Below are positions 1-14,708 of a DNA stretch of 14,708 nt, piece by piece; positions within the stretch are counted from its first letter, which is position 1, and each line of letters opens with the position of its first letter. This stretch comes from Candidatus Terraquivivens tikiterensis. Its GTDB lineage: Archaea; Thermoproteota; Nitrososphaeria_A; Caldarchaeales; Wolframiiraptoraceae. A model generated the notes under the pieces. That model was not told the origin of the DNA and made no database searches. It saw only the letters and a program-made list of their open reading frames with translations. The translations under genes were made by a program, and so were the position numbers. The stretch covers positions 1 to 14,708 of the forward strand of contig NDWU01000028.1 in NCBI GenBank assembly GCA_003056285.1. The letters run 5' to 3'.

Positions 1-215
1 GGTAAAGCTCCTTGTGGTTAGACAAGTCACCAATACTCCTCGACATTCCCATCAACCTTTGCCTCCAACCCTGCGACCCCTCCCCTGGGTCAGCGTGTTC
101 TCCATCTACGCTCGCGGCGTCCAGCAAAGGTCGAGACGCTTTTACCTAAAATTCTTTAACGTCAGGCGTGCGGCATCCTATTTGCCGTAGAACATGTGTC
201 GTGAAGTCGTAAACG

Positions 216-1583
216 CTAGCCCTGCACCGTAGGCCCTTCGCCGGGTTTACTTCCTACACCATCCTCGGCTTTTTTAACAGTTAGGGTTCCGTCCTCCATC
301 AGCCTCACGATGACCCTGCTCCCCTCGCTCAACCCCATCTTCTCGGCAACCTCCGCAGGTATGCTTATCCTCCTGCCAGAGAGGACCTTCTGTAACCTGT
401 CGACGACTGGCATGACATCGGTTTTCTGCTCAGTCTCCTTTTCCTTCCCTTCCTCGCAGAGCTGCTCCTTAGAGTCGGTCTTAGTAAGTTTTCTATCAGA
501 TGCCCTCTTGAAGATCTTGGAGAGCTTTGTGACCGCGAATCCCGCAATACCTGCGGCTTGTGCTATCGCGATCCAAACAACCAATGTCCTCTCCCAGCTT
601 GCAACTGCGTACTGCTGGCTCAGGCTCTTGTATTCCTCTTCGCTTTCCTTCAACGACCTCTGTAGGCTTCCTATCTTCTCTAGGGCGTCATCATACCTTG
701 CCCGAAGGTCTTTGTATTCCTTCTTCAGCTCGTCGTATAGCGTCGTTAGTATCGTGTACTCCTTGGTGAGCGAGCTGTAGTCTGAGCTGAGGTTTTCGTA
801 TTCATGCCTTAGGCTCTCCTCGGACTTTAGCAACGAGTCGTACCTATCGCGAAGCGTGGCGTATTGTGTAGAGAGGTTGAGATAGCTATGACGGATGGAT
901 GAAAGCTCCGCATCCAGCTTTGATATATTATCCTTCAGCTGTACGTTGAGAGCCTCGGCTGATGCGAGCCTGTACTTTAGCAACCCGTTTTCAACCTCCA
1001 AGGCATTAACCAGCTCGTTCAGCTTCGAGACTTCATCCCTAAGCCTGCTCGCTTCCAACCTTAGCGCGCTAACGGCACTCCTTAGGCTTGAAACCTCGGA
1101 CTGGAGCGCGCTTATCGTAGACTTTGCGGCGTCAAGCTCTGCCGTCAGTTCTGAATAGTACTTATCCCTGACGGTCGCCATGTAAAACTCCTGTAGCAGG
1201 CCTCCGCTTGCATAGGTGGCGTTAATCCTTGCGGATACGAGCGTGCCGAGCGTCGACGGCGGACAGAGCGTCAGCACACCGCTATACGCCAAGCCAGGCC
1301 CACCGCTGAAAGATGTTACGACGTAGGCGTCGTAGAGCGTCGCGGTAGACGAGGCCGTATGGTAGATGACTTTTAGGTGCACGTTGAGGTTCGATACGGT
1401 TTTCAGGACGGTCACGTCAACCCTTACGCTGAAGCAAGTGCTTGGCTTCACTTCCGTCGGGTAGCCCAGGTCTATCTTGACGGAACCATCGTTTATGCTC
1501 ATGGCGAAGGCCTCTGCGTTGGCGCTGGGTATGAAGAGAGCTAACGCGATGAACAGCAGAAGAATATAACGATGCCCCCTCAA
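216..1583 (-). CDS. Membrane-anchored coiled-coil protein: signal peptide, beta-rich ectodomain, ~190-aa heptad coiled coil, one TM helix, C-terminal cytoplasmic SpoVT/AbrB-like domain
   Basis: 455-aa ORF with a TTG start at 1583; there is no in-frame ATG until after the hydrophobic leader. The N-terminus MRGHRYILLLFIALALFIPSANA/EA has a basic n-region, a hydrophobic core and an A-x-A type end. Residues ~141-328 show unbroken heptad periodicity. Residues 333-353 (TLVVWIAIAQAAGIAGFAVTK) form a hydrophobic helix followed by a K/R-rich stretch. Residues ~393-436 (RLQKVLSGRRISIPAEVAEKMGLSEGSRVIVRLMEDGTLTV) fit the SpoVT/AbrB swapped-hairpin pattern. An AT-rich TATA-like box lies at 1621-1635 on the minus strand. 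Confidence 0.8.
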   Translation of the reverse strand: MRGHRYILLLFIALALFIPSANAEAFAMSINDGSVKIDLGYPTEVKPSTCFSVRVDVTVLKTVSNLNVHLKVIYHTASSTATLYDAYVVTSFSGGPGLAYSGVLTLCPPSTLGTLVSARINATYASGGLLQEFYMATVRDKYYSELTAELDAAKSTISALQSEVSSLRSAVSALRLEASRLRDEVSKLNELVNALEVENGLLKYRLASAEALNVQLKDNISKLDAELSSIRHSYLNLSTQYATLRDRYDSLLKSEESLRHEYENLSSDYSSLTKEYTILTTLYDELKKEYKDLRARYDDALEKIGSLQRSLKESEEEYKSLSQQYAVASWERTLVVWIAIAQAAGIAGFAVTKLSKIFKRASDRKLTKTDSKEQLCEEGKEKETEQKTDVMPVVDRLQKVLSGRRISIPAEVAEKMGLSEGSRVIVRLMEDGTLTVKKAEDGVGSKPGEGPTVQG

Positions 1584-1650
1584 GCCTGAAGCCCCTGTTG
1601 CTTTTTTGCCCGTAGCGCATATTAATTTTACTATACAGGGCGCTACGCCG

Positions 1651-3117
1651 TCACATACCTATCCAAGATTTTACGGCGCTTACTATTATGCTGAGGATCG
1701 GCGCGTTAGCAAACCCAAATAGGATGACCAGAAGCAGTAGGACACCCATCGGGAATACCATGCTGGCGGGCGCCTCCTTTGCCCCCTCGTGCCTAGATTC
1801 CAGGAAGAATACTGCCCTTACCATCCTGAGATAGTAGGCCGCCGTGATGGCTGTCGCGAGTATGGCAACGGACGCCAATAACGCCTTACCGGACGCGAAG
1901 GCTCCAGAGAATATCATCCACTCGCTCGCGAAGCCTCCAAGCGGAGGGGTCCCAGCTATCGACAGGCCTGCTACGAGCATCGTCATGGCAGTGACTGGCA
2001 TCCTTGGGGCTAGGCCTCCGAGCCTCGACAGATCCCTCTCCTTGACGCTGTGTATCAGGGCGCCTGCACCCATGAAGAGCAATCCCTTGGCAAAGCCGTG
2101 GTTAAGGACGTGGAAGAGGCCGCCGGATACGCCCATAGGTGCGAGCGACGAGAGGCCGAAGAGTATGTAGCCCATCTGGCTGATGCTGCTGTAAGCCAAA
2201 AGCCTCTTAACGTCGTTCTGAACGAGCGCCATGATGCCTCCCCAAAGCATCGTCACGACGGCGAGCGGCATAAGCCAAGCAGACATCTCCGAGACGGCCG
2301 CCGGCATGAGGCCGAGGAGTAGCCTTGCGAAGGCGTAGACCCCGGTCTTTATCATAACGCCGCTCAAGAGGACGCTTATGGGCGTTGGCGCCTCCGCATG
2401 GGCGTCTGGAAGCCACGTGTGGAACGGGAATACTGCCATCTTAACTGCCGCCCCCACGAACACCAGCGCAGCTATGCCCAGCAGGGACGTCCTGTGGATT
2501 TCGTAGGCACGGGGAACGCTCCCTAAGAGTAACGACATATCCATGCTGCCGAATATGGAATTCAGCCAAGCTATGCCGAGGAGCATGCAGAGGGCGCCAG
2601 CATGCGTGAAGAGGAAGTACTTGAAGCCTATGAGCCTAGGGTTACCCGTTCCCCAGTACGCTATGAGGAAGTAGGATGGGATGAGCATGATCTCCCAGAA
2701 TATGTATAGCATGAATAGGTTCCAGGATAGGACGACGCCCATCATGCCCGTTTGGAATATCTGGAGCAGCGGGTAGTAAACCTCTAACCTGCTCTCGTGC
2801 TCCATGTACCTATGAGAGTAAACGCTAGCTAAGAAGCCCATGAGCGATATGAGCAGCGCGAAAGGGTAGCTTAAGCTGTCGAGCATGAAGCTCAGGTTAA
2901 GGCCGAACGCTGGTATCCAGCCGTATGCCTCGTAGAGCCGCTTACCGTCCATTATAGCCGTTGCGTGGTAAAGGATTATCAGGAAAGGTATTAAACAGGA
3001 GGCATGGGACAAGGCTGCCCCGTACTTCCATGAGCGCCTACCTAACAAGTAGGTGAAGGGCGAGGCGATTAATGGAAGAAAAACGCTAAAGATGAGGGCG
3101 TAACCCATTCCCGTCAT
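1651..3117 (-). CDS. nuoM: Proton-conducting membrane transporter, NuoM / MrpD-like antiporter subunit (complex I subunit M/N family)
   Basis: 488-aa polytopic membrane ORF. It carries family hallmarks: WEIMLIPSYFLI, HTWLPDAHAEAPTPISVLLSGVMIKTGVYAFARL and KRLLAYSSISQMGY. Its ATG overlaps the upstream gene's TGA by 4 nt (ATGA at 3114-3117), which indicates translational coupling. Confidence 0.88.
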   Translation of the reverse strand: MTGMGYALIFSVFLPLIASPFTYLLGRRSWKYGAALSHASCLIPFLIILYHATAIMDGKRLYEAYGWIPAFGLNLSFMLDSLSYPFALLISLMGFLASVYSHRYMEHESRLEVYYPLLQIFQTGMMGVVLSWNLFMLYIFWEIMLIPSYFLIAYWGTGNPRLIGFKYFLFTHAGALCMLLGIAWLNSIFGSMDMSLLLGSVPRAYEIHRTSLLGIAALVFVGAAVKMAVFPFHTWLPDAHAEAPTPISVLLSGVMIKTGVYAFARLLLGLMPAAVSEMSAWLMPLAVVTMLWGGIMALVQNDVKRLLAYSSISQMGYILFGLSSLAPMGVSGGLFHVLNHGFAKGLLFMGAGALIHSVKERDLSRLGGLAPRMPVTAMTMLVAGLSIAGTPPLGGFASEWMIFSGAFASGKALLASVAILATAITAAYYLRMVRAVFFLESRHEGAKEAPASMVFPMGVLLLLVILFGFANAPILSIIVSAVKSWIGM

Positions 3118-5030
3118 GCACGAATGCCCCCGAAAAGCATGATCAAGAATATCGCTAAGAGTATCGCGATTCCCAGCGCGTACCCGCTGACGTTGACGTT
3201 GCTGCTACCTGTCTGCAGGTACCTGAAGGCTTGGACGAAGGACTGCGTAGCCCTAGCAAGCGCGTAGTTAAAGCCATCTATGACCTTCTCCTCAACGTAC
3301 TTCCTGACCTTCGAAGAAAGCCAGAGCGTTCCATCCACAAAAACCCTGTAGTATGCGTGGTCTATGTAGTACCTGTTCACCAGCAACTTGTGAAGCGCAG
3401 AACCCAAACCGTTTTTCCTCATAGCCGATGGGTCGATTAGGGGGGTGCCCCTAGATACTGCTGAGAGGTAGAAGGCGTAGGCAAGCGATAGGCCGGATGC
3501 CAGTATGACGGCCGAGGTTGCGTACGCTGCGGGGCTAGGACCAAAGTGGTTATGAAGGCCGACGTACCCTGCGAACTGTTCCTCGAAGAGGCCGACAAGT
3601 AGGCTGAGTCCTGCGAGGGCTATCAGAGGCACCGTCATGACCTTTGGGGCCTCGCGTGCGTGGGAGGAGCTTGGGCCTGGGGGCGATAGGAAGATCTTAT
3701 AAACCCACCTCATGATGTAGGCGACGGTCAGAATCGATGTAAGAACGACGAGAAGGTAGACTACCGTATTGCCGGCCTCGAGCGATGCCTCTATTATTAG
3801 GTCCTTGCTGAAGAAGCCGCTGAAGGGCGGTACACCAGAGAGCGCGAGCGCGCCAAAAAGGGAGGCGGTGAACGTGAGCGGCATCCTCCTTGCCAGCCCA
3901 CCCATCTCGTCGATGTCGTTCGTATGGACAGCGTGGATTACCGCTCCAGCCGAGAGGAATAGCAGGGCCTTGAATACGCTGTGGCTTAGGACGTGGAACT
4001 GGCTGGAGAACCATCCGAGCTCAGATGACAGGCCGAGGGCGGCGAACATCAGCCCAAGCTGGCTTATAGTAGAGTATGCAACCACCCTCTTTATGTCGTT
4101 CATCACGAGGCCCATCGTCGCTGCCATGAAAGCCGTTACCGCCCCTATCGTCGCTACCGTCTCGTACCAAGGAGCCAGGATTCTGCCGAAGGCTTCTATA
4201 GGGGCGATCGTGAGAGCCGTCCTGGCAACCAGGTATACGCCGGCTTTTACCATCGTAGCCGCGTGGATGAGGGCGCTGACCGGTGTCGGCCCCTCCATGG
4301 CATCCGGTAGCCAGACGTGTAGGGGGAACTGGGCCGATTTCCCCATGGCACCCCCAAAGATGAGCAGCATGCACGCAAGAACGAAACCTTGGGCACCGGG
4401 GTCCTTTGAGACAAGCTCCTCCAGACCGGCAGAGAGCCCGCGTACGCTAAACGTACCGATGGATCTGTAAAGTAAGAGTATGCCTATTAAGAACGCCGCA
4501 TCGCCAACCCTGGTCGTAATGAACGCCTTTATTCCAGCATGCGCGGCTGACGGCTTCCTATACCAGAAACCAATCAGGGCGTAAGAGCACACCCCTACTA
4601 TCTCCCAGAATACGTAAGTTTGTAGCAGGTTATCGGAAAGTACGAGGCCTACCATAGCACCTACGAAGAAGAGCATGAAGAAGTAATACCTAGGAAGCCC
4701 TTCCTCGTGCTCCATGTAGCCTAAGGAGTATAGGATGATGAGCGTGCCGAGGAAGGATGCGATCGAGGCGAACAACACGGATAAAGGGTCCACGAGGACG
4801 CCTGCCTCAACCCAGCTGCCGTCGGGCATGGGCATCCACTTTATCCTCTCTTCTATAGCCCTCCCTCCCCATACGTCGAAGACCATGGAGAGGGAGAAGA
4901 CGGCAGAGGCTGAGGCCACGGCTACTGGATAAATCTCGCCCGCCCTTTTGCTCAGCCTGAAAAACGCGGGGACGAAAACGGAGCCGACGATGGGTATCAG
5001 CCAAGAAAGCCATGCTGCGGACGGCAACAT
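3114..5030 (-). CDS. nuoL: Proton-conducting membrane transporter, NuoL / MrpA-like antiporter subunit with C-terminal lateral-helix extension
   Basis: 638-aa polytopic membrane ORF. It has WEIVGVCSYALIGFWY, HVWLPDAMEGPTPVSALIHAATMVKAGVYLVART and KRVVAYSTISQLGLMF. The C-terminal extension (IDGFNYALARATQSFVQAFRYLQTG plus a final TM) is typical of the NuoL/MrpA long amphipathic helix. Confidence 0.88.
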   Translation of the reverse strand: MLPSAAWLSWLIPIVGSVFVPAFFRLSKRAGEIYPVAVASASAVFSLSMVFDVWGGRAIEERIKWMPMPDGSWVEAGVLVDPLSVLFASIASFLGTLIILYSLGYMEHEEGLPRYYFFMLFFVGAMVGLVLSDNLLQTYVFWEIVGVCSYALIGFWYRKPSAAHAGIKAFITTRVGDAAFLIGILLLYRSIGTFSVRGLSAGLEELVSKDPGAQGFVLACMLLIFGGAMGKSAQFPLHVWLPDAMEGPTPVSALIHAATMVKAGVYLVARTALTIAPIEAFGRILAPWYETVATIGAVTAFMAATMGLVMNDIKRVVAYSTISQLGLMFAALGLSSELGWFSSQFHVLSHSVFKALLFLSAGAVIHAVHTNDIDEMGGLARRMPLTFTASLFGALALSGVPPFSGFFSKDLIIEASLEAGNTVVYLLVVLTSILTVAYIMRWVYKIFLSPPGPSSSHAREAPKVMTVPLIALAGLSLLVGLFEEQFAGYVGLHNHFGPSPAAYATSAVILASGLSLAYAFYLSAVSRGTPLIDPSAMRKNGLGSALHKLLVNRYYIDHAYYRVFVDGTLWLSSKVRKYVEEKVIDGFNYALARATQSFVQAFRYLQTGSSNVNVSGYALGIAILLAIFLIMLFGGIRA

Positions 5031-5136
5031 GATTAAAAATAGAATCCTTTAACAATCATTTAAACGTTGAGCTTCTCGGGATACCTGACCGCTCTACAGA
5101 TACGCATTTATACCATGCTTTACGTCGCAATAACCA
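5031..5136. promoter_or_regulatory. Divergent promoter region with two TATA-like boxes
   Basis: TTTAAA at 5059-5064 lies ~31 nt upstream of the minus-strand ATG at 5030. TTTATA at 5107-5112 is centred ~27 nt upstream of the plus-strand GTG at 5137, consistent with a leaderless transcript. Confidence 0.45.
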
Positions 5137-5436
5137 GTGATCGGGTTGGAGATCGTGCTGAGGGTAAGCCCGGAGAACGTCGATAGGGCAAGGAGCGTGC
5201 TGTTAAACGACGACGTCGTGTCAAGGGCCAACGTCCTGTTTAGGGATGCGAGGATACTGGAAAGGGATGGATACTACGTTAGAATAATAGGGACCGAGGA
5301 GCAGTGCTCAAAGGCCTTAGAGCTAACGAGGGGCATGGCGGAGGAGGTCAAGGGCGAGGAAAGGGAGGCTGTGCTCTCCAAGCTAAGGGAAGAGGGGGAT
5401 GCGGCCATGAAGGGTTTTAGGATGATCTTTGGCTAG
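5137..5436 (+). CDS. Small acidic hypothetical protein (99 aa) with a ribosomal-stalk-like C-terminal tail
   Basis: GTG-initiated ORF placed at leaderless distance from a TATA-like box. The composition is protein-like. The C-terminus is EEGDAAMKGFRMIFG. I did not recognise a family. Confidence 0.6.
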   Translation: MIGLEIVLRVSPENVDRARSVLLNDDVVSRANVLFRDARILERDGYYVRIIGTEEQCSKALELTRGMAEEVKGEEREAVLSKLREEGDAAMKGFRMIFG

Positions 5437-5470
5437 TCAGCCCGACTCTCTCGGAAACGTTGGGTGATGC

Positions 5471-5480
5471 TTAAATATTT
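5471..5480 (+). promoter_or_regulatory. TATA-like box upstream of the radical SAM gene
   Basis: TTAAATATTT at 5471-5480 predicts a transcription start near 5500. It is followed by GGTGATC (5512-5518), which matches the 3' part of the archaeal SD consensus GGAGGTGATC, and then by ATG at 5521. This argues against the longer 5464 start. Confidence 0.4.
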
Positions 5481-5520
5481 TCGAAAAAGAATGCAAATAC
5501 CGCGCCGCAACGGTGATCGG

Positions 5521-7110
5521 ATGGGCAGACGAATAGTCCTAACCTGCGACAGAACCCTGACGAGCGAGTATAGACACGTACCGCTCCTCGACTTCCTCCC
5601 CTGCGCGCCTTCCGAGAAGGTCCCGGAGTTTCTCTTCAAATTTCTGGCACCGCAGATACCTGCGGTAGAAGGCATCTTGCCCTATGCACCCTACGGTCTT
5701 AGAAAGGTTGAGGCATCGCTGCTAAGGGAATATAGCGATAAGGATGTGGTGGTTGCCCATCCCGACTACGTGGAGAGCTTCATCGACGAGGATACAAGGG
5801 TCGTTGGAATATACGAGATGGACCCGCTGGGCCTGGGTCCTTTAAGCCTCGCTTTCACGACAGGCCAATTTACATCCTTCTCGAAAAAATACTTCTTTGA
5901 GCTCATCGACAAGCTCAATTCGATAAGAAGCTCTAAGGGGCTTACGTTCAAGATCGTTGTGGGCGGCCCTGGCTCATGGTACTTAGACGTGAGGCCCCAG
6001 GTAAGGAGTGAGCTTAAAATAGACCACGTGGTCATAGGCGAGGCGGACCACGTAGCACCGCTGCTCTTCAAGGAGTTCGAGGAAGGAGACCCGCCCGAGA
6101 CTATAAAGATTACAAAGCCGCCGAGGTTGGAAGAAATACCTCTGATAGTCAACCCAAGCATACACGGTCTCGTTGAGGTCATGAGGGGTTGCGGCAGGAA
6201 CTGTCAATTCTGCGACCCTACCCTTAGGGTTGCTAGGTACATTCCGGTGGAGAACGTGCTAGAAGAGATCAAGGTTAACACGATGCACGGGATCCATAAC
6301 GCATGGGTCCATAGCGAGGACATCTTCCTGTACAGGGTTGAGGACAGGAAGAACTTCTACCCGAACAGGGATGCGCTCGTAGAGCTTTTCTCAGCCGTGA
6401 CGTCGTCACAGGGCATAAGGCACAGTAACCCGACGCACGGAACCGTGGCGCCGGCGGCAGCCGACCCACTTCTCATACACCAGCTCTCGAGGGTGCTGAG
6501 GGGTTCTCCGGAACACTGGATAGGAATACAGTGCGGGATGGAGACGGGCTCTGGAAGCTTGCTTGCCAGGTACATGCCCCTGAAGGCCAAGCCGTTCAGC
6601 CCTGAGGAGTGGCCCGAGGTCGTAATAAACGGTACTGCTGTATTCAACATGAACTACTGGTTCCCGGGCTTCACGCTGTTGACCGGTCTTCCTACAGAAA
6701 CCGACGACGACGCGTGGGATACCGTCAGACTCTTAGATGCCATGGAAAGGATCCTGCCCGAGAAGCTAGGCGAGAAAGCCCACTTCACGGCAACGCCCCT
6801 ATTCTTTGTTCCGATGGGAGTATTGAGCGGCGAGGAGTTCTTTGACGCAAGGAATTTGACGGAGGCGCAGATGTGCGTGATATACAGGGCATGGAGGCAC
6901 ATACTCATAGAGCTGAACAACCTTCCGCCCCGGCTGATAAAGCTGAACCCGATCCTGAAGCTGGCGTTTAACATCATATCCCACTTCGGCGCCAACCTAG
7001 TGGTAAAGGTCATAGAGAAGTCAGCGAAGTCCATGGGTTACGACGTCTCGAAGGCCCTGAGGGTTAGCCCGATGGAGGTGAGGGTTAGCCTACCCCAGCT
7101 TCCCGCTTAG
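5521..7110 (+). CDS. Radical SAM protein with an N-terminal Rossmann/B12-binding-like domain (COG1032-like Fe-S oxidoreductase)
   Basis: The CxxxCxxC motif GCGRNCQFC (C243/C247/C250 of the 548-aa ORF, nt 6190-6213) is preceded by a VVGGPGS glycine-rich strand. The ORF is open from 5464 (GTG), but the TATA box and SD-like element favour ATG 5521 (MGRRIVLTCD...). Confidence 0.85.
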   Translation: MGRRIVLTCDRTLTSEYRHVPLLDFLPCAPSEKVPEFLFKFLAPQIPAVEGILPYAPYGLRKVEASLLREYSDKDVVVAHPDYVESFIDEDTRVVGIYEMDPLGLGPLSLAFTTGQFTSFSKKYFFELIDKLNSIRSSKGLTFKIVVGGPGSWYLDVRPQVRSELKIDHVVIGEADHVAPLLFKEFEEGDPPETIKITKPPRLEEIPLIVNPSIHGLVEVMRGCGRNCQFCDPTLRVARYIPVENVLEEIKVNTMHGIHNAWVHSEDIFLYRVEDRKNFYPNRDALVELFSAVTSSQGIRHSNPTHGTVAPAAADPLLIHQLSRVLRGSPEHWIGIQCGMETGSGSLLARYMPLKAKPFSPEEWPEVVINGTAVFNMNYWFPGFTLLTGLPTETDDDAWDTVRLLDAMERILPEKLGEKAHFTATPLFFVPMGVLSGEEFFDARNLTEAQMCVIYRAWRHILIELNNLPPRLIKLNPILKLAFNIISHFGANLVVKVIEKSAKSMGYDVSKALRVSPMEVRVSLPQLPA

Positions 7111-7165
7111 CATGCCAAAAGGTTCAATAAGCCCTGCGCCTTACAGGATTACTAGCCGGGGAAAG

Positions 7166-7255
7166 GCCGGGGTTGGCGAAGAGCCACCGAAGGCCGAGCA
7201 GCTAGGCGGCGGCCTGCAGAGCCGCTCTACTCGGGTGCAAATCCCGACCCCGGCT
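7166..7255 (+). tRNA. tRNA-Cys (anticodon GCA) with ~18 extra nt between position 8/9 and the D stem (putative non-canonical intron)
   Basis: - Acceptor stem GCCGGGG (7166-7172) pairs with CCCCGGC (7248-7254), 7 perfect bp.
- Discriminator is T7255.
- T arm is TCGGG-TGCAAAT-CCCGA (7231-7247).
- Variable loop is TCTAC.
- Anticodon arm is GCGGC-CTGCAGA-GCCGC (7209-7225) with T33, anticodon GCA at 7216-7218 and G37.
- D arm is GCCG-AGCAGCT-AGGC (7193-7207).
- Total length is 90 nt against ~72 expected. The surplus block (~7174-7192) contains its own hairpin TGGC-GAAGA-GCCA.
- CCA is not encoded. Confidence 0.75.
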
Positions 7256-7339
7256 TCGCCGTTGAATTCATGGACTCGGCGAGGTTTAAATGAGCCGGCA
7301 GCACCAATCCGTCTCAGTCAGCTGTTTGCTTCCGAATTG

Positions 7340-7350
7340 TTTAAATAAAA
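7340..7350 (+). promoter_or_regulatory. TATA-like box for the excisionase-type HTH ORF
   Basis: TTTAAATAAAA is centred ~29 nt upstream of ATG 7373, consistent with a leaderless transcript. Confidence 0.4.
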
Positions 7351-7372
7351 CTTTATTTTCTTTATTACTTTG

Positions 7373-7602
7373 ATGGAATACGAGGATCTCATTACTCCTA
7401 AGGAGGCTAGGGCCTTGCTAAAGGTCAGCAACAAGACTTTGTGGTCATGGTATAAGAAGGGTTTGATAAGGGCCGTAAGGCTTCCGACAGGAAAGCTCGG
7501 TACTACAGGAGCGGCATTGAGAGGGTCCTGAAGGGCGTGAGGGTGGAGGCGTTCGAGCATTGCTCAACGTTAGGCCTTTGCCCCAAACTTTTAGCGAGAT
7601 GA
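7373..7602 (+). pseudogene. Excisionase/MerR-type (HTH_17-like) DNA-binding protein, interrupted by a frameshift
   Basis: Frame 0 (7373-7531) reads MEYEDLITPKEARALLKVSNKTLWSWYKKGLIRAVRLPTGKL, then GTTGAALRGS and a stop. The family-typical continuation RYYRSGIERVLKG... is in the -1 frame starting at 7498 and runs to the stop at 7600-7602. This is consistent with loss of one base near CTC/CGG at 7496-7500. The ORF is below the 60-aa cutoff of the supplied track. Confidence 0.6.
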
Positions 7603-7677
7603 TGCATGCCTGGCGCTCGTGTACAAGAATACGTTGTAGAAACAGAGGCCCTGCATCTACCTAATCCAGTTTTCAAC

Positions 7678-7685
7678 GTTAAATC
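7678..7685 (+). promoter_or_regulatory. TATA-like box for the HTH/coiled-coil and KaiC-like operon
   Basis: GTTAAATC is centred ~26 nt upstream of ATG 7708. This supports the internal ATG (MSEEEISL...) as a leaderless start rather than the ATG at 7606. Confidence 0.4.
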
Positions 7686-7707
7686 CAAGCACGATCAACG
7701 ATATAGT

Positions 7708-8271
7708 ATGTCCGAAGAAGAGATAAGCCTGGCACCTGTCGGGCGGCAACAGATTCACAGGCTGGAGTCGGCGCTGCTGCTGGGCACGCTATTCAGGCCA
7801 GAGGTACTCGAGGCTCTAAGAAACCCTGAGGAAAGGCTGACGTGGGTCGATTCGCTGGCTGTAGCAGCGGCCGCGATAGCAAGGGAACGTGCTAAGATGA
7901 CGGTGAGCCAGATAGCCGAGGAGCTCGGAAGGGCTGAGCAGACGATCCGTAATCACATCCAGGGGAAGACGAAGGCCGGGCATTTCGTAAAAGAGACGTT
8001 GCAGCGCTTCATGAAAGAGGGCGTCAAGATACAGCTTCCTGCATCGATTTTCTCAGAGGCATCCGCCCAGACATTAGCTGAGGTCCCGGCCGATGCGGAG
8101 CGGCTAAAACAGGAAAGCGAGAGGTTGAGGCAAGAGGTGGAGAGCCTCAGGTCGCTGCTGGAAGAGGAGCAGAGGGCTAGGCGTAAAGTCGAGGAGGAGT
8201 TGGCTGGCTTAAAGGAAGTTATAACAAACGTCAGACGAATGCTTGAGGCCGCACTGAATCAGTTGCCATAG
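7708..8271 (+). CDS. HTH DNA-binding protein with C-terminal coiled coil
   Basis: The HTH-like segment MTVSQIAEELGRAEQTIRNHIQG lies at nt 7897-7965. A charged heptad segment ERLKQESERLRQEVESLRSLLEEEQRARRKVEEELAGLKEV lies at nt ~8092-8250. The ORF is open from 7606, but the first 34 codons (7606-7707) look non-coding and overlap the predicted promoter. Confidence 0.75.
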   Translation: MSEEEISLAPVGRQQIHRLESALLLGTLFRPEVLEALRNPEERLTWVDSLAVAAAAIARERAKMTVSQIAEELGRAEQTIRNHIQGKTKAGHFVKETLQRFMKEGVKIQLPASIFSEASAQTLAEVPADAERLKQESERLRQEVESLRSLLEEEQRARRKVEEELAGLKEVITNVRRMLEAALNQLP

Positions 8272-8286
8272 CTGGGTGGTGAAGAC

Positions 8287-9030
8287 ATGCCAGTCGAGCG
8301 CGTGCAAACCGGCATACCTGGGTTCGACGAGGTGCTGCATGGAGGAATACCACGAAGGAACGTAGTGCTGATCTCCGGCGGCCCGGGAACGGGTAAGTCT
8401 ATTCTGGGCCAGCAGTTCTTGTACGAGGGGCTAAAGCTAGGAGAGCCCGGAGTCCTCGTCGTGCTCGAGGAGCACCCTGTCCAGATACGGGTAGACATGG
8501 CCCAGTTCGGCTGGAAAGTAAAGGAATATGAGGAGAAGGGCTTGTTCGCCATAGTCGATGCTTTCACGGCCGGCATAGGGGAGGCTGCGAAGAAAGAGCG
8601 CTACGTCGTGAGAGCTCCGGACGACTTTAACTCTTTGGCTGACACCATGAGGCAGGCGATAAAAGACCTCCAGGCCCAGCGTGTCGTCGTCGATTCTGTC
8701 ACGACGCTCTACATAACCAAACCATTCCTGGCACGCTCGACAGTCCTCCAGCTCAAGAAGATCCTATCAGGATTGGGATGTACCTCGCTCCTCATCTCCC
8801 AAGTTAGCGTAACGGAGCGGGGCTTCGGCGGTCCTGGCGTCGAGCATGCCGTCGACGGCATAGTCCGCTTAGATTTGGACGAGGTTGACGGAGAGCTGAA
8901 AAGAAGCATACTAGTTTGGAAGATGCGCGGTACGAGTCACTCGATGCGCAGGCATCCCTTCGATATAACGGATAAGGGAATAGTAGTCTACGCAGATAAG
9001 TCTATCGCACCGTCGAGGATGGGTGAATAG
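8287..9030 (+). CDS. Single-domain KaiC-like / RecA-superfamily ATPase
   Basis: The N-terminus has the [31 protein letters not shown] Walker A block (nt 8377-8400). Walker B is RVVVDSV. LLISQV and the KMRGTSHS...[14 protein letters not shown]-terminal block are typical of the KaiC/RadA-paralog family. An SD-like GGTGGTGA (8275-8282) lies 4 nt upstream of the ATG, and the gene starts 15 nt after the upstream stop, so the two are probably co-transcribed. Confidence 0.9.
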
Positions 9031-9208
9031 CGTGGCCTTTGGGCGCCTTGTTCGTACAAGTCCTTAAACGCCATGCCGGAGAATCTTGGAAACCTGTTAA
9101 TCGTTGACCCGTGCCCTTCTCATACGGTTACCGTCTTAGAGCCAGCGAGGCGTATCGTGGGACCTGACAGCATGCATCTTCGGATCCATCAGATGCGGAG
9201 GTGATGGG

Positions 9209-9526
9209 TTAGGCAAGCCTCCTAGCGGCAACCCTCGCTAAGTCCATTACGAGGCAGGATGAAATGGGCCGGGCACCAGCCTTCTTCCTGTGAAGCTTGA
9301 TCCTTCCGCCCGTGAGCTGGCCGAGGAAGAAAGCTACTACGAACAGAGGTATGAGGACTGGGTCAACCCCGCTCATGAACCTCAGCGCGAATATCAAAGG
9401 CACGGGCAAGTGGATGGCCATTATCCACTGCTTCGAGAACCTCTTCGTATCCGCTCTCCAATAACCGAACGGCACATTCAGTAAATAGACGAACGCTAGG
9501 AGGGATGCCAGGAGTGAGGCTGACAA
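9209..9526 (-). CDS. Small hypothetical membrane protein (about 3 TM helices)
   Basis: 105-aa ORF with a TTG start. Hydrophobic helices are SLLASLLAFVYLL, WIMAIHLPVPLIFALRF and LIPLFVVAFFLGQL, with basic loops between them. I did not recognise a family, and the start codon is uncertain. Confidence 0.55.
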   Translation of the reverse strand: MSASLLASLLAFVYLLNVPFGYWRADTKRFSKQWIMAIHLPVPLIFALRFMSGVDPVLIPLFVVAFFLGQLTGGRIKLHRKKAGARPISSCLVMDLARVAARRLA

Positions 9527-10084
9527 ATCGCGTCCGTTAAATGTTTTGGTACTGTCTGGGATTTATGTTTTACACAGAGCATCCCTTTTCTTCTTAGTAG
9601 ATGCTCGACGGAGAAGGGCGTCGTGGGTACATCGCGGATCTTTGCCCGCCGTAGGAAACAATAACATAAACAGGCATAGGATCTTGAGCGATTTGTCGTA
9701 AAAGCGCGGACAGAATGATGATGCTGTTAAGCTTGAGATGTGGGGGACTTTCCCCATACGTATGACCCCAAGCTCGAAAGGGCATGGAAGAAGACGTACG
9801 GGGCGGGTTCGACCCGAAGGGCGATGCCGGCCTCCCATGAGCCAAGAGGAGGACAAGGTCTACGTAGAGGCCAGAACCCTAACCTTACCCTATTATTTTA
9901 TTAAAGCTCTTTGGGGATGACTGCTCACGGCATCCGAAGGCTAAGACCGCAGGATACCTCAAAACGTTAAACAAAATCCCTTGCGCCATCCGTGAGCCTT
10001 CGCATAACCAACAATAAACGGAGAATTTTTAGCCAATTGCTCAAGAAATTATCACAAGAACTTCATAAAATCGAGCGTTTAAAG

Positions 10085-10094
10085 TTTATATATT
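10085..10094 (+). promoter_or_regulatory. TATA box for the ArsR-family gene
   Basis: TTTATATATT is centred ~27 nt upstream of ATG 10117, consistent with a leaderless transcript. Confidence 0.45.
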
Positions 10095-10116
10095 AATTTT
10101 TTATTGTAAAAATGTA

Positions 10117-10431
10117 ATGTCAAGTTTATTTACTGAAGAGCAGCTGGAGCGCGTCTCAAAGCTCTTCGGTGCATTGGGCAACAAGACTAGGCTCAGGATG
10201 CTCTTGATGGTGGCCGAAAGCAAGAGGCCGCTCCACATAAAGGCGATCGCAAAGGGCCTAAGGATGGACTATGCTGCCGTCTATAGGCACGTGAAGGTGC
10301 TCGAGGGAGCCGGCATAGTCGAGGTATACGAGGTCGGTAGGTCTAGGGTCCTTTCGCTCAAGAACCAAGGCTGGCTAATCGAGCTACTCTCAAAAACGAT
10401 TGAAACAATTCGGGTAAATGAGCTCGTATAA
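10117..10431 (+). CDS. ArsR/SmtB-family winged-HTH transcriptional regulator
   Basis: LFGALGNKTRLRMLLMVAESKRPLHIKAIAKGLRMDYAAVYRHVKVLEGAGIVEVYEVGR matches the ArsR HTH_20 pattern (xxLadptRlriLxxL...sxxxvsxHLkxLxxaGlv). The protein contains no cysteine at all, so it lacks the ELCVCDL-type Cys metal site and is not an obvious thiolate metal sensor. Confidence 0.85.
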   Translation: MSSLFTEEQLERVSKLFGALGNKTRLRMLLMVAESKRPLHIKAIAKGLRMDYAAVYRHVKVLEGAGIVEVYEVGRSRVLSLKNQGWLIELLSKTIETIRVNELV

Positions 10432-10525
10432 TTTAAAATATAATTTGCCAAAATTGTCATATTAATTTAACAGAAAGATTTTTATAACTAAACGAATAAG
10501 ATAAAACAAGTTACGAGGGGTCGTC

Positions 10526-11107
10526 TTGAACTCTAGGTGTTGGGCCTTCGCGGCGATGATGGGAGCCTTAGGAAACGCTTTGGCGGCTTTAACGGTCATT
10601 CCGACGATGGTCCAGCAGGTTGCGCTCGACTTTTCCCTCCTTCCCGCTATCATTGCCGGCATATACGGAGGCTGGGCCTTGGGTGGCCTGACCGGCTTCA
10701 TAGCAGGGATCCTTCCCTCTATATGGTTCGGGCCTCTTGGAAGCCTTGGGCCCTTGGGCATAACCGCCTGCATAGGAAAGGCCATTATGGGCATCACGGT
10801 CGGCCTGCTCTCAAGAGCCTTCAAGAGGTGGCTTGACAAGAGGACTTGGCTTTATGTACCATTGGTGGCTGTAGCCTTCCTGCCAGAGGCTGTTTGGATA
10901 TACATAGTCTTTGCTGTCATGGTACCGCTCTTCCTGCCGGCTGCGCCTGCCTTTCTGCCAGGCTTATGGGCACCGATACTCCTGAAGGGCTCTTTCGAGG
11001 TAGCCGTGATGGGGTTCTTTACTGCAGCCCTCGCAGGCCACAACGGCTTCAAGAGCCAGATCCTCTCATTCCTAACACCTCAAACGCTACCCGTTAAGAA
11101 AACCTGA
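10526..11107 (+). CDS. Polytopic membrane protein, ECF-transporter S-component-like
   Basis: 193-aa ORF with 5-6 hydrophobic helices. The segment VALDFSLLPAIIAGIYGGWALGGLTG resembles the S-component signature (xDLsxhPhhhxxhhxGxxxG). TTTATAA at 10481-10487 and GAGGGG at 10515-10520 precede the TTG start at 10526. An ATG at 10556 is an alternative start but would truncate TM1. Confidence 0.65.
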   Translation: MNSRCWAFAAMMGALGNALAALTVIPTMVQQVALDFSLLPAIIAGIYGGWALGGLTGFIAGILPSIWFGPLGSLGPLGITACIGKAIMGITVGLLSRAFKRWLDKRTWLYVPLVAVAFLPEAVWIYIVFAVMVPLFLPAAPAFLPGLWAPILLKGSFEVAVMGFFTAALAGHNGFKSQILSFLTPQTLPVKKT

Positions 11108-11181
11108 AAAACACATTTTTACCCAAAAATAGGTAGAAACTAAAGTTTAAGTAAATCTTTAGTATACCATACTCCGGCGGC

Positions 11182-11877
11182 ATGGAGCACGAAAAGCCTT
11201 CGAGGAGCCTAATGGTCGCCGTCGCGGCCATGTTCGGAGGACTTTCCTCTGCCGTTACCATGCTGAGGCTCAGCTTTCCGTTTCCGCCCCTGCCTTACCT
11301 TAAGTTTGACCTAGCGGAGCTACCGGTCATCTTTTCTTTCTTGGCTTTTGGGCCAACACTGGGCCTTTTTACGTCGCTCGTGTACTGGGCGGCGTTAACC
11401 CTCATGACGGTCGGTGAGTGGCTTTGGCCTATAGGTCCCTTCATGAAGTTCTTGGCGGTAGTCTCGATGCTTGCAGGGATCTGGGCGGGTTCAAGAGGGC
11501 TCGTGAACTCTAAGAGATACGGCATCGGCCTGCTCATGCTCCGCATGGGTCTGCTTTCAGCATCGGTCAGGGCGGCCATCATGGGTGTGATGAATTACGT
11601 AATATTGGTCATAGTGGCGCCGGAGTCCCTTGCCTTCGTTAATTCATTGCTTTCGGCGACGCTGGGCTTGAGGCTAGGCTCCGAGGCCGAGCTGATCACC
11701 CTCGTCATAGCGCTTACGGCGGCCTATAACGTAGCCCACGCAGCCTTATCCTTGGTGCCCCCGGCCGTAGCCGTCCAAAGTGTTGAAAGGATAGGTGCCT
11801 TCTATAGGATGGCTGGTGGCTCTTGGATGGGAAACCTCGTGGAAAGGCGGGCAGTAGCTCATAAATACATGGATTGA
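11182..11877 (+). CDS. Polytopic membrane protein, ECF-transporter S-component-like
   Basis: 231-aa ORF with ~6 TM helices. LKFDLAELPVIFSFLAFGPTLGLFTSLVY closely resembles the conserved loop1/TM2 motif of ECF S components (RibU/ECF_trnsprt type). A TATA-like TTTAAGTAAA at 11146-11155 lies ~27-31 nt upstream of the ATG. Confidence 0.7.
   Translation: MEHEKPSRSLMVAVAAMFGGLSSAVTMLRLSFPFPPLPYLKFDLAELPVIFSFLAFGPTLGLFTSLVYWAALTLMTVGEWLWPIGPFMKFLAVVSMLAGIWAGSRGLVNSKRYGIGLLMLRMGLLSASVRAAIMGVMNYVILVIVAPESLAFVNSLLSATLGLRLGSEAELITLVIALTAAYNVAHAALSLVPPAVAVQSVERIGAFYRMAGGSWMGNLVERRAVAHKYMD
11861..11869 (+). promoter_or_regulatory. Possible internal TATA box for nikR inside the 3' end of the upstream gene
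   Basis: ATAAATACA is centred ~29 nt upstream of ATG 11894. nikR could therefore be leaderless with its own promoter as well as read through from the upstream gene. Confidence 0.3.
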
Positions 11878-11893
11878 TTCTTAATTTTTAGAT

Positions 11894-12301
11894 ATGGTTA
11901 GAAGGGGCGTAGCCAGGGTTAGCATATCCATACCGCCCGACTTGCTGAAAGAGCTTGACAGCATGCTCGAGAAGGTAGGCTACGATAGGTCGAGGGCCGT
12001 GCAGATAGCGATAAGGAACTTCCTAACGGAATACAGATGGGTCCACGAGCAAGGCGAGGTTGCGGGTGCCCTCCTGCTACTATACGACCATAAGAGGAGG
12101 GGCGTGGAGGAATCTTTGACCGACATCCAGCACGAGCACGGAAGCGTCATCACGTCTACGATGCACATACATCTAGACGAGGACAACTGCTTGGAGATAG
12201 TTGCTGTGAGGGGGAGCTCGAGGAGCATAAAGGAGCTCGCAGAAAAGATGATGAGAGAAAAGGGCGTAAAGCAGCTCAAGCTGGCCATCCTCGCATCGTA
12301 G
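11894..12301 (+). CDS. nikR: Nickel-responsive regulator NikR (ribbon-helix-helix plus C-terminal metal-binding domain)
   Basis: The N-terminal RHH segment is RVSISIPPDLLKELDSMLEKVGYDRSRAVQIAIRNFL. The C-terminal block QHEHGSVITSTMHIHLDEDNCLEIVAVRG parallels the NikR high-affinity Ni-site region (His/His/Cys pattern HxH...HxHxxxxxCLE). Confidence 0.9.
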   Translation: MVRRGVARVSISIPPDLLKELDSMLEKVGYDRSRAVQIAIRNFLTEYRWVHEQGEVAGALLLLYDHKRRGVEESLTDIQHEHGSVITSTMHIHLDEDNCLEIVAVRGSSRSIKELAEKMMREKGVKQLKLAILAS

Positions 12302-12324
12302 GCTCGGAAAGCATACCTTGTCGA

Positions 12325-13284
12325 TCAGCTCAGCATCTTCATGAGCCCTTCTGCCACCTCGAAGGCCTTTTTCATGGTTTGCTCCGGCAACCTTCCGGCC
12401 GCGCAGGCCTCCCTTGGCTCCTCCTGGTCGATCATGCTCGGCTCCTTCCCAAAAGGCTTCACGACGTCCACACCGAGGTCCACGTACTTGACGTAAGTGT
12501 CGTACATCTCTATCGGCGTGCATACGCTGTAGTACTCGCCCTTGAGGTTGCCGTTCAAGGAGTAGTACTTCGTGGCCGTATACATGCACCCCTTCCTAAG
12601 CTCGGTTATGGCATAGTCCCCTGGCGACTTCGGTATGTTGAGGCCATCGTACACGCCTCCCCCGATTATCCTCCTCTGAACCTTAACGACGCCCTCTTTC
12701 CTCCATACAACCCTGGCCGGGCCGATGACGATGTTCCTTCCGTTCAGCTTCGAGTGGACTATACGTATAAGGCTACCGAGCCTGGGCGTCAGTCTGGATA
12801 CGTGCTCCCTAAACACCGGATAAACCTTTTCCGGTTGGAGGAGGCCTTCCTCGAGCATCTGCTCCGCGAAAGAAACCATCAGCGAAAGCCCCTCGCTACC
12901 AGCCCTACAGAAGTGGTGCCAAGGTACGGTATAGGTTACCTCGCTCCTGAGCACGTCGAGCTCCAGCTTCGCGTCCAGCGGGAACGCGGCTACGAGTTGG
13001 ACGAGGTCGTGAGAGCTTTTGGTCTTCATCACATCTCCGACGAATATCGTGGACGGGACGCCCATTTTTAGTACATCGACGAACTCTTCCACGTATTCCA
13101 TTTTTCCCAAGATTTTAATGGCATGCTTATCCTGCGTATCGCTCAGCACCACGTCTGGCGATTCCATGGTCCATGTCTCAAACCTTTCTTTTTGGGACGG
13201 CGTTGGCGAGGATATTTCGTGCCCGCTCTTGAAAATAAGCCTCAATAACGCAGTAGAGTATATCCCCCTAGCCATAACTTTCAA
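12325..13284 (-). CDS. FAU-1 / RNase E-G-like RNA-binding protein with C-terminal DUF402 domain
   Basis: The N-terminus (MKV)MARGIYSTALLRLIFKSGHEI matches the FAU-1-type start (xRGIYxTALTxLh). The C-terminal YYSVCTPIEMYDTYVKYVDLGVDVV fits the DUF402 pattern (Y.nh.tP......h.yhDL.hDh). The start is TTG 13284 or ATG 13275; each has a TATA-like box at the appropriate distance. Confidence 0.72.
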   Translation of the reverse strand: MKVMARGIYSTALLRLIFKSGHEISSPTPSQKERFETWTMESPDVVLSDTQDKHAIKILGKMEYVEEFVDVLKMGVPSTIFVGDVMKTKSSHDLVQLVAAFPLDAKLELDVLRSEVTYTVPWHHFCRAGSEGLSLMVSFAEQMLEEGLLQPEKVYPVFREHVSRLTPRLGSLIRIVHSKLNGRNIVIGPARVVWRKEGVVKVQRRIIGGGVYDGLNIPKSPGDYAITELRKGCMYTATKYYSLNGNLKGEYYSVCTPIEMYDTYVKYVDLGVDVVKPFGKEPSMIDQEEPREACAAGRLPEQTMKKAFEVAEGLMKMLS

Positions 13285-13367
13285 TTTGCCTATTCACCAT
13301 TAAAGAGCAATATAGATAACGATTACATATACCGACGGGTCGGCAGTTGCCGAGGCCTGCCAATGCA

Positions 13368-13649
13368 TCATTGCTGAGCAGCCCTTACAGTTTCTAGCAA
13401 CGACATCGCCATCCAAAGCTGGGTTCTCGTGAAAGGCGGCATATTCGGGTCGGAGATTATCTCGTCGATTATCTCGATGGCGTTCGCCGCCCTTACGGCC
13501 GGTATGAACCTTTCGTCGAAAAGAGCCTCGCTAGCAGATTTGGCCGCCCTCCTTATGTTCCTGGGCGTACCGGTATCGTTCGCTATAGCCTCAAGTATCT
13601 GAACTATCTGCTGCCTTTTCTCCTCCCATGCTTGCTTAGATTCGGACAT
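13368..13649 (-). CDS. UPF0147 family protein (conserved archaeal small protein)
   Basis: DTGTPRNIRRAAKSASEALFDE...RAANAIEIIDEIISDPNMPPFTRTQLW matches the UPF0147 signature (vPRNIRRaA...LDEIsnDPNmP..tRT). The ORF is open to ATG 13715 (115 aa). The internal ATG at 13649 is preceded by GGAGG with a 10-nt spacer and gives the family-typical ~93 aa. A TATA-like CTATAAATAG lies at ~13756-13765. Confidence 0.8.
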   Translation of the reverse strand: MSESKQAWEEKRQQIVQILEAIANDTGTPRNIRRAAKSASEALFDERFIPAVRAANAIEIIDEIISDPNMPPFTRTQLWMAMSLLETVRAAQQ

Positions 13650-14024
13650 CAAGAGCAAACCTCCTTCTTGAGCCGGCATAAGTTTTTCTTCTTTTTGAGT
13701 TAGCTTAGGCGACATTTAAGAATTTCGGGTTTAACATCGTGAGCAGAAACCACGCTATTTATAGGCGGGATGAAGGCGAGCAGCATTTTCCCTCCTGCTT
13801 CTACTTTTGCGTAGGGTTAGGATGTGCGGGATCGGGTCATGTCGTTAGGAAGGAAGCCGCTGGCTTAAGCCGTCGTGTAGCTCACTTGGAAATGCTAAAT
13901 TAAAAATTCTGAAGGTCTGGTTCCCAGGCTCAGCTACGGGCCGTTTAGCTCTGGAGGCTTAACGTTTGAGTTTTCCGCTGACCATGCCACGGACGGTAGA
14001 TGTATTTTTGAAGCTAAAAACTAA

Positions 14025-14708
14025 TTACCATAACCTGCCGAGCAAAGCCTCGTTTATCTTATTAAGACTTTCCTCGACTTTGCTTTTGCACTCTAGCGTC
14101 ACAAACCCCTCATACCCTCTTTTACACAAAACATCCAGGACCCTTCGCCACGGAACCTTTCCAGCATCCAGCGGAAGGTGCAGGTCGTGCAAGCCGTCGT
14201 TGTCATGTAGATGAACGTTCATGATCTTCTCGTAAAACCTCCTCAAAAAACCGTCAATGCTCCCATCTACGTAGGCATGGCCTACGTCTAAACAGAGACC
14301 AAGGTTTTTTGATGAGGCTGTATCAAAGAGCATAACGAAATCTTCTATGCCGCTGAGGTATGCGCTTTCCCTTGACATACAGTTCTCTACGAGTAAGTTT
14401 ATTCCAAATCTTGAGGCCATGTGTGAGAGTTTCTCTAAGCTTTCGACAGTGCTATCAAGATTTTCGTACCGTGGAGCGTGAACCACGACATGGGTTGAGC
14501 GTAGGAGCCCTGCTAGGGATATGGTAACCTCCATCCTTTTAAACCAAAAGTGTCCGAACGTCAACGGATTGTAGGGGCCGTGGACGTTTATAGCCAAGCT
14601 GCTTGGCGCTGCTCTCCTATAGCCCTGAATCTTTTCGACGTCCAGCTCGTTAGGCTTCTCATCTATTACCTCCCACGCATTAACCCTTACGCTCTTCATC
14701 CACTCTAC
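14025..14708 (-). CDS. Sugar phosphate isomerase/epimerase, xylose-isomerase-like TIM barrel (AP endonuclease 2 family), probably 5'-truncated by the window edge
   Basis: Motifs seen are VHGPY, VVVHAP, LLVEN, DVGHAY and NVHLHDNDGLHDLHLPLDAGKVPW (metal-ligand His/Asp/Glu pattern of the family). The reading frame stays open (V-E-W) upstream of ATG 14699 to position 14708. The HxPY motif sits unusually close to the N-terminus, so the true start is probably outside the window. Confidence 0.85.
   Translation of the reverse strand, partial: VEWMKSVRVNAWEVIDEKPNELDVEKIQGYRRAAPSSLAINVHGPYNPLTFGHFWFKRMEVTISLAGLLRSTHVVVHAPRYENLDSTVESLEKLSHMASRFGINLLVENCMSRESAYLSGIEDFVMLFDTASSKNLGLCLDVGHAYVDGSIDGFLRRFYEKIMNVHLHDNDGLHDLHLPLDAGKVPWRRVLDVLCKRGYEGFVTLECKSKVEESLNKINEALLGRLW

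What the first reader, a model, noticed from the sequence alone, without database searches (positions are those of the whole stretch)
216..1583. A single polypeptide joins an extracellular coiled-coil stalk to a cytoplasmic AbrB-type DNA-binding domain
Reading the 455-aa product left to right gives the following order:
- a signal peptide, or an N-in signal anchor
- a ~115-aa beta-rich domain with two Cys and an N-A-T sequon
- ~190 residues of unbroken heptads
- one TM helix followed by a K/R-rich (positive-inside) segment
- a well-formed SpoVT/AbrB swapped-hairpin motif (GRRISIPAEVAEKMGLSEGSRVIVRLMEDGTLTV)

AbrB/MazE-type domains are normally small, soluble, dimeric DNA binders or antitoxins. 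Here one is tethered to the inner face of the membrane behind a long ectodomain stalk. At ~0.15 nm rise per residue, 190 residues is roughly 28 nm, about the depth of a crenarchaeal pseudo-periplasm. This would amount to a one-component trans-envelope signalling device or membrane-sequestered regulator. The coiled coil would also supply the dimerisation that AbrB folds need. I do not recognise this architecture as a described family.
Basis: partly seen in the sequence, partly recalled or inferred. Interest (0 to 1): 0.72.

Follow-up and report, generated by a model that had tools for sequence, protein, structure and literature searches.

The report
Membrane stalk protein with DNA-binding tail
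Hot-spring archaea of the order Caldarchaeales share an uncharacterised membrane protein that carries a ~28 nm rigid stalk outside the cell and a small AbrB-type DNA-binding domain on a flexible leash inside, which could link the cell envelope to DNA; its function is untested.

Summary
The 455-aa ORF lies on the minus strand (216-1583) of a contig from 'Ca. Terraquivivens tikiterensis'. In order, it has:
- a cleavable signal peptide
- an Ig-like beta-sandwich with two invariant Cys
- 192 residues of unbroken heptads
- one TM helix with a positive-inside flank
- a disordered linker
- an AbrB/MazE/SpoVT domain that scores above the curated Pfam and TIGRFAM cut-offs

The fusion is not an artefact. 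About 16 protein clusters sharing only 25-33% identity have the same layout, all of them from hot-spring Nitrososphaerota (Caldarchaeales). No member has been characterised.

The 'trans-envelope signalling' reading is weakened on two counts. The TM-to-AbrB linker is variable and disordered. Several close relatives lost the AbrB tail through nonsense, frameshift or in-frame deletion, yet the stalk stays under purifying selection (dN/dS ~0.15).

My best reading is an envelope stalk with its own function, analogous to SlaB but not homologous to it. Its oligomerisation would place a Sso7c4-like AbrB dimer at the inner membrane face. There it could act as a membrane-bound regulator or as a DNA-membrane tether.

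I class it as a new variant of the known transmembrane transcription regulators. Function is inferred, not shown.

The parts
216..1583 (-). Whole gene: 455 codons plus the stop at 216-218, with a TTG start at 1583-1581. GenBank locus B9J98_07855.
   Evidence: ORF list, translation and 100% match to P0001. The TTG start is conserved in all close homologues.
1619..1630 (-). TATA-box-like element TAAAATTAATAT. It lies 35 nt upstream of the start codon, just after the stop of the upstream antiporter-like gene. This suggests the gene has its own promoter.
   Evidence: Sequence. The element is conserved in all six close homologues while the flanks diverge. Promoter function is inferred, not tested.
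1515..1583 (-). Signal peptide, residues 1-23, with hydrophobic core ILLLFIALALFIP and cleavage motif ANA|EA.
   Evidence: Hydropathy peak of 1.98. The small-x-small site is conserved across the family. No dedicated predictor was available.
1164..1514 (-). Extracellular Ig-like beta-sandwich head, residues 24-140. It carries the YPxEV motif and the invariant pair C50/C107, probably a disulfide.
   Evidence: AlphaFold domain model with pLDDT 95.4 and eight strands. Invariant columns. Foldseek finds only generic arrestin, ML-domain and E-set sandwiches at TM about 0.5.
588..1163 (-). Coiled-coil stalk, residues 141-332, about 27 heptads in one unbroken register (about 28 nm if fully helical). 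The d positions are Leu. The a positions are I/V/L in residues 143-200, and Tyr/His/Phe in about 13 consecutive heptads over residues 213-300.
   Evidence: Register scan, a/d tabulation over 14 sequences and a single helix 143-347 in the model. Ectodomain length is held to 298-319 aa across the family.
528..584 (-). Transmembrane helix, residues 334-352 (LVVWIAIAQAAGIAGFAVT), with invariant Gln342 and a small-residue motif AQAAGxxG.
   Evidence: Hydropathy 1.98. Q342 is invariant. This is the second most conserved region, with mean pairwise identity 0.42.
402..527 (-). Cytoplasmic K/R cluster (KLSKIFKRASDRKLTK) followed by a low-complexity flexible linker, residues 353-394.
   Evidence: 6 K/R in 15 residues after the TM. 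pLDDT 27-36. This is the least conserved and most length-variable segment, about 20-90 aa, with identity 0.18.
264..401 (-). AbrB/MazE/SpoVT swapped-hairpin domain, residues 395-440, with family signature vQ[KR]vLSGRR[IV][ST]IP...LGL.EGD.
   Evidence: PF04014 at 39.4 bits against 24.7. TIGR01439 at 39.2 bits against 28.3. PDB profile hits to Sso7c4, AbrB, MazE and SpoVT. It is the most conserved region, identity 0.45. S402, G403, R404, R405, P409 and G421 are invariant.
219..263 (-). Short, poorly conserved acidic and Gly/Pro-rich C-terminal tail, residues 441-455.
   Evidence: pLDDT about 30 and identity 0.18. It is retained in P0005 after the in-frame AbrB deletion.

Best explanation
The gene encodes a type-I (N-out, C-in) cell-envelope stalk protein specific to Caldarchaeales.

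**Outside the membrane.** After signal-peptide cleavage, an Ig-like head sits on a rigid parallel coiled coil of about 28 nm. That is long enough to cross most of the space between the membrane and the S-layer. This part has a function of its own, probably structural or spacing, or contact with the underside of the S-layer. It resembles Sulfolobus SlaB in layout but is not homologous to it.

**Inside the membrane.** A 20-90-residue disordered leash carries a small Sso7c4/AbrB-type half-barrel. Oligomerisation through the coiled coil and the conserved TM helix (invariant Gln, small-residue motif) would bring two tails together. That would complete the swapped-hairpin dimer at the inner face of the membrane. 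The dimer would then bind DNA there.

**Possible roles.** The protein could work as a membrane-resident transcription regulator or as a DNA/nucleoid-to-envelope tether. Any regulation would act through clustering, abundance or release of the tail, not through a conformational relay.

**Shown:** domain composition, conservation of the fusion, topology signals, dispensability of the AbrB tail, and selection on the stalk.

**Inferred:** oligomeric state, DNA binding, the partner of the head domain, and biological role.
For: - **Domains and order:**
- **Fusion conserved:** 11 of 13 other full-length 50%-identity clusters have it, down to 25-33% identity, and all named members are hot-spring Nitrososphaerota/Caldarchaeales.
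- **Topology:** conserved signal-peptidase site, invariant ectodomain Cys pair, and 4-7 K/R after the TM against 1-3 before it in the 14 of 17 members where the helix was detected.
- **Ruler-like stalk:** ectodomain length is held to 298-319 aa, and nearly all indels in the coiled coil are whole heptads, 7 or 14 residues.
- **Selection on the tail:** the AbrB domain is the most conserved segment, 0.45 identity, with an invariant SGRR loop.
- **Origin of the tail:** its nearest relatives are free-standing 52-61-aa Nitrososphaeria AbrB proteins with the same QKVLSGRRI[ST]IP signature. Its closest AbrB-family solved structure is Sso7c4, a dimeric DNA-binding protein described among the small Sulfolobus chromatin proteins (PMC3159460).
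- **Stalk function independent of AbrB:** lesions include CAG>TAG nonsense, a poly-A frameshift and an in-frame domain deletion. There is no AbrB gene downstream. Stalk dN/dS is 0.10-0.17, including 0.146 between two lineages that share the stop codon.
- **Core chromosomal gene:** no toxin or fixed operon partner, and it sits in a conserved housekeeping neighbourhood.
- **Dimensions:** Caldarchaeales carry homologues of the Pyrobaculum S-layer protein, whose lattice sits 37 nm above the membrane.
Against: - No experiment exists for any member.
- DNA binding is inferred from family membership only. AbrB-fold domains also serve as protein-binding modules, and the best PDB hit by E-value is the CDC48 N-domain double-psi barrel.
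- The AbrB-R23/R24-equivalent helix positions are Ala/Glu here (my manual alignment to the B. subtilis AbrB sequence recalled from memory, set).
- The oligomeric state is unknown. The aromatic Tyr/His core could mean a trimer or a higher oligomer, which would leave AbrB half-barrels unpaired within one stalk.
- Sequons are sparse, 0-4 per ectodomain, unlike heavily glycosylated S-layer stalks (SlaB has 14).
- No S-layer partner was identified.
- Topology rests on sequence rules, not on a dedicated predictor.
- Recurrent AbrB loss could also mean the tail is marginal rather than central.
Confidence: 0.5

Rival explanations
1. A ToxR/CadC-like one-component sensor. The Ig-like head senses an external cue or envelope state. 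Signal-dependent dimerisation or clustering of the stalk then switches the AbrB domain between DNA-bound and unbound states, controlling specific genes from the membrane.
For: - It meets the published operational definition of a transmembrane transcription regulator: a TM region plus a DNA-binding domain. Such regulators are widespread in archaea.
- The TM helix is unusually conserved and has an invariant polar Gln, as expected if TM packing matters.
- His frequently replaces Tyr at core a positions. That could make stalk stability pH-sensitive, which is speculation.
Against: - The disordered, length-variable linker cannot relay a conformational change.
- The ectodomain has no recognisable ligand-binding module. 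It has only a generic sandwich on a rigid rod of conserved length.
- Loss of the only output domain in several lineages leaves the 'sensor' intact and under selection. That is not expected for a dedicated sensor.
- No target genes or conserved neighbouring regulon were found.
Confidence: 0.2
2. A membrane-sequestered regulator released by regulated proteolysis. The AbrB domain is held inactive at the membrane. It is freed by cleavage in the linker or TM helix after an envelope signal, and then acts as a soluble Sso7c4-like DNA binder.
For: - The long, exposed, low-complexity linker is a plausible protease substrate.
- The tail is nearly identical in type to free-standing 52-61-aa AbrB proteins, so it could function once released.
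- A CPBP/Rce1-like intramembrane protease gene lies about 7 kb away in some relatives.
Against: - No conserved cleavage motif appears in the linker, which is the least conserved region.
- The protease gene is not adjacent and is not conserved in other clades.
- Once released as a monomer the domain would lose the stalk-enforced dimerisation, although AbrB domains do dimerise on their own.
- There is no direct evidence either way.
Confidence: 0.12
3. The AbrB-fold tail is a protein-protein module rather than a DNA binder. It could be antitoxin-like, or an adaptor that recruits a cytoplasmic partner such as a nuclease, an ATPase or a cytoskeletal element to the envelope stalk.
For: - The fold is shared with MazE and VapB antitoxins and with the CDC48 N-domain. 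The CDC48 hit is the top PDB hit at E=3.5e-5.
- JGI annotations label some members as a PrlF-type antitoxin.
Against: - No toxin gene (VapC, MazF or YhaV) sits next to any member examined.
- Antitoxins bind their toxin through a conserved C-terminal extension. Here the post-AbrB tail is short and unconserved.
- The invariant basic SGRR loop and net positive charge fit nucleic-acid binding.
Confidence: 0.1
4. Artefact: a chimeric assembly or a frameshift that joins two separate genes.
For: - The window is a MAG contig and the gene lies 215 bp from its end.
- Some homologues are shorter.
Against: - The same fused ORF is found in at least four independent assemblies of P0002.
- It is also found in more than ten divergent clusters from different samples and sources.
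- The short homologues are demonstrable secondary truncations or deletions of the fused form.
- The apparent free AbrB, P0069, is a contig-edge fragment.
Confidence: 0.01

Closest known systems
SlaB, the S-layer stalk/anchor of Sulfolobales (PDB 8QOX; PMC10903991)
   Same: The extracytoplasmic layout is the same: signal peptide, Ig-like beta-sandwich head, long C-terminal alpha-helical coiled coil, and a single TM helix near the C-terminus. Both stand perpendicular to the membrane in the pseudo-periplasmic space.
   Different: - There is no detectable homology. NF040788 scores 34 bits against a cut-off of 700, and the 8qox_B hit has E=0.01 and mostly covers coiled coil.
- SlaB is not among the top 50 Foldseek hits for the head domain.
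- This protein has one Ig domain where SlaB has three, and about 190 aa of coiled coil where SlaB has 132.
- It has few sequons (0-4 against 14) and no adjacent slaA-like gene.
- SlaB ends about 5 residues after its TM helix. This protein continues for about 100 cytoplasmic residues, with an AbrB domain.
Transmembrane transcription regulators (ToxR, CadC, TcpP; archaeal ArnR), surveyed in PMC10269533
   Same: A single polypeptide combines a TM segment with a DNA-binding domain, so DNA would be engaged at the membrane. Single-pass forms are the commonest class.
   Different: - From my own knowledge, ToxR-type regulators are N-in, with an N-terminal winged-helix domain and no signal peptide. This protein is type I, with a cleaved signal peptide and a C-terminal DNA-binding domain.
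- The DNA-binding domain here is an AbrB swapped-hairpin. That domain is not mentioned in the survey's main text or in the supplements held.
- The ectodomain is a rigid rod of conserved length rather than a ligand-binding domain.
- The output domain is dispensable in some lineages.
Sso7c4 and the small free-standing archaeal AbrB proteins (PDB 2L66, 5ITJ; PMC3159460)
   Same: The tail has the same fold family and size. The free Nitrososphaeria proteins share its QKVLSGRRI[ST]IP...GD signature at 50-65% identity. Sso7c4 is an obligate homodimer that binds DNA in the major groove through loop residues.
   Different: - Those proteins are soluble and 52-61 aa long. Here the domain is tethered to a membrane stalk by a disordered linker.
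- By my manual alignment, Sso7c4's loop residues R11/N12/Q14 correspond here to S-G-R-R.
- DNA binding is untested for this protein.
MazE/VapB/PrlF type II antitoxins
   Same: They share the PF04014 domain, and some database entries carry the PrlF label.
   Different: No cognate toxin gene is adjacent, there is no conserved toxin-binding C-terminal extension, and the protein is membrane-anchored.

Membership tests
AbrB/MazE/SpoVT swapped-hairpin domain (PF04014 / TIGR01439) | Profile score above the curated threshold | tested here: met
   PF04014 scores 39.4 bits against 24.7. TIGR01439 scores 39.2 bits against 28.3. The tail profile hits Sso7c4, AbrB-N, MazE and SpoVT in PDB.
AbrB/MazE/SpoVT swapped-hairpin domain (PF04014 / TIGR01439) | Secondary-structure order beta1-beta2-alpha-beta3-beta4 in about 45 residues | tested here: inconclusive
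   The monomer AlphaFold model gives the helix (410-415) and the last two strands (424-428, 434-438) at pLDDT about 70. It does not form the first hairpin. That is expected for a fold that exists only as an intertwined dimer.
AbrB/MazE/SpoVT swapped-hairpin domain (PF04014 / TIGR01439) | Obligate homodimer forming one barrel | not testable with these tools
   No multimer prediction was available. The coiled coil and TM helix could supply proximity, but the oligomer number is unknown.
AbrB/MazE/SpoVT swapped-hairpin domain (PF04014 / TIGR01439) | DNA binding through basic loop and helix residues | not testable with these tools
   The SGRR loop is invariant and K/R is conserved before LG[LI]. 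The AbrB R23/R24 equivalents are Ala/Glu, by my manual alignment to the AbrB sequence recalled from memory; one search names the DNA-binding residues. There is no binding assay.
SlaB S-layer stalk (NF040788 and relatives) | Sequence homology: equivalog score of at least 700 bits | tested here: not met
   The score is 34.1 bits, confined to coiled-coil segments. The 8qox_B hit has E=0.01.
SlaB S-layer stalk (NF040788 and relatives) | Layout: signal peptide, Ig-like domain(s), long coiled coil, C-terminal TM helix | tested here: met
   compared with the SlaB description in PMC10903991.
SlaB S-layer stalk (NF040788 and relatives) | Encoded next to its lattice partner (slaA-slaB pair; recalled from my own knowledge, not checked in a paper here) | tested here: not met
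   Neighbours are Mrp/Nuo-like antiporter subunits, dehydrogenases and a Metallophos gene. No large surface-protein gene is conserved alongside.
SlaB S-layer stalk (NF040788 and relatives) | Heavily N-glycosylated ectodomain: 14 sequons in SlaB | tested here: not met
   There are 0-4 sequons per roughly 305-aa ectodomain. Sequon density is the same as in the cytoplasmic part.
Transmembrane transcription regulators (operational class of PMC10269533) | At least one predicted TM region plus a predicted DNA-binding domain in one protein | tested here: met
   TM helix at 334-352 plus PF04014. The definition is quoted.
Transmembrane transcription regulators (operational class of PMC10269533) | Regulates transcription while membrane-bound, in response to an external cue | not testable with these tools
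   There are no expression or binding data. The variable disordered linker and the AbrB-independent conservation of the stalk argue against a dedicated sensor.
Type II antitoxin (MazE/VapB/PrlF) | Adjacent cognate toxin gene | tested here: not met
   No PIN, MazF or YhaV gene flanks any of the loci examined.

The most novel reading that the evidence does not exclude
The protein is a physical coupler running from the S-layer to DNA across the envelope. The head contacts the underside of the Caldarchaeales S-layer, the rigid stalk spans the 30-37 nm space, and the tethered AbrB dimer holds chromosomal or other DNA at the membrane. This would make it an archaeal envelope-nucleoid link, functionally comparable to Noc/RacA-type DNA-membrane tethers or, loosely, to eukaryotic LINC complexes. 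Such a link could position or segregate DNA, or report envelope integrity directly to the genome.
Probability: 0.15. Interest if true: 0.85.

Novelty: new variant of a known kind. Interest (0 to 1): 0.55.

Why it matters
Membrane-resident DNA-binding proteins are known, but mostly as N-in helix-turn-helix sensors.

This family combines three parts in one chain: an SlaB-like rod of fixed length on the outside, a conserved TM helix, and a chromatin-type AbrB domain on a leash on the inside. It sits in a core chromosomal neighbourhood of Caldarchaeales, a poorly understood archaeal order. If the tail binds DNA at the membrane, the family would be a direct molecular link between the envelope and the genome in these organisms.

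The natural AbrB-minus variants serve as built-in controls for testing what the tail does.

The Tyr/His-Leu aromatic zipper, about 13 heptads long, is also an unusual coiled-coil design that merits structural study.

The practical limit is that every member comes from uncultured or enrichment-only organisms.

Tried and rejected
- **Plus-strand reading.** It is full of stops.
- **SlaB homology.** Rejected. The sequence hits are coiled-coil bias, and no SlaB appears in the top Foldseek hits for the head domain or the full model.
- **Other coiled-coil hits.** Pfam, NCBIfam and PADLOC matches to SMC, Rad50, JetC, LmuB, TACC and similar proteins are compositional, and all fall far below their cut-offs.
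- **Giant repeat proteins hit by the head-domain HMM.** These are false positives from summed weak repeats. P0017 is a skate mucin-16 with SEA repeats, and the others are DUF11 or Big_3 proteins from unrelated organisms.
- **Sequon enrichment as a topology test.** There is no enrichment.
- **Word-indexed search with the full family profile.** It was swamped by coiled-coil candidates and added only two members.
- **The search for related loci with alignments A3 and A5.** I replaced them with a degenerate DNA pattern for the QKVLSGRRxTIP motif, which found 9 loci.
- **tRNA and Rfam scans.** Nothing was found in the window.
- **Bacterial promoter/terminator scan.** It is uninformative for an archaeon.
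- **Operon link to the upstream antiporter-like genes.** Rejected as a family feature. It is conserved only in the closest clade, and the gene has its own conserved TATA-like box.
- **Counting independent AbrB losses by phylogeny.** The NJ tree is too poorly resolved, with only P0004+P0007 at 94.5%. I therefore claim only that at least two different lesion types exist.
Full report
**1. What is in the sequence**

The ORF at 216-1583 is on the minus strand. The plus-strand frame is full of stops. The window is a complete 14,708-bp MAG contig of 'Candidatus Terraquivivens tikiterensis', an aigarchaeote of the order Caldarchaeales. The protein is deposited as hypothetical protein B9J98_07855.

**2. 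Domain-by-domain check**

- **Signal peptide.** Residues 1-23 form a hydrophobic signal sequence ending ANA|EA. A small-x-small cleavage site is kept in every relative.
- **Head domain.** Residues 24-140 model as an eight-strand beta-sandwich at pLDDT 95. Two Cys, C50 and C107, are invariant in the 14 AbrB-bearing members aligned. Foldseek finds only generic arrestin, ML-domain and E-set sandwiches at TM about 0.5.
- **Coiled coil.** Residues 141-332 keep a single heptad register with no break. AlphaFold draws one helix from 143 to 347.
- **TM helix and flank.** The helix spans residues 334-352. It is followed by 6 K/R in 15 residues, against 2 in the 15 before it. The same positive-inside bias is seen in the 14 of 17 relatives where the hydropathy scan detected the helix.
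- **Linker.** Residues 353-394 are low-complexity with pLDDT about 30.
- **AbrB domain.** Residues 395-440 pass the curated thresholds of PF04014 (39.4 bits against 24.7) and TIGR01439 (39.2 bits against 28.3). As a family profile, the tail hits Sso7c4, AbrB-N, MazE and SpoVT in the PDB.

The topology, N-terminus out and C-terminus in, is an inference from standard sequence rules. No dedicated predictor was available.

**3. Is the fusion real?**

Yes. An HMM of the head domain alone was searched against 1.84 billion representative proteins. It finds 22 hits at E≤1e-3, of which 16 are family members (14 of them at E<1e-10). Eleven of the thirteen other full-length clusters, at 25-33% identity to the query, have the identical order. 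That order is signal peptide, head, coiled coil, TM helix, basic cluster, low-complexity linker and a vQ[KR]vLSGRR[IV]T[IV]P AbrB domain.

The fused gene recurs in independent assemblies. It also recurs in species-representative genomes found with a degenerate DNA pattern. The one apparently free 86-aa copy, P0069, is a contig-edge fragment whose reading frame runs on into the coiled coil and TM helix.

Every named member is a hot-spring Nitrososphaerota/Caldarchaeales MAG: Caldarchaeum, Calditenuaceae, Geocrenenecus or Terraquivivens. All are annotated only as hypothetical or as 'AbrB/MazE/SpoVT family DNA-binding domain-containing protein'.

**4. The AbrB tail is dispensable, but the stalk is not**

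Five close relatives at 65-71% identity end soon after the TM helix. I aligned the 3' ends of four of them at the DNA level, which shows secondary lesions of the fused form:
- CAG>TAG at the codon equivalent to Q in KKPEQAAK (L003, L012).
- A poly-A frameshift plus the same TAG (L011).
- AbrB-sized deletions. One of these, in L001/P0005, is in frame and keeps the C-terminal tail.

No AbrB gene lies downstream in any of them.

The remaining head, stalk and TM region still evolves under purifying selection, with pairwise dN/dS of 0.10-0.17. For L003 against L011, which share the stop codon, dN/dS is 0.146 at dS 0.65, so most of that divergence probably post-dates the loss. Two distant clusters, P0018 and P0025, also lack the tail. 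The extracytoplasmic part therefore has a function that does not need the AbrB domain.

**5. Which parts are constrained**

Across 14 divergent members, mean pairwise identity by region is:

| Region | Mean pairwise identity |
|---|---|
| AbrB domain | 0.45 |
| TM helix | 0.42 |
| Head | 0.32 |
| Coiled coil | 0.29-0.33 |
| Linker | 0.18 |
| C-terminal tail | 0.18 |

- The TM helix has an invariant Gln (Q342) and a small-residue motif. This suggests specific helix packing rather than a passive anchor.
- Ectodomain length is held to 298-319 residues. Nearly all indels in the coiled coil are whole heptads of 7 or 14 residues. That fits a molecular ruler.
- The linker ranges from about 20 to about 90 residues. 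A segment like that can tether but cannot relay a conformational change.

**6. Coiled-coil core**

The d positions are 76% Leu. The a positions are I/V/L over residues 143-200. They switch to Tyr/His/Phe for about 13 consecutive heptads over residues 213-300, and Tyr makes up 40% of all a positions. This aromatic zipper is unusual.

The oligomeric state cannot be deduced with the tools available. This matters because an AbrB barrel needs two chains.

**7. Origin of the tail**

The nearest relatives of the tail are free-standing 52-61-aa AbrB proteins of Nitrososphaeria. They carry the same QKVLSGRRI[ST]IP...EGD signature at 50-65% identity.

The closest AbrB-family solved structure is Sso7c4. 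It is an obligate homodimer, described among the small Sulfolobus chromatin proteins, and binds the DNA major groove through loop residues (PMC3159460). By my manual alignment, the invariant SGRR of this family occupies that loop. The family therefore looks like a small DNA-binding AbrB protein captured onto the cytoplasmic end of a type-I stalk protein.

**8. Genomic context**

- In the closest clade the gene follows two Mrp/Nuo L/M-like antiporter subunit genes. It has its own conserved TATA-like box and a conserved TTG start.
- More distant members sit in a different but mutually conserved housekeeping neighbourhood: Trm56, TFIIE-alpha, an ABC transporter and SucD on one side, and Metallophos and a thiolase on the other.
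- There is no toxin gene, no large surface-protein gene and no fixed partner. There is also no genuine match to a defence system.

This reads as a vertically inherited core gene. It is not a toxin-antitoxin module or a mobile element.

**9. Comparison with known systems**

- **SlaB.** Sulfolobus SlaB has the same extracytoplasmic plan: signal peptide, three Ig-like domains, a 132-aa trimeric coiled coil, and a TM helix at 448-470 of 475 residues (PMC10903991). Homology, gene pairing and glycosylation density all fail when tested. This protein is therefore an analogue, not a member.
- **S-layer spacing.** A 2026 preprint reports that Caldarchaeales, including a Terraquivivens species, carry homologues of the self-anchored Pyrobaculum S-layer protein. 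That protein's lattice sits 37 nm above the membrane. A 28-nm rod plus a head of about 4 nm (my estimate for a beta-sandwich) would nearly span such a space.
- **Transmembrane transcription regulators.** The protein meets the operational definition of this class (PMC10269533). That survey does not mention an AbrB-type domain in the text or supplements held. From my own knowledge, the classic ToxR-type members have the opposite topology.
- **Literature.** Searches for a membrane-anchored AbrB protein found nothing.

**10. Verdict**

The architecture is real, conserved, lineage-specific and uncharacterised.

My best-supported reading (confidence about 0.5) is an envelope stalk protein with an autonomous outside function. 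Its oligomerisation would present a DNA-binding AbrB dimer on a flexible leash at the inner membrane face. The protein would then act as a membrane-resident regulator or as a DNA-envelope tether.

A dedicated conformational trans-envelope sensor is less likely (about 0.2). Release of the tail by proteolysis (about 0.12) and a protein-adaptor role (about 0.1) remain open. An assembly artefact is excluded.

I class it as a new variant of a known kind, with interest 0.55.

Noticed in passing
window 684-947 (-), residues 213-300 of the protein; same columns in alignment A5: About 13 consecutive heptads have Tyr, His or Phe at the a position and Leu at d, conserved across the family, with frequent Tyr<->His exchange. 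This is an unusual aromatic zipper. Its oligomer state and any pH sensitivity are unknown.
   Followed up: partly
window 1-215 (-): Close relatives have a conserved 50-aa coiled-coil ORF just downstream (e.g. L007 9439-9591; in L001, 9318-9470, it reads MSVDKELADLRERVARLEAKVDEMSKRLDALSNYAKELYQYIQKLSRPLV). In the window the homologous stretch lacks the ATG, changes frame midway and runs off the contig end. It is either a decayed copy or poor sequence at the contig end.
   Followed up: partly
window 1651-5030 (-): Two adjacent Proton_antipo_M/N genes of 488 and 638 aa, Mrp/NuoL/M-like, lie immediately upstream of the target with no other complex I or Mrp subunits in the window. This pairing with the target is conserved only in the closest clade.
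   Followed up: partly
L014 (Nitrososphaeraceae MAG) and L017 (Nitrosocosmicus MAG); P0070-P0077: Mesophilic ammonia-oxidising Nitrososphaeria encode free-standing 52-66-aa AbrB proteins with the same QKVLSGRRI[ST][IL]P signature as the tethered tail. This is a Nitrososphaerota-specific AbrB subfamily with no characterised member.
   Followed up: partly
L012 6001-7023 (protein P0006): The database gene call starts at an internal Met and omits the signal peptide. The real ORF starts at a conserved TTG upstream, with an intact signal peptide (LSKFWYFFVLLLTLAIFIPSIHA).
   Followed up: yes
window 7606-8271 (+) and 8287-9030 (+): A 221-aa protein with no Pfam match and a charged, coiled-coil-looking C-terminus sits directly upstream of a single-domain KaiC-like ATPase (PF06745, E=7e-87). 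They may be an operon pair.
   Followed up: no
window 10117-12301 (+): The cluster runs: an ArsR-type HTH regulator, two multi-pass membrane proteins (10526-11107 and 11182-11877), then a NikR-like regulator (NikR_C, E=8.5e-31). It looks like a metal-uptake or regulation locus. GC content drops to about 0.46 around 9500-10500.
   Followed up: no
L011 8744-11368: In one AbrB-less relative, an 874-aa CLIPPER/DUF11/CARDB-repeat surface protein lies about 1.6 kb downstream of the stalk gene. This is not seen in the other contexts.
   Followed up: no

Follow-up and report, generated by a model that had tools for sequence, protein, structure and literature searches.

The question raised by this locus of Candidatus Terraquivivens tikiterensis is whether the KaiC-like ATPase gene and the regulator-like gene placed after a tRNA-Cys are mobile cargo or an ordinary chromosomal signaling unit. 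The window, i.e. the whole stretch of 14,708 nucleotides analyzed, contains at this point three ORFs on the same strand (7370-7531, 7606-8271 and 8287-9030). The last two are separated by 15 nt (8272-8286), and within this gap a Shine-Dalgarno-like GGTGGTGA (8275-8282, forward strand) precedes the ATG of the ATPase at 8287, all of which was noticed in a first-pass annotation and is confirmed here. That annotation described a three-gene module formed by an Xis-like HTH, an unrecognized HTH/coiled-coil protein and a KaiC-like ATPase. The best explanation, and a probable one, is that the locus is a conserved two-gene KaiC/partner operon (7708-9030) with its gene order swapped, displaced to an insertion sequence (IS)-scarred segment after the tRNA-Cys.

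The ATPase (8287-9030, forward strand, 247 aa) is a single-domain protein. It scores 436.4 bits against the NCBIfam family TIGR03877 (thermo_KaiC_1), for which the curated cut-off is 307.25, and matches PF06745 at 7e-87 with residues 6-238 covered, corresponding to one KaiC domain. The closest solved structure is that of PH0284 from Pyrococcus horikoshii (PDB 2dr3; E 1e-119, residues 4-241), with about 70% identical residues as read off the alignment by eye. The Walker A (GPGTGKS), the EE pair (LEEH) and the Walker B (VVVDS) are intact in the translation and align to PH0284. On these matches the protein is assigned to the TIGR03877/PH0284-type KaiC. The KaiC-like call thus stands. The clade of the ATPase already has a name and a solved member (TIGR03877/PH0284), an outcome that the annotation itself had listed as refuting. 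Other identities were rejected, namely ArlH/FlaH (ArlH 47 versus a cut-off of 215; FlaH 52 versus 194), RadB (24 bits versus 172) and circadian KaiC (circ_KaiC 115 versus 546; 145 versus 408 for another circadian cut-off).

PH0284 (TIGR03877, also named 'UPF0273') and the window ATPase are alike in their size of about 245 aa, in having one KaiC/RecA domain and in sharing both Walker motifs and the EE pair. PH0284 itself is known from its structure. The hexameric ATPase with state-dependent partner binding is the paradigm of the cyanobacterial KaiC, which shares with the window ATPase a KaiC domain of RecA fold (E about 1e-47 against CI). The cyanobacterial protein is double-domain, whereas the window ATPase has one domain; its clock includes KaiA and KaiB, whereas no KaiA or KaiB genes are present in the window, where an HTH protein is the partner. 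Oscillation is a trait of the cyanobacterial KaiC, of which there is no sign for the window ATPase. ArlH/FlaH and RadA/RadB also share the RecA-fold ATPase core, but no archaellum or repair genes lie near the pair.

The partner (7708-8271, forward strand, 187 aa) belongs to the NCBIfam family TIGR03879 ('near_KaiC_dom'), with scores of 80.7 and 82.9 bits against a curated cut-off of 65.1. All 41 invariant columns of the family are kept (RLTWVDSLAVAAA..., GR.E.T.R.H..GKT.AG). The AF2 model (mean pLDDT 88.6) presents an HTH domain and a long helix. In the layout of the protein, an HTH domain of six helices (residues 13-104) is followed by a flexible linker and then by a coiled-coil helix of 59 residues. 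This layout is common to 24 of 24 relatives and to 26 diverse database homologs, and more than 800 homologs of the partner were found. The description of an HTH plus a coiled coil is therefore borne out by the profile searches and the model. On the other hand, the partner is not unrecognized, since it is a member of TIGR03879, in which the coiled-coil tail is normal. A fold search of the model against the PDB gave no match with E below 0.3 (best E 0.3), the top matches, all weak, being sigma-70 region 4, TrpR and the DNA-binding domain of DnaA. DNA binding is predicted from HTH profile matches that lie below the Pfam cut-offs and from the family annotation. The true start is most likely the ATG at 7708 and not 7606, where the ORF was first called, because all 24 aligned relatives begin with MSEE(I/V)(S/P)L... 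and the stretch 7530-7644 is repeat-derived.

This repeat belongs to the feature that contains the 'Xis-like' ORF (7370-7531). The segment 7341-7644 (forward strand) is, by comparison with its blastn copies, a decayed fragment of a multi-copy IS (HTH_17 gene plus TnpB) truncated on both sides. Copies on contigs C5, C3, C14, C23 and C13 of the same genome match it at 79-85% identity, and its part 7530-7644 is 96.5% identical to a piece on C10. The intact copies encode a 68-aa HTH protein followed by a 397-aa TnpB (NF040570, 99.7 bits; Cas12f1-like TNB domain). Alignment with the intact copy on C5 shows that the window copy has lost 1 nt within the HTH ORF and a stretch of 16 nt; a second 1-nt gap is also present, and TnpB is missing. 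Read against these copies, the 'Xis-like' ORF is a frameshifted, truncated HTH gene of an HTH+TnpB IS and lies outside the module, which is reduced to two genes. Its identity as the excisionase of an integrated element is rejected, since what has decayed here is the HTH gene of an IS present in many copies. The intact copies, in which a small MerR/excisionase-type HTH gene overlaps the TnpB gene, may be compared to IS607/IS605-type elements with TnpB, and their HTH resembles the N-terminus of the IS607 TnpA. However, the IS607 TnpA has a serine-recombinase domain that is absent from the 68-aa protein, and the window copy, unlike these elements, is a dead fragment without TnpB. An HTH_17 ORF beside a tRNA is thus not necessarily an excisionase; in this locus it stems from the small gene of an IS with TnpB.

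The two remaining genes are, judged by family membership and adjacency, an ordinary case of a gene pair already catalogued in archaea and not a new one. The KaiC and partner genes are adjacent in all 24 relatives' loci that have both, in 67 of 80 species representatives and in 26 of 30 metagenome loci, and every one of these adjacent loci is ordered KaiC to partner. In Thermococcus genomes the TIGR03879 partner likewise adjoins a PH0284-type KaiC, but it comes after the KaiC gene, whereas in the window it comes before it. The window order is found again only in L063, a 1-kb metagenome contig of another sample, from run SRR14241346; no further partner-to-KaiC cassette was found among the 24 relatives, the 80 species representatives and the roughly 30 metagenome loci. 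L063 and the window share 81% protein identity in the partner and 93% in KaiC, and the dN/dS values between them are 0.09 and 0.04, respectively, at a dS of about 0.9. As the independent L063 has the same order and dN/dS is low at such dS, the swapped order is, on these comparisons, real and old. The swapped lineage appears to be under strong purifying selection.

The window partner resembles the other TIGR03879 proteins in scoring above the family cut-off, in its variable C-terminal coiled coil and in its KaiC-adjacent gene. It differs from them in lying upstream instead of downstream of KaiC, in having its own putative promoter and in standing on a long branch common only with L063. A TTAAAT box at 7679-7684 (forward strand), read from the sequence about 27 nt before the ATG at 7708, is the candidate TATA box of a leaderless partner-KaiC transcript. 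The motif CAACGTTAAATC is also present upstream of the partner gene in L063.

The identity of KaiC to the window copy is 68-81% across many archaeal lineages. No conserved neighbor of the cassette emerged from 61-64 genomes, DUF429 (in 8) and MgtC (in 10) being the commonest, and the cassette elsewhere lies among varied housekeeping genes unrelated to one another. The HTH-coiled-coil plus KaiC pair itself is conserved across many archaeal lineages and not placed in a defense setting. The reading of a chromosomal ATPase switch with its regulator, one of two that had been left side by side, fits this conserved cassette with housekeeping neighbors and no defense or viral link. A literature search found no paper on the function of TIGR03877 or TIGR03879. 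The domain content and the operon linkage suggest ATPase-controlled DNA binding. The partner would dimerize via its coiled coil and bind DNA via its HTH. The ATPase, presumably a hexamer, would bind or release the partner in response to its own nucleotide or autophosphorylation status, and the state of the ATPase would then be converted into a transcriptional output. Such a scheme would follow the 'KaiC hub' model, reportedly put forward by Makarova et al. in 2017 (mBio).

The position of the pair depends on the gene that precedes it. A tRNA scan with ARAGORN and Rfam at the gathering threshold missed the tRNA-Cys. The Rfam tRNA scan by E-value gives 26.1 bits at 7192-7247 with the anticodon GCA, and ARAGORN calls a tRNA-Cys once about 17 nt of the D-arm are taken out. 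The last 95-100 nt up to the tRNA end are 96-99% identical in three congeners, while their flanks are 77.5% identical. On the basis of the Rfam score, the intron-removed call and this contrast in identity, the tRNA-Cys(GCA) is taken as real and intron-bearing, at about 7166-7255 (forward strand). Its intron, non-canonical and about 17 nt long, lies in the region of the D-arm at about 7175-7191.

The synteny with these congeners (G001, G004 and G005) spans 558-7256 and ends exactly at the 3' end of the tRNA-Cys. The locus is consequently not core chromosome with an identical tRNA context in all relatives, and the three congeners hold two different cargoes at the same tRNA-Cys site. From the tRNA end extends a genome-specific segment of 2.8 kb (7257-10040) that holds the pair, and the next synteny block begins at 10041. 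The segment is scarred by the IS fragment near its left end (7341-7644) and by a multi-copy repeat near its right end (9647-9879). The latter, about 230 nt long and with no strand assigned, has at least 12 copies in the genome by whole-genome blastn and is 76-91% identical to those on C15, C9, C8, C1, C14, C2, C5, C27, C37, C7 and C33. An accessory 105-aa membrane protein is encoded at 9209-9526 on the reverse strand; it has no Pfam or NCBIfam match and is found in 1 of 40 relatives, at 62% identity. The site where the congeners carry the pair corresponds in this genome to C27 at about 52746, and glutamate-synthase-like genes are present there instead. A check of GC and codon usage, which the annotation had suggested, detected no anomaly: the codon scores of the partner and KaiC lie at the 37th and 23rd percentiles and GC3 is mid-range.

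The trees place the pair apart from its genus. In the KaiC tree, the window and L063 fall outside the Ca. Terraquivivens clade. The AU test rejects the monophyly of the genus for KaiC (p = 0.0003) and is borderline for the partner (p = 0.057). In a large tree the pair lies at the base of the Caldarchaeales-type clade, and the KaiC stem branch of the swapped lineage measures 0.26-0.39 substitutions per site. The closest KaiC of full length shares 81% identity and, L063 aside, the closest partner shares 57-73%. A search of 5.8 billion proteins turned up no donor lineage, so a fast divergence after internal rearrangement and a horizontal replacement are not separable. Most likely, the ancestral cassette was replaced or relocated amid the rearrangements, driven by IS, that are characteristic of this genome; the copy that came in would belong to a divergent, order-swapped lineage.

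A history with no horizontal input has some appeal, though it is clearly the less favored course: the genus' own cassette would have been tandem-duplicated or excised as a circle, rejoined in permuted form, moved by IS beside the tRNA-Cys and then have diverged fast. The genome is suited to such events, as it is full of TnpB copies, many of its contigs end in TnpB, its assembly of 1.54 Mb exceeds the 1.2-1.3 Mb or so of the congeners and several synteny blocks are reshuffled relative to them. The missing donor, the still basal position of the pair in the large tree and the non-significant partner test point in the same direction. However, the long KaiC stem is at odds with an otherwise nearly frozen protein (about 70% identical to the Pyrococcus PH0284), and the KaiC test rejects genus monophyly. 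In addition, the very low dN/dS within the swapped lineage argues against ongoing relaxation and the 15-nt gap bears no trace of a duplicated promoter. An unlikely reading is that the segment is the remnant of a site-specifically integrated virus, plasmid or island with the swapped pair as cargo, the integrase and distal att being lost or off-contig. The break exactly at the tRNA 3' end, the different cargoes of the congeners, the displacement of the pair and the patchy distribution of the membrane gene would be expected of it, but the machinery is missing. Profile searches found no integrase domain in any window ORF, nor were integrase or element genes found in C4:1-5000, C18:1-3500 and C27:45000-54000, stretches syntenic with the flanks of the congeners' junction; these encode MFS, TatD, radical SAM, Cmr3, thymidylate kinase, glutamate-synthase-like, HEPN and nucleotidyltransferase proteins. 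A blastn-short search returned no att repeat of the tRNA 3' part in the window, as already stated in the first-pass annotation, or in the 1.54-Mb assembly. A 23-nt match on C18 was discarded as att, being the T-arm and acceptor of another, tRNA-Ser-like, gene. Further, what was taken for an Xis is a piece of an IS gene, the partner family was not found in 2.9 million viral contigs, PHROG and PADLOC gave no links, the pair shows the codon usage and GC3 normal for the genome and the cassette elsewhere sits among housekeeping genes. Of the mobile-element proposal, the part that holds is that the locus is not core-conserved and that a displaced pair lies in a genome-specific segment; its scars, on the other hand, are IS and repeat remnants, with neither integrase nor att. 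Rather improbable, in turn, is the stronger version in which the swapped cassette would be a distinct, horizontally moving KaiC switch, with the regulator transcribed first from its own promoter, carried on an unrecognized tRNA-Cys-targeting integrative element that displaced the resident cassette.

The juxtaposition of tRNA-Cys, IS fragment and cassette could also be a chimera of metagenome assembly. The genome is a MAG of 39 contigs, repeats are present at 7341-7644 and 9647-9879, and the stretch 12994-13885 (890 bp) has a 96%-identical twin on C6, which hints at a strain mixture or a duplication in the bin. A chimera is nevertheless very unlikely. The window repeat piece shares no exact match longer than 37 nt with the copy closest to it, on C10, and the other copies are only 79-85% identical. 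The C10 flanks are contiguous in five congeners, and therefore no reciprocal cross-over is evident. Moreover, the partner-to-KaiC order is seen independently in L063, and the last base of the tRNA, where the break lies, is a typical biological breakpoint. Scarcely credible is a role of the pair in anti-virus defense, replication or partition. RecA-fold ATPases are known in such systems, but the PADLOC defense models gave weak generic matches only (E 1e-4 or weaker; mad8 3e-4, Csa3 1e-4) and so did the PHROG search (DnaB-like, 1e-9 over 70 residues), all far below the KaiC-family assignment of 436 bits. The neighbors in more than 60 genomes are mutually unrelated housekeeping genes, and the KaiC identity across archaeal lineages, along with a similarly close alignment to PH0284, is unlike that of fast-evolving defense genes.

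A relocated or replaced KaiC/partner operon thus remains the preferred explanation. Of the uncharacterized two-gene units of thermophilic archaea, the PH0284-type KaiC with its TIGR03879 partner is one of the most strongly conserved, and this locus brings no new component to the unit. Should the swapped cassette prove to be mobile, a 'core' signaling hub would be exchangeable like an accessory gene. The low dN/dS of the swapped lineage (0.04-0.09) indicates that the KaiC-partner unit works in either gene order, and the unit can vanish from its usual site and be replaced elsewhere. Both facts are useful for the design of complementation and operon-engineering experiments on this family.

The first-pass annotation was confirmed in its description of three same-strand ORFs, a 15-nt gap and the GGTGGTGA sequence ahead of the ATPase start. 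The ATPase (8287-9030) is KaiC-like, as had been proposed (PF06745 match, 7e-87), and belongs to TIGR03877 (thermo_KaiC_1) with 436 bits against a cut-off of 307. In the profile search it lies far under the cut-offs of ArlH/FlaH, RadA/RadB and the circadian KaiC. Its best solved relative is PH0284 from P. horikoshii (PDB 2dr3), matched over residues 4-241 with an E-value of 1e-119.

The gene upstream of the ATPase encodes the partner protein, matching TIGR03879 ('near_KaiC_dom, probable regulatory domain') above the cut-off. The homologues from 24 relatives of the same order all begin with MSEE(I/V)(S/P)L, and each has a strongly conserved domain of about 105 residues and a coiled-coil tail that is variable and 40-90 residues long. 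The alignment of the partner with 26 database homologues contains 41 invariant columns. Judging from these starts and alignments, the most likely start is the ATG at 7708, giving a protein of 187 aa, since the 34 additional codons from the earlier start at 7606 fall partly in repeat-derived DNA. The AF2 model (mean pLDDT 88.6) has six helices (residues 13-104), a disordered linker and one helix of 59 residues. The Foldseek search of this model against the PDB returned no significant match; the weak top matches were the sigma-70 region 4, the DnaA DNA-binding domain and TrpR, each an all-alpha HTH DNA binder. The partner, previously described as not recognised, thus belongs to a catalogued family for which an HTH followed by a coiled coil is the normal architecture.

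The neighbourhood check across archaeal genomes showed that the two genes form a conserved cassette. Among the relatives, all 24 loci with both genes have KaiC and partner side by side on the same strand, and the two are neighbours in 67 of the 80 genomes that represent species and in 26 of 30 metagenome loci. The species representatives cover Nitrososphaeria, Bathyarchaeia, Thermoprotei, Methanomethylicota, Thermococci, Archaeoglobi, Asgard, Hadarchaeota and others, and the mean KaiC identity to the window protein across these phyla is 74%. The 13 other representatives comprise 12 partners with no KaiC nearby and one different arrangement. The genes flanking the cassette in other genomes are housekeeping-like and show no conservation, and no link of the cassette to viral contigs, PHROGs or PADLOC was found. 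A literature search on the function of TIGR03877/TIGR03879 retrieved no paper. Within the genus Ca. Terraquivivens the cassette has been lost repeatedly, since one congener (G001) has kept no more of the partner gene than a 53-aa remnant, which lacks a KaiC alongside (L032; G001:C7:164440-164568), and another (G006) has no match above the cut-off.

The 'Xis-like' ORF (7370-7531) is not an excisionase gene or a member of the module; alignment to intact copies identifies it as part of a dead insertion sequence (IS) fragment. At least five other sites in the genome match the stretch 7341-7604 with 79-85% identity. Intact copies code for an HTH_17 protein of 68 aa and of the MerR/excisionase type; on contig C5 and at the contig ends of C13, C23 and C3, its gene and the beginning of a TnpB gene overlap. 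The C5 TnpB has 397 aa (NF040570, 99.7 bits) and a Cas12f1-like TNB domain. The IS HTH is similar to the N-terminal part of IS607 TnpA, but the serine-recombinase domain is absent from the IS. The element is about 1.4 kb long (C5:21121-22508, L071), and many contigs end in it; C13, C23, C3, C10, C19, C22 and C35 have fragments of it at their ends. Compared with the intact C5 copy, the window copy carries a frameshifting 1-nt deletion, a 16-nt deletion and another 1-nt gap, and lacks both ends and all of TnpB. The genome has dozens of TnpB-like matches and exceeds its congeners in size by about 0.3 Mb.

A second repeat, of about 230 nt, forms the GC-rich, hairpin-dense island at 9647-9879 and is present in this genome in at least 12 copies (C15:48523-48750, C9:10462-10667, C8:12053-12252, C1:69930-70103 and others) with 76-91% identity, being almost absent from 40 relatives. 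It looks MITE-like or IS-associated. One copy on C5 is located immediately beyond the left end of the HTH+TnpB element.

The tRNA-Cys (7166-7255) is real, though neither ARAGORN nor Rfam at the gathering score called it in the window scan. The standard finders miss it because of an intron in the D-arm, which is conserved in three congeners. Positions 7192-7247 match the Rfam tRNA family with 26.1 bits and anticodon GCA, and ARAGORN calls a tRNA-Cys once about 17 nt are cut from the D-arm region. In three congeners the last 95-100 nt show 96-99% identity, whereas the flanks reach only 77.5%. ARAGORN likewise misses a second tRNA (C18:18448-18544, L062), which has a long variable arm and an encoded CCA and is apparently a tRNA-Ser.

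At the DNA level, three congeners are syntenic with the window from 558 up to exactly 7256, the last base of the tRNA, where the synteny ends; beyond the tRNA these congeners have two different cargoes, followed by a region that maps to C4 from about 3128. The block 10041-13732 is found in all five congeners elsewhere, between regions matching C18 and C6. Therefore, the segment 7257-10040, which holds the pair and, near its other end, the 230-nt repeat copy, is specific to this genome. An integrated element at the tRNA-Cys is an improbable source of this segment: the absence of an integrase, already noted for the window, held for the further contig stretches that were searched, and the absence of a repeated tRNA 3' part held for the whole assembly, where a single 23-nt match belongs to another tRNA. 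In the congeners, the KaiC-partner pair adjoins a block whose counterpart here is on C27 at about 52746, and at that site this genome has glutamate-synthase-like genes in place of the pair. In the KaiC trees, four congeneric proteins and Geocrenenecus form one clade, as taxonomy predicts, and the window protein pairs on a long branch with that of L063, an independent Logan metagenome contig, outside the genus clade and at the base of a Caldarchaeales-type clade. For KaiC, the AU test rejects monophyly of the genus (p = 0.0003); for the partner, its result is borderline (p = 0.057). Codon usage and GC3 of the pair are ordinary for the genome, and no closer donor was found among 5.8 billion proteins. 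The history is best explained by a replacement or relocation in the course of IS-driven reshuffling of the genome, either by horizontal replacement or by internal rearrangement with fast divergence. A Cmr3-like CRISPR type III gene at the end of C18 (C18:55-1077, L059) marks another rearrangement junction; it adjoins the thymidylate-kinase block that in congeners borders the 10041-13732 block.

The assembly (1.54 Mb, 39 contigs, 96.9% complete, 0.45% contamination) includes the window as the whole of contig C24; relatives of this genome include Geocrenenecus, Wolframiiraptor, Benthortus and Pelearchaeum. An assembly artefact is an unlikely explanation of the locus. The nearest repeat copy shares with the window a longest exact match of 37 bases, and its flanks are contiguous in five congeners. 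The partner-KaiC junction is independently confirmed by L063. A point for caution is the stretch 12994-13885, which has a 95.9%-identical twin of 890 bp at the end of C6 (C6:3062-3949); the twin may stem from duplication where a rearrangement broke the genome or from a strain mixture in the bin. It comprises the 3' part of a DUF402 gene, a UPF0147 gene and the spacer past it; beyond it C6 keeps the congener-type synteny and C24 goes on differently.

KaiC precedes the partner in every adjacent locus of the relatives, representatives and metagenomes, whereas in the window the partner precedes KaiC. The sole other case of this order is L063 (1,091 bp, run SRR14241346), whose partner is 81% identical to that of the window, with 93% identity over the first 132 KaiC residues and about 80% in the DNA. 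The dN/dS values between the two are 0.09 (partner) and 0.04 (KaiC) at a dS of about 0.9, and therefore the swapped arrangement is old and purifying selection acts on it. Ahead of the ATG at 7708, at a distance of 27 nt, a TTAAAT box would suit a leaderless transcript, and a related CAACGTTAAATC motif lies upstream in L063. The Terraquivivens/Geocrenenecus loci L018, L021 and L024-L028 have a common motif, approximately AAACGTTTTTGAA, 30-45 nt before the KaiC start, and the similar CGTGTTTTTGAA is located upstream of the partner gene in L063. The AAACGTTTTTGAA/CGTGTTTTTGAA motif may be a promoter or operator of the cassette.

The pair in the window is a normal and intact TIGR03877/TIGR03879 KaiC-regulator cassette. 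Its peculiarities are local: the swapped order, the relocation to an IS-scarred breakpoint at the tRNA-Cys and the loss from the usual site in the genus. Makarova et al. 2017 reportedly proposed the archaeal KaiC proteins as signal hubs. In the most likely mechanism for this cassette, the state of the ATPase would control the HTH/coiled-coil dimer.
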